NCBI GenBank assembly: GCA_041686345.1
Contig: JAWLEA010000001.1
Location: 20,516-84,515, forward strand
DNA from: Polyangia bacterium
GTDB lineage: Bacteria; Myxococcota_A; Polyangia; HGW-17
Direction of reading: 5' to 3'
DNA: 64,000 nt
Shown here: positions 1-64,000 of the stretch, piece after piece
Numbering within the stretch: the first letter of the stretch is position 1
How the letters are laid out: each line of letters begins with the position of its first letter
The notes under the pieces: model-generated
Databases searched by the model: none
What the model was told of the DNA's origin: nothing
What the model saw: the letters and a program-made list of their open reading frames with translations, nothing else
Translations under genes and position numbers: made by a program

Positions 1-20
1 CCAGACGTCAACTATAGTTA

Positions 21-171
21 GTTCCCATCCCAAAAATGGATGTCATCGTCTGGCAACGGAAATTGGATTAATCTGCTTTGTCATAACTTTTTGAAATAGT
101 GTCAACTATGTCTGCAAAGTTATTCCGCGCATCTCAATCCAATTTCTTCCCCAGCCAAAAACCCCACTTCT
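21..171 (+). mobile_element. MITE-like ~162-bp interspersed element, copy A (right terminal inverted repeat missing)
   Basis: nt 21-171 align with the other copies (GTTCCCATCCCAAAAATGGATGTCATCGTCTGG...CTTTTTGAAATAGTGTCAACTATGTC...CCACTTCT). The final GGGATGGGAAC is absent and the sequence continues TATTTAGCGG into the stop codon of the adjacent CDS. Confidence 0.8.
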
Positions 172-1235
172 TATTTAGCGGTTTTTTCTTTCATTTTGGT
201 TTCTACACACTTGGTAAACTGATCACAGGTGATATCTTTGCTTGAACATTGCAGCATAATATCAAAGACAAGTGGCTTTTGTTGAAGGCTGCATTTTTTT
301 ATGAACATCTCCTTGATCTTTTTAATTTCCTTTTTCAATATTTTTTTATCAATGGGTTTTTCATAAACCAATTTGCCATGATCGACCAGTTTATTATAGA
401 TTTTCTCAGGTTTTATTCCTTTATCGGCCAATTTTTTGGATTCTTCCAGGCTCATTTCAATTAATTGAACGATATTTTGATTTTTTCCCAGTTTTTTTCC
501 GTTGATATATAAGGTAGGAGTAGCATTAACCTTAATCTGGTTGGCAAATTTTACCTGTTTTTCAATTATGGGATAATTCTTGTTGGCCTCAAGGTTTTTG
601 CGATATTTTTTGAGATCAACTCCAAGTTTTTTTAATAGAGGTTTCAGGGATTTCACTTCCAGGCTTTTGTCCGGATCAAATTTGTTTTCCGATTTGGTTT
701 TAGCCATCAGAAAATCTTCAGAAAACTGCTTTTGATTGTAAAAGAGGACATCATGCATGGTCCAATAAGCTTCATTGCCTTTTTGGCGATAAACTTCAAG
801 GGCAGCCTGAGCCGCCAGATTAGCAAAAACGTGATAATTCAAGGGGAAATTTTTGAAAACAAGTTTTATTTTACCTTTATATTTATCGAGTAATTTGGGA
901 AGAATATTCAAACTCCAATAACGACAGGCAGGGCATTGGTAATCGGTAAATTCAACAATGGTGACAGGGGCATTTTTACTGCCTTTCCAAGGGGAGTCGC
1001 CAACTTTTACGTTGTAAATATCGGTGGTGGTCTTTATAAAACAGGAATTGTGCCTTTCAAAAAGCTGGTTGCAGGTTGTTTTGTCTTTTTTGTTTTCAAC
1101 CTGTTTTTTTTCCTTTTTATTCAGCAGGTTTTTTCCAAGATCTTTTTCCTCCTGGTCTTCTTTGTCTGGAGTTGTATTTTGTTTGTTACAGCCACTTAGA
1201 ATGAATAATAAAATAATCAAATACTTAAAACGCAT
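171..1235 (-). CDS. DsbA-family thiol:disulfide oxidoreductase lipoprotein (paralogue 1)
   Basis: ORF 171..1283. The internal ATG at 1235 has GGAG about 8 nt upstream. There is a lipoprotein signal MRFKYLIILLFILSGC and a thioredoxin-fold active site FTDYQCPACRYW (CxxC). Confidence 0.8.
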   Translation of the reverse strand: MRFKYLIILLFILSGCNKQNTTPDKEDQEEKDLGKNLLNKKEKKQVENKKDKTTCNQLFERHNSCFIKTTTDIYNVKVGDSPWKGSKNAPVTIVEFTDYQCPACRYWSLNILPKLLDKYKGKIKLVFKNFPLNYHVFANLAAQAALEVYRQKGNEAYWTMHDVLFYNQKQFSEDFLMAKTKSENKFDPDKSLEVKSLKPLLKKLGVDLKKYRKNLEANKNYPIIEKQVKFANQIKVNATPTLYINGKKLGKNQNIVQLIEMSLEESKKLADKGIKPEKIYNKLVDHGKLVYEKPIDKKILKKEIKKIKEMFIKKCSLQQKPLVFDIMLQCSSKDITCDQFTKCVETKMKEKTAK

Positions 1236-1330
1236 AGTTGTCTCCGGATAGGGTGTTTTTGATACAAATTTTGATATCTGCACATTTATTACTTTTACTA
1301 CCGCACTGGTGCAGAATGTAATAATAGTTG

Positions 1331-2185
1331 CTACGGTTCATTTTGTCGGAATTGGTTTTTAAATTGAGCCAGTTCTTTTTTAACAGCTTTTTCCTCAAGT
1401 TTGCGCTTGAAAACAGCTTTTTTGTGGTTGGTCATGTAGTTATAGACTTTTTTTCTTGGAGTTCCTGCCTTGACCAGATTGCCTGCGTACTTGAGTTGAG
1501 TTTCAATCAATTCTTCCAACCCCTGATCGTCAAGTTTTATTCCATTGACAAAAATCCAGGGGGTCCCTTCCACTTTGACTTTTTTCCCAAGATTGATATC
1601 AGTTTTTACCAATTTGTCAGGTAGGTTTTTATCCAACTTGTTTTTGAGGAGTTCAGGATCAATTCCCTGTTCTACTGCTGTTTTCAAAATAAAATTTTTG
1701 TCCAATTTTTTGCTGTTGGCAAAAATTATGTCGTGGTATTTCCAGAAAGCAGCATTACCTTTTTCTTGTTTGAGCACCATTCCCACCTTGGAAGCAAGGA
1801 GGGCCTCGGTATGGTAGGAAAGGGGATAATTTTTAAATACCACCCGCAAATCTCCCGAATATTTTTTTACTAATTGGTTGAATTTCAAAGCCATCTTTGC
1901 ACAATAAGGACATTGAAAATCAGTAAATTCTACAATGGTAACCAGAGCATTTTTGTTGCCTTTAACAGGAGAATGTTCCACCGGAAGATTATAAATTTTC
2001 TGAGTTCGGCTGACAAAACATTTGCCATATTTTGCAAAAAGAGATTCGCAGTTTAATTTGTCCAAAGCCTTTTCAGGCTGGGATTTTGAATTCTTTTCAG
2101 GTCCGAGTTTGACGACTTCTTCATCTTCTTTACAGGAAAAGAAGAGGTTTGATATTATTATAAGCAGCACAAACAGATTTTTCAT
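1331..2185 (-). CDS. DsbA-family thiol:disulfide oxidoreductase lipoprotein (paralogue 2)
   Basis: Signal plus lipobox MKNLFVLLIIISNLFFSC. The CxxC motif is FTDFQCPYCAKM. It has the same N-terminal Cys pair and architecture as 171..1235. Confidence 0.8.
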   Translation of the reverse strand: MKNLFVLLIIISNLFFSCKEDEEVVKLGPEKNSKSQPEKALDKLNCESLFAKYGKCFVSRTQKIYNLPVEHSPVKGNKNALVTIVEFTDFQCPYCAKMALKFNQLVKKYSGDLRVVFKNYPLSYHTEALLASKVGMVLKQEKGNAAFWKYHDIIFANSKKLDKNFILKTAVEQGIDPELLKNKLDKNLPDKLVKTDINLGKKVKVEGTPWIFVNGIKLDDQGLEELIETQLKYAGNLVKAGTPRKKVYNYMTNHKKAVFKRKLEEKAVKKELAQFKNQFRQNEP

Positions 2186-3024
2186 TTTGACTTCTCCCTG
2201 TCCTTGTTTAAGGAAAATTTGATCCAGTGTTTATACTTGGGATATTTGGCAAGTCCCTCCAGGATATGACCGGAAACCGAAAACAAAGGAAGTTCAGGGG
2301 AAAAATCAAGTTTCCGAATGAGGTTGTTGACTTGTTTAAGTCTTTTTATATCTGAATTTCCTGTTGCTGACAACCCGGGTAGTTTTTCCAACTTATTTTT
2401 CCCGGTTTTTTCGGTTAAAACATTTTGAATAAAATTATGGAAATCCTCGTTGCCCTTATTCCAGAAAATGAGCAAACTCTTGCGATTGATTTCAGCCTGG
2501 TTGGAGATCCAGGGAATCAGCAAGATTTTTATTTCCTTAAATTGTTCTGACAATTTTTTGAGTTGCTGGTAAAATATTTTGGTTGTAGAGGAGTTGAAGT
2601 CAGCTAAAGCGATAATAGTTAATCGGGGATTAATATTGTTGCCGAGCCAGGGCAATTTGACTCGGGGATTCATTTTGATAATTTTTGCTTTTTGATAGTC
2701 TCTTTTATATATTTTCTGAGCAATACAAGTACGAAATCGAGTACAATTCTGATTGGATTTTTTTAGGCAAACTCTGATAATTTCCATTCTTTGTTGCCAA
2801 TCTTTTTTGGTGCGACATAAACGGGCAAATTCCTGAATATGTTGCTTCTTAAGTTGGAGATCGGAATCAAGATGGGGTTTGGTGCAATGAAGATAGCGTC
2901 GAGACAAAGTGATACAATCAATTTTTTCAGTAGATATCTTTTCGGTTTGAGAGGATTTATCGTTTTTTTTACATGAAATATTCAGAATCAGAGCCAATAT
3001 CAAGGACAAGAGGATTTTATACAT
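2182..3024 (-). CDS. DsbA-like lipoprotein paralogue lacking the CxxC active site
   Basis: Lipobox MYKILLSLILALILNISC. The position equivalent to CxxC reads LADFNSSTTKIF. There is a 4-nt ATGA overlap with the downstream paralogue and an 8-nt overlap with the ymdB-like gene upstream. Confidence 0.6.
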   Translation of the reverse strand: MYKILLSLILALILNISCKKNDKSSQTEKISTEKIDCITLSRRYLHCTKPHLDSDLQLKKQHIQEFARLCRTKKDWQQRMEIIRVCLKKSNQNCTRFRTCIAQKIYKRDYQKAKIIKMNPRVKLPWLGNNINPRLTIIALADFNSSTTKIFYQQLKKLSEQFKEIKILLIPWISNQAEINRKSLLIFWNKGNEDFHNFIQNVLTEKTGKNKLEKLPGLSATGNSDIKRLKQVNNLIRKLDFSPELPLFSVSGHILEGLAKYPKYKHWIKFSLNKDREKSK

Positions 3025-3835
3025 CTATATTAATCCTCTTTAATTTGAGGCAATTTCCGGTTTCTGGATCAAGACAGGCAAAAATACCCTGAAAATGAAT
3101 ATCTTTGCCGGAGGGGACAAATTTTGAGGGCAAATGGTGAATATTGTAATGTAAAATACCTTCGGGTTTCATGCCCAGAATGCTAGAAGAGCTTCCACAT
3201 ATACCCAAGTCGGTGATTGTTCCGGTTCCTTTGGGTAGAATACGGGCGTCGGCTGTTTGGACATGGGTATGGGTGCCAACTGCCAGAGAAACTCTGCCAT
3301 CAAGGTGGTGGGCAAGACTGATTTTTTCTCCGGTAGCTTCGGCATGAAAATCAACGAGATAATAGCGGGCGGGATTTTGCTGCAAAAGAGTGTCAACTGC
3401 ATTAAAAGGATTGTCAGCGTTTTCCATATATACTTGTCCGGCAAGATTGATAACACAAATATCCCCCTTGGGGTGAGAAATGGTGATTACTCCGTTGCCG
3501 GGAGTTTTGTCAGAACCCAAATTATGGGGACGCAAAATTTGTGGTTTTTTATTGAGGACTTTGTGGATGGAAAAAGCTTTGAGAGTATGATTGCCTCCGG
3601 TGACGACATCGATTTCACTGTTGAGAAGAGTTTGAGCAGAATTGGCGTTCATGCCAAAACAATCGGCATTTTCTCCGTTGACTGCGATGAAGTCAAGTTT
3701 CCATTCTTTTTTCATTTGAGGCAGATGTTTTTTTATTTTAGCAACACTGGCAGGACCAACCACATCACCCAAAAAGAGGATGCTCAAACTATGGGGGCAT
3801 TCAAAAGGAGGGGGAGAAAATCGCTTATTTGGCAT
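3017..3835 (-). CDS. ymdB: YmdB-family metallophosphoesterase
   Basis: Motifs ILFLGDVVG, AVNGENA, VVTGGNHT, DFHAEATGEK and GTHTHVQTAD. The start overlaps the rny stop by 11 nt, matching the rny-ymdB pairing known from Bacillus. Confidence 0.8.
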   Translation of the reverse strand: MPNKRFSPPPFECPHSLSILFLGDVVGPASVAKIKKHLPQMKKEWKLDFIAVNGENADCFGMNANSAQTLLNSEIDVVTGGNHTLKAFSIHKVLNKKPQILRPHNLGSDKTPGNGVITISHPKGDICVINLAGQVYMENADNPFNAVDTLLQQNPARYYLVDFHAEATGEKISLAHHLDGRVSLAVGTHTHVQTADARILPKGTGTITDLGICGSSSSILGMKPEGILHYNIHHLPSKFVPSGKDIHFQGIFACLDPETGNCLKLKRINIDV

Positions 3836-5396
3836 AGTCCACAGCCCTTGTTTCTCTGATTACGTTGACTTTGATTTGCCCGGGATAGGCCAGGTGATTT
3901 TCGATTTTGGCAGCAATGTCTTTGGCCAAAACCAGAACTCCCTTGTCATTGACGTTGCGGTTTTCAACCATAACTCTGATCTCTCTGCCTGATTGAATTG
4001 CATAAGCTTTTTTGACTTGTTTGAAAGATTTGCAAAGATCTTCAAGATCTTCGAGTCTCTGGATATAGGAAGCGAAATCTTCTTTGCGGGCTCCGGGACG
4101 CTGGGCGGAAATCTGGTTGGCAATCTGGACGATATGATCGAGAAGTGATTTTGGTTCAACTTCGTTGTGATGGCTGGCAATTGTTTGAATAATCAAAGCC
4201 GATTCTCCATATTTTTTTGCCAAAATTGCCCCCACAGCTGCATGAGAACCTTCTTTTTTGTGGTTGACGGTTTTGCCGATATCATGCAGAAGTCCGGCTC
4301 TGCGGGCGTTTTTTGTGCCTATGTTCAATTCTGAAGCAATTACACCTGCGATATATCCGGTTTCAATGGAGTGTTTCAACAGGTTTTGACCATAGGAGGA
4401 ACGGTATTTCAAGGTTCCGATGTGGTATAAAAGTCCCGGGTGAATTTTCTGGAGCCCCATGTCGAAAACTATCTGTTCACCTTCTTTTTTACATTTGGCA
4501 TTGAGATCATTTTCACATTTTTCCACGATATTTTCGATGCGGGTAGGATGGATGCGACCATCGGCAATCAGTCTTTCCAGAGCCATTTTGGCGACTTCTC
4601 TTCTGACTGGATTGAATGAACTCAGGACAACAGCTTCAGGAGTGTCATCAATAATTACATCAACTCCGGTTACAGCCTCGAAAACCCTGATATTTCTACC
4701 TTCACGACCGATAATTCTGCCTTTCATGTCGTCTTTGGGCAAGGGGATGACACTGACTGTTCTTTCGGAAATATAGTCACTGGCATATCTCTGGATTGAA
4801 GTTATGATGATATTTTTAACCAGGCGATCGATTTTTTTGTTGGTTTCTTCTTCTATTTTTTCAATATCTTGAACTGCAGCATTGCGGGCTTCGGAGATAA
4901 TTTTGTCTTCAAGAGCCTTTAAAGCTTCCTGTTTGTTCATCCCCGTAATATTTTCCAGTTCGTTTTTAACCTTTTGCAATTTTTTTTCAGATTCATCGAG
5001 TTGCTGGTTAACCCGTTTTTCTTTGTCACTGACAGACTGCTCTTTTGTTTTTAGTTTTTTTTCTCGATTTTCCAGATTGTTTTCGAGCTTTTCCAGCTTT
5101 TTTTCTCTTCTGGTAATTCGTTTTTCTTTTCCTCTGAGGGTTTTCTGAGCCTTTTTGTTTTCTTTTTCAACTTTGGTTTTAGCTTTGAGGATAAGCTCAT
5201 TTCGCTCAATAGCAGCTTTTTGCAAAGTTGATTCAGCCTCTTTTTTGGCATCTTCAACCAATGATTTTGCATCCTCTCCTGCTTTTTCTTTGTTTTTTCT
5301 GTTTTTTCTTTTGGACAGGTAGATGCCCAGAAAAATTCCTGCACCCGTGCCTGCCAAACCCGAAATAATAATGATGATGATGTTTAATACATCCAC
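3825..5396 (-). CDS. rny: Ribonuclease Y
   Basis: N-terminal TM helix, a Lys/Glu-rich coiled coil, a KH domain (GRIIGREGRNIR) and an HD domain (GLLHDIGK). GTG start preceded by AAGGAGGTG. Confidence 0.92.
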   Translation of the reverse strand: MDVLNIIIIIISGLAGTGAGIFLGIYLSKRKNRKNKEKAGEDAKSLVEDAKKEAESTLQKAAIERNELILKAKTKVEKENKKAQKTLRGKEKRITRREKKLEKLENNLENREKKLKTKEQSVSDKEKRVNQQLDESEKKLQKVKNELENITGMNKQEALKALEDKIISEARNAAVQDIEKIEEETNKKIDRLVKNIIITSIQRYASDYISERTVSVIPLPKDDMKGRIIGREGRNIRVFEAVTGVDVIIDDTPEAVVLSSFNPVRREVAKMALERLIADGRIHPTRIENIVEKCENDLNAKCKKEGEQIVFDMGLQKIHPGLLYHIGTLKYRSSYGQNLLKHSIETGYIAGVIASELNIGTKNARRAGLLHDIGKTVNHKKEGSHAAVGAILAKKYGESALIIQTIASHHNEVEPKSLLDHIVQIANQISAQRPGARKEDFASYIQRLEDLEDLCKSFKQVKKAYAIQSGREIRVMVENRNVNDKGVLVLAKDIAAKIENHLAYPGQIKVNVIRETRAVDYAK

Positions 5397-6173
5397 AATT
5401 CACCTCCTTGGTTTGATCGTGAGATCTTCCAATTTGGTGAATAGATTCATTTGATTGTATAAATTTGATACCAGAGCCGGTCCTGGATGATATCCCGGTT
5501 GGATGAATTCAGTTCAACTAAAAACTGATTTGGATATCAAAAAGGGATCTTGCAATACCGATAATAGTTGAAAGCTTCGGATTGCAGGTGGTTTCAAATT
5601 CAGGATTTTCTAATCCTTGGATAAAAACCGGATTCAAGCTATTACAGTCAAAAGTTTATTTAGGTATTGTCTGTTTAACTGGTCAAAACTTTTTATGATT
5701 TGATAACTGATAAAATTATTGAGGATTTAATCATTTACCAAAACAGGCAACGGTGCTTAAAAAATTTTGCATTCAAAGGCATAAAATCAGTCGGCACAGG
5801 AATCTGTATTTGAAAAAATTAAATCCTGAAATTTACACAGAGCTCAAATCCGGGGAGTAAACCGGAATCTGTTCTGAAAGTGAAAACAGATTGGAGTCAT
5901 GTTTTCAAAAACAGGATATTGCATTATCTGCGACAAAATAAGGTGTCGGAGGACTTTTGCATATCACAGTAAAAGCTGACACAACAATTTGATTAAATTG
6001 CTGTGGGTTGAATGAGTGGTTCAGCCAGATTCAGGATTATTTGAATCTATTCAACAAGTTTTTATTATAAACGCCTCACTAGCGGTAAAAAAGTTATGAA
6101 ATTTAAGTTTAAATCTGTTTGTAACTCAAAACCAGTTTGTTCGCCTGTATCTGTAAAAGGTTTGAACTGTTTG

Positions 6174-6461
6174 TTAAACTTGGTTGTCTGAGATGGAAAC
6201 CAGATAGTTTTGAATTTTTGAGTTTTTTTGATCAATTTGAGAGAGTACTTTTTTGAAGGTTTCTCTTTCTTGGGCCAGTTCTTCAGCCAAGTTAATAATA
6301 ACCAGAATAGCAGCTCTCAGATTGAAGTCTTTGTTTCCTTCGGTGACTTGCAGGATCTTTTCGTTGATTCCATCTGCCAGTTTGAGGAGTTTGTCTGAGT
6401 TTTCTGTTTTAAGATTAATACTTTGACCACCGATATCAATTTTAACAGTTTCTAAACTCAT
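6174..6461 (-). CDS. zapA: Cell division protein ZapA-like
   Basis: Small protein MSLETVKIDIGGQSINLKTENSDKLLKLADGINEKI... with a C-terminal coiled coil, which is the typical ZapA pattern. The ATG at 6461 has GAGG 5-6 nt upstream; the track ORF begins at an upstream TTG (6485). Confidence 0.6.
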   Translation of the reverse strand: MSLETVKIDIGGQSINLKTENSDKLLKLADGINEKILQVTEGNKDFNLRAAILVIINLAEELAQERETFKKVLSQIDQKNSKIQNYLVSISDNQV

Positions 6462-6859
6462 TTTTACCTCATTAGTTCTTATCAAACTGAAAATTTCTTA
6501 ATTATTACAGTTTTTTGCAATAGCAGCCCTTGGGAACAAGAGCCAAGGGGATTGGCTTAATAACCACTTGATTATGAAGTCAAAAAAAATATGATTCTTG
6601 CGATTCTTTTATATAAACATAATCTTTATTGTCAAGCTGAACTGTTTGTAAAAACATCTATATTCTGGTATTGCCAGCAGGGCAAAGGATATGATTTTTT
6701 TTTCGGATATTTTTTTTTGGGATTACTTCTGTTTTTTCTTGCCATTGATTTAATCTTGCTGCATAACATTGCCTGAATTCAGAATTGAAGTTTAAACCTG
6801 TATTCAGATAAAGCTTCAGTTAATATCGGTATTTTCCGGTCATTTGCCAACCAAACATA

Positions 6860-6888
6860 TTGACGTTTGCAATATTCCTGAGTTATAT
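6860..6888 (+). promoter_or_regulatory. Candidate sigma-70 promoter of the tRNA pair
   Basis: TTGACG (6860-6865), a 17-nt spacer, then TTATAT (6883-6888), with overlapping TATATT/TATTAT alternatives. It lies about 20 nt upstream of the tRNA 5-prime end at 6911. Confidence 0.5.
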
Positions 6889-6910
6889 TATATTCAGGGT
6901 TCAGATACTT

Positions 6911-6987
6911 GGCTCTGTGGCCCAATTGGCAGAGGCGCTCGACTCAAAATCGAGAGGTTCTGGGTTCGACTCCCAGCAGAGCCACCA
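6911..6987 (+). tRNA. tRNA with anticodon CAA (decodes UUG/Leu) but a class-I body (5-nt variable loop); CCA encoded
   Basis: Manual cloverleaf. The acceptor GGCTCTG/CAGAGCC has 7 perfect pairs and the discriminator is A. The anticodon stem is CTCGA/TCGAG with loop CTCAAAA. The variable loop is AGGTT. The T arm is CTGGG-TTCGACT-CCCAG. The 3-prime CCA is encoded. Confidence 0.8.
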
Positions 6988-6995
6988 CATCTTTT

Positions 6996-7081
6996 GCCCG
7001 GATGGCGGAATAGGTAGACGCAGCGGACTTAAAATCCGCCGGGATTCATCTCCTGTACCGGTTCGATTCCGGTTCTGGGCA
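6996..7081 (+). tRNA. tRNA-Leu (anticodon TAA), class II with long variable arm
   Basis: Acceptor GCCCGGA/TCTGGGC, D arm GCGGAATAGGTAGACGC, anticodon stem GCGGA/TCCGC with loop CTTAAAA, long variable arm CGGGATTCATCTCCTGT, T arm ACCGG-TTCGATT-CCGGT, discriminator A. No CCA is encoded. Confidence 0.9.
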
Positions 7082-7083
7082 CA

Positions 7084-7887
7084 ATGAAACTACAAAAACC
7101 CCCTGCACTTCTTCTCGATCTCGATGGAACCTTGTATGTAGGTTCACAAATGCTGGAATCTACAGTTGATTTTCTTGAATTTTTGAGAACTCAAAAGATT
7201 CCCCATCTTTTTCTAACCAATAACTCTTCACGCAGTGCCAGAGAATATTACGAAAAATTAAAAAATAAGGGCATTGTTCTTCAAGAATCCCAAGTTCTTA
7301 CCAGTGGTGATGCTACAATTTCCTACCTGCAAAAGCATACTGAATACCAAAAAATTTATCTTATGGGCACCCCTTCACTGGAGCAAGATTTTCAAAGAGC
7401 GGGTTTTCAACTCACTGCAGAAGATCCTCAGTGCGTGGTTCTTGGTTATGATACCCAAATTACTTATCAAAAACTAGAAACAGCCTCCCGATTTTTGTAT
7501 GATGGTTTGCCATATATGGCTACTCATCCCGATCTGACTTGTATTACAGAAACAGGTCTTATTCCGGATACAGGTTTTTTTATAGCGGGATTCAGATTGA
7601 TGACAGGCAGAACTCCTGTAATTTTGGGGAAACCATCTGCAAATATGCTTGAGGCTGCTCTGGAACGTATGCAGATAGAGTTTTCACCCAAAATTCTAAT
7701 GGTGGGAGATCAACTTGATACTGATATTAAACTGGGGGTGGATAATGGAATTACTTCGGCTCTCATGCTTTCAGGGGAAACCTCATTGCCCGAGGTAGAG
7801 GAATATTCCCTTTCTCCCCATTTTATCTATAAACACAATGGTCAATTGTTGGAAGATCTCCGAAAGTTGTATTCTGAGGGATCTTAA
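7084..7887 (+). CDS. HAD-superfamily hydrolase, subfamily IIA (NagD-like sugar phosphatase)
   Basis: Motifs LLDLDGTLY, FLTNNSS, LGKPS and MVGDQLDTDI. The catalytic DxDGT motif begins at residue 12, so the start at 7084 is required. Confidence 0.8.
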   Translation: MKLQKPPALLLDLDGTLYVGSQMLESTVDFLEFLRTQKIPHLFLTNNSSRSAREYYEKLKNKGIVLQESQVLTSGDATISYLQKHTEYQKIYLMGTPSLEQDFQRAGFQLTAEDPQCVVLGYDTQITYQKLETASRFLYDGLPYMATHPDLTCITETGLIPDTGFFIAGFRLMTGRTPVILGKPSANMLEAALERMQIEFSPKILMVGDQLDTDIKLGVDNGITSALMLSGETSLPEVEEYSLSPHFIYKHNGQLLEDLRKLYSEGS

Positions 7888-8159
7888 AATCACCAAAAGA
7901 CATCAGGATGCAAAAGAAGGGTTTTTGGGAATACAGCCTAAAGGGGAAATAATAATTTATTTTGCTATTTTTTCAAAACAATCTATTATATTCTTTTGAT
8001 ATCTCAAATAACGATATTAGCTCCTAAAATTATTGGCTGTATTAATACTTATTTAATACTCAAGAAATCTCATAATCTTAAAAATTATCTTTAAAAAATT
8101 ATGATTCTTGCAGATATTTGTTATTTTTGTTAAAAATTTCCATATAAATGAGGAAATAA

Positions 8160-9488
8160 ATGAACAAAATTCTACTTGTAGCTGACGACAGTAAAACAAT
8201 AAAAAAAGCATTTGAGTTGAGTTTCACCGGCAAGGATATCAAACTTGTTTTTGCAAATGATGGTCAATCTGCTTTGATGAAGGCAAAAAAACAAAAGCCG
8301 GGGGTTGTAATTGCCGACCATAAATTGCCGGGTTTAAACGGTTATGATCTTCTTTCTGAAATGAAAAGAGAATCAGGATTGGGAAAAATTCCCTTCATCA
8401 TAATGCACAGTCATTACCAGGAATTTGATGAGATCAAAGGTGTCGGTGCAGAAGCTCATATTGCCAAGCCATTTTTAACCAAGGATATTCATGAAGTTGT
8501 GGATAAAGCTTTTGAAGTGGCCGAATCAGGAGAGGCCGAGGAAGATGTAGAACAGGAAATAGTCATAGATGCTGAATTTCCAGATGAAGAAGAAGCACCT
8601 GACGAACTCGAACTACAATTTGAAAATATTGGATTGAAAAAGGAACCAGATGTAATATCACCTGCATCCAAGCCTGCTCGATCGTCCAAGCCGGCAGCCC
8701 CAAAAAAGCCTGCCCGCCCGTCGGTACCTCGTTCGTCCAAGCCGGCAGCCCCAAAAAAGCCTGCCCGCCCGTCGGTACCTCGTCCGTCCAAGCCGGCAGC
8801 CCCAAAAAAGCCTGCCCGCCCATCGGTACCTCGTTCGTCCAAGCCGGCAGCCCCAAAAAAGCCTGCCCGCCCATCGGTACCTCGTTCGTCCAAGCCGGCA
8901 GCCCCAAAAAAGCCTGCCCGTCCGGCAGTACCTCGTCCGTCCAAACCGGCAGCTCCAAAAAAGCCTGCCCGCTCGGTAGAATCAGGAATATCCAAAGAGG
9001 AAAAGGCTCAATCCAGTTTTGCGCCACCTCCATCCCGACCTGTTAAACCAAAAGCTCCCAAGTCAACAAAACCCGGAGTTCCTGAAAAACAAAAACAGGA
9101 AGAATCAGGCAAGCCTTTTGTTTCTTCCGATAAATTTAAAAAGTCAAGCAAAACTGCCAGCGCAGGAACCAAAAAATCAGGAGGCGGACAAACAGTATTC
9201 ATGTCCTCTTTTGCACCTGAACCTGCCCAGGATGCTTCAACTTCCGAAAAGAGTTCCCAAACTTCAGAAAATCAGCAGATTAAAGAAAAAGTTGTTCAGG
9301 ATACCCAAAAGCAGGTTAAAGGAATTGTTGATCGGAAGGTCAGGGAAATATCGGCCCAAGGTGAGGAATTCAAAGCAATAGCCAACTTGAGTAGAGATAT
9401 CATCGAAAAAATAGCTTGGGAAGTAGTTCCTCAGTTAGCCGAAGTAATTATCAAGGAAATTGCAGTTAAGGACAAGCATCTCAAATAA
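8160..9488 (+). CDS. Response regulator with receiver domain, long Pro/Lys-rich repeat linker and conserved C-terminal tail (RomR-like architecture)
   Basis: CheY-like N-terminus (ILLVADDSKTIKK...DHKLPGLNGYDLL...IAKPF), six SKPAAPKKPARPSVPR units, and a C-terminal IEKIAWEVVPQLAEVIIKEI. RBS GAGGAAATAA precedes the ATG. Confidence 0.75.
   Translation: MNKILLVADDSKTIKKAFELSFTGKDIKLVFANDGQSALMKAKKQKPGVVIADHKLPGLNGYDLLSEMKRESGLGKIPFIIMHSHYQEFDEIKGVGAEAHIAKPFLTKDIHEVVDKAFEVAESGEAEEDVEQEIVIDAEFPDEEEAPDELELQFENIGLKKEPDVISPASKPARSSKPAAPKKPARPSVPRSSKPAAPKKPARPSVPRPSKPAAPKKPARPSVPRSSKPAAPKKPARPSVPRSSKPAAPKKPARPAVPRPSKPAAPKKPARSVESGISKEEKAQSSFAPPPSRPVKPKAPKSTKPGVPEKQKQEESGKPFVSSDKFKKSSKTASAGTKKSGGGQTVFMSSFAPEPAQDASTSEKSSQTSENQQIKEKVVQDTQKQVKGIVDRKVREISAQGEEFKAIANLSRDIIEKIAWEVVPQLAEVIIKEIAVKDKHLK
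8685..8972 (+). repeat. 48-bp in-frame tandem repeat, about 6 units (SKPAAPKKPARPSVPR)
   Basis: The unit TCCAAGCCGGCAGCCCCAAAAAAGCCTGCCCGCCCGTCGGTACCTCGT(T/C)CG repeats head to tail with only a few substitutions. Confidence 0.9.
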
Positions 9489-9601
9489 AAGAGGATCTTT
9501 TTCAGTGTCAGTAGAAATTTTGAATCATCAATATTACAGAATATTGCTGAACAGATCTGAGCTTTTAAAAATCAAAAACACAAATGTAAAAGGAGAAATT
9601 A

Positions 9602-10393
9602 ATGCCCATAGTACCAGGGAGTATTGAATGGAAACAGATGTTGGAATTTGCCAGAAAAATAGCAAGAGAAGGAGGAGAAATTGCCATGAAACATTATGGC
9701 AATTCAGATCCACAACTTAAATACGATATGTCTCTTGTGACTCAGGCAGATCTTGAAGTTCAAGGTCATCTCAAAAAAAGGATTCTGGAAAGATATCCAG
9801 ATCATAAATTTTTTGGTGAAGAACAGGACAGTCATAATTTCAGTGGCATGAACAATTTATGGGTTGTAGATCCGGTTGATGGAACAGCTGCTTTTTCCTC
9901 CCAATTACCTATTTGGGGAATTTCTATTTCCCATTATGATGATGGGGATCTCCAATTTGGTGTTTTTTATATGCCTGCTACTGATGAGATGTTTTCTGGT
10001 ATGGGAAAAAAAGCGTATAGAGACGGAGTCAGAATCCGGGCCAGAATAGATGACAGAGTTGACAATGAAGCTGTTTTGTTGACTTACTCACGGTTTCACC
10101 AGGATTTCAACACCAATTTTCCAGGCAAAGTAAGATCTCTTGGTTCTTCTGTAGCTCACATTGCCTATGTAGCCTCAGGAGCCGCTTGGGGTGCCTTGTT
10201 GGGCAGAGTACATATTTGGGATATTGCTCCCGGTCTTGCAATATTAAGAGCAGCTGGTGGAGAAATAAGAGATCTTGAAGGTAATTTGTTTGATTCAGCC
10301 GCTTATTTAGACGGCAAACAAGTCGATAAAATCTATCTGGCAGCCGCCAAAGGTCAACATGACCAATTGGCCAGTTTTTTAACCAGGAAATAG
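9602..10393 (+). CDS. Inositol monophosphatase family protein (SuhB-like)
   Basis: Motifs FFGEE, WVVDPVDGTAAF and HIWDIAPG. RBS AAAGGAGAAATTA precedes the ATG. Confidence 0.8.
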   Translation: MPIVPGSIEWKQMLEFARKIAREGGEIAMKHYGNSDPQLKYDMSLVTQADLEVQGHLKKRILERYPDHKFFGEEQDSHNFSGMNNLWVVDPVDGTAAFSSQLPIWGISISHYDDGDLQFGVFYMPATDEMFSGMGKKAYRDGVRIRARIDDRVDNEAVLLTYSRFHQDFNTNFPGKVRSLGSSVAHIAYVASGAAWGALLGRVHIWDIAPGLAILRAAGGEIRDLEGNLFDSAAYLDGKQVDKIYLAAAKGQHDQLASFLTRK

Positions 10394-10584
10394 GTTATCC
10401 TCAATCAATTCAGTTAATTGTATTTTTCAAAACATAATATCAGGGAATAAATTAAAAAATATAGTAGTTGGTATCTTTACTAAAGACAGGCTTGAGACTT
10501 GATAAAATATTATTAATGATTAGAACAGTAATACTGTCTTTGTCTTGGATATAATCTGAAAAACTAAACATACAGGAATTGCAG

Positions 10585-11688
10585 ATGAATTTTACCAAAA
10601 TACTTTTTGCCGGAATCGGCACATTTTTGACGCCCTGTGTTTATCCACTTATTCCAATCTATTTATCTTCCCTGCTGGGAGCTGATATCTCAAATATTTC
10701 CATGCTCAAAAGGGGACAATTGTTTATCAGGGCAATTTCCTTCAGCATTGGATTTATCATGGTTTTTTCCCTGATGGGACTCGGAGCAGCCGGTATTGGA
10801 GGATTGCTTCAGGAATACAGACAGGTTTTCCAACTGGCCGGAGGAATTTTAATCCTGCTTTTTGCATTAAAATTCCTGGGTGTTATCAGTATACCATTCA
10901 TGGATAAAACTGTGCGCAAGGATGATTCAACCCTGACCAGGAAGGTAAATCTGCTCACGGCATTTTTAATGGGGATATTTTTTGCTGCGGGCTGGTCTCC
11001 ATGTATTGGCCCGATTTTAGGTTCCATACTTACTTATACAGCCTCTGAAACTTCTGAACCAATGATGGGGTTTTTGTATCTCACCGTTTACGGGTTTGGT
11101 TTTTCAATTCCTCTATTGATTACGGCATTTTTTGCTGAATCAGCGGTTAAATTCATTGGTAAAACCTCAAAATATCTCCCCAAGGTGGAAAAAGTAATTG
11201 GGGTTGTGCTCTTGTTTACTTCTTTTTATTTTTTCAGTGGCATGTTTGGAGGAAGTGATATTTATCAGGAATGTGCCTATAATCCGGTGAGGCCTGATGA
11301 TAAACCACTGATGGTTGAATTTTACTCCAAAGATTGTACTGTTTGTAAACAGATGGAGCCTTTGATTAAGGAAATTAAAAAGACTTGTAAAGGGAAAAAT
11401 ATAGAAGTTAGACAAGTTGATATTTCTCAGGATGAAAATAAAAGATTCGTAAAAAAATATAACCTGGTTGGAGTTCCCACCTTTGTTTTTATCAATCGGG
11501 AGGGAAAAGAGGTATCCAGATTAATAGGCAGGCAGAGCAAACAAAATCTTTTGCAGTCAATTTCAGTTTTGATCGGAGAGTTATGTCCAGGGGTGGGGCC
11601 AATTAACAAAAAGCAATTACGCCAACCAGAAGAAAAAGAAGCAGGATCTGCTTGTGACACCGGGGAAGAAGTACTTTGTACAGAATAG
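10585..11688 (+). CDS. CcdA/DsbD-type transmembrane thiol-disulfide transporter fused to a C-terminal thioredoxin domain
   Basis: Membrane-domain motifs FLTPCVYPLIPIY and GWSPCIGPILG. The C-terminal thioredoxin fold reads VEFYSKDCTVCKQMEP...GVPTFVF. The track ORF starts at TTG 10579; the ATG at 10585 follows AGGAA. Confidence 0.8.
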   Translation: MNFTKILFAGIGTFLTPCVYPLIPIYLSSLLGADISNISMLKRGQLFIRAISFSIGFIMVFSLMGLGAAGIGGLLQEYRQVFQLAGGILILLFALKFLGVISIPFMDKTVRKDDSTLTRKVNLLTAFLMGIFFAAGWSPCIGPILGSILTYTASETSEPMMGFLYLTVYGFGFSIPLLITAFFAESAVKFIGKTSKYLPKVEKVIGVVLLFTSFYFFSGMFGGSDIYQECAYNPVRPDDKPLMVEFYSKDCTVCKQMEPLIKEIKKTCKGKNIEVRQVDISQDENKRFVKKYNLVGVPTFVFINREGKEVSRLIGRQSKQNLLQSISVLIGELCPGVGPINKKQLRQPEEKEAGSACDTGEEVLCTE

Positions 11689-11937
11689 ACGCGAACAAGC
11701 TTCAAGTATTTGTAATAATTGCGTAATAATCATTGCAAAGCCTATGGTGACATTTTGTACACAGGAGGTTGATAACTGTCTTTTTTTGTGCACAGGAGCT
11801 GCGTCATTTAATTTTACTTTGATGTTTATCATATATTAATGTCTAATATAACAAGGGGTTATGTTGTTTTTGAATTAAGTTTTCGAGGTGGGCATAGATA
11901 TTGCTTTTAACGCAATGTGTCAACAAAGGAGACAGCA

Positions 11938-12882
11938 ATGCTACATAATCTATTTTCCAACATAAACTTATCAGTACTTTTAATTATTTTGTTATTTGGT
12001 GGATTAATTTCAAGTTGTGAACACAATATTACCACTGAAAATAATTTTCCCGAGGATTCACTGCGTTTGCTCTATCAGACAAATGTCCCTGCAGGATATG
12101 AAAACCTTACCATTATTGATGATGGATCTAATTCCGATAGAGTTTATCTGCAAACAGGTAAAAATGAACTTTCAATAATAGAAAAAAATGGAAATTATCA
12201 GGTGGTAAATCCTGAATGTTCTATGGTCAAACACAATCAACAACTTGCATTTTGTGAATCTGGAATCATTTCCTTGAATAATAATGATTTCAAAGGATAT
12301 CCAAAAAAAATTGCCAATTTCAATTTTACCTCTGGTGCAATTGGACCACTGGGCAGACTGGTTTATCTATATGATAAAACCGGAAAACTAAGTTTGACAG
12401 ATTCAGGCTGGACTCAAGAAGCCAGTGATGACAGTAATCTGCTGCTGTGGAAAAAGGGGAGGAAAACTCTGGAAATTATCGCCGGTCACGGTATGAGTCA
12501 TCTTGGAATTGTAAATTTGGCAGGCAGACTGGTTGATTTGGAAATATCAGGGGAAAATATTATTGTGCTGTATTTGTCCGAGGAAAGAGAGAGTTGGGGC
12601 ATAGAAACAATATCCCTGAATAATTATAAAAGATCCGGTGATTTAATCGAAGAAAAGATCACCAATGGAGGAGAACCGGTTGATTTTGCGGTTTCCCCTC
12701 AATATAAATCCATGGTAATTTTCAACCGGGACAACACCGCTTATTTTCTGGATTTGAATACTGTTGAATATGAAAAGATAACTTTGCCCTGGCAGGTTGA
12801 TTATGTCATAAATCTCCAAAATAACTTCTTTGCCTGGTCCAATCAAAATTATAAACTCCACCAGTTGACTGATTGTAACTGA
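11938..12882 (+). CDS. Hypothetical lipoprotein
   Basis: The ATG at 11938 is preceded by AAGGAG. There is a signal plus lipobox LLFGGLISSC. I recognise no family. Confidence 0.55.
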   Translation: MLHNLFSNINLSVLLIILLFGGLISSCEHNITTENNFPEDSLRLLYQTNVPAGYENLTIIDDGSNSDRVYLQTGKNELSIIEKNGNYQVVNPECSMVKHNQQLAFCESGIISLNNNDFKGYPKKIANFNFTSGAIGPLGRLVYLYDKTGKLSLTDSGWTQEASDDSNLLLWKKGRKTLEIIAGHGMSHLGIVNLAGRLVDLEISGENIIVLYLSEERESWGIETISLNNYKRSGDLIEEKITNGGEPVDFAVSPQYKSMVIFNRDNTAYFLDLNTVEYEKITLPWQVDYVINLQNNFFAWSNQNYKLHQLTDCN

Positions 12883-13069
12883 ATTTTCCTGCAGGCTTTT
12901 TCAAGTGTTTGAAAGTTATTTTTATTGTTTTTCCTTTTAAAACCATCAAATAAATTGTACAAACAGGGTTTGAAATACCTTTGTATCTACCTGTTTTATC
13001 AATTGGATTCTGACCTTAGTTTTTTTAAATTTAATCAATCAGAATCAGTTTATTAGAGAAATCAAGAAT

Positions 13070-15238
13070 ATGTATTCAAATTCAACAAAATCTTTATTTT
13101 TTATTACTTTTTCCTTTCTTCTTTTTTCTTTTCTTTCATGCAGCTCAAGCAAGGAGGAAAAGACTTCTGTTGTGAAGTTAAAAATGCCGGCTCAGCCTCT
13201 TTTTAAAAAGTTCAACACCATTGAAAATCAAAAATTGCCGCTTATTATAGCTTCAGCTCGTTATCACGGCAATGAATGGGGAGTTGATAACTGGAAGCAA
13301 CTGGAAAAATGGATAGAACGCAAAGTTGAAAATTATCTGAAATATGGACAGAACGGAAAAGCTTATGAATTATTGGCTCCTTACATGAATATGATAGGCC
13401 CGGCTTATAATATTGATCGCAAGGTACCTGGTTCCATAGTAAAATTGGCTGAAGTTATCATGGATAAATTAGAAGCAGCAGGGGATATTAGAAAAACCAT
13501 GCATTTGTGCTTGTTTATCAACGAGGTCAATGAGGAAAAATGTTCAGACAAGATGGCTTCTCTGCTCAAATGGTTGATTGAATTTGATCGCCTCAAATTT
13601 TCCCATTGCCTTGAAGAACAGGACAGTAAAAAGCGTTGTTATGGTGCTAGAATGGGTGATGAAATTCTTTTACCTTTAATCTCAGGTTGGCCCAGCCCCA
13701 AGTTGAACAAAATTTACTGGAAATATTATACGGCAATTATAGATCACAAGGAATTGGTTGATGATATTTCCAACTGGTCCAGAATAATTGATAAATTACC
13801 AAAATATGAACAGGGCAGATTTTTTGATCGGATTCTATGGCGTCAATTAATTGAAAATCAAAATTTAAGCTTTTTTAAAAAGATTTTCAGTAAAAATAAA
13901 AACAGAGAACGAAATTCTTATCTGGCTAAATTGACCGATCAGATCAAAGGCAAAAAAAATTCTATTATGGCCTTTCACAAATTAGTTGAATATTTTGCCG
14001 TCAAATTCAAATCAGCTTATAAAATCCAAATATGTACCCTGGTTCCAAAAGATATTGAGAAATCAGGAGTAAAAGAAATGTGCAAAGTTCTCAATAGTTT
14101 TTCAATTTATGACAGCCTGCGGGCTCGTACCTATCTGCTTGATATTATAAATTACAATCCATCTTGGGAAGGAGCTTGGGAAAAATTGTTCAAGCTCACT
14201 CTGATGAGATTTTACAAATTTATTGAAAATGAAGATTTGGACAATGCCCGTCGGGAAGTTGAATTTTTTCAAAAAATCTTTCAAAGGATGAATCAAATTT
14301 GGCCTGATGAAGATAGTCATAAATATCAGGCGGAGATAGCAATTTCATTGAGTAATCTTCATCAAACCAGGGGCAATCCCGATCGAGCCAGAAAAGTTCT
14401 GGAAAAAGCTTATACCCGGTCCAAAAATTTCGGACTTCTGGATGAGTTGATAAAGCTTGAATACTGGGATGGAAATTATCAAAAAGCTTTGGATTATTTT
14501 GAAGAATACAACAAAATCTCCGAAAATCGCAATTATGCATTGATCCGCTATATGCTCATGGGCAGTTATCTGGGAAGGATCCTGGAAAAGATGGGTAAAG
14601 ATAAAAGAGCCAAATATACCAGAATGAAAATGATTCGTTACCTTGGCAAGATAGTCAAAGCGGTCAAACACAATCAAGCCAAGAGCAGAATCATGTATGT
14701 GGCCGGCAATCTCTATCTGGAATTGGGCAAACCCAAGATGGCGGTTCAAATATATCAATATATCATAGACAGACGGACCAGTTGCAGCAATTTAATGCCC
14801 ATATTGCGCAATTTAAGCCAGCGAGGTTATTTCAACGATTCCCTTGATATTTATTATTCCATTCTGGGTTCAAAGAAATGTTCGGAAAACAGAAAGGTTT
14901 ATGCTTCTTTTCTCATCTATCTCCATGGTTTGCAAAAAAAAGCAGAAAGCAATAAATTGGAAATAGCTGCAAATTACATAAAAAGTTACAAAGGAAGTAA
15001 ATGGCTCGAAGAAATAGCCAAATATATTATGGGAAAATCAAGTTTTGATGATTTACTGAAAATAGCCAATTCTCCAGGAAGAAAAACTGAGGCCTGGTTT
15101 TATGGTGCCATGAAGACCTGGGGTGAAAAAGGCTGGAAAGAAGCCAAGGAAATGCTGATTAAAGCAACTTCCCAAAAAGTATATATCTTCATTGAGCATT
15201 TCTATGCAGATTTCCTGCTTTCCCAAAAACGGGATTAA
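13070..15238 (+). CDS. Hypothetical large helical-repeat (TPR-like) lipoprotein
   Basis: Signal plus lipobox FLLFSFLSCSSS. It is a 722-aa helical-repeat-looking sequence with no catalytic motif recognised. Confidence 0.55.
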   Translation: MYSNSTKSLFFITFSFLLFSFLSCSSSKEEKTSVVKLKMPAQPLFKKFNTIENQKLPLIIASARYHGNEWGVDNWKQLEKWIERKVENYLKYGQNGKAYELLAPYMNMIGPAYNIDRKVPGSIVKLAEVIMDKLEAAGDIRKTMHLCLFINEVNEEKCSDKMASLLKWLIEFDRLKFSHCLEEQDSKKRCYGARMGDEILLPLISGWPSPKLNKIYWKYYTAIIDHKELVDDISNWSRIIDKLPKYEQGRFFDRILWRQLIENQNLSFFKKIFSKNKNRERNSYLAKLTDQIKGKKNSIMAFHKLVEYFAVKFKSAYKIQICTLVPKDIEKSGVKEMCKVLNSFSIYDSLRARTYLLDIINYNPSWEGAWEKLFKLTLMRFYKFIENEDLDNARREVEFFQKIFQRMNQIWPDEDSHKYQAEIAISLSNLHQTRGNPDRARKVLEKAYTRSKNFGLLDELIKLEYWDGNYQKALDYFEEYNKISENRNYALIRYMLMGSYLGRILEKMGKDKRAKYTRMKMIRYLGKIVKAVKHNQAKSRIMYVAGNLYLELGKPKMAVQIYQYIIDRRTSCSNLMPILRNLSQRGYFNDSLDIYYSILGSKKCSENRKVYASFLIYLHGLQKKAESNKLEIAANYIKSYKGSKWLEEIAKYIMGKSSFDDLLKIANSPGRKTEAWFYGAMKTWGEKGWKEAKEMLIKATSQKVYIFIEHFYADFLLSQKRD

Positions 15239-15355
15239 TCTTATTGATCAATATTTGGTTTACATCAATTTCCCAAATTAAATTGTAAAGTTGCAGAGGG
15301 TGTTTTCCTTAAAATTGATAATTCCCCTGAACTTTTATATGTGGAAATATAGTTT

Positions 15356-16693
15356 TTAGAAATAGGGTTTGAGCAGAGTGGTTCCAGGATATCTTGAAGA
15401 GCTTCCCAATTCTTCTTCAATTCTGATTAATTGATTGTATTTGGCTGTGCGATCAGAACGTGAAGTGGAACCGGTTTTGATCATTCCGGTACCCATAGCT
15501 ACCACAAAGTCAGCTATGAAATAATCTTCAGTTTCACCGCTGCGGTGGGAAACTACTGAAGTATAACCGTTTTCTTTGGCTTGACTGATTGTATTGATGG
15601 TTTCGGTTACTGTGCCGATCTGATTAAGTTTGATCAGGATGGAGTTGGCGATATTTTCGGAGATACCCTTTCCCAGCCTTTTGGTATTGGTTACAAAAAG
15701 ATCGTCGCCCACTATCTGAGTTTTGTGACCGATAAGCTCGGTAAGTTGTTTCCAACCTTCCCAGTCGTCTTCGGCCATAGGATCTTCGAGGTTGAAAATC
15801 ATGGGGTATTTATTGATCAAATCATCCCAGAAATGTACCATCTCTTCGATAGTGCGAGTTTTCCCTGAGGATTTCCAGAATTTATATCCTTTTTTATTGT
15901 CTTTTTCAGCTTGAATCCACATTTCTGAAGCAGCTGCATCAATGGAAATAACAATCTGCGGATTGTTTTTCAGATCCCCGGTGGTATATCCTGCCTGATT
16001 AATTGATTCAAGGATGAGGTCGAGGGCTTCATTGGGCGATCTCAAAGAAGGAGCATAACCACCCTCATCACCTACACTGGTGTTGTAATTGTTTTTTTTG
16101 AGAACTTTTTTCAATTGGTGAAAAATTTCGCTGACCCAACGAATTCCTTCGGTGAAATTGGAGGCTCCAACGGGCATTACCATAAACTCTTGGATATCAA
16201 CTGTGCCATCGGCATGACCGCCACCGTTCAGAATATTAGCCATGGGAACAGGCAGAGTTCTGGCATCGATACCGCCAAGATATCTGTAAAGGGGAATCTT
16301 GAGAAAGTTGGCAGCTGCTCTGGTTACAGCCATGGAAACTGCAAGGATGCCGTTGGCTCCCAATCTTTCTTTATTTTCTGTTCCATCTGCTTCAATGAGG
16401 GCACTATCAACAGCAGCTTGATCAAGAGCATTTAAATCCTGAATTGCATCAAAAAGCTGTCTTTCTACATGATCAACCGCATTCTGGACGCCTTTGCCAC
16501 CGTATCTGTCTTTATTTTTATCTCTTAATTCATGGGCTTCGTGGATCCCGGTTGAAGCACCCGAGGGAGTGGCTGCTCGTCCCATGGAACCGTTTTTAAG
16601 ATAAACATCAACTTCTACAGTAGGGTTTCCACGAGAGTCGAGAATTTCTCTGGCTTTAACTGTGTCAATGCTGCTTGGGCAAAAATTTAACAT
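15356..16693 (-). CDS. eno: Enolase
   Basis: Motifs [35 protein letters not shown] and IKTGS.SRSDR. RBS AAGGAG lies 6 nt before the ATG. Confidence 0.95.
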
Positions 16694-16736
16694 ATAAATC
16701 TCCTTGTTGATTGAGTGATAATCAATTAGTCAGTTA

Positions 16737-16898
16737 GTTCCCATCCCAGAAGTGGTATTATTGGCTGGGGAAGAAATTGGATTGAGATGCGCGGAATAAC
16801 TTCGCCGACATAGTTGATACTATTTCAAGAAGTTATGACAAAGCAGATTAATTCAATTTCCGTTTCCAGACGATGACCTTCCTTTTGGGGACGGGAAT
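16737..16898 (-). mobile_element. MITE-like element, copy B (full length, inverted orientation)
   Basis: The reverse complement aligns end to end with copies C-G. Its ends are GTTCCCATCCCAGAAGTGG...GGGGACGGGAAT. It lies 43 nt upstream of the eno start codon. Confidence 0.9.
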
Positions 16899-17105
16899 TA
16901 GTTTCCCTTCTGCAAGGAAAACTATCACTTGGCCTGATTATAGCGGCCAAATGGAAAACATGAATTTGTGTCTGTTTCAGAAAAATAATGCCTGAATTCA
17001 GACCTGCGAATTATTGTTAATTAACTTATTTGTAAAAATATGTAAATATAATTGTAGAAAATAACTGTTTTGCAACTAAAAAATCAAAAATCAAGAAAGC
17101 AGATA

Positions 17106-19493
17106 ATGAAAGCAAAAGAGCTGGCCCTTTACAATGTTACCACTCATAATCTCAAAGGAATAGATCTTAAAATTCCTCATAACCAACTTGTTTTGATCAC
17201 CGGAGTTTCCGGGTCGGGAAAATCTTCCCTGGTTTTTGATACTGTTCATGCAGAAGGGAGATTTCGTTATCTTGAAACTCTGAGTGATGATCTGGGGGCT
17301 TTTATCAAGAGGAGAGAAAGACCGAACCTCAATAATTGCACCGGATTGACTCCTACAGTTATTTTAGAGCAGAGAAACCGGAAATACCGTTCCAGGACCA
17401 CAGTAGGAGGAATAACTGAAATATTTAATTTTATAAAACTCCTCTATACAAATTTTTCCACTCCTTTTTGTCCTCGATGCAAACTTGAACTTACCCCCCA
17501 TGATGTAGAAGATGTTGTTTCAAAAATTGTCCAAAAACCCAAGGGCACCAAAATCATTATTACAGCTCCCTTGTCGGGCGGTCTTGATGAACAAACTCTT
17601 GAGCTTTTACGCAGAAAAGGGTTTGCCAGAATCTACAGCGGGGGAGAATATCATGATATTTACGAAGAGTTTAATTTGGAAAGTGAAGGGGATCTGGAAG
17701 TTGTGATTGACAGATTAATACTCAAGCCCAAATCTGCCCAGAGACTTTCAGGAAGTATTGAACAAGCCTATCGTCTTTCTGACGGCCGGGTTCGTTTGCG
17801 CCTGAAAGAGGAGGTATTGGATTTTCTGGCCAAAAGGGAATGTCCCCATTGCGAGATAGTATTACCAGAAGCTGATCTTCGTCTTTTTTCAAGATTTGTG
17901 GAGCCGGGACTTTGCTCCGCCTGCGGGGGAAAGGGTCTGGTGGAAACTGAAGTTTGTAAATCATGTCAGGGAAGTGGCTATGATAAAGATGTTCTGGCTT
18001 ACAGATTTGGTGGTAAAAATATTTTTCAACTGGGACAACTTCCTTTGCATAAACTTGAAGATTTCCTCAGAATAAATTGTTCTGAGAATCCTCGCATTCC
18101 CGATTCTCTATTGTTGCCAATTTTTGACCGTCTTCAACTTTTGACCAGACTGGATTTGGATTATCTCAAACTTGATCGCAGAGCCAATACACTGTCTGAT
18201 GGAGAATTGCAACTGCTTCAAATCGCCTCTTTCATGCATTCTTCCCTCACATTTGTTACTTATATTCTGGATGAACCCACTCAGGGACTTACCCCCAAAG
18301 AATTACCCAAACTTTTGTGGTTGCTGAAACAACTTAAAAACAACGGTAATTCCGTTTTAATAGTTGAGCACAATCCGGCTTTTTTGAATTTTGTCGATTA
18401 TATCATCGAACTTGGTCCCGGTGCCGGAGAAAAAGGAGGTGCTGTAATCCATTCCGGTTCCCTGGATAAACTTCTGGAAAATCCAGATTCCACCACAGCT
18501 ACCTGGTTGCAGAAATTTAAAGATTTTCGCCAAAAAGGTTCAAACTCAAATTCGGATTTGAAATTTGCTCAAACAAGGGAACAACTTGAATTTGGTTTTT
18601 CCGATTTGAATTACAGAATATTCAAAAATTTCGGGTTGAAATTACCCTTCAACCAATGGACAATTGTAACAGGTCCGGTAGGAAGCGGTAAAACAACCTT
18701 GCTCCAGGAAATTCTGGCTCCCCTTTTCAGTGGAGATTTCCAGGTTGAGGCTCCTGACTGTGAACAGGTATTTGGCAGAGAATTTTTTCCCGGTGGCATG
18801 AGTTGTGTAGATTTCAAAAGCACCACTTCTCATCCTTATTCCCATATTGCCAGTTATCTTGGAGTATGGAAATATTTGCGGGATCTTTTTGCCTCTGTTT
18901 CCCTAGCCAAAATCAGGGGTTATAAAAGCAGCAGGTTTTCTGTCAGCAAAAAGGGAGGACGCTGCGAAAAATGCAAAGGCACCGGAGTGAATATTATTGA
19001 ATTGGGTCTGTTGTCCGAGGTTGAATTACCTTGCGAAAAATGCAAGGGCACTGGTTACAACAGCGAAACCCGGGAAATCATGTACCGGGGTTACAGTATT
19101 GACAGAGTTTTGAATTTCAGTGTGGACAGAGCCGCCGAGTTTTTCAGTTTTTCCCGCAAGATCTCCCGAAAACTCGCATTGCTTCAAGAAACGGGTTTGG
19201 GATATTTGCGACTGGGACAGAAAATAAAAACCCTTTCAGGAGGGGAGGTACAACGTCTCAAACTCTGTAGAGATCTGGCCAAAATCAGAAAAAATCCCAG
19301 CCTTTATCTGCTTGATGAACCGGCTCGCGGTCTTCATCTCAAAGATGTTTTTCATTTGGCTCAATTGTTCCAACGTCTGGTAACTGAGGGCCATACGGTA
19401 GTTACCACCGACCACAGCGAATTATTACTTCCCTGGAGTGAACAACAAATTGTTCTCAAGGGAACACCGGAGGAAAGATACAAGAAAAAATGA
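17106..19493 (+). CDS. UvrA-like ABC ATPase (short excinuclease-A paralogue)
   Basis: HNLKGIDLKIPHNQLVLITGVSGSGKSSLVFDT, Cys4 modules (CPRC...CPHC; CEKCKGTG...CEKCKGTG), a second P-loop GPVGSGKTT and signature LSGGEVQRL. At about 795 aa it is shorter than canonical UvrA (about 940 aa). Confidence 0.8.
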   Translation: MKAKELALYNVTTHNLKGIDLKIPHNQLVLITGVSGSGKSSLVFDTVHAEGRFRYLETLSDDLGAFIKRRERPNLNNCTGLTPTVILEQRNRKYRSRTTVGGITEIFNFIKLLYTNFSTPFCPRCKLELTPHDVEDVVSKIVQKPKGTKIIITAPLSGGLDEQTLELLRRKGFARIYSGGEYHDIYEEFNLESEGDLEVVIDRLILKPKSAQRLSGSIEQAYRLSDGRVRLRLKEEVLDFLAKRECPHCEIVLPEADLRLFSRFVEPGLCSACGGKGLVETEVCKSCQGSGYDKDVLAYRFGGKNIFQLGQLPLHKLEDFLRINCSENPRIPDSLLLPIFDRLQLLTRLDLDYLKLDRRANTLSDGELQLLQIASFMHSSLTFVTYILDEPTQGLTPKELPKLLWLLKQLKNNGNSVLIVEHNPAFLNFVDYIIELGPGAGEKGGAVIHSGSLDKLLENPDSTTATWLQKFKDFRQKGSNSNSDLKFAQTREQLEFGFSDLNYRIFKNFGLKLPFNQWTIVTGPVGSGKTTLLQEILAPLFSGDFQVEAPDCEQVFGREFFPGGMSCVDFKSTTSHPYSHIASYLGVWKYLRDLFASVSLAKIRGYKSSRFSVSKKGGRCEKCKGTGVNIIELGLLSEVELPCEKCKGTGYNSETREIMYRGYSIDRVLNFSVDRAAEFFSFSRKISRKLALLQETGLGYLRLGQKIKTLSGGEVQRLKLCRDLAKIRKNPSLYLLDEPARGLHLKDVFHLAQLFQRLVTEGHTVVTTDHSELLLPWSEQQIVLKGTPEERYKKK

Positions 19494-19566
19494 ACTGCTT
19501 CTTTATCCTGTTGGTAATTTTGCAGTTATTTCCTGTTCAAAAATTGAAATAGTGAGAGAAGGAGAT

Positions 19567-20091
19567 ATGGAAAAAATACAGATCATCTATTTGGCAGTGG
19601 CTTTTGGGTTGGGGATTCTTATCTACCGGATTATGGCGGTATATTTCAAGAAACTCAGGGGAAAGAAATTTTACAAACGGGGACAAAAAGGCGAGATAAA
19701 AGCGGAAAAGTTACTTAAAAAAGCAGGTTGGAAAATTATTTCTTCCCAGCCTAAATCCAAGGGAACCGTTGTCATAGACGGCAAAGAATCTAAATATCAG
19801 GTTCAAGCGGATTTTTTAGTGGAAAAAGGCAAGCTCAAAGCCGTAGTGGAGGTGAAAACAGGAAAAGCAGCTCTCAAACCGACCACCGGGTCAGTTCGCC
19901 GCCAACTTTTTGAATATTATCATCTATATCAGGAGGACAAGCTTATTTTTGTGGATGCACCTGCCGGCAAACTGGTGGAAGTGGCTTTTCCCAGAAAGCA
20001 AACAGTCACGAAATCCCACCGGATTTTCTGGTTTATTACAGGTAATTTTACGGCTCTGGCAATTATTTATGTTCTGGTTAAAGTCTTTTAG
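19567..20091 (+). CDS. Membrane-anchored PD-(D/E)xK nuclease-fold-like protein (hypothetical)
   Basis: The ATG at 19567 is preceded by GAAGGAG. There are N- and C-terminal hydrophobic helices. The core GEIKAEKLLKKAGWKII...QADFLVEKGKLKAVVEVKTG has a D...E-x-K pattern resembling YraN/Hjc-type nucleases. Confidence 0.45.
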   Translation: MEKIQIIYLAVAFGLGILIYRIMAVYFKKLRGKKFYKRGQKGEIKAEKLLKKAGWKIISSQPKSKGTVVIDGKESKYQVQADFLVEKGKLKAVVEVKTGKAALKPTTGSVRRQLFEYYHLYQEDKLIFVDAPAGKLVEVAFPRKQTVTKSHRIFWFITGNFTALAIIYVLVKVF

Positions 20092-20225
20092 TTCCCTTTA
20101 AAATCAAAAGAGCAAAGTCAACTTTTCAGATGATGGACTTTTTGCTATGGTTCTTTTATTATTTCTAAATTTTTCACCTGGAGCTAGAATTCAATCAACT
20201 TGCGGTTTGTTAAAAAGGAGACAAA

Positions 20226-22064
20226 ATGCAGACAAAATATTTATTTAATTTATTGTTCACCGGGTTTTTCCTGCTCACAGGATGCAAATCCGGACAAGAT
20301 CAAGAAGCAACTGGCAATAAACAAAAAGAGGCTGATAAAAAAACAGCCGGAGCCAAAACCAAAAATAATAATAAACAGATTGAGAAAAAAGCAATGATCA
20401 AAGAAGCCCAGAAATTCATGGCTGAATACAACCGGGAATTTGCCAAACTGGAACAGGTTGAAGCCACTACCTACTGGACAGCTGCCAATTCAGGCAAAAA
20501 AGAAGATTGGGAGAAAAATGCCCAGGCCAAAATCAAACTTAAGCAATTTCACAGTGATAAGAAAAAATACGCAAAAATTCAGAAATATCTGGGACAGAAA
20601 AAAATCTTCCCCCCCCGTTTGCAAAGATCTCTAAAAATTGCCAAGTTGGCTTTCAGTGAAAATCAACTGCCTGAAAATAAATTGAAGGAAATGGTCAAAG
20701 CCGAAAAGGAAATTGAAAGGGCCTTTTCTTCTTTCAGGGGCAAAATTGGAGAAAAAGAATTTTCCAACAATGAGCTTTTGCAAATGCTCAAAAAAGAAAA
20801 AGACAGTAAAAAACGAAAAGAAATCTGGGATGCCCTCAAGAGCACCGGCGAAAAAGTTGGTGACAAGTTAATCGAACTGGCCCAAAAAAGAAATAAAGCG
20901 GCCAAAACCCTTGGTTTCAAAAACTATTGGGAAATGAAGATCAAACTGCAGGAACACGACCCGGATAAAGTACTCAAGTTATTTACAGAACTGGACAAAT
21001 TAACTGTTGCTCCTTTCAAAGAGGTGAAGGCAAAAATTGACAAAGAAATTGCAAAAAAACTCAATCTCAAAGGGGCTGATCAGGTTCAGGCCTGGCATTA
21101 CAACAACCCCTTTTTCCAGGAAGCTCCCCCTTCAAAAGAAGTGGATCCCGATATTTTTTACAAGAACAGGAAAAAAGAAGATATTGTTCAGATAGCCAGC
21201 AAATTTTATAAAGATATTGCTCTTCCCATCGATGATATTATTTCAAGAAGCGATCTTTACGAAAGAAAGGGCAAGGATCAGCACGCTTTTTGTATTACCA
21301 TCAATCGCTCCGAAGATGTCAGAACTCTGCTCAATATCAAAGCTTCAGCAAAGTGGATGGACACCATGCTCCACGAAGCCGGCCATGCAGTGTACTATAA
21401 ATTCATCAAGAGGGAATTACCCCATAATTTAAAAGAAGCTGCCCATATTCTGACCACCGAAGGAATAGCCATGATGTTTGGGGCTTTGGCCAAAAACCAG
21501 CACTTTCTCAAAAAATATGTTGAAGCTGAAAATGTAGACAAATACAAAGATGCCCTGCTTGAACAAAGGCGGCGGGAACAGCTCATTTTCACCAGATGGG
21601 TTCTGGTAATGTTTAATTTTGAAAGACAATTTTATCTGAATCCAACTCAGGATTTGAATTCCTTGTGGTGGAAACTGGTAAACAAATATCAACTTATACC
21701 CGTTCCCGAAAATAGAAACAAAGCCGATTGGGCTTCAAAACCCCATTTTACAATAGCTCCGGTATATTATCACAATTATCTCATGGGTGAACTTTTTGCA
21801 GCTCAGTTGCGGAAAAAACTGGCTGCACTCGATGGTTACAAAGGTAATCCCGCAGATCTCAATTTTAATGGCAAGAAAAAATTCGGTGCATTTTTGAAAA
21901 GGGAACTTTTTGCTCCCGGGGCCAGCAAAGAGTGGAATCAACTGGTCAAAGATGTAACCGGTTCAGAACTTTCAGCCCGAGCTTTTGCCAACGAAGTAAA
22001 TTGGAAAAAAGAGGCAGCCGAAGCAAAAAAATCCAAGAAAGCCAAGCCATCCAAAAACCACTGA
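20226..22064 (+). CDS. Zinc metallopeptidase lipoprotein (HExxH; M2/ACE-like or M3-like)
   Basis: Lipobox FFLLTGC and zinc motif MLHEAGHAVYY. The N-terminal EATTYWTAANSGKKED pattern resembles bacterial ACE-like peptidases. Confidence 0.65.
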   Translation: MQTKYLFNLLFTGFFLLTGCKSGQDQEATGNKQKEADKKTAGAKTKNNNKQIEKKAMIKEAQKFMAEYNREFAKLEQVEATTYWTAANSGKKEDWEKNAQAKIKLKQFHSDKKKYAKIQKYLGQKKIFPPRLQRSLKIAKLAFSENQLPENKLKEMVKAEKEIERAFSSFRGKIGEKEFSNNELLQMLKKEKDSKKRKEIWDALKSTGEKVGDKLIELAQKRNKAAKTLGFKNYWEMKIKLQEHDPDKVLKLFTELDKLTVAPFKEVKAKIDKEIAKKLNLKGADQVQAWHYNNPFFQEAPPSKEVDPDIFYKNRKKEDIVQIASKFYKDIALPIDDIISRSDLYERKGKDQHAFCITINRSEDVRTLLNIKASAKWMDTMLHEAGHAVYYKFIKRELPHNLKEAAHILTTEGIAMMFGALAKNQHFLKKYVEAENVDKYKDALLEQRRREQLIFTRWVLVMFNFERQFYLNPTQDLNSLWWKLVNKYQLIPVPENRNKADWASKPHFTIAPVYYHNYLMGELFAAQLRKKLAALDGYKGNPADLNFNGKKKFGAFLKRELFAPGASKEWNQLVKDVTGSELSARAFANEVNWKKEAAEAKKSKKAKPSKNH

Positions 22065-22099
22065 ATTAAAATTTAAAAATTAAAAACTAAGTTCAGGGG

Positions 22100-23497
22100 T
22101 CATAAAGCGAATTCTTTAATTTTGTTCTGCAAACCTTTACGGCTGATTTTGAGAAGCTTGGCGGCTTTACTGACATTACCCCCGGTTTTTTTGAGAGTTT
22201 TGGCAATTATCTCTTTTTCAATTCTACTTTTTTCCTGTTTTACAACTTCCTTCAGGCCGTCTTTATCCAGAGAATTTTTAGCAGGCAGGTTGTTTTTACT
22301 GGTGCTGTGACTGGAGACGATTATTTCTCGGGGTAAATCTTCAACGGTTATCCGGCTACCCTCTGAGAGGAGAAGAATTCTCTGGGTCAGGTTTTCCAAT
22401 TCGCGGATATTACCGGGCCAGGAATAATTTTCCATCATGGTAACAACTGACTTGGTAAAACGGGGAAACTGGGGATTGAGATCTGCGTATTTGTGACAAA
22501 AGAATTGGATAAGTGGCTTGATATCTTCTTTGCGTTCTCTCAAGGGAGCGAGATCAACAGGAACTACATTGAGGCGGTAGTAAAGATCTTCCCTGAATTT
22601 TTTCTGTTCCACAAGTTTTTTTAAATTGTGGTTGGTGCAGGCGATTATTCGGACTTCAATTCTGATAGTTTCTATTCCTCCCACCCTTTCAAATTCGTTT
22701 TCCTGGAGAACTCGTAATAATTTTGCCTGCATGAAAAGGGGAATTTCGCTGATTTCATCAAGGAGGAGGGTTCCTCCGTGAGCCAATTCGAATTTGCCGG
22801 GTTTTGCACTGATTGCTCCAGTGAATGCACCTTTTTCATAACCGAAAAACTCACTTTCCGTGAGATTTTTGGGGATGGCGGCACAATTGACTCTGACAAA
22901 AGGCTTGTTTTTGCGGGGAGAAAGATTGTGAATGGCTTTGGCAACGAGTTCTTTCCCGGTACCGCTTTCACCGGTAATCAAAACAGTGGAAGCGGAAGGA
23001 CTGATTTTTTCGATGAGAGTGAAAACCTGGTTTATTTTGTTGCTGACTCCCACCATGTTGAATTTGGAAGGAATGCCGTGATCAGAAGGCAGGGTTTGTT
23101 TGCGGTATATTTGCTTGTGACTTTTTACAGCTTTGTTGACAGTGGTCAGAAGATGATCTTTTTCAAAGGGCTTTTCGATATAATCGAAAGCTCCGGCTTT
23201 AACTGCAGCAACGGCATTATTGATGGAGCCATGGGCGGTGAGAATGATCACCGGAAGATTTTCAGAGATTTCCTTGATTTTACCCAAAAGTTCCACCCCA
23301 TCCATTTGTGGCATTTTGAGATCGGTAAGGACTATATCTATTTCAGGGTTTTCCTGAAAAATCCTTAATGCTTCTTTGCCGTTAGCAGCACTGAGACAGG
23401 AAAAACCGTCCCGGGAGAGATGGGTGGAAATGACTTTGCGCAGATTTTTTTCATCATCGACAATTAAGATTGCCGGTTTGGTTTCCAGTATTGCCAT
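22100..23497 (-). CDS. Sigma-54-dependent response regulator (NtrC/Fis family)
   Basis: Receiver domain (ILIVDDE...TDLKMPQMDG), AAA+ core (GESGTGKE, GAFTGA, ESEFFGYEKGAFTG) and a C-terminal Fis HTH (VSKAAKLLKISRKGLQNKIKEF). The ATG at 23497 was chosen over the upstream TTG. Confidence 0.9.
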   Translation of the reverse strand: MAILETKPAILIVDDEKNLRKVISTHLSRDGFSCLSAANGKEALRIFQENPEIDIVLTDLKMPQMDGVELLGKIKEISENLPVIILTAHGSINNAVAAVKAGAFDYIEKPFEKDHLLTTVNKAVKSHKQIYRKQTLPSDHGIPSKFNMVGVSNKINQVFTLIEKISPSASTVLITGESGTGKELVAKAIHNLSPRKNKPFVRVNCAAIPKNLTESEFFGYEKGAFTGAISAKPGKFELAHGGTLLLDEISEIPLFMQAKLLRVLQENEFERVGGIETIRIEVRIIACTNHNLKKLVEQKKFREDLYYRLNVVPVDLAPLRERKEDIKPLIQFFCHKYADLNPQFPRFTKSVVTMMENYSWPGNIRELENLTQRILLLSEGSRITVEDLPREIIVSSHSTSKNNLPAKNSLDKDGLKEVVKQEKSRIEKEIIAKTLKKTGGNVSKAAKLLKISRKGLQNKIKEFAL

Positions 23498-23619
23498 GGT
23501 CTGAATTTTTATTTCTATTGGGTAAAATGGCAATAGAAAAATAAAAAAAGAAGATTTTTTTTAAAAAAATTCGATAATAAATATGTGAATACGAAAAATT
23601 TAAAAACAGGAACTATTTA

Positions 23620-23781
23620 GTTCCCATCCCAAAAATGGATGTCATCGTCTGGCGACGGAAATTGAATTAATCTGCTTTGTCGTAACTTCTTGAAATAGTG
23701 TCAACTATGTCTGCGCAGTTACTCCGCGCATCTCAATCCAATTTCTTCTCCAGCCAAAAAACCCACTTCTGGGATGGGAAC
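23620..23781 (+). mobile_element. MITE-like element, copy C (full length, perfect 6-bp flanking duplication TATTTA)
   Basis: GTTCCCATCCCA...TGGGATGGGAAC termini, with TATTTA immediately on both sides. Confidence 0.92.
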
Positions 23782-23810
23782 TATTTAAAATTTTGAAAAC
23801 GGAGTTGAAG

Positions 23811-24209
23811 ATGAAAACTGACAATACCAGAGACAGAGGAAAAAAAGCCGAAGAATTTGTCAAAAAATATCTGTTACGCCGGGGATATGAGATTATTGCA
23901 GAAAATTTTGAAGTTCATAATCTGGGAGAGATAGATCTTATTGCCAGAAAAAATGGAATGGTAGTAATTGTAGAAGTTCGTTCCAGAAAAAAAGGAGTTT
24001 TGCAGATAAACCCCCTGGAAACCGTAAAAAAAAACAAAAGAAGCAGAATTATCAAAACTACAGCGGTATTCTTGCATAAAAACAAGGAGATTACAGCAAC
24101 AATGAAAGAATTGAGATTTGACATCGCTTCAATAATTGTTACAGATAAAAAAGAGTATAGATTAAAATATCTTGAGGAGGCCTTTCAGGCAAAGGAAAGT
24201 TGGCTCTGA
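23811..24209 (+). CDS. yraN: YraN-family (UPF0102) endonuclease-like protein
   Basis: GKKAEEFVKKYLLRRGYEIIAENFEVHNLGEIDLIARKNGMVVIVEVRSRK matches the YraN signature. The ATG at 23811 follows GGAG. Confidence 0.8.
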   Translation: MKTDNTRDRGKKAEEFVKKYLLRRGYEIIAENFEVHNLGEIDLIARKNGMVVIVEVRSRKKGVLQINPLETVKKNKRSRIIKTTAVFLHKNKEITATMKELRFDIASIIVTDKKEYRLKYLEEAFQAKESWL

Positions 24210-24428
24210 GTATTTATCGTGAACAAAATAACCATTAAAATATCTTGACAATTTTTTTGAACTGTTGCATTTATGTGCCATAGTTATTATATCTCAATTG
24301 GTTTACATCACTAAATTCAATTAATTCTGTTTTATTAACTTACTTTAATCTAAATCCGATTTATTAACCTTAAGCCATTTTGCTGGTTTTTGGCAAATAA
24401 CGGATTTCAACAATCTTAGGAGATTATT

Positions 24429-25196
24429 ATGAAAACCAAATTACTTTCTATCTTAGCAATTTCAGTATTTTTTGTTTTTGCTGCCTGTGATGACGACGAT
24501 GACAGCAACAACACCACCAACAATATCAATAATGCCGAATGTGGCAATGGTATAGTTGAAGCCGATGAAGTATGTGACGGCACTGCTCTTGACGGTGAAG
24601 ATTGCACAACTATCGGCGATTATACCGGTGGTGAACTTGCCTGTGCAGCAGATTGTTCTGCCTTTGACGAGTCAGGTTGTACCGCCAGCACTAATAATGC
24701 CGAATGTGGCAATGGTATAGTTGAAGCCGGTGAAGTATGTGACGGCACTGCTCTTGACGGTGAAGATTGCACAACTATTGGCGATTATACCGGTGGCGAG
24801 CTTGATTGTACAGACGATTGCTCTGCCTTTGACGAGTCAGGCTGTACTTCTGATGCAACTCCGACTCCCGACGGATTTGTCGGTTCAAGTTGTGCCGATG
24901 CCGCTGATTGTACCGAAGTTGAAGCTGTTGCAAACCTTACCGCTGAATGTGTACAACAAATTGCAACCTTTACCTTGCAAGATGGTTATTGCTCTTCAAC
25001 ATGTGATCCAACTGCCGATCCCGATCCCTGTGTCGATGCGGATGGTGAATGTGTAGATGTTATGGATATGGGAACTTATCAGTATTGTCTGCAACCATGT
25101 GTTCCAGGAAATAATGAATGTCGCACAGGTTACGAGTGTGCTGCTTTTTCCCAGGAAACTGATGCTCCTACTTATTGTCTCCCACCCATGAAATAA
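24429..25196 (+). CDS. Secreted Cys-rich lipoprotein with Myxococcus-type cysteine-rich repeats
   Basis: Signal plus lipobox VFFVFAAC, followed by DDDDD. There are two units ECGNGIVEA(D/G)EVCDGTALDGEDCTTIGDYTGGEL.C..DCSAFDESGC and a Cys-rich C-terminal domain. RBS AGGAG is present. Confidence 0.75.
   Translation: MKTKLLSILAISVFFVFAACDDDDDSNNTTNNINNAECGNGIVEADEVCDGTALDGEDCTTIGDYTGGELACAADCSAFDESGCTASTNNAECGNGIVEAGEVCDGTALDGEDCTTIGDYTGGELDCTDDCSAFDESGCTSDATPTPDGFVGSSCADAADCTEVEAVANLTAECVQQIATFTLQDGYCSSTCDPTADPDPCVDADGECVDVMDMGTYQYCLQPCVPGNNECRTGYECAAFSQETDAPTYCLPPMK
24528..24852 (+). repeat. 165-bp in-frame direct duplication (2 units)
   Basis: The units begin at 24528 and 24693 (AATAATGCCGAATGTGGCAATGGTATAGTTGAAGCC...). 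The first ~110 nt are almost identical between units. Confidence 0.85.
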
Positions 25197-25208
25197 CAAT
25201 AATAGTTT

Positions 25209-25236
25209 TTAGTTTGTCCCTAGTGGGACAAACTAA
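25209..25236. terminator. Perfect 12-bp stem / 4-nt loop hairpin between convergent genes (terminator-like, no U-tract)
   Basis: TTAGTTTGTCCC-TAGT-GGGACAAACTAA lies between the stops at 25196 (+) and 25318 (-). The T-run is on the 5-prime side on the plus strand, so it is not a canonical intrinsic terminator. Confidence 0.4.
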
Positions 25237-25317
25237 ATCTTAATCATTTTCCCATCTTTTTTCTTTTCAATTTACTGCTTATCAATACAATTTACAGGTC
25301 AAATCTCAGGGTTTTTT

Positions 25318-26301
25318 TCAGCCCCCATCCCAGATTCCGGGAATTTTGCGATTGCAACTCGGACATCTGCCTTTGGTAATTCGGTTATTTTGTACCTGAT
25401 AGCCGTATCTTTCAATTAAAACAGTTTGACAATGGGGACAGAGAGTATTTTGGTAACCTTGCCCTCGCAAATTTCCCAGATATACAAATTGAATTCCGTT
25501 GGATTTGGCGATGGATCGGGCTTTGAGCAGAGTAGATACCGGAGTGGCGGGCAGATTGCGCAATTTATGATGGGGAAAGAAGCGCGAAATATGTAAAGGC
25601 ACTTCTGGACCCAATTCTTTGCTTATCCAGCGGGTGAGTTGATTAATTTCTTCTTCACTGTCATTTTTGCCAGGGATTACCAGAAAGGTGAGTTCAAGCC
25701 AGATTCCCTTTTGTTTAAGCAGTTTAGCTGTTTCCAGAACCGGTTTCAAGGTAGCTGCACAGATATCGCGATAGAATTTATCACGGAAGGCTTTGAGATC
25801 CAAGTTGACAGCATCTATTGATGGAATTGCTTTGAGCAAGGGGTCACGATTGATGTAACCTGCTGTAATCCAGTAGTTTAACAGTCCTTTGCTTTTGGCC
25901 TTTTTGCCGATATCAAGAGAGTATTCATAAAAAACTACGGGATCGGTATAAGTGAGAGCGATTCCCTGACAGGATTTTTTGAGGGCAGTGGCAACAACTT
26001 TTTCAGGTGAAGCTTTATAAGCTTTTCTTTGCAGGGGAGAAACCTGTGAAAGGCCGGCATTTTGACAGTTGAGACAATGAAGGTTGCATCCTGTGGTGGC
26101 GATGGAGAAGGCTTTGGACCCGGGTAAGACATGAAAAAAAGGCTTTTTTTCCACCGGATCAATGTGAACGGCGGCGGGTCGACCATAGGTGAGAGCCAGT
26201 AATTTGCCGTTGTGGTTGTAACGGATTTGACAATCACCGGTTTCTCCGGGAGAAATTTGGCATAATTTGGGACAAAGATGGCAGGTAAGTTGTTTATTCA
26301 T
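25318..26301 (-). CDS. AmmeMemoRadiSam-system-type radical SAM enzyme
   Basis: N-terminal CHLCPKLCQISPGETGDC..R cluster, DPVEKKPFFHVLPGS, and radical-SAM CxxxCxxC in TTGCNLHCLNCQN. The ATG at 26301 overlaps the end of the upstream small ORF (coupling). Confidence 0.75.
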   Translation of the reverse strand: MNKQLTCHLCPKLCQISPGETGDCQIRYNHNGKLLALTYGRPAAVHIDPVEKKPFFHVLPGSKAFSIATTGCNLHCLNCQNAGLSQVSPLQRKAYKASPEKVVATALKKSCQGIALTYTDPVVFYEYSLDIGKKAKSKGLLNYWITAGYINRDPLLKAIPSIDAVNLDLKAFRDKFYRDICAATLKPVLETAKLLKQKGIWLELTFLVIPGKNDSEEEINQLTRWISKELGPEVPLHISRFFPHHKLRNLPATPVSTLLKARSIAKSNGIQFVYLGNLRGQGYQNTLCPHCQTVLIERYGYQVQNNRITKGRCPSCNRKIPGIWDGG

Positions 26302-26560
26302 TGACAGTTTTTTCATAAAAAAGAGCTTCGTGTTCTGAAAGAACACCGCTTTTTACAGCTCTAATCAATTTATTATTCTGTTTGGGTTTATTTTTATCGG
26401 TTGCTTTATTCAGGCTGGTATTACTTGAAGCAGCTTGATTACGGGAAAAGATAGTCAGATTGGTATAATTGAAAAAGATAAGAACTAAATAAATACCAAC
26501 AAAGAACAGGGAAATACCGGTTTGGAATTTATGCAAATAAAAGGATTTTGGTGAATACAT
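26294..26560 (-). CDS. Small single-pass membrane protein (hypothetical)
   Basis: 88 aa with one TM helix (GISLFFVGIYLVLIFF). Its stop overlaps the ATG of the radical SAM gene (ACTGTCAATGAATAA). Confidence 0.45.
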   Translation of the reverse strand: MYSPKSFYLHKFQTGISLFFVGIYLVLIFFNYTNLTIFSRNQAASSNTSLNKATDKNKPKQNNKLIRAVKSGVLSEHEALFYEKTVNE

Positions 26561-26614
26561 AAAAAAAATATAGCAAATTTAAAAACAATTAAAAGTCTTT
26601 TGGTATTGTAACCA

Positions 26615-26776
26615 GTTCCCATCCCAAAAATGGATATAATCGTCTGACGACGGAAATTTGATTAATCTGCTTTGTCGTAACTTCTTGAAATAGTGTCAAC
26701 TATGTCGGCGCAGTTACTCCGCGCATCTCAATCAAATTTCTTCCCCAGTTAAAAACACCACTTCTGGGATGGGAAC
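26615..26776 (+). mobile_element. MITE-like element, copy D (full length)
   Basis: Canonical termini. The flanking hexamers are TAACCA / TAACTA (5 of 6 identical). Confidence 0.9.
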
Positions 26777-26868
26777 TAACTAATGTGAAAAAATGGTAAA
26801 AGCACTTGCAAATTTTGGTTCAGCTTGTTTTAGATCAATATTTATGGCAAGTTCAGGAATATTAGTTA

Positions 26869-27030
26869 GTTCCCATCCCAAAAAGGAAGGTCATCACCTG
26901 AACGCGGAATTTTATCTCATCAACTTTGTTGTAACTTCTTGAAATAGTGACAACTATGTCTGCGAAGTTATTCCGCGCATCTCAATCCAATTTCTTCACC
27001 AGCCAAAAACCCCACTTCTGGGATGGGAAC
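26869..27030 (+). mobile_element. MITE-like element, copy E (full length, variant left internal module)
   Basis: Canonical termini and a perfect flanking duplication TAGTTA. The internal left segment reads GGAATTTTATCTCATCAAC instead of GGAAATTGAATTAATC. Confidence 0.9.
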
Positions 27031-27076
27031 TAGTTAGAACAATTTAGAACTATTCAGGTACAAGGAGATAATAATC

Positions 27077-28492
27077 ATGATAAAATTTCAATCCATGGAT
27101 CAGGTCACCAACTTTGTGGAACAGGAAAAAATTGCCTGGCTCGATATCAAATTCTGCGATTTTACTGGAAGATTAAGGCATGTCACCTTGCCGGCCAGTG
27201 CCCATTCCCTTAATGTTTTGCGCAATAATGGTCTTGGTTTTGACGCCTCCAGTCTCAATCTTCAGACTCTGGAAAATGCTGATATGGTATTGAAACCTTG
27301 TTTGGATACGGCTTTTATCGACCCTTTTTTCTCGGATAAAACACTTTCCTTTCTGGCTTCGGCGGTTGATGCCGTGACCGGTACCTATTCCGAACTGGAT
27401 CCCAGAAACAGGGCAAAAAAAGCCCGTGATTATGCCCTGAAAGAAGAAATTTGCACCGAAGCATTGTTTGCCCCTGAATATGAATTTTATCTGTTTAAAA
27501 AACTCGAATATAATCAAGGTGTACTTGCTGATGGTTACCGGATTGAACCCCTGGGACACAATGAAGTTTCTGCAGAACTCAACTTTGGTATCCATGAAGG
27601 TTATCACAGTGCTCCTCCCGAAGATAAATCACTCCAATTCAGGTTGGAAACTGCCAAAATCCTGGGAGAACTGGGAGTTGAAATTCATTATCACCACCAT
27701 GAAGTAGGTGGATTTGGCCAGGGAGAATTTGAAGTTGGTCTTACTCCCATGGTAAGAGCAGCTGACGAAGCTGTTCTGATCAAGTACGTAGCCCGTCAGG
27801 TGGCGGCAAAGATGGGGTTTTCCATTACCTTCATGCCCAAACCTCTGGCCGGTCACCCCGGCAACGGCATGCATTGTCATCAGACTTTGATGAATAATAA
27901 TAAAAATCTTTTTTACGACAAAGATGGTTATTGCGGACTCAGTCAAATGGCAACGGATTATATCTGCGGCATTCTTTACAACGGACCCGCTCTGTTGGCT
28001 TTAACCAATCCTTCAACCAACAGTTATCGTCGCTTGATTCCTGGTTTCGAGGCTCCCACCAGGCTCTTTTTCAGCGGAGGCAATCGCAGTGCGGCCATCA
28101 GAATTCCCATGTACGCCAAAAATACAGGAGAACAACGTATTGAATTTCGTTCCCCCGATGCCACCGCTAATCCCTATTTTTTAATTGCAGGTCAACTTAT
28201 GGCAGGAATTGACGGGATCAAAAACAAATATGATCCCCAAAAAAACAACTTTGGTCCTGTTGAAGACAATATTTTCAACTGGCCTCCCGAAAGGCAGCAG
28301 ACCCTTAAAGCATTGCCGGAAACTTTGGACCGGGCTCTTTCAACTTTAAAGGCAAATAGCAGTTTTCTGGAAAAAGGCTCGACTTTTACCAATCAATTTA
28401 TTAATAAGTGGATTAAAGTCAAGAAAACTGAATTGAATGAATTCAGAGGTGTTCCCCATCCTCTGGAATTAAAAAAATATTACGGAGTATAG
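27077..28492 (+). CDS. glnA: Glutamine synthetase, type I
   Basis: Motifs FDASS, PEYEFYLF, HHHEVGG.GQGE, FMPKPLAGHPGNGMHCHQ and NSYRRLIPGFEAP. RBS AAGGAG is present. Confidence 0.92.
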   Translation: MIKFQSMDQVTNFVEQEKIAWLDIKFCDFTGRLRHVTLPASAHSLNVLRNNGLGFDASSLNLQTLENADMVLKPCLDTAFIDPFFSDKTLSFLASAVDAVTGTYSELDPRNRAKKARDYALKEEICTEALFAPEYEFYLFKKLEYNQGVLADGYRIEPLGHNEVSAELNFGIHEGYHSAPPEDKSLQFRLETAKILGELGVEIHYHHHEVGGFGQGEFEVGLTPMVRAADEAVLIKYVARQVAAKMGFSITFMPKPLAGHPGNGMHCHQTLMNNNKNLFYDKDGYCGLSQMATDYICGILYNGPALLALTNPSTNSYRRLIPGFEAPTRLFFSGGNRSAAIRIPMYAKNTGEQRIEFRSPDATANPYFLIAGQLMAGIDGIKNKYDPQKNNFGPVEDNIFNWPPERQQTLKALPETLDRALSTLKANSSFLEKGSTFTNQFINKWIKVKKTELNEFRGVPHPLELKKYYGV

Positions 28493-28494
28493 TA

Positions 28495-31400
28495 ATGACC
28501 GCAAAGACAAAGAGTCCCAAGAAGGATAATTTTTTCTCTGACACGATCAACAGCACCAAATCACTTCTGATTGATTTCAGAAATTTTGCCTTTGCCGGGT
28601 TCAGTCCCACCCAAATTGTTCGCAATCTCATGGGGCTGACAATTCTGGTTGTTTTTTTCAGTGTAGTGCTTGGGTATTCTTTCGATCACAAAAGTGAACT
28701 CACCTCTTTTTTCTATTCTTTTTTCAAAACAATTTATTATTTTAGCGGCTTTATGGTCGTGCTCAAAATTCTCCAGGTTGTTTTCCGGAAAAAATTGAAT
28801 TTATCCAAAAACAGTGTAGCTGTATTGAACCTCTTGACCCTGAGCTTGGTTTTCCTGAGTTTTCTGGGGATAGGATTGTCTTTTTATCATACACAACGTT
28901 ATTACCGCTTGTTTGTTGTACCCAAGATTATTCTTCTTTACCCCGGAGCTTCAATTCTACTGGGGTTGACAACAATAACCCTGATTTTTGAAAAAAAGAT
29001 CAGAAAAAGTGTAATCAGAACTTCTTTGTTCATAATAATAGGTTTCTACGCCCTCTGGTTGCTGGTCAACATTTTTGTTTCCACCATGCCTCTGGTAACT
29101 TTTTTCGGTTCGGTGGTTCGTCAGATGGGAGTTATCTCCATCTGGTCCATGTTGATCATGGCGGTAGCCACTGCCCTTTGGTTACGCGGCGATAAAAAAC
29201 GCTTTAAAATTCTCTTCCACTTTGTTCTTTTCGTCGGCCTGCTCCTGTCTTTACGTGCTTTTTACGAAATGACCAGAACGGACGTCAATTCTTATCGTCC
29301 TTCAGGTTTTGCCGGTAATCCCGATTATTATGCCAATAACCTTGTTTTTACGGTTCTTTTTTCACTCTTTGCTTTTCTCCAGTCTCGTCGCAATAAGCTC
29401 GAATCAATTTGGACCGGACTGGTTTTCATGGCAAGTTTTTATGCACTGGTTCTCAGTAGAACCAGAGGAGCCTGGCTGGGTCTGGGATTTGCAAGTACAA
29501 TCGGCATGCTGGTTTTTAATCCTTCCCATTTTCTTAAAATCAGGGAAATCCGCTTTAAACTAGTTTCCATCTTGGCCATGGTCCTGGCCGGTTTTATTAT
29601 GTATTATTTTTATATTGGCTCGGTATTACCTCCTGACGGCATTAAAGCCGGTCTGATCAATAGTGCTCAGCAAGTTGTAGCCAGACGGGTTACTAATTCT
29701 ATTTTTGTTTTAATGACCATAGCTCCCATTTTGGCTCGACTACTCTGGAATTCTTTTGCTAAAATCAAGTTGCGCCTCTCTGTGTTCGGCAGCCTGATGC
29801 TGATTTCTTCTCTCTTCCTGGTAATTCCCCAAACCAGAAAACCTATTTTCGTTCTGGTGGACAAGGCTTTGCATGTTCGCAAAATTTTCCGTCCCAAACA
29901 CGGTGAACCCAGATTGAAATTATGGGAGGACACCCTCCCCATGATCGCAGATCACTGGTTTTTAGGAGTTGGACGTGAAACTTACAGGGTCAATTTTCTC
30001 CAGTACAAAACCTTCGATCTGGCGTACAGGGATCCTGGAGTCAATTATCGCTCTTCCCACAATATGTTTGTCGATCAGGTTGTAATGGAGGGTTTCCCGG
30101 GTATCATCTTCTTCCTCTTGATTATGGGGATTGGAATCTGGCTCATCTTTGTGCGTAATCGCAAAGACAAAGAAGATGCTCAGACAGGACTGCTTTTAAC
30201 CGGAGTAGGCTTGGCTGTTTTTGGATATATCGGCCACTCCATTACAATTTATGATGTTTTGCCTTCTTCCGCTTATATTTACCTCAGTCTGGGCATGGCT
30301 CTGGGAATGGCAGCTCCCCGACTGGTCAAGCTCGGCAATAAAAACCTTAAAAAATCTCAAAATCCCAAAAGATGGAATTTGAAATATCTGCAGAAGGCAA
30401 TTGCGGCCGGAGTGGTAATTGCAATTATCACTGTTCCTGCAGTTTATTATGTAAGTCGGCACCACTATGCCGATAAATATCTTTCTCAATTATCCTATGC
30501 TTCCGGTGCTCTCAAGCAATTTCGCAATTCACTGGGAAATAAATACAAAGTTGAACAAAAGATGAAAAGCGCCAGAACTGCAAGTACAGTTATGCTCAAG
30601 TCCAATCCCCCCGAGCGCCATCTCAACCAGATTGCCAAAAATTTCAAAATACCCCGGAAAAACCTGAACAACCCCAAATTGCGCCGTCGCTATGCCAACT
30701 CCATCAGGAATAAAATCAAAAAACAACAGCACCTTGTGGATAATGTAATTATTCCCAATATCAAAAAAGTTGTGAAATATGCCAAGAAGGTCAAATATTA
30801 TGATCCCGGTCTTGGTTATCATCCTTATATGGTTGGGCATTTGGGACAAGTGCTTATGCAGTATCAAAGTTACGGAATCGGAATGACAGGGGATAAACTA
30901 CATGAATTTCTGCTGGATGCTTCCCGCAGGGGTGTTCATAACAACACCAATCCCGAAAGTGCCTATTCCAGGTTGGCCAGCGGTTATTATGCGGTTGCCA
31001 CTTTTCATTTCAATCAGCAAAACTACAAAAAGGCCTGGGAAAATTATCAAAAAGCATTGGAGGCGGTACAGGGTTCCATCAACCACGATCGTGTTTATTA
31101 TGATACCCATCGCATCAAATCTCTCTTTCTTTTGCGCAAATTCTGTGAAATTGAAAAATCCGAGAAAGAGTTGAACAAAGCCAAGGATATTTTGATCAAT
31201 TCTATCATGTCTCGTTATCACAAGATTCTGCAAACCTATTCCCCCATGTATTTCAAAATAGCTGTTGCCTATTTCGAGCGGGCCCAATCCGGGGACAACC
31301 AAAAAAAGGTAGTTGATTACAAAAAGGTAGTTCGAGTTTTGGGAACAATTTCTCAGGTTGAACAATTTCTCAATCGGAAAAAAATAAAGAACAATCGGAA

Positions 31401-31800
31401 AAAAATTGAAAAAATCAATGAACAACTGAGCAAGTTGAAAAACAGATTGAAAGCTTTAAAATCAGGAGCCGGGGGTAAAAACCCCGCCAATTATCTTTCT
31501 CAAATCAATCGATTGGAAAGCAAGGAACAAGAGTTACAAAAGGAATTGGCTGAAAAAACCAAAAAAGATGAATCATTATCCAGAAGAATGAAATTAATCG
31601 AGAAGACTGCCACCAGAACAGATAAAATGAAAACCGGACTCAATCAACTTGCCAAAGAAGAAAAGCCGGATAGCCGGGATTTGGTCACCTATAAAAAGAA
31701 AATAGAAAAACTTTTCCAAGTTTTCCCAGGCAAAAAATCTTCCAGTATTTATTCCACCTGCCGCAAGAATCTTGAACTTATGAAAGGAGCAGCCAAGTGA
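28495..31800 (+). CDS. Large polytopic membrane protein with O-antigen-ligase/Wzy_C-like domain and long C-terminal helical/coiled-coil region
   Basis: There are more than 10 predicted TM helices. SRTRGAWLGLGFAS is typical of the O-antigen ligase family. The C-terminal ~450 aa are Lys-rich and helical. The ATG lies 2 nt after the glnA stop. Confidence 0.6.
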   Translation: MTAKTKSPKKDNFFSDTINSTKSLLIDFRNFAFAGFSPTQIVRNLMGLTILVVFFSVVLGYSFDHKSELTSFFYSFFKTIYYFSGFMVVLKILQVVFRKKLNLSKNSVAVLNLLTLSLVFLSFLGIGLSFYHTQRYYRLFVVPKIILLYPGASILLGLTTITLIFEKKIRKSVIRTSLFIIIGFYALWLLVNIFVSTMPLVTFFGSVVRQMGVISIWSMLIMAVATALWLRGDKKRFKILFHFVLFVGLLLSLRAFYEMTRTDVNSYRPSGFAGNPDYYANNLVFTVLFSLFAFLQSRRNKLESIWTGLVFMASFYALVLSRTRGAWLGLGFASTIGMLVFNPSHFLKIREIRFKLVSILAMVLAGFIMYYFYIGSVLPPDGIKAGLINSAQQVVARRVTNSIFVLMTIAPILARLLWNSFAKIKLRLSVFGSLMLISSLFLVIPQTRKPIFVLVDKALHVRKIFRPKHGEPRLKLWEDTLPMIADHWFLGVGRETYRVNFLQYKTFDLAYRDPGVNYRSSHNMFVDQVVMEGFPGIIFFLLIMGIGIWLIFVRNRKDKEDAQTGLLLTGVGLAVFGYIGHSITIYDVLPSSAYIYLSLGMALGMAAPRLVKLGNKNLKKSQNPKRWNLKYLQKAIAAGVVIAIITVPAVYYVSRHHYADKYLSQLSYASGALKQFRNSLGNKYKVEQKMKSARTASTVMLKSNPPERHLNQIAKNFKIPRKNLNNPKLRRRYANSIRNKIKKQQHLVDNVIIPNIKKVVKYAKKVKYYDPGLGYHPYMVGHLGQVLMQYQSYGIGMTGDKLHEFLLDASRRGVHNNTNPESAYSRLASGYYAVATFHFNQQNYKKAWENYQKALEAVQGSINHDRVYYDTHRIKSLFLLRKFCEIEKSEKELNKAKDILINSIMSRYHKILQTYSPMYFKIAVAYFERAQSGDNQKKVVDYKKVVRVLGTISQVEQFLNRKKIKNNRKKIEKINEQLSKLKNRLKALKSGAGGKNPANYLSQINRLESKEQELQKELAEKTKKDESLSRRMKLIEKTATRTDKMKTGLNQLAKEEKPDSRDLVTYKKKIEKLFQVFPGKKSSSIYSTCRKNLELMKGAAK

Positions 31801-33065
31801 CGGTAACTATTGCTTTGGGCTTACAATGGGGTGACGAAGGCAAGGGCAAGATGGTAGATTATCTTTCTGAAAATGCAGATCTGGTTATCAGAGCAGCCGG
31901 GGGAGCCAATGCCGGCCATACTATTGTCAACAACGATAAAAAATATATTCTTCATCATCTTCCTTCGGGACTTATTCATGCTCGTGCTCAAGCTTATCTT
32001 GCTTCCGGCATGGTAATAGATCCTTTCTCCCTGCTCAAAGAAATCCAGGATATTGAAAAACAGGGTCTGGGGGATCTGCGCAACCGAATCAAGATTTCAC
32101 CGGCTGCTCATCTGATTCTCCCCTGGCACCGGGATCTGGAAAAAATCAGGGAAAAAAGTCCCGGGGCCATTGGTACAACTCTCAAGGGAATCGGACCTGC
32201 TTACGAAAGCAGAGCTTCCCGCAAAGGTTTACCCCTGGGCTTGCTGAAATACCCCGATCTTCTCAAACAGAAGCTCATCTCAATATCACAGGATTTTGCT
32301 CCATTTTTTGAAAAAGCGGGAGTTTCAGTGGATTCTGCGAATCAAGTTCATGCTCGGTTGCTCCGGGTAGCCCGGGAAATTGTTCCCATGCTTGGAGATC
32401 TGCAACCCCTGCTGGATAAATATCTCCAAAAAGACAACAGCGAAATTATACTGGAAGGTGCTCAAGGTGCTTTACTTGATATAAATCATGGTACTTATCC
32501 TTATGTTACTTCTTCATCCACAATTTCCGGAGGTTTGCTCTCCGGTACCGGACTGGGGCCTTTGCAGATTGATGAAGCAGTTGGAATAATGAAGGCTTAT
32601 ACTACCAGAGTCGGCAACGGACCTTTTCCCACTGAGATTCACGGAGAAACAGGCCACAAAATGGCAAAAATCGGGGGTGAATTCGGTGCTACCACCGGAA
32701 GACCCCGTCGCTGTGGCTGGCTTGATCTTGTCGCTTTGAAACATGCAGTTAATTTGACAGGAGTCAGAGATCTGGTCATAACCAAAATTGATGTACTTTC
32801 AGTTTTCGAGAAGATAAAAGTTTGCACTGCCTATAATCTTCCCTCAGGAAAAAACAGCAGGTTTTTTCCTGAGGATCCCTGGATTCTGGAAAAATGCAGC
32901 CCGATATATAAAACTTTTCCCTCCTGGAATATTTCAGGAAATCTTGAAGTTGATAATATTGACCCGGCTTTGCAAGCTTTTATCAAAATGATTGAAGAAT
33001 ATGTCGGAGCTCGAGTTTCCTTTTTATCCTGGGGTCCCCAGCGTCATAAAACCCTGAGGGTTTGA
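31797..33065 (+). CDS. purA: Adenylosuccinate synthetase
   Basis: Motifs GLQWGDEGKGKMVDYL, GGANAGHT, TLKGIGPAYE and GATTGRPRRCGWLD. The GTG start overlaps the upstream stop (GTGA) and is preceded by AAGGAG. Confidence 0.92.
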   Translation: MTVTIALGLQWGDEGKGKMVDYLSENADLVIRAAGGANAGHTIVNNDKKYILHHLPSGLIHARAQAYLASGMVIDPFSLLKEIQDIEKQGLGDLRNRIKISPAAHLILPWHRDLEKIREKSPGAIGTTLKGIGPAYESRASRKGLPLGLLKYPDLLKQKLISISQDFAPFFEKAGVSVDSANQVHARLLRVAREIVPMLGDLQPLLDKYLQKDNSEIILEGAQGALLDINHGTYPYVTSSSTISGGLLSGTGLGPLQIDEAVGIMKAYTTRVGNGPFPTEIHGETGHKMAKIGGEFGATTGRPRRCGWLDLVALKHAVNLTGVRDLVITKIDVLSVFEKIKVCTAYNLPSGKNSRFFPEDPWILEKCSPIYKTFPSWNISGNLEVDNIDPALQAFIKMIEEYVGARVSFLSWGPQRHKTLRV

Positions 33066-33082
33066 AGGTTGGAGGAATTGTT

Positions 33083-33280
33083 ATGACCAGAAAAAGAAGC
33101 GATCAAAAAGACCAGAAAAAAAAATCCGGCGGTGCCATGAGAAGTTTAAGGGGTGGTTTCAAAAAGACTGCCAAGAGTTTGACAGGTAAATCAAAAAAGA
33201 GTAAATCTGTTGACTGGTTGATCAATCTGCTGATTCTGGCAATGGTTGTTTATCTTGTTTATAAGTATTTTATTCAATAA
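33083..33280 (+). CDS. Small basic protein with C-terminal TM anchor (hypothetical)
   Basis: The ATG at 33083 follows GGAGG. It has a Lys/Arg-rich N-terminus, then WLINLLILAMVVYLVYKYF. Confidence 0.45.
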   Translation: MTRKRSDQKDQKKKSGGAMRSLRGGFKKTAKSLTGKSKKSKSVDWLINLLILAMVVYLVYKYFIQ

Positions 33281-33385
33281 TAACAAATTGTTACAGTTGT
33301 TGACCCAGAGTCGGCAACCGTCAAAAGCTGTTGGCTGATTATGTTTTTATGGTAATCACAGGGTTGAAATCAGAAATATTTTGTT

Positions 33386-34234
33386 ATGGTCAAAACTTTT
33401 TCAGAAATTTTTACAATTTTTTTTGTTCTGAGTTTTATTATGATCAAAGATGTTCAGAGCAGAAAAAAAAAGAAAGCCAAGAAGAATGTCTGGAATAAAA
33501 CTTCCCAGATGATGAAATATATCAAGAAAATTAGAGTTCCCCAAAAGGGAATGGACAAGCAATGTGTGGCTCGTTTGCGGGCCAAAGGCGTTCGCTTTCA
33601 ATTGTTATCCAAGGTTAAACACATCAATACCCCCATCAAAATAAAACAAAAATCTCTGGGTGGTGTTTTGTATCGCAGAGCATGGAACAACAAAACAGCT
33701 CCCTTTATTTTAAATTGCAAGATGGTTGAAAACCTTATTCTTGCCGGTCCTTATCTCAGACGTTACGGAATTGCCAGTGTCTATTGGACTTCCGCCTGGA
33801 GATATTCGTTTATTCACGGGACAAAAAAATTAAGTAATCATGTTTATGGGAATGCAATTGATATTACAGCCATTGATGGTGGTTTCGGATATGCTTCCCT
33901 CTCAAGTCATTGGGAGAGGGGTTGCGGAGGTTGCGGTCACAATTGCAAAACTAAAAAAGGAAGAGCCCTGCGGGCTTTTTCATGTGCCACTCGTGGTAAA
34001 AAATTGTTTAAAGCGGTTTTGACTCCTGATTATGATGCTTTGCACGCTGATCATTATCATTTGGGAAATCCTGCAGCCAATGTCAAACTCAAGGTAAAGA
34101 TCAAAGCAAAACATTTGACAGGGACAAAATCATCGCAAAAATCAAAGGGGAGTGCTGCTTCCAGAAATCACTGGGTAAAAGGCAAGGTGGAAAGAAAGTG
34201 GGAACCTTCCCGTTCCAGACCGCCTCATTATTAA
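33386..34234 (+). CDS. LAS-superfamily (M15/extensin-like C-terminal domain) zinc peptidase-like secreted protein
   Basis: Signal peptide present. LSNHVYGNAIDIT (S-x-H-x-x-G-x-A-x-D) plus LHADHYHL (H-x-H) are typical of LAS metallopeptidases. Confidence 0.6.
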   Translation: MVKTFSEIFTIFFVLSFIMIKDVQSRKKKKAKKNVWNKTSQMMKYIKKIRVPQKGMDKQCVARLRAKGVRFQLLSKVKHINTPIKIKQKSLGGVLYRRAWNNKTAPFILNCKMVENLILAGPYLRRYGIASVYWTSAWRYSFIHGTKKLSNHVYGNAIDITAIDGGFGYASLSSHWERGCGGCGHNCKTKKGRALRAFSCATRGKKLFKAVLTPDYDALHADHYHLGNPAANVKLKVKIKAKHLTGTKSSQKSKGSAASRNHWVKGKVERKWEPSRSRPPHY

Positions 34235-34436
34235 TTCCCATTTCAGAATTTCATTGTCCGAGACCAGGTATTTGTCAAAAACATGAGTAGACAATTTTTT
34301 TCAGGTTTTTTATTCTGTTTTTGAAATTTGACAAAGAAGAAGAGTATAATATTTTTGATTTGTTGAACAATTTTAAACTGGAATTTTTCTCAGTTTTATT
34401 TCTGAGTTGAATTTCATGATAAAGGGAGTTTATCCT

Positions 34437-35273
34437 ATGAACATAAACAAAATTAAATCCAGAGAAATAAGCTTTATTCATTTTTTCTTTCTGTTGTCTT
34501 CCTTGCTGGCATTGAATTGGGGTTGCGAAAAGAAAAAAACCTGTCCCTACGGACAGAAAAAAGTTGGAGATAAATGCAGATGTAAATTTAATTCCAACTG
34601 TCCCAAAGACAAAGTTTGTAAAAATGGCAAATGTGTAATCAAGGTCAAAAAAGACACCTGCCCAGATGTTCCCTGTACCCAAGGCAAAGTTTGTAAAAAT
34701 GGCAAATGTGTCAATTGTGAGAATGATCAGGAATGCGGAAAGGGAAGACATTGCAGTGACGGTCTTTGCAAAAAAAATGGCAATGAATGCAGTCCCGATA
34801 AAGATTGCCCCTTGGGACAAAAATGTGAACATGGATATTGTGTAAAACACAAGGGGGTTGGACCAAAGTGTTCGGGAGCCGATTGTATCAACGCACCCTG
34901 CAGTTTGAAACCTGTATTTTTCAATTATAATGAAGCCAATATTCCCTCTTTTTCACAGCAGGCACTCAAACATAATATAAACTGTCTTAGAAAGGCCTAC
35001 GACAAAGATATCAAAAAAGTTCACCTGATTGGAATGTGTGATCCCCGTGGTCCAACAACCTTTAATGACGATCTGGCCAGTTTGAGAATAAAGTCAGTAA
35101 TTGACAGAATGACCCTGCAGGCACCTTCTTTAATGAAAAAGTTCGAGGTTTCCACCGAACCCCTTGGTGAAACCTGTGCCAAAGGTACAGGTTCCACCGG
35201 TTGGAAAAAAGACAGAAGAGTTCAATTTGTCTGGTATCGCAGTGATAAAGTTTGTCCCGTTATTGAAGAATAA
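34437..35273 (+). CDS. Pal/OmpA-like peptidoglycan-associated lipoprotein with N-terminal Cys-rich knots
   Basis: The ATG at 34437 follows AGGGAG. Lipobox LALNWGC. Repeated C.KDKVCKNGKCV motifs. The C-terminal OmpA-like domain reads FFNYNEANI...GMCDPRGPTTFNDDLASLR...DRRVQF. Confidence 0.7.
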   Translation: MNINKIKSREISFIHFFFLLSSLLALNWGCEKKKTCPYGQKKVGDKCRCKFNSNCPKDKVCKNGKCVIKVKKDTCPDVPCTQGKVCKNGKCVNCENDQECGKGRHCSDGLCKKNGNECSPDKDCPLGQKCEHGYCVKHKGVGPKCSGADCINAPCSLKPVFFNYNEANIPSFSQQALKHNINCLRKAYDKDIKKVHLIGMCDPRGPTTFNDDLASLRIKSVIDRMTLQAPSLMKKFEVSTEPLGETCAKGTGSTGWKKDRRVQFVWYRSDKVCPVIEE

Positions 35274-35284
35274 TCAGGTTTGCA

Positions 35285-35782
35285 ATGAAAATATTCATCT
35301 TTATTTGCAACAAAATAATTAAAAGGTCCAAAGGTCTTTTTCTTTTTTTCCTTTTATTTTTAAATTTGGTGGTTTTGACCGGTTGTGCCAGATATCTTGC
35401 CTCCCGCAAACAATTTGACAAAATTGACAAGGAAGCGGCTCTGGTAGAGGAAGAACTGGCAGATGCCAATCTTTCCGCCCAGAAGAGGCACAGAGTTCTG
35501 GGCACTCAATTAAAGGAAATCAAATCCATAAAAAAAGAACGTCAATTGTTTCAAGGAGCCATGAACCGAATGTCAACCGCTCTTTTTCAAGATATTAAAG
35601 AATTGACTCGAGCTGTGGCTGACCTGACCTCCAGATTGGATAAACTGGAAAAAAAGGCCGAAACTTTGTTGGAAAAGAGAGCCCGGCAAAAACAAATCGT
35701 AGAAAAAAAATGGGATAAAAAGATTAAAAATCTGGAACAGAAAGCCTGCAAAAAATGGCCGGGACTTGAAGGGTGCAGATAA
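35285..35782 (+). CDS. Coiled-coil lipoprotein (hypothetical)
   Basis: Lipobox LVVLTGC; the remainder is predicted coiled coil. Confidence 0.55.
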   Translation: MKIFIFICNKIIKRSKGLFLFFLLFLNLVVLTGCARYLASRKQFDKIDKEAALVEEELADANLSAQKRHRVLGTQLKEIKSIKKERQLFQGAMNRMSTALFQDIKELTRAVADLTSRLDKLEKKAETLLEKRARQKQIVEKKWDKKIKNLEQKACKKWPGLEGCR

Positions 35783-35802
35783 TAATTGGAAAATGAGGAA
35801 TT

Positions 35803-36657
35803 ATGGTGAAAATTAAAATCTGGTTTTTAACAGGATTGGTGTTTTCTTTTCTTTTGCCTGGTTGCAGTTGGTTTGTAACCAGAAAAGAAGCCGATCAGAT
35901 GAAGATTAGAGTTGAAAAAATTTCCGAAGAATTAAAACAGAGAAGAAAAGAAGAAAAGGCTTTCGGTGAGGCCATTGTCAATGCAAAAAAAGAATTGAGC
36001 AAGGTGGCTGAAGCCAGAGAGCGTTATCGCAAGGAACAAACTGCTTTTATCAGAAAAGTACATCTTCTGCTTTCAAAACTCAATGTCAACATCAGGACTT
36101 TTGAGGTAAATCTGGCATCTTTAAAAAAGAAGGTAGACAAAACCCTTAAAAAAGAAGTGGAGGAGATAGAAACTATTTTCAAAGAAAGAGCTGAGGAACT
36201 TCAGGAACTGGAAAAAAAATTCAATCTGCTCATTGCCAATTACATCAAAGAGTCTCCTAAGAAATTTCTTAAATATATCAAAGCATTTGCTGTTGCAAAA
36301 AAGTGGAAATCTCTCAACCGGCATCTGGCTTTGATGAAATTGAAATTTCCTTCTTCAAATGAAATGGAAGAGGGGTTGGTCTTTGCTTTGAAAAAACTGA
36401 ATGAAGCCAAGGAATACGGCAAGGTAATTATTTATTGCGGACTCTATCGTCGGCTTTTTTCCCAGGGACCCAATTATCCTCTTGTTTTATTGATGGAAGC
36501 TGAAGCAAAGTATGCCATCATGAATTGCAGTGATGCCCTGAAACTTCTTAAAGAATTCAGCAACAAATTTCCCAACCACAAACAGCTTTCCAAAGTCAAA
36601 AAATTGCAGCAGGAAATTTCATCCAAACTTCACTCCAAAATGTATTGCACCAAATAA
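35803..36657 (+). CDS. Coiled-coil plus TPR lipoprotein (CpoB/YbgF-like architecture)
   Basis: Lipobox FLLPGC, an N-terminal coiled coil and a C-terminal TPR-like region. Its position after a Pal-like gene matches the pal-cpoB order. Confidence 0.5.
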   Translation: MVKIKIWFLTGLVFSFLLPGCSWFVTRKEADQMKIRVEKISEELKQRRKEEKAFGEAIVNAKKELSKVAEARERYRKEQTAFIRKVHLLLSKLNVNIRTFEVNLASLKKKVDKTLKKEVEEIETIFKERAEELQELEKKFNLLIANYIKESPKKFLKYIKAFAVAKKWKSLNRHLALMKLKFPSSNEMEEGLVFALKKLNEAKEYGKVIIYCGLYRRLFSQGPNYPLVLLMEAEAKYAIMNCSDALKLLKEFSNKFPNHKQLSKVKKLQQEISSKLHSKMYCTK

Positions 36658-36729
36658 TTTGCAATGAATTCAAGCAATCCAATACCATCTGAAAAATTGA
36701 TTTTCGAATAAATTATACAAAGAGCAATA

Positions 36730-38712
36730 ATGAGTATATTTAATCTTGCCGGTGATCTTGTACCTGCCGGTGATCAGAAAAATGCAATCAAAACTATTGT
36801 CAAGGGGATAAAAGAAGGTGAGAGAGATCAGATTCTGCTTGGAATAACCGGGAGCGGAAAAACGTTCACCATGGCCAAAGTTATTGAAGCTACGAGCAAA
36901 CCTACTTTGATTCTTGCTCACAATAAAACCCTCGCCGGTCAGTTGTATTCAGAATTCAAAAATTTATTTCCCCATAACAGCGTCAATTATTTTGTTTCTT
37001 ATTATGATTATTATCAACCTGAAGCATATATTCCAGTAACTGACGCTTATATAGAGAAGGATGCTCAGATCAATGAAGAAATTGACAGATTAAGACATGC
37101 TGCCACCAATGCTCTTTTATCCCGGCGGGATGTAATTATTATCGCCAGTGTTTCCTGCATTTACGGAATAGGTTCTCCTGAATTTTATCAGGAATTGGCG
37201 ATTAAAGTGAAGGTGGGAGATTATATAGACAGGGATGAATTTTTACGAAAATTGGTTGATATTCAATATACACGCAATGATTACGATTTTTTCAGAGGTA
37301 ATTTCAGAGTCAGGGGAGATGTAGTGGAAGTTTTTCCGGCTGATGAAGATCGCTGGGCCATCAGAATTGAATGGTTCGATGATGAAATTGAAAATATCAT
37401 GGCGGTGGATCCTTTTTTAGGTGAAGCAGGACGCAGGTTTCAACAATTCAGTATTTTTCCCGGCAGTCACTATGTCGTACCCAGGAGGGATTTAAGTCGG
37501 GCAATTGATAAAATCAGAGACGAATTGCAGCAAAGGATCGCCTGGTACAATCGTAATGGCAGGATGTTGGAAGCACAGAGAATAGAGTTCAGGACAAGTT
37601 CAGACCTGGAAATGCTGGAAGTGACAAATTATTGCAAAGGAATTGAGAATTATTCCCGTCATCTGTCGGATCGCAAAGCTGGTGAACCCCCGGCTACTTT
37701 GCTTGACTACTTTCCAGATGATTTCCTTCTTTTTGTTGATGAAAGTCACCAGACCCTTCCCCAAGTCAAAGCTATGTACAAAGGAGACAAAAGCAGGAAA
37801 TCCAATCTGATTGAATTTGGTTTCAGATTACCCAGCGCTTTTGACAACCGTCCCCTCAAATATGATGAATTTCAGGAAAGAATCAATCAGGCGGTATATG
37901 TCAGTGCAACTCCGGGTGATACCGAGTTTGCTTTGACCCAGGGAGTTTTTGTGGAACAGATTATCAGACCCACCGGTCTTTTGGATCCCGAGATCGAGGT
38001 AAGAGGGGTAGATAATCAGTTGGATGATCTGCTTGAAGAAATCAAAATCAGAACAGAAAAAAATGAAAAGATTCTGGCTTTGACTCTGACCAAGCGTATG
38101 GCTGAACAATTAACCCAGTACTATCTTGATCTTGAGGTCAAGGTTCAATATCTTCACAGTGAAATTGATACTCTGGAAAGAATGCAAATTCTGAAAGATT
38201 TGCGATTGGGAGAATTTGATGTGCTGGTGGGGATTAATCTGTTGCGAGAAGGGCTGGATTTGCCTGAAGTTTCTCTGGTTGCTATTTTGGATGCTGATGT
38301 TCAGGGTTTTTTACGATCTGAAACCTCACTTTTTCAGATTTGTGGCAGAGCTGCACGCCATGTAGAGGGGAAGGTGATCATGTATGCTGATAAAATAACT
38401 CCTGCCATGGAAAGTGTTATCCGGGAGACTGAAAGAAGAAGAAAGATCCAGTATGAATACAATCAAAAGCACGGTATAACTCCTCAGACCATCAGAAAAA
38501 AAGTAGATGATCTCTTTGGAATGATAGGTAAAAAACCTGTCCAAGAAGAAAAAGAGGAGGATTTGGATCTCCAAAATGAGGCTGAATTGGAAAAAGTTCT
38601 GAAAAAACTACGCAAGAAAATGCACAAGTATTCAAGAAATCTTGAATTTGAAAAAGCTGCAGCTGCCAGAGACAGAATTAAAGAGTTGGAAAGCAGATAT
38701 CTTCTGCAATAA
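36730..38712 (+). CDS. uvrB: Excinuclease ABC subunit B
   Basis: Motifs [36 protein letters not shown] and a C-terminal UVR domain ([15 protein letters not shown]). Confidence 0.95.
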
Positions 38713-38733
38713 TCAGTTCACATTTATGTCACA

Positions 38734-38819
38734 GTTCAGAATGGGAGTTATTGATTGAAACTGAAGTTGGATTGAGATGCACCTGGCAACATCGCAGATA
38801 GTTCTTGCTCAACGGGAAC
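38734..38819 (-). mobile_element. Degenerate, internally deleted MITE-like copy J
   Basis: GTTC-AGAATGGGAGTTATTGATTGAAACTGAAGTTGGATTGAGATGCAC...GCAGATAGTT...AACGGGAAC aligns with the inverted orientation of copy B but has deletions. Further end-like debris (ACGGGAAT / GTCGTCCCAAAATGG) lies at about 38990-39040. Confidence 0.6.
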
Positions 38820-39050
38820 CAGAACCAGAAACAGAGTAATTTTTAGCGAAAATTACAGGCTTATTCTCTCTTTGGGTTGATTATGAAATCTTTTTCTTGT
38901 AAATTTCACTTGATATATTTTTTTTTTTACTTATTCTAGCTGAAGTTCAGCCCGGATCTGTTGCCAGTCAAATTGATTTTCAGATGGTCACGGCAATCTG
39001 AAACGGGAATTGGCTGATTTGTCGTCCCAAAATGGCAAACAGACAATCAA

Positions 39051-39124
39051 GGGCCTATAGCTCAGTTGGTCAGAGCCACCGGCTCATAACCGGTCGGTCC
39101 CTGGTTCGAGTCCAGGTAGGCCCA
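39051..39124 (+). tRNA. tRNA with anticodon CAT (elongator Met or lysidine-modified Ile2)
   Basis: Acceptor GGGCCTA/TAGGCCC (G1-C72, so not an initiator), D arm AGCTCAGTTGGTCAGAGC, anticodon stem ACCGG/CCGGT with loop CTCATAA, T arm CCTGG-TTCGAGT-CCAGG. The C4-G69 and C5-G68 pairs resemble E. coli tRNA-Ile2, but I cannot discriminate by eye. Confidence 0.88.
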
Positions 39125-39233
39125 CCCTTACTGTATGGAAAATACAATATTTTCACTTAATTCAATAGAAGCAAATTTATATCCAATTAATATTATTTCT
39201 CAAAAAATTCATTCAGGGGTTCGGAGGTAGACA

Positions 39234-39947
39234 TTGAAAGAAAATCTGCATAAATTGCTGGTATTGCAAGAACACGATGTTGAAATAAACAAACTTGAAC
39301 AGGAAAAACAAGAAATGCCTCAGGAATTGGAATCTCTTAAAAACGATGTTTCCGAACTTGAGGCAATTCTAAAAAAGGAAATTGACAGTCTGGAAGAAGT
39401 TCAAACCTGGAAAAAAAACAGGGAGAAAAGTCTTGCCGGAACTGAAGAAAGAATCAAAAAAAGAATCAAGGATCTGGATAAGGTAACCACGGGGAAAGAT
39501 TATTTTGGTCTCCAGAAAGAACTGGAAATTCATCGGAAAAAAGCTAGAGAACATGAAGATGAAATTCTCAAGTTGATGGAAGTTGTTGAAGAGAGACAAA
39601 AGGTTGTACAAGACAGAAAAAAACAACTGGCTCGATTTTGGAAAGCAGTTGAGAAAAAAGAAAAGGGCTTTGCTGAAAGAATGGAGAAAATCGATAAAGA
39701 GTTGGCAAAACTCAACCAGGAAAGAAAAGAACTTTCCAGCGGAATTCCCAAAAATCTGATGCGTAAATATGATTTTCTCACCAGCAAAAGATTTCCGGCA
39801 ATGGTGGAAGCCAAAGAAGAAAGATGTCTTGGTTGCAATATGGGAATACCTGCCCAGAAATTCAATTCCCTTTATGAAGTTTCTTCCATTGTGGAATGTC
39901 CTTTTTGTTCAAGGATTCTTTATATCAAAGAAGCTCTGCAAGATTAA
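39234..39947 (+). CDS. Coiled-coil protein with C-terminal C4 zinc ribbon (COG1579/zf-RING_7-like)
   Basis: The TTG start lies 6 nt after GGAGG. A long coiled coil is followed by CLGCNMGIP...ECPFCSRILY. Confidence 0.65.
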   Translation: MKENLHKLLVLQEHDVEINKLEQEKQEMPQELESLKNDVSELEAILKKEIDSLEEVQTWKKNREKSLAGTEERIKKRIKDLDKVTTGKDYFGLQKELEIHRKKAREHEDEILKLMEVVEERQKVVQDRKKQLARFWKAVEKKEKGFAERMEKIDKELAKLNQERKELSSGIPKNLMRKYDFLTSKRFPAMVEAKEERCLGCNMGIPAQKFNSLYEVSSIVECPFCSRILYIKEALQD

Positions 39948-40046
39948 CTTCGTAGACTGCTGTTCCCATCCCTGGCAAAATTACTTTTCATATCCCAATC
40001 TTCCCCTTAAGCCGAGGATTTCGTTTTAAGCCATTAAATCAGTGAT

Positions 40047-40853
40047 TCAGCGACATAATTGTCTTTTTTTCCAGGAGAGGGTTCCCTTCCAGCAACTGTA
40101 GACTTTCTTTACCCCATCCTCTTCATCCTCCTCTTCATCTTCTTTATCCTCTTCATCTTCTTTATCCTCTTCATCCTCTTCATTCTCATTATTTTCTTCT
40201 TCTTTGTTTTTCCGGCTGTCAGTTTCAAACATTTCAACTTCAGATGATTCAGAAGGTATGCCTGGTTCTTCACTTGTATCAACATTGGTATCATTGGTGG
40301 TATCAACTATTTGTTCAGAAGCATCCTGGGTGGGTTCAGGTTCAGGTTCGATTATCTCTGAACGACATTCATTCCAGGCCCATTTTTCAGGTTGACCACA
40401 AGAAGGAATTTTCTGCGAAGATGAAATATCCCACCCCGATGCCAGTTTACAGCCTTTGTTGTCTTCTTGCAGACGGCAAAAAGCCCTGGTGGAATGACGA
40501 ATTGTTTCTTTGCCGTCACAGTCAAAATCAAAACTGCCGTTTTTCCTGGGTCTGGAAAAATAACTCTTTTGCTGGGGATGAACTCTGGAATCGTTGTCGT
40601 CACAATCTCCACTTTTATTTACATAATTCTCAAGTTGTTGGCACGAGATTTTGGAAACTTTGGAATTACCCCAACCATCACCGTCTTTATCCAGATAGAA
40701 TTTTTCTTTATGCTTACAGGAACGGGAATCTACCGATTTTTTGTTTTTGAATTTTGCCAGGAGATGCTTGTCTTTCCTTTGCAAGCTTGAAGGAGAACTT
40801 TCACAACTCCAGATTGCAACTGTTAAGAACAAAAACAAGATAAAGCGCAACAT
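40047..40853 (-). CDS. Cys-rich lipoprotein with MopE-like putative metal-binding motif and poly-acidic C-terminal tail
   Basis: The ATG at 40853 lies 1 nt after the bamB stop. Lipobox VAIWSC. Motif DKDGDGWG...SGDCDDNDSRVHP. The tail reads EEENNENEEDEEDKEDEEDKEDEEEDEED. The track ORF extends further upstream over bamB and that extension is rejected. Confidence 0.65.
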   Translation of the reverse strand: MLRFILFLFLTVAIWSCESSPSSLQRKDKHLLAKFKNKKSVDSRSCKHKEKFYLDKDGDGWGNSKVSKISCQQLENYVNKSGDCDDNDSRVHPQQKSYFSRPRKNGSFDFDCDGKETIRHSTRAFCRLQEDNKGCKLASGWDISSSQKIPSCGQPEKWAWNECRSEIIEPEPEPTQDASEQIVDTTNDTNVDTSEEPGIPSESSEVEMFETDSRKNKEEENNENEEDEEDKEDEEDKEDEEEDEEDGVKKVYSCWKGTLSWKKRQLCR

Positions 40854-40854
40854 G

Positions 40855-41982
40855 TCAAGATATTTTAAACAGATAGATACTGCCGTTGTTGAGTAGAGCG
40901 GTGATGAAATTATTGAAAACTCCAAAGTTGGAGGAGATTCCATCTCCGGGATCGAAGCGTTGATAGAAAAAGCCGTTATCTGGATTAAGGGCAATAATTC
41001 CCCCTTTGTCAAAAGGAATAATCATTCTTTTACCCTTGATGATAATTTTTCCCGGGGTGCCAAGATCGATATTTTGTCTCCAGATCAGTTTTCCTGAAGT
41101 ATCAAGACAGTGGATTCCCTTGCTGGGGGAAACAAAATAAATTTTATCTTTGTGCAGAGTAATGGAAGTAATTCCGTAAGCACGATAATTCCAGATCAAT
41201 TCTCCGGTCTTTTTATTGAGAACACAGAGGCCTTTGTTGTAAGAAGCAGTGTATAATTTGTTTCCTTTGATAACAGCATCTGTATCCGCATCGATGTAGT
41301 TTTCTTGATTGGGATCTTCGAGAGCTTTTTTCCAGATGGTTTGTCCTCTTTTTTGCAGATCAACGGCCAGAATTTGACCGTCGGAAAGTCCCATGAAAAG
41401 ATGATTTTTATCGATAACAGGGGAGGAATGTCCTCGTACTGTGTAGCCATCTACTGTTTCATTGCGTTTGCTCCAGTGCAGGGAACCGTTGTCAACAGCT
41501 ATGGCATAGAGCATATTTCTGGCAGTGGTTATGTAGACGACTCCATTACTATAGACAGGTTTGCCCAGAAAAGCACCATAACCCTGAAATTTCCATTTCT
41601 TTTTGCCGGTTTTTGCATCAATTCCATATAATTCTCCACCGATAGTTCCTGCAATAATCAAATTAAATTGTTTGAGATGCAAAGGAGCGGAATTGATGGA
41701 AGTTTTCAGATTTGCCTTCCAGAGAGTTTGTCCTTTGAGATTGAAACAGAATAACTTGCCTTCAGAAGTACCAGTAATAATTCGTTTGCCTTTCTTATCA
41801 AAAACAGGCGTGGAAAACTCTTCATTCTTTTGGCTGAAACGCCGATGCTTGACCAAATTTTTTTTCCAGAGAGGAACCATAACCTTTCTCGGACTTACTT
41901 CTCCGTTTCTGACCTTGTGCATGGTGGGTGAAACGCAAGAATTTAAGAGAATCAGAGTTATGAAGGGAATTAAATATTTCAT
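40855..41982 (-). CDS. bamB: Outer membrane protein assembly factor BamB-like (PQQ-type beta-propeller lipoprotein)
   Basis: Lipobox LILLNSC. Repeated G.LY..D..TGK..W propeller motifs. It lies downstream of a YfgM-like gene, as in E. coli yfgM-bamB. Confidence 0.75.
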   Translation of the reverse strand: MKYLIPFITLILLNSCVSPTMHKVRNGEVSPRKVMVPLWKKNLVKHRRFSQKNEEFSTPVFDKKGKRIITGTSEGKLFCFNLKGQTLWKANLKTSINSAPLHLKQFNLIIAGTIGGELYGIDAKTGKKKWKFQGYGAFLGKPVYSNGVVYITTARNMLYAIAVDNGSLHWSKRNETVDGYTVRGHSSPVIDKNHLFMGLSDGQILAVDLQKRGQTIWKKALEDPNQENYIDADTDAVIKGNKLYTASYNKGLCVLNKKTGELIWNYRAYGITSITLHKDKIYFVSPSKGIHCLDTSGKLIWRQNIDLGTPGKIIIKGKRMIIPFDKGGIIALNPDNGFFYQRFDPGDGISSNFGVFNNFITALLNNGSIYLFKIS

Positions 41983-42016
41983 GAAAGAAAAGCTTACCTT
42001 TGTTTTGGCTTGGAAA

Positions 42017-43051
42017 TTATTTGTTTTCATCCTTTGATGCAGGGATGGATGGTTTATTTTCAGAATCAATTTCGGCTACATTGGCTTGTGATTTGTAATC
42101 AAGGCCGAGTTCAAGAAAAAGAAGACGTTTTTTAGCATAATGACCGGGATCAGTGATAGATGCGCTACTTTTCAAAGCTTTTAACTGGCTTTGATATCTG
42201 TACAGATTTCTTTGCAAAGATTGGATGAGCTTGGGATTCTTTTTGAATTCGGGACTTTGTGACAAGGATTGCATTTGGCTGATCATGGATTGAAGTTCTG
42301 TTTCTTTGGCGGCCATTCTTCCGGTTGATTTTTCCTTGACTACCTGTTTATACATATTGATGGCTTTTTCGGTTTTTCCCTGTAACTCAAGAATTCTGGC
42401 CTTATGCAACATGGATTGACCGAAATAAATATCATTGTAACTGGTTCCGAATTTGTGAAAAGCTGTTTTGGCCTGGTCAAATTTTTCCAATTCTTCATAG
42501 GCAATCCCCAGGTTTTCATAAGCCAGAGCTTTTACAAAACCTTTGACATTATTGCTGGCTACCTGGAAATCTCCAATAGCAGCCTGAAGGTAGGTGTCGC
42601 TTTTTTCTTTCTCGAGGTTGGCAAGTTTCAAACTTGTTTTTCCCCTGAGCAGATAAATAAGATTGCAGACTTTGCTGAAGGAACACTTGTCCACAGCTTT
42701 GGAAAATGCTTCAAATGATTTTTTATATAATTGGAGGCTGCTTTTAACAGGTTTTCTTTGGCCTTTCTCAATTTTTTTGGGTTTTTCTTCTTCGTTCTTG
42801 GAAGGATCCCGAACGGGACGAAGCAGGGTGTTAATTCCTTTTGCATAAGCTCTGGATGCTTTTTCGTCCTTCATGTGTTTCAAATAAATGTAAACACTTA
42901 TTGAAACAGCGATGATTGCAATAATACCGCCTCCAATAGCGAGCACTTTCCAGTATTTTTTAACAAATTCCCAGATGTTTATGAAAAATCTGGTGATAAA
43001 ATCAGGCTTACGCAGTTCTTCTTTTGACATTACATGTTTTTTTCGAGCCAC
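42017..43051 (-). CDS. Membrane-anchored TPR protein (YfgM-like)
   Basis: The GTG start lies 8-9 nt after GGAG. There is an N-terminal TM helix (VLAIGGGIIAIIAVSISVYIYL) and TPR-like repeats, with synteny to bamB. Confidence 0.6.
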   Translation of the reverse strand: MARKKHVMSKEELRKPDFITRFFINIWEFVKKYWKVLAIGGGIIAIIAVSISVYIYLKHMKDEKASRAYAKGINTLLRPVRDPSKNEEEKPKKIEKGQRKPVKSSLQLYKKSFEAFSKAVDKCSFSKVCNLIYLLRGKTSLKLANLEKEKSDTYLQAAIGDFQVASNNVKGFVKALAYENLGIAYEELEKFDQAKTAFHKFGTSYNDIYFGQSMLHKARILELQGKTEKAINMYKQVVKEKSTGRMAAKETELQSMISQMQSLSQSPEFKKNPKLIQSLQRNLYRYQSQLKALKSSASITDPGHYAKKRLLFLELGLDYKSQANVAEIDSENKPSIPASKDENK

Positions 43052-43149
43052 TTTTATAACTCCGGTAGGTATTCGGGATTAATCTGGAAAACAAATAGTC
43101 CCTGGTTTGGATGCTGAATTGCAACCATACAAAGACAAAAACTCTATTA

Positions 43150-43244
43150 GTTTCCGTTCCAAAAATGGATGTCATCGTCTGGTGACGGAATCTGGCATTA
43201 TCAGTTTCTTCACCAAACAAAAACACCGCTTCTGGGATGGGAAC
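43150..43244 (+). mobile_element. MITE-like element, copy F (95-bp internal-deletion derivative)
   Basis: It keeps the left arm GTTTCCGTTCCAAAAATGGATGTCATCGTCTGGTGACGGAA and the right arm TTTCTTCACCAAACAAAAACACCGCTTCTGGGATGGGAAC. The central ~80 bp are replaced by TCTGGCATTATCAG. Confidence 0.85.
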
Positions 43245-43423
43245 TATTTATAATTGATATAGAAAAAATAACAAGATTTTCGTAAAACTTGTTTATGACA
43301 TCCAAATTAAATTGTGGATGAAAACAGCCTCTTTCTGCAACACCCATCCTGAAATAGGTAAAGCACAGGATAAAATTGAACTATCTGCTTCTAACAGAAA
43401 ATAAACAAAATTCAACCTAAATA

Positions 43424-43586
43424 GTTCCCATCCCAAAAATGGATGTCATCGTCTGGCGACGGAAATTGAATTAATCAGCTTTGTCCTAACTTCTTGAAAT
43501 AGTGTCAACTATGTCTTCGCAGTTATTCCGCGCATCTCAATCCAATTTCTTCCCCAAGCCAAAAACACCACTTCTGGGATGGGAAC
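43424..43586 (+). mobile_element. MITE-like element, copy G (full length, perfect flanking duplication TAAATA)
   Basis: Canonical termini with TAAATA on both sides. The right-hand TAAATA is also the left flank of copy H. Confidence 0.92.
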
Positions 43587-43592
43587 TAAATA

Positions 43593-43748
43593 GTTCCCGT
43601 CCCAAAAATGGATGTCATCGTCTGGCGACGGAAATTGAATTAATCAACTTTGTCCTAACTTCTTGAAATAGTGTCAACTATGTCTTCGCAGTTATTCCGC
43701 GCAGTTGAGACAAACTTCTTCACCAGTTAATAACCCCACTTCCGGGAC
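43593..43748 (+). mobile_element. MITE-like element, copy H (variant right internal module, degenerate right end)
   Basis: It starts GTTCCCGTCCCAAAAATGG 6 bp after copy G. The right part reads GCGCAGTTGAGACAAACTTCTTCACC...CCACTTCCGGGAC, followed by AGTTAAAATA. Confidence 0.85.
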
Positions 43749-43933
43749 AGTTAAAATAAAACTTATGGACTTTTAAACCGGATAATTCCTTTTTTTAAAT
43801 ATTTATTGTCTTGGTGGTTTTTTTATAAAAAATCCCGGAAATATCCCGGAAATATCTATTGAATACAGTTGCTTGTCACCTCAGTTCAAAGGTGGTTGTC
43901 TTTTATGAGGATAAGGGGTAAACTGAGTTTGTA

Positions 43934-46390
43934 ATGGCTAAAAGAGATCTCCTCAGACTGGTTTCTCGAAAACCCGAGAGTTCGGTTGAAAGAAAATTTG
44001 TCAAACCCCCCAAAAAAAAAGAAATAGAATATAACAAATTTTATATTTTTTTCTTTATTTTGTTTTCCCTGGTTGCGACGTTCATAGTTGTTGGTCATGG
44101 AGACCTTTTCAAAAAAAAACTACAACGAAATGATCTTGGCAAAACTATCCAGAAAAATATCAAAGCCACCAGAAGCTACAGCTTTTATCCCGACCAGGAA
44201 ATTATCCAAATTGAAACTGAAAAAGCCACCAAAAATGTTTTATCTGTATACAGCACTACCCGCAATGGCTGGTTGGATCTCTGGCAAAAACAAATAAAAT
44301 TCGGTTTTCGAGCTCTCAAGGATCCTATTTTCAAAAACAAGACAGAAGCGGCTCGGCAAAGGTTTAATTCCCTTACGGGGATTGAATTGGAGAAGGAAAC
44401 CTTTTGGACAATTACCAATTCCATAGGTCTCAGAAGAACACGCAACATTTTGAGATATCTTTTCTCAAAAATTTTGAAAGATAAGATATTGACAGAAGAT
44501 ATTGGCAAGTTGCAACAAAAACATCCCCGAGGCATAAAAATTCTGGTTTATCCCAGATCAGGAAACAAATTATCCAAGCCCACTTCCATTCAAACGGGGC
44601 CTAATTACGAAAAAATCTACGATTATCGCAAAATCAGAACCCTAATAAGTTCTGAAATTGAAACCCGTTACAGTCTGGGAGGTAAAAATTCTCTGGAAAG
44701 TGATGAACGCAATGCAATTCAAGCTCTGGTTCTTGCTCTCATCAGGAATTATCTGGGCAACCAAAAAGATGATTTCACTCTTGGGTTGACTCCCCGTCCT
44801 GATATTACCAGCAAAAAAAAAAAAAAGATCAGGGAGAAGGTAAAAATTGAAGAGAAGAAAATTGACAAGGGAGATATAATCCTCAAAAAAGGAGAAACCC
44901 TCACTCTTTACAAGATTAAACTATATAACAGCATGATTCCCGATTTTTGGATAAAATTGCTGTGGCTCTTCGGATATTTTGCTTTAATCTCTTCTTTCTT
45001 TTTAATTATAGGCTGGTTTTCCACTTTGAAATTCGGAGGTCGCAGAGGCACCGATAAAGACTTTTTTGTTTCTGGTCTTTTATTTCTCATTTTTCTTGCT
45101 CTCATCAGAGGTTCTCTTTTTATCATCGATGGACTGATTGAAAATCCATCCCCAGAAATCTATCCGGCTATTTTCCCAGCCGCCGGTTCAGCTCTTTTAA
45201 TCAAAATTCTCATGGGTACCAGGCTTTCTGTTTTTTATTCAATAGGTTTGAGTTTTCTCGGAACCTGGGCTCTGAAATTGCCTGTTCAGTTTACTCTCTT
45301 TTATTTTATTACAGGGTTGGTTGCCGCCGGTTCTCTGGACAGGATTGAACACAGGTATGCCGTCTGGAAAAGCGGCTTGATGCTCACTTTGGCCAGTATT
45401 TTTCTGGTGGCGGTATTCAGATTGGCCAATGGTGAATTGTTGATGATGGATACTCTCTGGTATTGTCTGGCCGGGGCGGCAGGGGGAATTATTCTGAGTA
45501 TTATTATTTCGGCTCTGTTGCCGGTGGTAGAATTCATCGGCGATTATATTACAGATATTAAATTGTTGGAACTTACCAATACCGATAGTGTTCTTTTGCA
45601 GGAGTTATCGGAAAAAGCACCTGGAACTTATCAGCATTCCCAACAAGTGGCACAGATCGCTTATGCCGGTGCCAAAAAAGTGGGAGCTAATGCCATGCTG
45701 GTTAAGGTTGCCGCCTTATATCACGATGTTGGCAAAATCAAAAAGCCTAAATATTTTATTGAAAATCAAGCCGGAGAAAATCCCCACGATAAATTAAAAC
45801 CTTCCATGAGTGCTTTGGTTATCAGAAGTCACATAAACGGAACCAGAGAAATTCTGGAAAAATCCGGAATCCCCAAAGCTGTCATAGATGTTGCTTCATC
45901 CCATCATGGTAAAACTTTATTGCAATATTTTTACTCCAAAGCTTTGGAGACTACCGGTCCCGAAGAAGCTGTCAGTGAGGAAGATTATCGTTATCCGGGA
46001 CCCCCTCCCCAGACCAGGGAGGCAGGGATTTTGATGCTGGCTGATAGTGTCGAGGCTGCGGTAAGAAGTAAAATCAAAGGCTCTGTTAAAAGCAAACAAT
46101 CCAAAATTAAACAATTTGATGTTAATACAATTATAGAGACTGTTCAGTTTATAATTAATCAAAAATTTACAGACGGACAATTGGATTCCTGTGAATTGAC
46201 TCTGAGAGATCTCAGCATATTGGCCGACAGTTTTATCAAAACTCTCAACAGCATCTATCATGAGCGCATTGATTATCCGGACAATGAAAAAAACAAACCC
46301 AATGGCAATAGAAATACAAGTTCAACCCACAAAATTAAAGTCCCAGATAAAAATAGAAAATCTTCAAACAACAGCAAAGAAGATTCTTGA
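43934..46390 (+). CDS. pgpH: 7TM-receptor/HD-domain phosphohydrolase (PgpH/YqfF-type)
   Basis: An N-terminal extracytoplasmic domain, a 7-TM block and an HD domain (HSQQVAQIAYAGAKKVG...AALYHDVGKIKKP...SSHHG). It is followed by ybeY, as in the Bacillus yqfF-ybeY cluster. Confidence 0.85.
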   Translation: MAKRDLLRLVSRKPESSVERKFVKPPKKKEIEYNKFYIFFFILFSLVATFIVVGHGDLFKKKLQRNDLGKTIQKNIKATRSYSFYPDQEIIQIETEKATKNVLSVYSTTRNGWLDLWQKQIKFGFRALKDPIFKNKTEAARQRFNSLTGIELEKETFWTITNSIGLRRTRNILRYLFSKILKDKILTEDIGKLQQKHPRGIKILVYPRSGNKLSKPTSIQTGPNYEKIYDYRKIRTLISSEIETRYSLGGKNSLESDERNAIQALVLALIRNYLGNQKDDFTLGLTPRPDITSKKKKKIREKVKIEEKKIDKGDIILKKGETLTLYKIKLYNSMIPDFWIKLLWLFGYFALISSFFLIIGWFSTLKFGGRRGTDKDFFVSGLLFLIFLALIRGSLFIIDGLIENPSPEIYPAIFPAAGSALLIKILMGTRLSVFYSIGLSFLGTWALKLPVQFTLFYFITGLVAAGSLDRIEHRYAVWKSGLMLTLASIFLVAVFRLANGELLMMDTLWYCLAGAAGGIILSIIISALLPVVEFIGDYITDIKLLELTNTDSVLLQELSEKAPGTYQHSQQVAQIAYAGAKKVGANAMLVKVAALYHDVGKIKKPKYFIENQAGENPHDKLKPSMSALVIRSHINGTREILEKSGIPKAVIDVASSHHGKTLLQYFYSKALETTGPEEAVSEEDYRYPGPPPQTREAGILMLADSVEAAVRSKIKGSVKSKQSKIKQFDVNTIIETVQFIINQKFTDGQLDSCELTLRDLSILADSFIKTLNSIYHERIDYPDNEKNKPNGNRNTSSTHKIKVPDKNRKSSNNSKEDS

Positions 46391-46751
46391 ATATCTTAAT
46401 TTATCAAAAGCCGAACTCTCTTTGGTGATTTGCGATGATCTCTTTATCAGGGAATTGAACAAAAAATGGAGAAATCAGGACAATGCAACAGATGTATTGT
46501 CTTTTCCCCAATCAAACCATAAAGAGATTGAAACTTTTCAAAACAAAGATGACAACTTGTTTCCTCTGGTCCTCGGAGATATAATAATCAGTCTGGAAAC
46601 AGCAAAAAGACAGGCTGAAGTTTCTTTGGAATTTGAAATTAATCGCTTGCTGATACATGGAATTGTCCATCTTATCGGTTATGATCATAAAACCGAGGAA
46701 GAGTATGAAAAAATGCAAGTTGTAGAAAAAGATCTCCTCAAGTTTCTCTGA
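46302..46751 (+). CDS. ybeY: rRNA maturation endoribonuclease YbeY
   Basis: Motifs TDVLSFP and zinc motif HGIVHLIGYDH. The start is uncertain (ATGs at 46260, 46284 and 46302). Any of them overlaps the pgpH 3-prime end by 89-131 nt. Confidence 0.85.
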   Translation: MAIEIQVQPTKLKSQIKIENLQTTAKKILEYLNLSKAELSLVICDDLFIRELNKKWRNQDNATDVLSFPQSNHKEIETFQNKDDNLFPLVLGDIIISLETAKRQAEVSLEFEINRLLIHGIVHLIGYDHKTEEEYEKMQVVEKDLLKFL

Positions 46752-47064
46752 ATTTAAAAACTTGCCTTTAAATTTCTTTGCTGGTAAATTTAAACTGACC
46801 GTGTTGCCTGAAATTTTATCAAATCAACAACTGCAGGTTTTTAATTTGAAGCCTGAGGGAAAAACTTGATTTTTCAAGGATGCAATCCTTTATTTCAAGT
46901 CAATTGAGATATTAAATTTTATTTGTTTGCTTCAAATCCAGGTTGCAAAAGATCCAGGTTCAGGTATACCGATAGTTGAATCTTAACAAATTATTATTTT
47001 TCGATGTCCAGTTCGGAATATATTTAGAACTTCTGTTTCATCGAGTTGTGGATGGCAAAATAAC

Positions 47065-47532
47065 ATGAAATCAAGAAAATTTATTACTCCTGTTAAATTG
47101 TCAATATTAGTACTCGCAAGTGCAGGTTTTTTTTCTTGCGGTCCGGTAGAATATATGAGTCAAACGGGGGTCAAGGCCAATAAAGCTTTTGCTTCAGCCA
47201 AAGAATCTGGAGCCAAAAAACAGGCACCTTACGAGTATTACAGTGCCCATTATTATTTGCACAGATCCCGATTTAAAGCCGGTTATGGTGATTATCAGGA
47301 AGCTGTAAAGTATGGCAGCAAGGCTGAAGATTTCAGCAAAAAATCGAAGGAACTGGCTGTTGAAAGAATAGAAAAAAATCTGGAAAATGGTGCTGATTCC
47401 AATAATACTGACAATTCAACCAGCAAACAGGAAAAAAAGAAAGTCCTGAAGGTTGAAGCTCAAGAAAATAAAGAAGAAAATAAAAAAGAAAATAATAAAG
47501 AAATAAAAATCAAAAAAGAAAAAGATGAATAG
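47065..47532 (+). CDS. Lipoprotein, DUF4398-like N-terminal helical domain, Lys/Glu-rich tail
   Basis: Lipobox SAGFFSC. APYEYYSAHYYLHRSR is a pattern often seen upstream of OmpA-family genes. Confidence 0.55.
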   Translation: MKSRKFITPVKLSILVLASAGFFSCGPVEYMSQTGVKANKAFASAKESGAKKQAPYEYYSAHYYLHRSRFKAGYGDYQEAVKYGSKAEDFSKKSKELAVERIEKNLENGADSNNTDNSTSKQEKKKVLKVEAQENKEENKKENNKEIKIKKEKDE

Positions 47533-47571
47533 ATTCAGATTGAATCTGGTTCAGATAGACAGGTATTCAAT

Positions 47572-48756
47572 ATGAAATTCAGCAAATGGCTTGTTTTTGC
47601 AATTTTGGGATTTGTTATCTCAGCTTGTGCAGGGACAGAACTAGAAGGTAAAGCCCAAGTTGTTTCCAAACTTATTAAAATTGCCGAAAAAAATGGAGCT
47701 TACAAGTGTGCTCCCAAACAACTGGCTCTTTCCAAAACCCATCTTGAATTCAGTCTTGATGAGATGAGCCAGGGTAAAATGTTCAAGGCAAAAAATCTGT
47801 TAAAAACCGCTGATCAAGCAGCCCGATTGGCTATCAAAAAGTCTCCTCCCGAAAAATGCGCCAAAAAAGTTATTGTAGCCACCGAACCGGAAAAGAAGCC
47901 GGTAAAATTATCAGTTAAAGTAACTGATTCTGACGGCGACGGCATTCCTGACAGCAAAGACAAATGCCCCAATAAACCGGAAGATTTTGATGGTTTCGAA
48001 GATAAAGACGGCTGTCCCGACAAGGACAATGACGGCGACGGTATTGCCGATTCTGTTGACAAATGTCCGGGCAAAGACAAAGACAAAGAAAATAATTTCA
48101 AAGATGTAGCCGAAGATATAGATGGTTTCGAAGATAAAGACGGCTGTCCCGACAAAGACAATGACGGCGACGGTATTGCCGATTCTGTTGACAAATGTCC
48201 GGGCAAAGACAAAGACAAAGAAAATAATTTCAAAGATGTAGCCGAAGATATAGATGGCTTCGAAGATGATGACGGCTGTCCTGACAAGGACAACGACAAA
48301 GACGGTATTCCCGATGTCAAAGACAAGTGCCCCAACAAGCCCGAGGTATTCAACGGTTATCTTGATAAAGACGGTTGTCCCGACAAATTGAAACTTATCA
48401 AAATTACCAAAAAGAAAATTGAATTGAAGCAGAAAATTTTCTTTGCCTACAACAAGGCCAAGATTCGCAAAAAAAGCTATGGTTTGCTCAATGAAATCTA
48501 CAAAGTCCTCAAGTCTCGTCCATCCATGAAGATCATGATTGAGGGTCATACCGATTCCGATGGCTCCGCCAGTTACAATCGTCGCCTTTCACGGCGCAGA
48601 GCCAGAGCAGTACGCAAGTATCTGATCAAAAAAGGTGTCGATCCATCCAGAATGAAGTCTGTCGGTCGTGGTGAATCCAAACCAATTGCTTCCAACAAAA
48701 CCAAAGCTGGAAAAAGCAAAAACAGACGAGTAGAATTTGTAATAACCAAACAATAA
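47572..48756 (+). CDS. OmpA-family lipoprotein with thrombospondin type-3 (calcium-binding) repeats
   Basis: Lipobox FVISAC. Repeated D.DGDGI.D..DKCP / DKDGCPD units. The C-terminal OmpA domain reads IEGHTDSDGSASYNRRLSRRRARAVRKYL...NRRVEF. Confidence 0.88.
   Translation: MKFSKWLVFAILGFVISACAGTELEGKAQVVSKLIKIAEKNGAYKCAPKQLALSKTHLEFSLDEMSQGKMFKAKNLLKTADQAARLAIKKSPPEKCAKKVIVATEPEKKPVKLSVKVTDSDGDGIPDSKDKCPNKPEDFDGFEDKDGCPDKDNDGDGIADSVDKCPGKDKDKENNFKDVAEDIDGFEDKDGCPDKDNDGDGIADSVDKCPGKDKDKENNFKDVAEDIDGFEDDDGCPDKDNDKDGIPDVKDKCPNKPEVFNGYLDKDGCPDKLKLIKITKKKIELKQKIFFAYNKAKIRKKSYGLLNEIYKVLKSRPSMKIMIEGHTDSDGSASYNRRLSRRRARAVRKYLIKKGVDPSRMKSVGRGESKPIASNKTKAGKSKNRRVEFVITKQ
47989..48252 (+). repeat. 132-bp in-frame tandem duplication (2 near-identical units plus a diverged third)
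   Basis: The units start at 47989 and 48121 (GATGGTTTCGAAGATAAAGACGGCTGTCCCGAC...). I see one difference in 132 nt (AAG/AAA). The encoded 44-aa unit is DGFEDKDGCPDKDNDGDGIADSVDKCPGKDKDKENNFKDVAEDI. Confidence 0.9.
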
Positions 48757-49036
48757 TCAAATAAATCAACTGTCTCAATTTGTAATACGGACAATCAATT
48801 TTCCCATTTTTAAGTTGAGTTTAAATTTTGGAATCGTTAATTTATTCCAGTTTTTGTAAAAACAGAATAATACTATTTCCAACTTGCAAAATGGATTATT
48901 GCTGTTTGTGGTTTGGTATTGAATTTCTTGGTTGTAACCTTTGATGAATAGCGGTAAGTTCAATTTTGGTTACTTCTCACATTATAATCAAACTTCACCT
49001 CAACTAATAATTTCCATTGAATGAAAAAATGAGGAT

Positions 49037-50515
49037 ATGATAATGATAAATAAATCAATTTTAGTAATCTTAACTCTTGCCGTTTCAGGATATTTTTCCG
49101 GCAAAGCTCAAGCAAATTGTTCAGACAAGGTAATTAAAAAGCTTAAAGCTCTTCATAAGATGGCTATGGAAGATTATGATCAAATGGAATTTTCTTCGGC
49201 CAGAAGAACCTTGAAAGATGCCATCAGCATTGCCAGAAGAAGTTTTTGTACTGACAAGGTTGAATATGCCAATATTCTTGTTGATCTGGGTATCATGTAT
49301 ATCACTGATCCGAGCAGTCCTGATGAAAGCAGGGGACGCTTGATGTTCAAAAAAGCCCTCAAAGTCAACGCCTGTGCAAAAATAAATCCCGATCTCAAAA
49401 CTCCCAGGTTGCAAAAAATCCTCAATCAGGTGAGCAGGCAGGCAGGCATCAAATGTGCCAGTGCCGATTCTTCATCAACTTCAGATTCCAGTTCAGATTC
49501 AGGGTCCAGTGCAACAAAAACCCTGGCCGAAGATACAGGTCCCGAACCTGACAATCTTGAACACAAAACTCCCGACGAAGCACCGGCAGAATCCTCGATT
49601 ATGATTACTTGCAGAGCCCCTAAACAGGGAGTTGACAAGGTTGTTGTCTATTACAGAAAACCAGGAGAATCAGATTATTCAACTTTGGAAATGACCAATT
49701 ATTCCGGTTATTCCTGGAAAGCAAATATTCCAGGTAAACACGTCAAGGGAGCTATTTTACAATACTACATAGCTGCACTTAATTCTTCGGGTAGTCCGGT
49801 AATGGCACATGGAAACAGCGGAGCTCCCAATATTATTTCCCTTACCAAGCCTGAAAAAAAGGATAGTATTGATTCTGAAGATCCCCTTAGCAATAAAAAT
49901 AAAGATGATGACAGCAAATCAGACAAGTCAGACAGTGATCCACTTCCTCCTTCTTTCAAGAAGTTCAAAATTAGACTTGGAGGCCGATTCGGTGTAGGTT
50001 TTCTTTCCACCAGCATGTGTTCCTACAAGGCCGAAGACGTCAATAATAATTGTGACGGAGAAGGTACCAATATCAGCACTGCAGGTTTTGCTACCGGTGA
50101 AATTGGCGGTGAACTCGGCATCCATTATTTTGTAAGTGAAAATTGGACAATGGGATTAGATATGAAAACTGGTTTTGTCCAGACCGATTATATAACCGAC
50201 GGCAACAATATGGGAGTTGGTTTTATCGGCCTTGGTAAAGCACTATATCATCCCATGGCTCAGGAAGAAATGTTCAGATTTTATATTGGTCCCTTGCTTG
50301 GAGGTGGATTGCTCTGGCATCAATGGGTTGTTGATGAAGATTCCCAAAATGAGGATATTTTCAAGCACGGTTACGTAATGATAGGTGGATCTTTAGGTTT
50401 TGAAATAGGCTCTCCCAAGGTTGCTTTCTATGTAAATATTGATGCAATGGGAGTTTTCCCTCTCCAATCAACTGTTCATATAGATTTCACCAGCGGATTA
50501 AGTATCGGTTTCTAA
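49037..50515 (+). CDS. Secreted protein with C-terminal beta-barrel-like domain ending in Phe (putative outer-membrane protein)
   Basis: Signal peptide ILVILTLAVSGYFSGKAQA, a Ser/Asp-rich linker, and alternating hydrophobic strands near the C-terminus ending GLSIGF. The alternative ATG at 49043 has better SD spacing. Confidence 0.55.
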   Translation: MIMINKSILVILTLAVSGYFSGKAQANCSDKVIKKLKALHKMAMEDYDQMEFSSARRTLKDAISIARRSFCTDKVEYANILVDLGIMYITDPSSPDESRGRLMFKKALKVNACAKINPDLKTPRLQKILNQVSRQAGIKCASADSSSTSDSSSDSGSSATKTLAEDTGPEPDNLEHKTPDEAPAESSIMITCRAPKQGVDKVVVYYRKPGESDYSTLEMTNYSGYSWKANIPGKHVKGAILQYYIAALNSSGSPVMAHGNSGAPNIISLTKPEKKDSIDSEDPLSNKNKDDDSKSDKSDSDPLPPSFKKFKIRLGGRFGVGFLSTSMCSYKAEDVNNNCDGEGTNISTAGFATGEIGGELGIHYFVSENWTMGLDMKTGFVQTDYITDGNNMGVGFIGLGKALYHPMAQEEMFRFYIGPLLGGGLLWHQWVVDEDSQNEDIFKHGYVMIGGSLGFEIGSPKVAFYVNIDAMGVFPLQSTVHIDFTSGLSIGF

Positions 50516-50584
50516 TTTGATTTCAACTTGACTTTATCTCTAATCATCAATTTTCATTGCAAAAATATGGTTACACTTCGGGGT

Positions 50585-50629
50585 AAAAATATGGTTTCAT
50601 TTGTAGATTTATCAAATCCGGATGGGAAC
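50585..50629 (+). mobile_element. Fragment of the MITE-like element (right end only), copy L
   Basis: ...TAAAAATATGGTTTCATTTG...CCGGATGGGAAC is followed by TAACTA, the same right flank as copy D. It lies 20 nt upstream of the next ATG. Confidence 0.5.
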
Positions 50630-50649
50630 TAACTAACACAGGAAATAAA

Positions 50650-51831
50650 ATGGCTACTTTAGAATTTGTTTCTCCTAAAAAAATCAAACCAACTCTTAGA
50701 AAAACTCTTCAGGATAAATTATATTATGCTCATAAAGGTTTGAAAAATATTGAATTTGCAGACGATGAGTCTACCAGAAAACCTCTGATTAAAGTTGAAT
50801 ATGAAGGTAAAATATCTCCCAACCACCTTCAGGATAAAATAGTAGAGTTGATCAAGAAATTTACCCGGGGTTTTATGGAGGTAGAAAAAGAAATTCTCCA
50901 CGACAAACGGGAACGAATACCCTTGAATCAGGAAGAAATTTATCCGGCCCTCAAAAAAAAGGGATGGGTTCATGAATATGAAACAGGAAGAGTTGCTTTA
51001 GCCGGACCGGCCATGCGACTTTATGATTTTTTTGATGACCAATTCCTTAAAATAGCTGCTGCCATGGAAGCCGAGCCAATTCGTTTTCCCGTACTCATAA
51101 GTGTTGATACTTTAAAAACAGCCGATTATTTTGCTTCTTTTCCCCATCACATTACTCTTGCTACCCATCTGGTTGAAGACGCCGATAAAATTCAGGCTTC
51201 GGCAGAAAAATTTGCCCAGGATCAGGATCCCTGTCATTTTTCAGAAATAGAAGAAGCAACGGAGCATATTTGTTCCCCTGCAGTTTGTTTTCATCTTTAT
51301 CAACTTCTTTCGGGCAAGAAAGTTGATCAAATTATCAGGAGAACTGCGATTTCCAATTGTTTCAGATATGAATCAGGAAATATGAATACCCTGGAGCGTC
51401 TTTGGGATTTCAACATGAGGGAAATAATCTTCGTGGGAGAAAGTGATAAGGTTGATCAACTGCGCCGGGATGCCATGGAACCGGTGATGGAACTGGTTGA
51501 CAATTTAAAATTGAAATCTCATATAGAAACCGCCAGTGATCCGTTTTTTGTCAATAATTATGCAGGTCAGACCTTTTATCAATTGAGTCATCGTACCAAA
51601 TACGAACTTTTGCTCAATATTCCATCGCGAGGAGAAGAAGGGACAGCAGCAGCCTCATTTAACTGGCACCAGAACTTCTTTGGTTCAAAATTCAAAATAA
51701 CCACCAGCAAAGGGCAAGAAGCCGGAACTGCCTGTACTGCTTTTGGGATTGAACGCTGGGTTTATGCTTTCCTCAGCCAGTACGGTCTGGAAAAAGCCAA
51801 TTGGCCGCAATATCTTACAGAAAATTGGTAG
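50650..51831 (+). CDS. Class-II aminoacyl-tRNA-synthetase-like protein (SerRS-type catalytic core without tRNA-binding arm; possible amino acid-carrier protein ligase)
   Basis: Motif-1-like EPIRFPVLIS, motif 2 ISNCFRYESGN...LWDFNMREIIFVG and motif 3 GTACTAFGIERWVYAFLSQYG. Candidate Zn ligands are in SPAVCFHLY, FRYES and GTAC. There is no coiled-coil N-terminal arm. Confidence 0.55.
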   Translation: MATLEFVSPKKIKPTLRKTLQDKLYYAHKGLKNIEFADDESTRKPLIKVEYEGKISPNHLQDKIVELIKKFTRGFMEVEKEILHDKRERIPLNQEEIYPALKKKGWVHEYETGRVALAGPAMRLYDFFDDQFLKIAAAMEAEPIRFPVLISVDTLKTADYFASFPHHITLATHLVEDADKIQASAEKFAQDQDPCHFSEIEEATEHICSPAVCFHLYQLLSGKKVDQIIRRTAISNCFRYESGNMNTLERLWDFNMREIIFVGESDKVDQLRRDAMEPVMELVDNLKLKSHIETASDPFFVNNYAGQTFYQLSHRTKYELLLNIPSRGEEGTAAASFNWHQNFFGSKFKITTSKGQEAGTACTAFGIERWVYAFLSQYGLEKANWPQYLTENW

Positions 51832-51885
51832 CCTCGGGTTCGACTTTTACAAAACCAGCAGATAAGAAGCAGTCAGGGATGAAAA

Positions 51886-52065
51886 CTACTTCCCTTTCCA
51901 GATAGCTATGGTTTTATCGATTTTGTTTTTGATGGAAAAACCTTTGGAAACAAGATTCATTACTTTGGGGTTTTGCATGATTTTCATAACTCTGGGATCA
52001 TTTACAATATCCAGCGTTTTTTGCAGGGCTTTTGCTTTAAGTCGGGTAAATTCAAAATTTTTCAT
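51886..52065 (-). CDS. Small ORF, 59 aa (below the track cut-off), hypothetical
   Basis: MKNFEFTRLKAKALQKTLDIVNDPRVMKIMQNPKVMNLVSKGFSIKNKIDKTIAIWKGK. Its composition looks more protein-like than the overlapping plus-strand ORF 51908..52111. There is no clear SD. Confidence 0.3.
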   Translation of the reverse strand: MKNFEFTRLKAKALQKTLDIVNDPRVMKIMQNPKVMNLVSKGFSIKNKIDKTIAIWKGK

Positions 52066-52237
52066 TGTTGGTAATGTCCAATATCAGGGGGTGGGTAAAT
52101 TTAAGAAATAATTTGCCTTCAGTCCTGTTTTGAAAAAACAAAGATTAAAGTCAACAGATTTTGTCAATATATAGCATAAACTCCGAATAGCATAAACTTC
52201 AATTTCAAGATAGGGTTCCCATTGCAATTCTTGGATA

Positions 52238-52400
52238 GTTCCCTATCCCAAAAATGAATGTCATCGTCTGAATACGGAAATTCATCTCATCAGTTTTGTC
52301 ATAACTTCTTGAAATAGTGTCAACTATGTCTGCGAAGTTACTTCGCGCATCTGAGGCAAACTTCTCATTCAGCCAAAAACCCCCATTCTGGGATGGGAAC
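52238..52400 (+). mobile_element. MITE-like element, copy I (full length, both internal modules variant)
   Basis: GTTCCCTATCCCAAAAATGAATG...TTCTGGGATGGGAAC. The flanks are TGGATA / TAGATA (5 of 6 identical). It has a left module as in copy E and a right module as in copy H. Confidence 0.9.
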
Positions 52401-52435
52401 TAGATAAAAAAAGTAGAGTTGAATTGTAAAAATCG

Positions 52436-52465
52436 GGAATACTTTTGCTCTATTTTCGTTATAAT
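52436..52465 (+). promoter_or_regulatory. Candidate promoter upstream of the ECF sigma gene
   Basis: GGAAT (52436-52440), a 16-nt spacer, then CGTTA (52457-52461) resembles ECF-type -35/-10 elements. It overlaps a perfect TATAAT at 52460-52465. Confidence 0.35.
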
Positions 52466-52589
52466 TTCCTGAATGGTGAAACCGGATGAGTTTTATCGCA
52501 GGTTTCAATTCAAGAACAATGCCGTTTAAAGTTTTTTGACTTTTATACTGTATAACCGAAATTCTGATTTCCCCTTGAAGGAGGATAAA

Positions 52590-53165
52590 TTGTTTGGCTG
52601 GCATAAAGACAAAACCGAAGAATTTTCAGATCTGGCTGTTCCCTTGATGGATGCATTATATGGCACCGCCTTGAAATTGTGTCGAGATGAACAGATCGCC
52701 CAGGATCTGGTTCAGGATACATATCTCAAAGCATATAAATATTTTCATTCCTTCAAAAGAGGAACAAATTTCAAAGCTTGGATTTTTAAAATACTTACCA
52801 GGAATTTTTATGATTCTTATAAAAGCAATAAAAAAAGGAACGCTGTTTTTACTCCACTTGATGAAGGCAGAGCAGCTGATAATTCAGTTCAAATCTCAAG
52901 AGGAGAACAAAAACAATTAGCCAGAGATCTGGAAAAAGCTCTGGAACAAGTTCCTCCTGATTTCAGATTGCCTATAATTTTAAGTGATGTTCATGAGTTT
53001 TCCTATAAAGAGATTTCCGAAATCATTGATTGCCCGATAGGGACGGTTATGAGTCGTCTGTATAGAGGACGCAAAAGGTTGAAAAACATAATTTTGCGCA
53101 TGGATTCCGAAGTAATCAATTCCCACCTCCAGGATGGAGCTATTATACCAATGAGGAGTGAATGA
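52590..53165 (+). CDS. ECF-family RNA polymerase sigma-70 factor
   Basis: Region 2 DLVQDTYLKAYKYFHSF...FKAWIFKILTRNF and region 4 SYKEISEIIDCPIGTVMSRLYRGRKRLK. The TTG at 52590 lies 5-6 nt after AAGGAGG; the track ORF starts at an upstream TTG (52536). Confidence 0.88.
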   Translation: MFGWHKDKTEEFSDLAVPLMDALYGTALKLCRDEQIAQDLVQDTYLKAYKYFHSFKRGTNFKAWIFKILTRNFYDSYKSNKKRNAVFTPLDEGRAADNSVQISRGEQKQLARDLEKALEQVPPDFRLPIILSDVHEFSYKEISEIIDCPIGTVMSRLYRGRKRLKNIILRMDSEVINSHLQDGAIIPMRSE

Positions 53166-54130
53166 TGAATTGTCATGAAGCTGAAAAATTGATCACTTTA
53201 TATTTGGATGGAGAGTTTTCCGATCAGGATAGGATAGACATTGAAGAGCATCTTGCTGTATGTTCCCATTGTAAAAAAGTGATGCAGGAAGAAAAAGAGA
53301 TAAAAAAAGCATTGCAGAAGATCTCTTTGAAAAGAGCACCAATAGCTCTGCGCAAAAATATTATCAAAGAATTGAATAATAACAAAAAAAAGGTTTTATA
53401 CTTTAATGCTTTTAAAATTGCCGGGGCTTTGGGGATGTTTGCCCTTGCGGTTTTTGTTACTTCTTTATTTACCAGAGCCAAAGAAACCAAGGTGAAATAT
53501 CTGGATCGATGCAGTAAACTTGAGACCGAATCTTCCCTTCCCTCCTTTCATAAAAACAAAAAGAACAACAATAATCCTAAAGTACAATTAGCTCGCAAGA
53601 TGGTCAGTTCAAAACATCCGGACAGAGACAAAATGCTTTTGCACAAAAAGTTCAAGGGTGTTTCCAAAAAATTGGTTACTCCTTCTTTACTTGAAAATCT
53701 GGTAGTTGAACACGTGCGATCTTTGAATCAAGATTCAGATGGCAAAGGGGGGATTAAACAAGTTGGTTTCGGTGGCAAACATAAAAGAAATATTTCCATT
53801 AAACCACCTCGTATTTATTTTCCAGGAGGCAGGAAGATAGCTTCTGCCGTTAGCAGATTCAATGGGTTTAAGGCATTAAAAAGGATATATAAAGTTGGAG
53901 ACAAAAGATTAACTTTATTTATTTTTGATGCAAAAATGATGCCCGATCTTTCTTCTTTTAATGATTATAATCATTTTCGTAATACTTCAACTGATTCTTT
54001 TTTGATTAAAACCCCAGGTGGTCGCAATGTTGCCTTGTTTGCCTACAAAGGTATCGGGTATTCTCTGGTTTCCAGTCTTAATAAGAAAACCGTGGTCAAG
54101 TTGGTGGATAATATAATCAGAAACCATTGA
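53162..54130 (+). CDS. Anti-sigma factor (zf-HC2 type) with one TM helix
   Basis: ATGA overlap with the sigma gene. Motif CHEAEKLITLYLDGEF...HLAVCSHCKK. TM helix IAGALGMFALAVFVTSLF. Confidence 0.8.
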   Translation: MMNCHEAEKLITLYLDGEFSDQDRIDIEEHLAVCSHCKKVMQEEKEIKKALQKISLKRAPIALRKNIIKELNNNKKKVLYFNAFKIAGALGMFALAVFVTSLFTRAKETKVKYLDRCSKLETESSLPSFHKNKKNNNNPKVQLARKMVSSKHPDRDKMLLHKKFKGVSKKLVTPSLLENLVVEHVRSLNQDSDGKGGIKQVGFGGKHKRNISIKPPRIYFPGGRKIASAVSRFNGFKALKRIYKVGDKRLTLFIFDAKMMPDLSSFNDYNHFRNTSTDSFLIKTPGGRNVALFAYKGIGYSLVSSLNKKTVVKLVDNIIRNH

Positions 54131-54408
54131 TTGTATTCTTGATTTCATAATTTCCCATAATTACCAAATTTTTTCATAATTTCCCATCTTCTCAGTTTAT
54201 AACCCCCATTCTTAAAAATTTTGTTTTGAAACTTGACTTATCGTCAACCATGTTTAGTTTAATTTCAGAAAATAAATACTCTAATTAATGTTGGGTATTA
54301 TACTGATAATTAAGAAGATTTATAAATTTATCAGATTTTGCGGGAAGTTGAATCTGATTACTGAATAACAAAAATAAGTTCCAATTGGAACAATATGGAG
54401 GATTTTTT

Positions 54409-56385
54409 ATGGGAAAAATTATTGGCATAGACTTGGGTACTACAAATTCCTGTGTTTCAGTAATGGAAGGTAAAGAACCAAAAGTAATTCCAAATGAAGA
54501 AGGGAACAGAACTACCCCTTCAGTAGTTTCTATCGACAGCAAAGGTGAAAAACTGGTGGGACAGATAGCCAAAAATCAGGCAATAACCAATCCTGAAAAT
54601 ACAGTTTTTTCAATCAAACGTTTTATGGGTCTCAGATATGATGAGGCTCAAGATGAAATAAAGAAGATAACCTACAAGGTTGTGAAGACTTCCAACAACG
54701 GGCTCAGGATTAAATTACACGACAAGGAATATGCAGCCCCCGAGATCAGTGCCAGAATTTTGATGAAACTCAAAAAATCAGCCGAAGAATATCTGGGAGA
54801 AGAAGTTAAGGAAGCTGTTATTACCGTTCCGGCTTATTTCAATGATTCTCAGAGACAGGCAACCAAAGATGCAGGTCAGATCGCAGGTCTTGAGGTAAAG
54901 AGAATAGTCAATGAGCCTACAGCGGCAGCTTTAGCCTACGGGCTTGATAAAAAAGACGAACAAATAGTTGCTGTTTTCGACTTTGGTGGCGGTACTTTTG
55001 ATATTTCCATTCTCGAAATTGGCGAAAATGTGGTTGAAGTTATTTCCACCAATGGTGATACCCATCTTGGTGGTGACGATATAGATCGCAAGATCATCGA
55101 TTATCTTCTGGCAGAATTCAAAAAAGAAAAAGGTATTGATGTTTCTGAAGACAAGATGGTTCTTCAGCGTCTGAAAGATGAAGCTGAAAAAGCCAAAAAA
55201 GAACTTTCAGTTAGAGAAGAAACAGAAATAAATCTTCCCTTCTTTACTCAGGGACCGTCGGGACCAGTTCATTTCAAAAAGAAACTCAGCAGAGCCAAAT
55301 TGGAAAATCTGATCTCGGATCTGGTGAACAGGACAATCGCACCTTGTAAAACAGCCTTGAAAGATGCCAAGAAAAAAATATCAGATATCAGCCAGGTCAT
55401 TCTGGTTGGCGGCTCAACCAGAATCCCTCTGGTTCAGAAAAAAGTTAAAGAATTTTTCGGCAAAGATCCCAGCAAGGGAGTAAATCCCGACGAGGTTGTG
55501 GCCAAAGGCGCAGCAGTCCAAGCCGGAGTTCTTTCAGGTGACGTCAAGGATATTTTGCTTCTGGATGTAACTCCGCTGAGTCTTGGAATTGAAACTCTCG
55601 GTGGTGTTATGACCACTTTAATTGAGAAAAATACTACAATTCCCGCCAAGAAAAGTCAGATTTTCAGTACCGCAGCTGACAACCAACCTTCGGTTGAAGT
55701 ACATGTTCTTCAGGGTGAAAGACCAAAAGCCAAAGACAATCGTACTCTCGGAAAATTTCATCTGGATGGAATTCCACCAGCACCCAGAGGTGTCCCTCAG
55801 ATCGAAGTTATTTTCGACATTGATGCTAATGGAATTTTGAATGTATCAGCTGTAGATAAAGCCACTAATCGCAAACAACATATTACCATTACAGCTTCTT
55901 CCGGACTTGATGAGGATGAAATTGAGAAGATGGTTGAAGAAGCTGAAATGCATAAAGATGAAGATGAAAGATTGCGAGAATTGATTTCCGCCAGAAATGG
56001 TCTGGAAAACCTGATCTATTCACTTGAAAAATTAATCAAAGAAAATAGTGAAAAACTTCCTGAAGATCAGAAAAAAGCTGTTGAAGAAGAACTGGAAAAA
56101 GCACGCACTACCTTAAAAGAAGACCGTGATGATCTGGAAAAACTCAAGGCGGCTCAGGAAAGCCTGAATGAAAAAGCTCAGGAAATGTCCAAAGTAATGT
56201 ATCAAGCAGCCGGAGGAGCACCGGGAGCCGGAGGAGCACCGGGAGCCGGAGGAGCACCGGGAGCCGGAGGAGCACCGGGAGCCGGAGGAGCACCGGGAGC
56301 CGGAGGAGCACCGGGAGCCGGAGCCGGTCAATCAGGTTCTTCTGACGATGATGAAGTGATTGATGCTGAATTCGAAGAGGAATGA
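54409..56385 (+). CDS. dnaK: Molecular chaperone DnaK (Hsp70)
   Basis: Motifs [17 protein letters not shown] and [10 protein letters not shown], with a C-terminal tail ...[13 protein letters not shown]. The ATG at 54409 follows GGAGG. Confidence 0.95.
56209..56322 (+). repeat. 18-bp in-frame tandem repeat x6 (GGAPGA) in the dnaK 3-prime region
   Basis: GCCGGAGGAGCACCGGGA is repeated six times without substitutions. Confidence 0.9.
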
Positions 56386-56634
56386 GTTTTTATTAGTTCC
56401 TGAATTCAATTAATCGCCTTCTGCCAATCCGACCAATTTTTTTCAAAAAAACATAAATAAACCAAAAATTCGGGGATCTGAAATAATAACTAGAAATTTA
56501 TCAACTTACAGTTATACTAATGCAAAGTTAACGTTATTATCATTTATTTTCTGAAATCTTGATTTGCAGGTTTTTTTATAATCTCAATAAGATCGCAATT
56601 TCAGAAAGTTGTAAATTGCTCAGGAGTGTGCAAA

Positions 56635-59049
56635 ATGCGTAAAATAATTCTTCTATCTATTGGAATATTATTTCTGTTTACCTTTTTGACAGCATGTGAT
56701 GACAGTGGTGGAGAAGGCTGGAATAGCAACAATTCCAACAATTCCAACAATGCCACCAATAATCACACCAACGATCTTTGTACCGAAGTTACCAATGAAG
56801 ATTGCAAACCTTTGGAAGACGATGATAACGACGGTATTTCCAATGGACACGAGGGCTGCCAATGTGATCTGGATACTGATGGCGATGGAATCCCTAATTA
56901 TCTTGATACAGATTCCGATGGCGATGGTATACCCGACAAATATGAAGAAGGCGCCGGCGTCAGGGATATCAACGACGAGCCCTTGGACACCGATGGTGAC
57001 GGAACGCCCAATTTCATGGACAGAGATTCCGACAACGATGGTGTTTATGATGGAGATGAAGACAGAAATGGTGACGGGCTTCTGGGTACATGTCAGGATA
57101 ATCCCATTTCCTGCAGTGGCAGTTGTGAAGATGCCGAATCCGTTTGTCATGAAGTTCTTCATATCTGTATCAATGCTGAATGTTTGGACGGAGAAACCGA
57201 TCCCCGCCTCAAAGATACCGATGGCGATGGAGTCAATGACGGCAATGAATCAACTTTCATCTGCAATCAACCCACCGAAGACAATCCCGGCAGGAAACTG
57301 GTTCAATACAAAGACCATGCCATGGGACTGTTCAGAATAGCCATGGAAATGGAAGCCAACTATTATCCCATGGATCCCCAAAATCCCACTTCAGCAGAAG
57401 GTGCAGCAGGATTTGATATAACAGAATCAGAAGAAGCTTTTGCCGGTTTTGTTATTTCCCGTGAACCCGGCGATAATCAACTCTATACTGAAACATCACA
57501 ATTAATTTCTTCCCTGTCCAGTCTCGGTCAGGTAGTTACCCTTTCCAACGGTTCTTCCAATCTCAGTCATTCTGAGAAACAGCAGATTGTCAATGTCATT
57601 ATCAAGATCGATCTGGCCAGTGGAACTAATCCCGGAATTCTGAGAAATAAAGTTATTGCAACCTTCCTCAACCGGGATCTCAGTGAATTTTCAAATCCCA
57701 TCAACAGTCCTTTTGGTAATGATTCTACTGAACATATAATTTCTTTCATGGTTCAAAAAACCTCGAACAACCAGAGTGTGATCATGGGGGGTGTAGCCAC
57801 TTTCTCCGACTGGCAGACCAGAGAAAAGGTTGCTTTCCATGTTGCCGATGCCGCCGGCGGTGCTTGTCTTGCAGGTATGGGAGATACCGCAGAAAATGAA
57901 TGTGAACAGTATATGGCCGAAGAACCAACAGCCGATATTGTCTGGGTTGTCGATGATTCCGGTTCCATGGACGACGATCAGACCAAGCTGGCCAATGCCT
58001 CTCAGACCTTTCTGACAGTTGCTGCCAACCACGGTCTCAACTGGAGGATGTGTGTAGTCGATATGACCGAAGACAACGACGGTTCTTGTTGTACTGGAAC
58101 CGGCCAATCTGGAGATCGCTGGCTTACCAAAGGTAATTCCGGCGATGAACAATTATTCAGAGAATGTGTACAAGATCCATCCGGTGCTCAAGGAGCAGAC
58201 GGTGGTGCCGAATTCGGCCTCACCCAAATGCAGGTTGCGGTGGAGCGTCATCTTCCTCCCCAGCAGGATTCCGATGAAAAATTTCGTCCCAATGCCGCTC
58301 GTATAGTATTCTTCCTTACAGACGAAGTTGCCAATGAAGTGGATCAGCATGATTTATGTCCAAATGTGCCCGGAGCTGATGACTGCCACTTTTTTTCCGG
58401 CTGTATGGTTGACGACATGATGGGTTGCATGGACGTAATGCAGGATGTAGCCCTTCAGATTGAGTGCCAAGGTTATCCTGATATGTGGAATTATCCCCAG
58501 TGTGAAGATGTTTATTATTGCATGGGTGATCTCAGTGATGAAGCTTGGGATCCGGTGTTGTGTGATCATCTGGTTCAACCTTATTACCAATATGCCGAAA
58601 CCAACGATCTCATCGCCTACGGTCTGGCTATTTTATCTTCTGATGATCCCGATGAATGCACCGATGAAGAAGGGTCTGGTACTACAGCTCCCCATGGTTA
58701 CCAGGAAGTTATTGCCCATACCGGTGGCATTCTGGCTTCTTTATGTCAGCAAGATCTTACAACTACCATGGAACTCATTATCGAAGATATGGCAGGAGCA
58801 GCTTCCCCCATCTTTCTTGAACATACACCCATTCCAGTTTCTCTGGCTATGTCTATTGAAAGAAAAGATCCTCAGGATCCCGACAACTCAACCTTTGAGG
58901 TAATTGAACGTTCCAAAACCAACGGTTTTAACTATAAAGCCTCTTCCAACCGTATTATCCTTACAGGACAACCCATGGATTATCCTCCCTACGAAGTAGT
59001 TGTTTCCTATACCAGATGGGTTACAACCATTGTTCCTCCTGATAAATAA
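56635..59049 (+). CDS. Large acidic Cys-rich lipoprotein with thrombospondin type-3-like repeats and a von Willebrand factor A (MIDAS) domain
   Basis: The ATG at 56635 lies 8 nt after AGGAG. Lipobox FTFLTAC followed by DDSGG. Repeats [22 protein letters not shown] / [31 protein letters not shown]-like motif [14 protein letters not shown]. Confidence 0.75.
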
Positions 59050-59180
59050 ACTCGGATTCTGCCGAATTATTTTTTCTCACCTGATTTTTCATCAATAAAA
59101 CAGATCTTGCAGGGGTTTTGCATATCCCAGAATATTTGCTGATTTAAAAATTATAATTTCAAACAGACGGGGTTAGTTTG

Positions 59181-59231
59181 GACGCATTTCAATCCAGCTT
59201 CTTCCCAAGCCTATAACCCCTATTCTGGAAC
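59181..59231 (+). mobile_element. Fragment of the MITE-like element (right half, degenerate), copy K
   Basis: GGACGCATTTCAATCCAGCTTCTTCCCAAGCCTATAACCCCTATTCTGGAAC aligns with CCGCGCATCTCAATCCAATTTCTTCCCCAAGCCAAAAACACCACTTCTGGGATGGGAAC of copy G. Confidence 0.6.
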
Positions 59232-59461
59232 TAATGACGGGTAGTTTTTACGGGAGGTGCTTTTTCGGGGTTGAATACTTGAACAGTGATTGAAATAAAG
59301 GACCAGAGAAATAAACTGAAAAGAATAAGGCCGACAATTATTTTTACCAGTTTTTGGCTGGTATGGAACTCATTGGTTGAAGTTTTGTGTGGATCTTCGT
59401 TGAGGGAATCACTGGAATTTTGCTTGGAGTTTTCGGCATTATTACTACTGCTCATATACAT
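59231..59461 (-). CDS. Small single-pass membrane protein (hypothetical)
   Basis: 76 aa with one TM helix (IIVGLILFSLFLWSFISI). It is divergent from comEC, and its stop codon abuts the end of fragment K. Confidence 0.35.
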   Translation of the reverse strand: MYMSSSNNAENSKQNSSDSLNEDPHKTSTNEFHTSQKLVKIIVGLILFSLFLWSFISITVQVFNPEKAPPVKTTRH

Positions 59462-59544
59462 TAATAATACAAGTCAGTTTCAAAATCTCCAGAAAAAAAT
59501 AAAAAAAAAGTCTATTTTCGAAAAAAAAATTCGAAAATAAGAAT

Positions 59545-61584
59545 ATGTCACCATTAGTTTTATCGTTTTCTGTAATTTTGTTGCTCAATACTCTTTTTCC
59601 TCTGGGATGGGTATATATTTTTGTCGGATTTGCATGTTTTGGAGGACACTTTCTCTTTTCACGGCCTTATCTGAAACTTATGTTTTATAGTGCAACTTTG
59701 ATCTTTCTTGGATTTGGAGTTTGTAATAGTTTTAATTCCCGTTACAAGCAATTTTTTAAGGTAGATAACAGGGTTAAAATTCTAAAAAACAGACCCGGAG
59801 GGAAAGGACAAAATTGGCACCAGGGAATTTCCACATCGGGTAAACAGATATATTTTAAAAGCTCCAAATTGTGGAAAAAAGGAAGTTATCTGCTTGTCAC
59901 TTCAGAACCAAAACCTGTTCAACTCCCTTTGGTTGCAGAGGTAGAAGAGAATGTTTTTTCAAAAGAGGTGACTCTGATTGAGGGAATGACTACCGGAGGA
60001 ACCGTCAAAAGATCAGAAAAAAAAATATTCAACAATTCCGGATTATCTCATCTGCTGGCTATCTCTGGATTGCACATGTCAGTGGTGATTTTACTTTCAT
60101 TTCTGACAGCTGCGGCTATTCACATAATTTTACCCCAGAAATATTATTTTAATAAGGAGAGATTGGAAATAGTGCTGGCGCTGCTGGCGATCTGGTTTTA
60201 CTGGAAAATTAACAGCAGTGCCATATCTGTAAGCCGAGCCGCTTTGATGGCAACCATCTATCTTTTATGTTCACGCTGGCAGGGACGGGGAAATATCTAC
60301 AACGTAGCCGGAATAGCTTTCAGCGCCTTTTTGCTTGTTGATCCTCTGGTTATTTATGAACTTTCCTTTCAATTGTCTTTTGCCGCTTTGGGGGGGATTT
60401 TACTCCTGGGCAAAGTGGGAAAAAGCAATTTATCCAGATATATTCTGATTACTCTGGGTGCTTCAGGAGCAACAGCACCACTTATTTTCCATTATTTCGG
60501 TCAAGTCAATCCGTTTTCTTTGCTTCTGAATATTGTAATAGTTCCAATTTTCAGTTTTTTTATCATTCCAGCAGGGATAGTTGTAAATGTAGCCGGTGGT
60601 TTGAATCAAGCTTGGCGTCAAGCAGGATTCGAGCTTTTAAAATTCCCGTTGCAAATGATTCTAACCCTGTTGGTAAAAATAAATAAACTAGTTCCCACCT
60701 GGAGTCCCCGGGATAGTTTCATGATTTACTGGGTTTTCTGGATTGTTTTGCTGGTATTGGCTCTGGGCAGATCAAGAAGAATCAAAATTTTATTGGTGTT
60801 GTTATGTCTGGTGCTGGTAAGTTTTTTCGGCAGTAGTGAAAACAAAACGGAGGGAATGGATTTATACTTTATTTCAGCCAAAAAAGGAGAAAGCACCCTG
60901 GCAACATTTGAAACACCTTCAGGTCAGAAAAATATTCTGATAGATGCGGGAGCTTTTAAGGTTTTTACTTTATTGAAAAATTTAAAGATAGACACTGTCC
61001 ACGCTTTATATCTGACCCATTTTCATCGAGATCACCTTCAGTATCTTAAAAAGATCTGCAACAATTTTAAAGTTGATAAAATCTACCATAATACTTCTCC
61101 CCTTCAGGTTCAGTTGAAAGAAATCTGTCCCCGGGTGAAAACGGGTCTTGCTCAACGAAAATTGGTTTTCGGTGAGGTCAAGTTGCAGATTTTACAAGGA
61201 AGACAAGCTGTTCCAATCTTTTCTGAAAACAATAAGTCGTTGGTGCTTTTACTCAAATATAAAAAGTTTTGCGTTTTATTTCCGGGAGATTTGGAAAAAG
61301 AAGGTGAAAATCTCCTGCTGGAAAAAGTATATTTCAACAATGATATTAAAAAGATCTGCAAAGAGAGGTATTTGAAAGTTGCTCATCATGGAAGCAACAA
61401 TTCAACCTCAGAAAAATTTATCAACTGGTTTGGTCCTCAGTCGGTTTATATTTTAGGGGGAAAGGCTGCTGATATTCTCAAAGAGCGTTTTGCCAGACAT
61501 AAAATAGAAACTTTAGGGGGAAAGCCGGGAATTTATCATTTGCATAAAGATTTTAATTCTAACCTGGAAGGAGAAAATAAATGA
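59545..61584 (+). CDS. comEC: ComEC/Rec2-family DNA internalisation channel protein with C-terminal metallo-beta-lactamase domain
   Basis: Competence-domain motif GLSHLLAISGLHMSVV, multiple TM helices and MBL motif YLTHFHRDHL...VAHHGS. Confidence 0.85.
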   Translation: MSPLVLSFSVILLLNTLFPLGWVYIFVGFACFGGHFLFSRPYLKLMFYSATLIFLGFGVCNSFNSRYKQFFKVDNRVKILKNRPGGKGQNWHQGISTSGKQIYFKSSKLWKKGSYLLVTSEPKPVQLPLVAEVEENVFSKEVTLIEGMTTGGTVKRSEKKIFNNSGLSHLLAISGLHMSVVILLSFLTAAAIHIILPQKYYFNKERLEIVLALLAIWFYWKINSSAISVSRAALMATIYLLCSRWQGRGNIYNVAGIAFSAFLLVDPLVIYELSFQLSFAALGGILLLGKVGKSNLSRYILITLGASGATAPLIFHYFGQVNPFSLLLNIVIVPIFSFFIIPAGIVVNVAGGLNQAWRQAGFELLKFPLQMILTLLVKINKLVPTWSPRDSFMIYWVFWIVLLVLALGRSRRIKILLVLLCLVLVSFFGSSENKTEGMDLYFISAKKGESTLATFETPSGQKNILIDAGAFKVFTLLKNLKIDTVHALYLTHFHRDHLQYLKKICNNFKVDKIYHNTSPLQVQLKEICPRVKTGLAQRKLVFGEVKLQILQGRQAVPIFSENNKSLVLLLKYKKFCVLFPGDLEKEGENLLLEKVYFNNDIKKICKERYLKVAHHGSNNSTSEKFINWFGPQSVYILGGKAADILKERFARHKIETLGGKPGIYHLHKDFNSNLEGENK

Positions 61585-63023
61585 AAACAATAACCAAAAT
61601 AATTTTTCTGATAATTACAAGTTGTATTATGCAGTCTCGGGTTGAAGCTGTGGATAACCCTGGAGCAACAAAAAATCACAGGGCCGTTTTGCTACTGTTC
61701 ACTCCGGGTCTTGATGCAAAAAATATCTCCGGTTTCTCTCCCTTTTTAACCAGGAGAAAGTTTAAAAGTTTTTCCAAATTTCCTCTGATAAATTTCCTGG
61801 AAATTTTATTGGGCGCCAAAAGTAAAAACCAGTTAAATTCCCGTTTTTTCAAAGGAGGAAAAAAAGTCTCTCTGCAAAGAGCACAATTGCAAAAGTTATC
61901 CTGGCTGGATCTGGCAAAGGATTTCCTGGTTTTTGCTCCATATTCCAAATTATTGAAGTCAACTGAGGTAAAAAAAAGAACTATTTCTCCGGGCAGGATT
62001 TCAGTATTAGTCAGAGAAAGGAAACTTGTCTTGGGTAGAAAATTTATATTTTTTGTAAAACCTCGAGGAAACAGACCGGGAGCAAAATGGACAGCGATTG
62101 TACGGAAGGAAAAAAATAAATTACTTTTGGAACTGCCTCGGGATATCTCTGTATTCGGAAACCCCCAAAACATCATTGAGTTGAAAAAGGGAAAGGGAAT
62201 GCTTTTGCAATTAAATAAAGGAAACAGGATATTCAATCTGTATTTTCATGTGAGAGATTTTTCGGAAAACACGATAATCATTTACCAGAAGGGACCTCAG
62301 AAAGGTATTTATACGGGGAAACCGGATTATACCGGTTTAAAAAATGAATATATCGGCTCTTCTATTTTTGGGGGAGAATTTTTATCTTCTTTGGAGGTGA
62401 TTTTTAGAAATATTATGGTGGAGAGGCGAAGTTACAATCTTCTCTTTTTGGATTTCGCGGCTGAACTTGAAAAATATCTGATGAGATACGATCAAAAAGA
62501 TATTGTCGAAAAATGGAAGAACATTGCCGGGAAAAAGCTGGGACAATTTTTGAAAAAATGGAAGGTTAAAAACCCCCGGGGCCAAATCCACTGGATAGGG
62601 ATGTCAGGGTTGCTATTAGTTGAAAAGAGGCTCGATCTGGGGCAATTGCTGGAAAGTGACAAGTTTCTGCTGCTGGAAAATGGCAGTGAAGCTCTTTTGT
62701 ATCCTTGGGGTTTTAGGGGAAATATTTGGGAATTTTATCATTATATTTCAAAAAAACTTGGCAGATACAAAAAGTTGAAAAAATACTGGCAACTGATTCC
62801 CGGCAGAGAGTTTATCAAAGTAAAGTTGAAGGCTGAATATCGGGCAGGATCCTGCAGACGGGGAAGTATTGTCTGTGATGATTATTCCGGGGGAAATTGG
62901 GGATATCCCCGGGTTGGTATTATGTATTATACCAATGATAATAATTTGCCCGGGGAATTGAGAAGCCCGGCAGAACTGGGAGAGCACTTTTTTTATGGTT
63001 TAAAGGAGATGGAAAAGAAATAA
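61581..63023 (+). CDS. Hypothetical secreted protein, translationally coupled to comEC
   Basis: ATGA overlap with the comEC stop. Signal peptide IIFLIITSCIMQSRVEA. It is Lys-rich and I recognise no family. Confidence 0.5.
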   Translation: MKTITKIIFLIITSCIMQSRVEAVDNPGATKNHRAVLLLFTPGLDAKNISGFSPFLTRRKFKSFSKFPLINFLEILLGAKSKNQLNSRFFKGGKKVSLQRAQLQKLSWLDLAKDFLVFAPYSKLLKSTEVKKRTISPGRISVLVRERKLVLGRKFIFFVKPRGNRPGAKWTAIVRKEKNKLLLELPRDISVFGNPQNIIELKKGKGMLLQLNKGNRIFNLYFHVRDFSENTIIIYQKGPQKGIYTGKPDYTGLKNEYIGSSIFGGEFLSSLEVIFRNIMVERRSYNLLFLDFAAELEKYLMRYDQKDIVEKWKNIAGKKLGQFLKKWKVKNPRGQIHWIGMSGLLLVEKRLDLGQLLESDKFLLLENGSEALLYPWGFRGNIWEFYHYISKKLGRYKKLKKYWQLIPGREFIKVKLKAEYRAGSCRRGSIVCDDYSGGNWGYPRVGIMYYTNDNNLPGELRSPAELGEHFFYGLKEMEKK

Positions 63024-63187
63024 TTACCTGGATCATATTTTAAGTTCGGGATGATTATTTTTCTTTTTGAAACCGGAACAAACAGGTTCTATCTTGGTTC
63101 AGCTAGAAAATACGCCGAAATCGTGGTAATAATGAAGTTGGAAATAAGTTATTCTCCATAATTTTCCACTTATAAAGGACAAAATTA

Positions 63188-63709
63188 ATGTCTGCATCAG
63201 AACCCCGAATAATTAAGCGTTATGCCAACCGAAAGCTCTATGATACTGTCGATAGTCAATATATTACCTTAAAGACCATATCTGAATTAATAAAGAAAAA
63301 CAATATGGTACGCATTATCGATAATGATTCTGGAGAAGATCTCACCCGTGATTTTTTGTTGCAAATCATCAGAAAACAGGAAAAAAAGTGGAAACTTTTT
63401 CCTTTGCAGTCTCTGGTTCAGATGATTAAAATGGGGCGTACTTCCTCTAACGATTTTCTTCATAATTTAAAAAGTGATATGGATCTGAGAATGGGGGACA
63501 TACCAAAAATCAGTGATCTCAAAGAAGCCATAGAAAATTACCAAAGAAGATTTGAAGAGTGGCAGAAAAATATTGAAAATCAGCTTCATACAATTCTGGA
63601 AGCTCCCAGTACTTTGTTGTCAAAAGAAATAGATTTCATGAAAAAGAGATTGATTTCTCTTGAAGACAAGGTACAGGAATTAAAAAATAAAATAGAAAAG
63701 AACAACTAG
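63188..63709 (+). CDS. PhaR-like protein (polyhydroxyalkanoate synthesis regulator N-terminal DNA-binding domain)
   Basis: IIKRYANRKLYDTVDSQYITLKTISELIKKNNMVRIIDNDSGEDLTRDFLLQII matches the PhaR N-terminal signature. The C-terminus is coiled coil. Confidence 0.7.
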   Translation: MSASEPRIIKRYANRKLYDTVDSQYITLKTISELIKKNNMVRIIDNDSGEDLTRDFLLQIIRKQEKKWKLFPLQSLVQMIKMGRTSSNDFLHNLKSDMDLRMGDIPKISDLKEAIENYQRRFEEWQKNIENQLHTILEAPSTLLSKEIDFMKKRLISLEDKVQELKNKIEKNN

Positions 63710-63859
63710 CAGTAAATCTGAAGTGGAATATTTTCAAAACCAACAGATAAATTACAAGTTGAACTTTTAAAAAACTCGTTTTTAATTTAAAATATTTATT
63801 CCAGTAATTTTTCAGTGGAATAAGACTGCTAAGTTTTTAGTTATCAGGTGTAATCTTTA

Positions 63860-64000
63860 TGGAAGGAAAATTTTCCCAATATCCCATAGAAATGGCTTGC
63901 TGTAAAAAGCAGATTAACGATATTGAAAATCCAGATCGTAATCACCCCATCCATGATAATTCTGTTATTTTTACCTATTTAAAATCCAGATTTTACGTTG
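63860..64000 (+). CDS. Partial ORF running off the window end (hypothetical)
   Basis: The ATG at 63860 lies about 9 nt after AGGTG. MEGKFSQYPIEMACCKKQINDIENPDRNHPIHD... stays open to nt 64000. Confidence 0.25.

Follow-up and report, generated by a model that had tools for sequence, protein, structure and literature searches.

A 162-bp hairpin-forming MITE family that shares its ends and target-site duplication with ISDol1-group insertion sequences

The window analysed here, by which we mean the whole stretch of 64 kb, is prokaryotic in character, with densely packed ORFs, ~39% G+C and three tRNAs. It contains nine copies and three fragments of an element of ~162 bp, every one of them intergenic, which together make up ~2% of the sequence. 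The initial annotation had proposed this repeat family, and a repeat finder, alignment and an nhmmer profile recovered it at the places given there: all copies from A to I are present, with coordinates that are exact or off by a few bases. Copies B, C, D, E, G and I have their full length. Fragments J and K were retained with shifted bounds, and the proposed fragment L (50585-50629) was reduced to a 12-nt remnant of the right end. The copies and their immediate flanks are listed below, where the + orientation of copy C runs from the IRL-like to the IRR-like end.

23620..23781, + strand: copy C, 162 bp, full length; nhmmer 189 bits over model positions 1-162
23614..23619: left target-site duplication of copy C, TATTTA
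23782..23787: right target-site duplication of copy C, TATTTA
23606..23613, + strand: ACAGGAAC, 8 nt resembling the right end of the element, directly before the left duplication of copy C
21..171, + strand: copy A, without the right 11 bp (GGGATGGGAAC)
16737..16898, - strand: copy B, full length, inverted
26615..26776, + strand: copy D, full length; TAACCA/TAACTA
26869..27030, + strand: copy E, full length; TAGTTA/TAGTTA; 47 bp upstream of glnA
43150..43244, + strand: copy F, 95-bp derivative with an internal deletion, both ends kept
43424..43586, + strand: copy G, full length; TAAATA/TAAATA; first of a head-to-tail pair
43593..43748, + strand: copy H, second of the pair, with the hexamer TAAATA common to G; right end decayed
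52238..52400, + strand: copy I, full length, left end with a 1-nt insertion; TGGATA/TAGATA; 136 bp upstream of an ECF sigma factor gene
38736..38805, - strand: fragment J, model positions 82-153; nhmmer E ~1e-6
59168..59229, + strand: fragment K, model positions 95-154; nhmmer E ~1e-6
50618..50635, + strand: fragment L, 12-nt right-end remnant CCGGATGGGAAC (50618-50629) followed by TAACTA

The terminal inverted repeat extends over the proposed 12 bp, GTTCCCATCCCA/TGGGATGGGAAC, with 12 of 12 positions paired perfectly and a column identity of 94% over the 64 full-length copies aligned (see below). At up to two mismatches, the terminal 12-mer matches the window 21 times, a number that none of 100 shuffled sequences reaches (6.65 +/- 2.5 matches). 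The flanking hexamers previously assigned to copies C, E, G, D and I are correct, and the difference between copies C and G, put at about eight positions, comprises seven substitutions and one indel. The central block had been described as invariant; it is strongly conserved, with a mean column identity of 93% compared to 79% in the mid-arms, but not strictly so, and the core as originally defined is matched within two substitutions in 53 of the 64 copies. The element has no coding capacity, and only a mechanical ORF of 52 aa runs across copy C. Genes that have a copy upstream in the window encode a UPF0102 protein, GlnA, enolase, a 7TM-HD protein and an ECF sigma factor.

Further repeats of other kinds occur within ORFs of the window. 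Six to seven tandem 51-bp repeats (8626-9023) lie in an ORF (8160-9488) with an N-terminal response-regulator receiver domain, and three tandem 132-bp repeats (47980-48375) lie in an OmpA-family ORF (47572-48756) with thrombospondin type 3 repeats. A perfect 18-bp tandem repeat, AGCCGGAGGAGCACCGGG, at 56190-56333 encodes a Gly/Ala/Pro-rich tail at the 3′ end of dnaK (54385-56385). Two ORFs that gave no Pfam match also carry repeats: a 155-bp direct repeat, 93% identical, at 24528-24847 in a Cys-rich secreted or lipoprotein-like ORF (24429-25196), and a 9-bp periodic repeat at 40098-40211 that encodes an acidic Glu/Asp/Lys run in ORF 40047-41012.

We scanned the 22-nt core of the element over one genome per species and obtained at least 58 loci. 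Among the 58 loci listed, 57 derive from a single metagenome-assembled genome, 'Deltaproteobacteria bacterium GH18' (JAQICJ01), which hence carries at least 57 loci; the sole match listed from elsewhere, in a cyanobacterial MAG (L002), is a chance match to the 22-nt core without element ends and was set aside. An nhmmer search over the window and the 58 loci yielded 106 non-redundant matches, 64 of them full length, with a divergence among copies of 5-20%. The window and GH18 represent distinct genomes that are syntenic at 79-92% nucleotide identity. Since the GH18 loci were chosen for carrying the element, the densities observed there are not genome-wide values. With a simple ORF caller, no ORF contains any of the 63 scorable copies, and the genes on either side of these copies are arranged divergently in 16 cases, convergently in 10 and in tandem in 37. 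Orientation shows no significant bias with respect to neighbouring genes (tandem, 23 vs 14; transcription entering from the right vs the left, 33 vs 24) and none with respect to GC skew (41 vs 34), so the 8:1 excess of + copies in the window is a local feature. Viral contigs contained no match to the core, and the end pattern occurs in them five times, by chance and with no partner end.

The initial annotation interpreted the flanking hexamers as 6-bp target-site duplications and pointed to empty-site comparisons as the check. Two orthologous sites in the window and GH18 provide this comparison:

12984..12989: empty site in the window, lone TATCTA; the GH18 site (L025 1303-1418) reads TATTTA, a 98-bp deleted copy, TATTTA
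63703..63708: empty site in the window, lone CAACTA; the GH18 site (L006) holds a full copy between TAACTA hexamers

At both sites the empty allele carries a single hexamer and the occupied allele carries two, as expected if insertion duplicates the hexamer; the second site overlaps the stop codon of ORF 63188-63709. The statistics over the 64 full-length copies agree with this result. The flanking hexamers are identical in 30 copies, and the central dinucleotide of the TANNTA pair is identical in 41 copies, compared to 14% in a control in which hexamers were paired across different copies; the duplication therefore spans 6 bp and extends beyond TA alone. A duplication of TA only, as produced by IS630-like elements, would require an empty site of 10 nt, TAnnTAnnTA, instead of the one hexamer observed. 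The commonest hexamers are TATTTA, TAGTTA, TAACTA, TAAGTA, TAAATA, TAGATA and TATCTA. About half of the hexamer pairs are imperfect, which fits decay at the 5-20% divergence observed between copies but may have other causes as well.

Comparison of the two genomes also shows that the element has been mobile since they diverged. At the site of copy B, GH18 (L025 5135-5295) holds a copy of a different subfamily in the opposite orientation at the same intergenic hexamer upstream of enolase; as the two genomes hold different subfamilies in opposite orientations, this hexamer was hit twice independently, and the site is a recurrent insertion hot spot. Insertion moreover often abuts the end of a resident copy in the same orientation. 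At least seven loci (the pair G-H in the window and L041, L046, L035, L012, L030 and L021) contain head-to-tail pairs that share a hexamer, and the partners belong to different subfamilies, so that they arose by separate insertion and not by tandem duplication. In 14 of the 64 full copies, the left hexamer is preceded by GGAAC, the sequence with which the right end of the element terminates. GTTCC follows the right hexamer in just five, of which four are full tandem neighbours and one is a remnant (L030). Some GGAAC flanks are clear remnants, as in L010, L033 and L006 (see below). Others extend over just 6-8 nt, ACAGGAAC before copy C being one example, and such short flanks, including that of copy C, may be what is left of lost neighbours or may be pseudo-ends to which the transposase is drawn.

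Three loci show mini-remnants beside an intact copy, in which two hexamers enclose no more of the element than its first 4-6 and last 8-10 nt: a 22-bp mini-element between two TAACTA hexamers in L010 (~421-450), the remnant GTTCCaaGCAGGAAC in L033 (~2958-2980) and GTTC in L006 (7466-7475). In appearance they resemble excision footprints or the products of extreme internal deletion. In L021 (5951-6274), two copies are joined by a 1-bp spacer in place of a hexamer; TATTTA/TATTTC flank the entire pair, as would be seen if it had moved as a single unit.

The initial annotation saw no transposase in the window. Accordingly, Pfam searches of 46 ORFs returned housekeeping families only, with no recombinase or integrase and no Y1/HUH protein among them, and tblastn with the partner transposase described below gave no match to an ISNCY transposase in the 64-kb window or in 378 kb of GH18 DNA. 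We searched the window and the GH18 loci for an autonomous copy by (i) solo ends, (ii) pairs of inverted ends at a distance of 300-6000 bp whose hexamers match and (iii) other repeats of at least 300 bp; none of them contains a longer element with the ends of the 162-bp repeat. An end-like 12-mer at window position 39962 adjoins housekeeping genes (BamB-like, TPR) and belongs to no insertion sequence (IS).

We then scanned a 21-nt end pattern over a metagenome collection, requiring TA before the end and KGG after it; because of this requirement, other families and ISs are missed. The 43 matches include four members of the window family, ~24 of another 162-bp element with the same ends and seven ends with an adjoining ORF of ~450 aa. 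The search for an autonomous IS with the same terminal inverted repeat, which the initial annotation had suggested, thus led to an IS with the ends GTTCCCATCCC... and a DDE transposase of ~450 aa. The protein matches Pfam DUF772 and DDE_Tnp_1, and over its full length the NCBIfam model NF033593 'ISNCY family transposase' with 449 and 436 bits (cut-off 325). More than 6,700 relatives of this transposase were found. One of them (P0088, 65% identical) occurs at seven places in one long-read assembly, always within a 1671-bp IS that starts with GTTCCCATCCCGAAATA and ends with its inverted sequence, and the duplications are perfect at all seven places (TAATTA three times, TATTTA, TAGTTA, and TAACTA twice). 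The IS of a second relative, P0078, is flanked by TAACTA/TAACTA. The P0078 element and an IS256-type (Transposase_mut) gene are immediate neighbours in several samples (L107-L110; GCA_964371655.1 and ENA contigs) and may form an IS nest. Seven further matches to the end pattern from Ga0058697/Ga0058698 (L065, L071, L073, L080, L082, L087, L104) read GGAG-TAGTTCCCATCCCAAAAGGGGAAC-TAAG; they share the pattern alone with the element and represent a repeat of possibly eukaryotic origin.

The closest proteins on annotated plasmids, at 48-50% identity, are named ISRm17 and ISRsp17 family by PGAP, and ISRm17 belongs to the ISDol1 group of ISNCY (PMC10194956). The ISRsp17 copy in a Sinorhizobium plasmid measures 1664 bp, has the ends GTGCCCGTCCA and is flanked by TAGCTA/TAGCTA. 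According to ISfinder, members of the ISDol1 group are 1.6-1.9 kb long and produce repeats of 6-7 bp. The ISs read here have lengths of 1662, 1664, 1671, 1683, 1685 and 1716 bp, and ten copies carry 6-bp duplications (L113-L119, L107/L108, L120). Their ends have GTTCCC(A/G)TCCC in common with the 162-bp element. The ends, stagger and target rule of the element are hence those of a known IS group. The samples in which IS copies were found gave no member of the window family. The interior of the element shows no resemblance to the IS ends read beyond ~12-30 nt, and the element is therefore not a simple internal-deletion derivative of these ISs. A junction of two IS ends is likewise unsupported, since IS ends pair for ~17 nt only and give no similar fold.

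The repeat is short and non-coding, has a terminal inverted repeat, is flanked by a duplication of fixed length for which empty sites exist, occurs in many polymorphic copies and shares its ends with an IS. We conclude that it is very probably a non-coding MITE family moved in trans by an ISDol1-group (ISNCY) DDE transposase, and the initial reading as a MITE is borne out by the empty sites, the dinucleotide statistics and the autonomous IS with the same ends and TANNTA duplication. A resident or visiting ISDol1-group transposase would bind both ends of the element and excise or copy it, a 6-bp staggered cut in a T-A-N-N-T-A target would allow its insertion there, and repair of the staggered cut would duplicate the hexamer. 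That no named family was recognized still holds as far as Rfam and the literature searched show. The 162-bp family is new; its kind and its parent IS group are known already.

A long hairpin had been claimed for the element, and folding yields z = -5.9 for the + strand and z = -10.2 for the - strand. In the alignment of 64 copies, 90.6% of cells are paired over the whole element length, compared to 34-47% in slid controls. Changes on both sides are found at 20 pairs, in 190 cells, a result that none of 500 shuffles reaches, and subfamilies differ by blocks of such compensatory changes in the mid-arms. Conservation is 93-95% at the ends, in the apical core and in the regions near nt 50 and nt 112, and 79% in the mid-arms. 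In 63 of the 64 copies the fold is better in the minus orientation, opposite to that of the initial annotation (means -67.6 vs -51.3 kcal/mol), and wobble pairs are distributed accordingly, with 463 G.U cells vs 77 A.C cells. Comparison with the IS ends shows that the strand with the better fold begins with the IRR-like end, which reads CCCAGAATGGGGGTTTTT. Compensatory changes thus maintain the hairpin, whose shape is unusually well conserved for an element of an otherwise ordinary kind, and its stability is much greater on the strand beginning with this end. We infer that it is selected in single-stranded form, most likely as RNA.

Two sister families share the ends of the element and not its interior. 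The first, f2, is present in 16 full copies in a GC-rich host of metagenome Ga0272441 (L066-L106; e.g. L074 10138-10467 and L078 9758-9919). Its hexamer duplications are perfect in 10 of the 16 copies (TAGGTA, TATCTA, TACGTA and others), and it includes a head-to-tail pair sharing a hexamer as well as GGGAAC or GGAAAC remnants before the left hexamer. The second, f3, is a single copy in SDBV01000227.1 (L093 3963-4124) and is AT-richer than f2. Both families have ~19 nt at each end in common with the window family, from which they differ in base composition and interior: interior similarity is detectable between f2 and f3 (z = 6) but not between either of them and the window family (z ~1-2.6). 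The length is nevertheless exactly 162 bp in all three families, and all three fold far better on the same strand (-77 vs -50, -113 vs -86 and -76 vs -52 kcal/mol for the window family, f2 and f3), with 7-12 wobble pairs on the better and 1-2 on the worse strand. They also have in common a small apical stem-loop and GATG at nt 50-53, which gives rise to a tandem GA/GA internal loop at nt 50-51 and 112-113 flanked by UGC/GCA. Such a common pattern is what would be expected of a fold under selection. The IS ends form no long hairpin of this type.

These properties raise the question of whether the unit is above all a gene for a structured RNA, or a regulatory RNA module, of ~162 nt that is read from the IRR-like end and is mobile only incidentally, with transposition as its means of spread and its hairpin serving, e.g., as a target of a double-strand RNase, as an mRNA stabilizer or processing site or as a regulator of the transposase. 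This reading is compatible with that of a MITE, and it draws on the stem kept by compensatory changes, on the concentration of wobble pairs on one strand, on the recurrence of the strand bias in f2 and f3, on the exact length of 162 nt shared by three families together with GATG and the GA/GA loop within UGC/GCA, and on the higher conservation of the ends, apical core and GA-loop region (93-95%) than of the mid-arms (79%). Several results weigh against it. In Rfam 15, the window reaches the gathering score at its three tRNAs only, the best match on the element being STAXI with 16 bits (gathering score 40.5; E = 0.22), and f2 returns miRNA-hairpin noise only. No sigma-70-like promoter is found in or at the element, and its orientation is independent of the neighbouring genes. 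The strand bias is no proof of RNA, because G.T wobble stabilizes single-stranded DNA as well, and many wobble positions are fixed in the family and may go back to a few ancestral events. On balance, we consider a primary role as an RNA module unlikely. Similarly unlikely is the broader proposal that the 162-nt hairpin is more than filler between two ends bound by a transposase, namely an old single-stranded module of conserved structure, made of RNA or folded DNA, which uses ISDol1-group transposases as its vehicle in distant bacteria; if it is true, the fold could be needed for mobilizing so short an element, or could act on the host or the transposase.

Two other routes of mobility were weighed against transposition by a DDE enzyme. 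The hexamer might be the crossover region of a tyrosine recombinase (Xer-like or Tn916-like) with the core site GGGAAC-TANNTA-GTTCCC, into which a circle integrates site-specifically. Head-to-tail pairs and remnants indeed form a perfect palindrome with a 6-bp spacer, the layout of simple sites of this class, and GGAAC stands before the left hexamer in the 14 copies noted above. However, elements with these ends encode a DDE transposase, and the window encodes no integrase. The hexamer, moreover, varies by site and yet is duplicated perfectly in seven of seven IS insertions, which a homology-dependent exchange would forbid and which coupling sequences of the Tn916 type would not yield; we regard this mechanism as very improbable. 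A long, extragenic, multicopy hairpin with strand-specific stem stability also recalls REP/REPIN palindromes spread by a RAYT (HUH) transposase, or a single-stranded-DNA mover of the IS200/IS605 type. Such elements have neither a target duplication nor terminal inverted repeats shared with a DDE IS, both of which are present here, and the missing Y1/HUH protein in the window as well as the unbiased orientation with respect to GC skew further reduce this reading to one that we consider hardly credible.

Assignment of the 162-bp family to ISDol1-group transposases would give this poorly described group a target rule, T-A-N-N-T-A with a 6-bp stagger, and a first set of dependent miniature elements. 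Within the lineage, the element likely matters for annotation, assembly breaks and gene regulation, since it makes up ~2% of the window and stands in promoter regions of housekeeping genes (glnA, enolase, ECF sigma factor). The conservation of the fold across families further offers a simple system in which to ask if selection acts on bacterial MITE hairpins at the level of RNA, of DNA or of neither.

Compared to the ISDol1 group, the MITE shows the same 6-bp T-A-N-N-T-A duplication and the same type of terminus, GTTCCC(A/G)TCCC in the metagenomic members and GTGCCCGTCC in ISRsp17, and its IRR-like end resembles the IRR of one metagenomic IS (L072) for ~28 nt. The ISs differ from it in their length of 1662-1716 bp and their transposase of ~450 aa, compared to 162 bp and no ORF in the MITE, and in ends that are complementary over ~12-17 nt only and form no long hairpin; the interior of the MITE is unrelated to them.

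Hairpin-forming MITEs are known from other bacteria, namely bcr1 in the Bacillus cereus group, ERIC/IRU in enterobacteria, Correia/NEMIS in Neisseria and RUP in pneumococcus. These are intergenic, multicopy elements of 100-170 bp with terminal inverted repeats, a short AT-rich duplication and a hairpin that comprises the whole element, and the window MITE resembles them in size, intergenic position, copy number, terminal inverted repeats, AT-rich duplication and full-length hairpin. For bcr1 and ERIC, structure at the RNA level has been argued from compensatory changes. We know of no report of exact length conservation across unrelated interiors for any of the four. Their ends differ from those of the window MITE, and the duplication is TA in ERIC/IRU, Correia/NEMIS and RUP and TTTAT in bcr1. 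RUP has been linked to the IS630 family; to our knowledge, no transposase has been assigned to most of these elements. The window MITE stands apart from bcr1, ERIC, Correia and RUP in its 6-bp TANNTA duplication and in a partner IS group that can be named.
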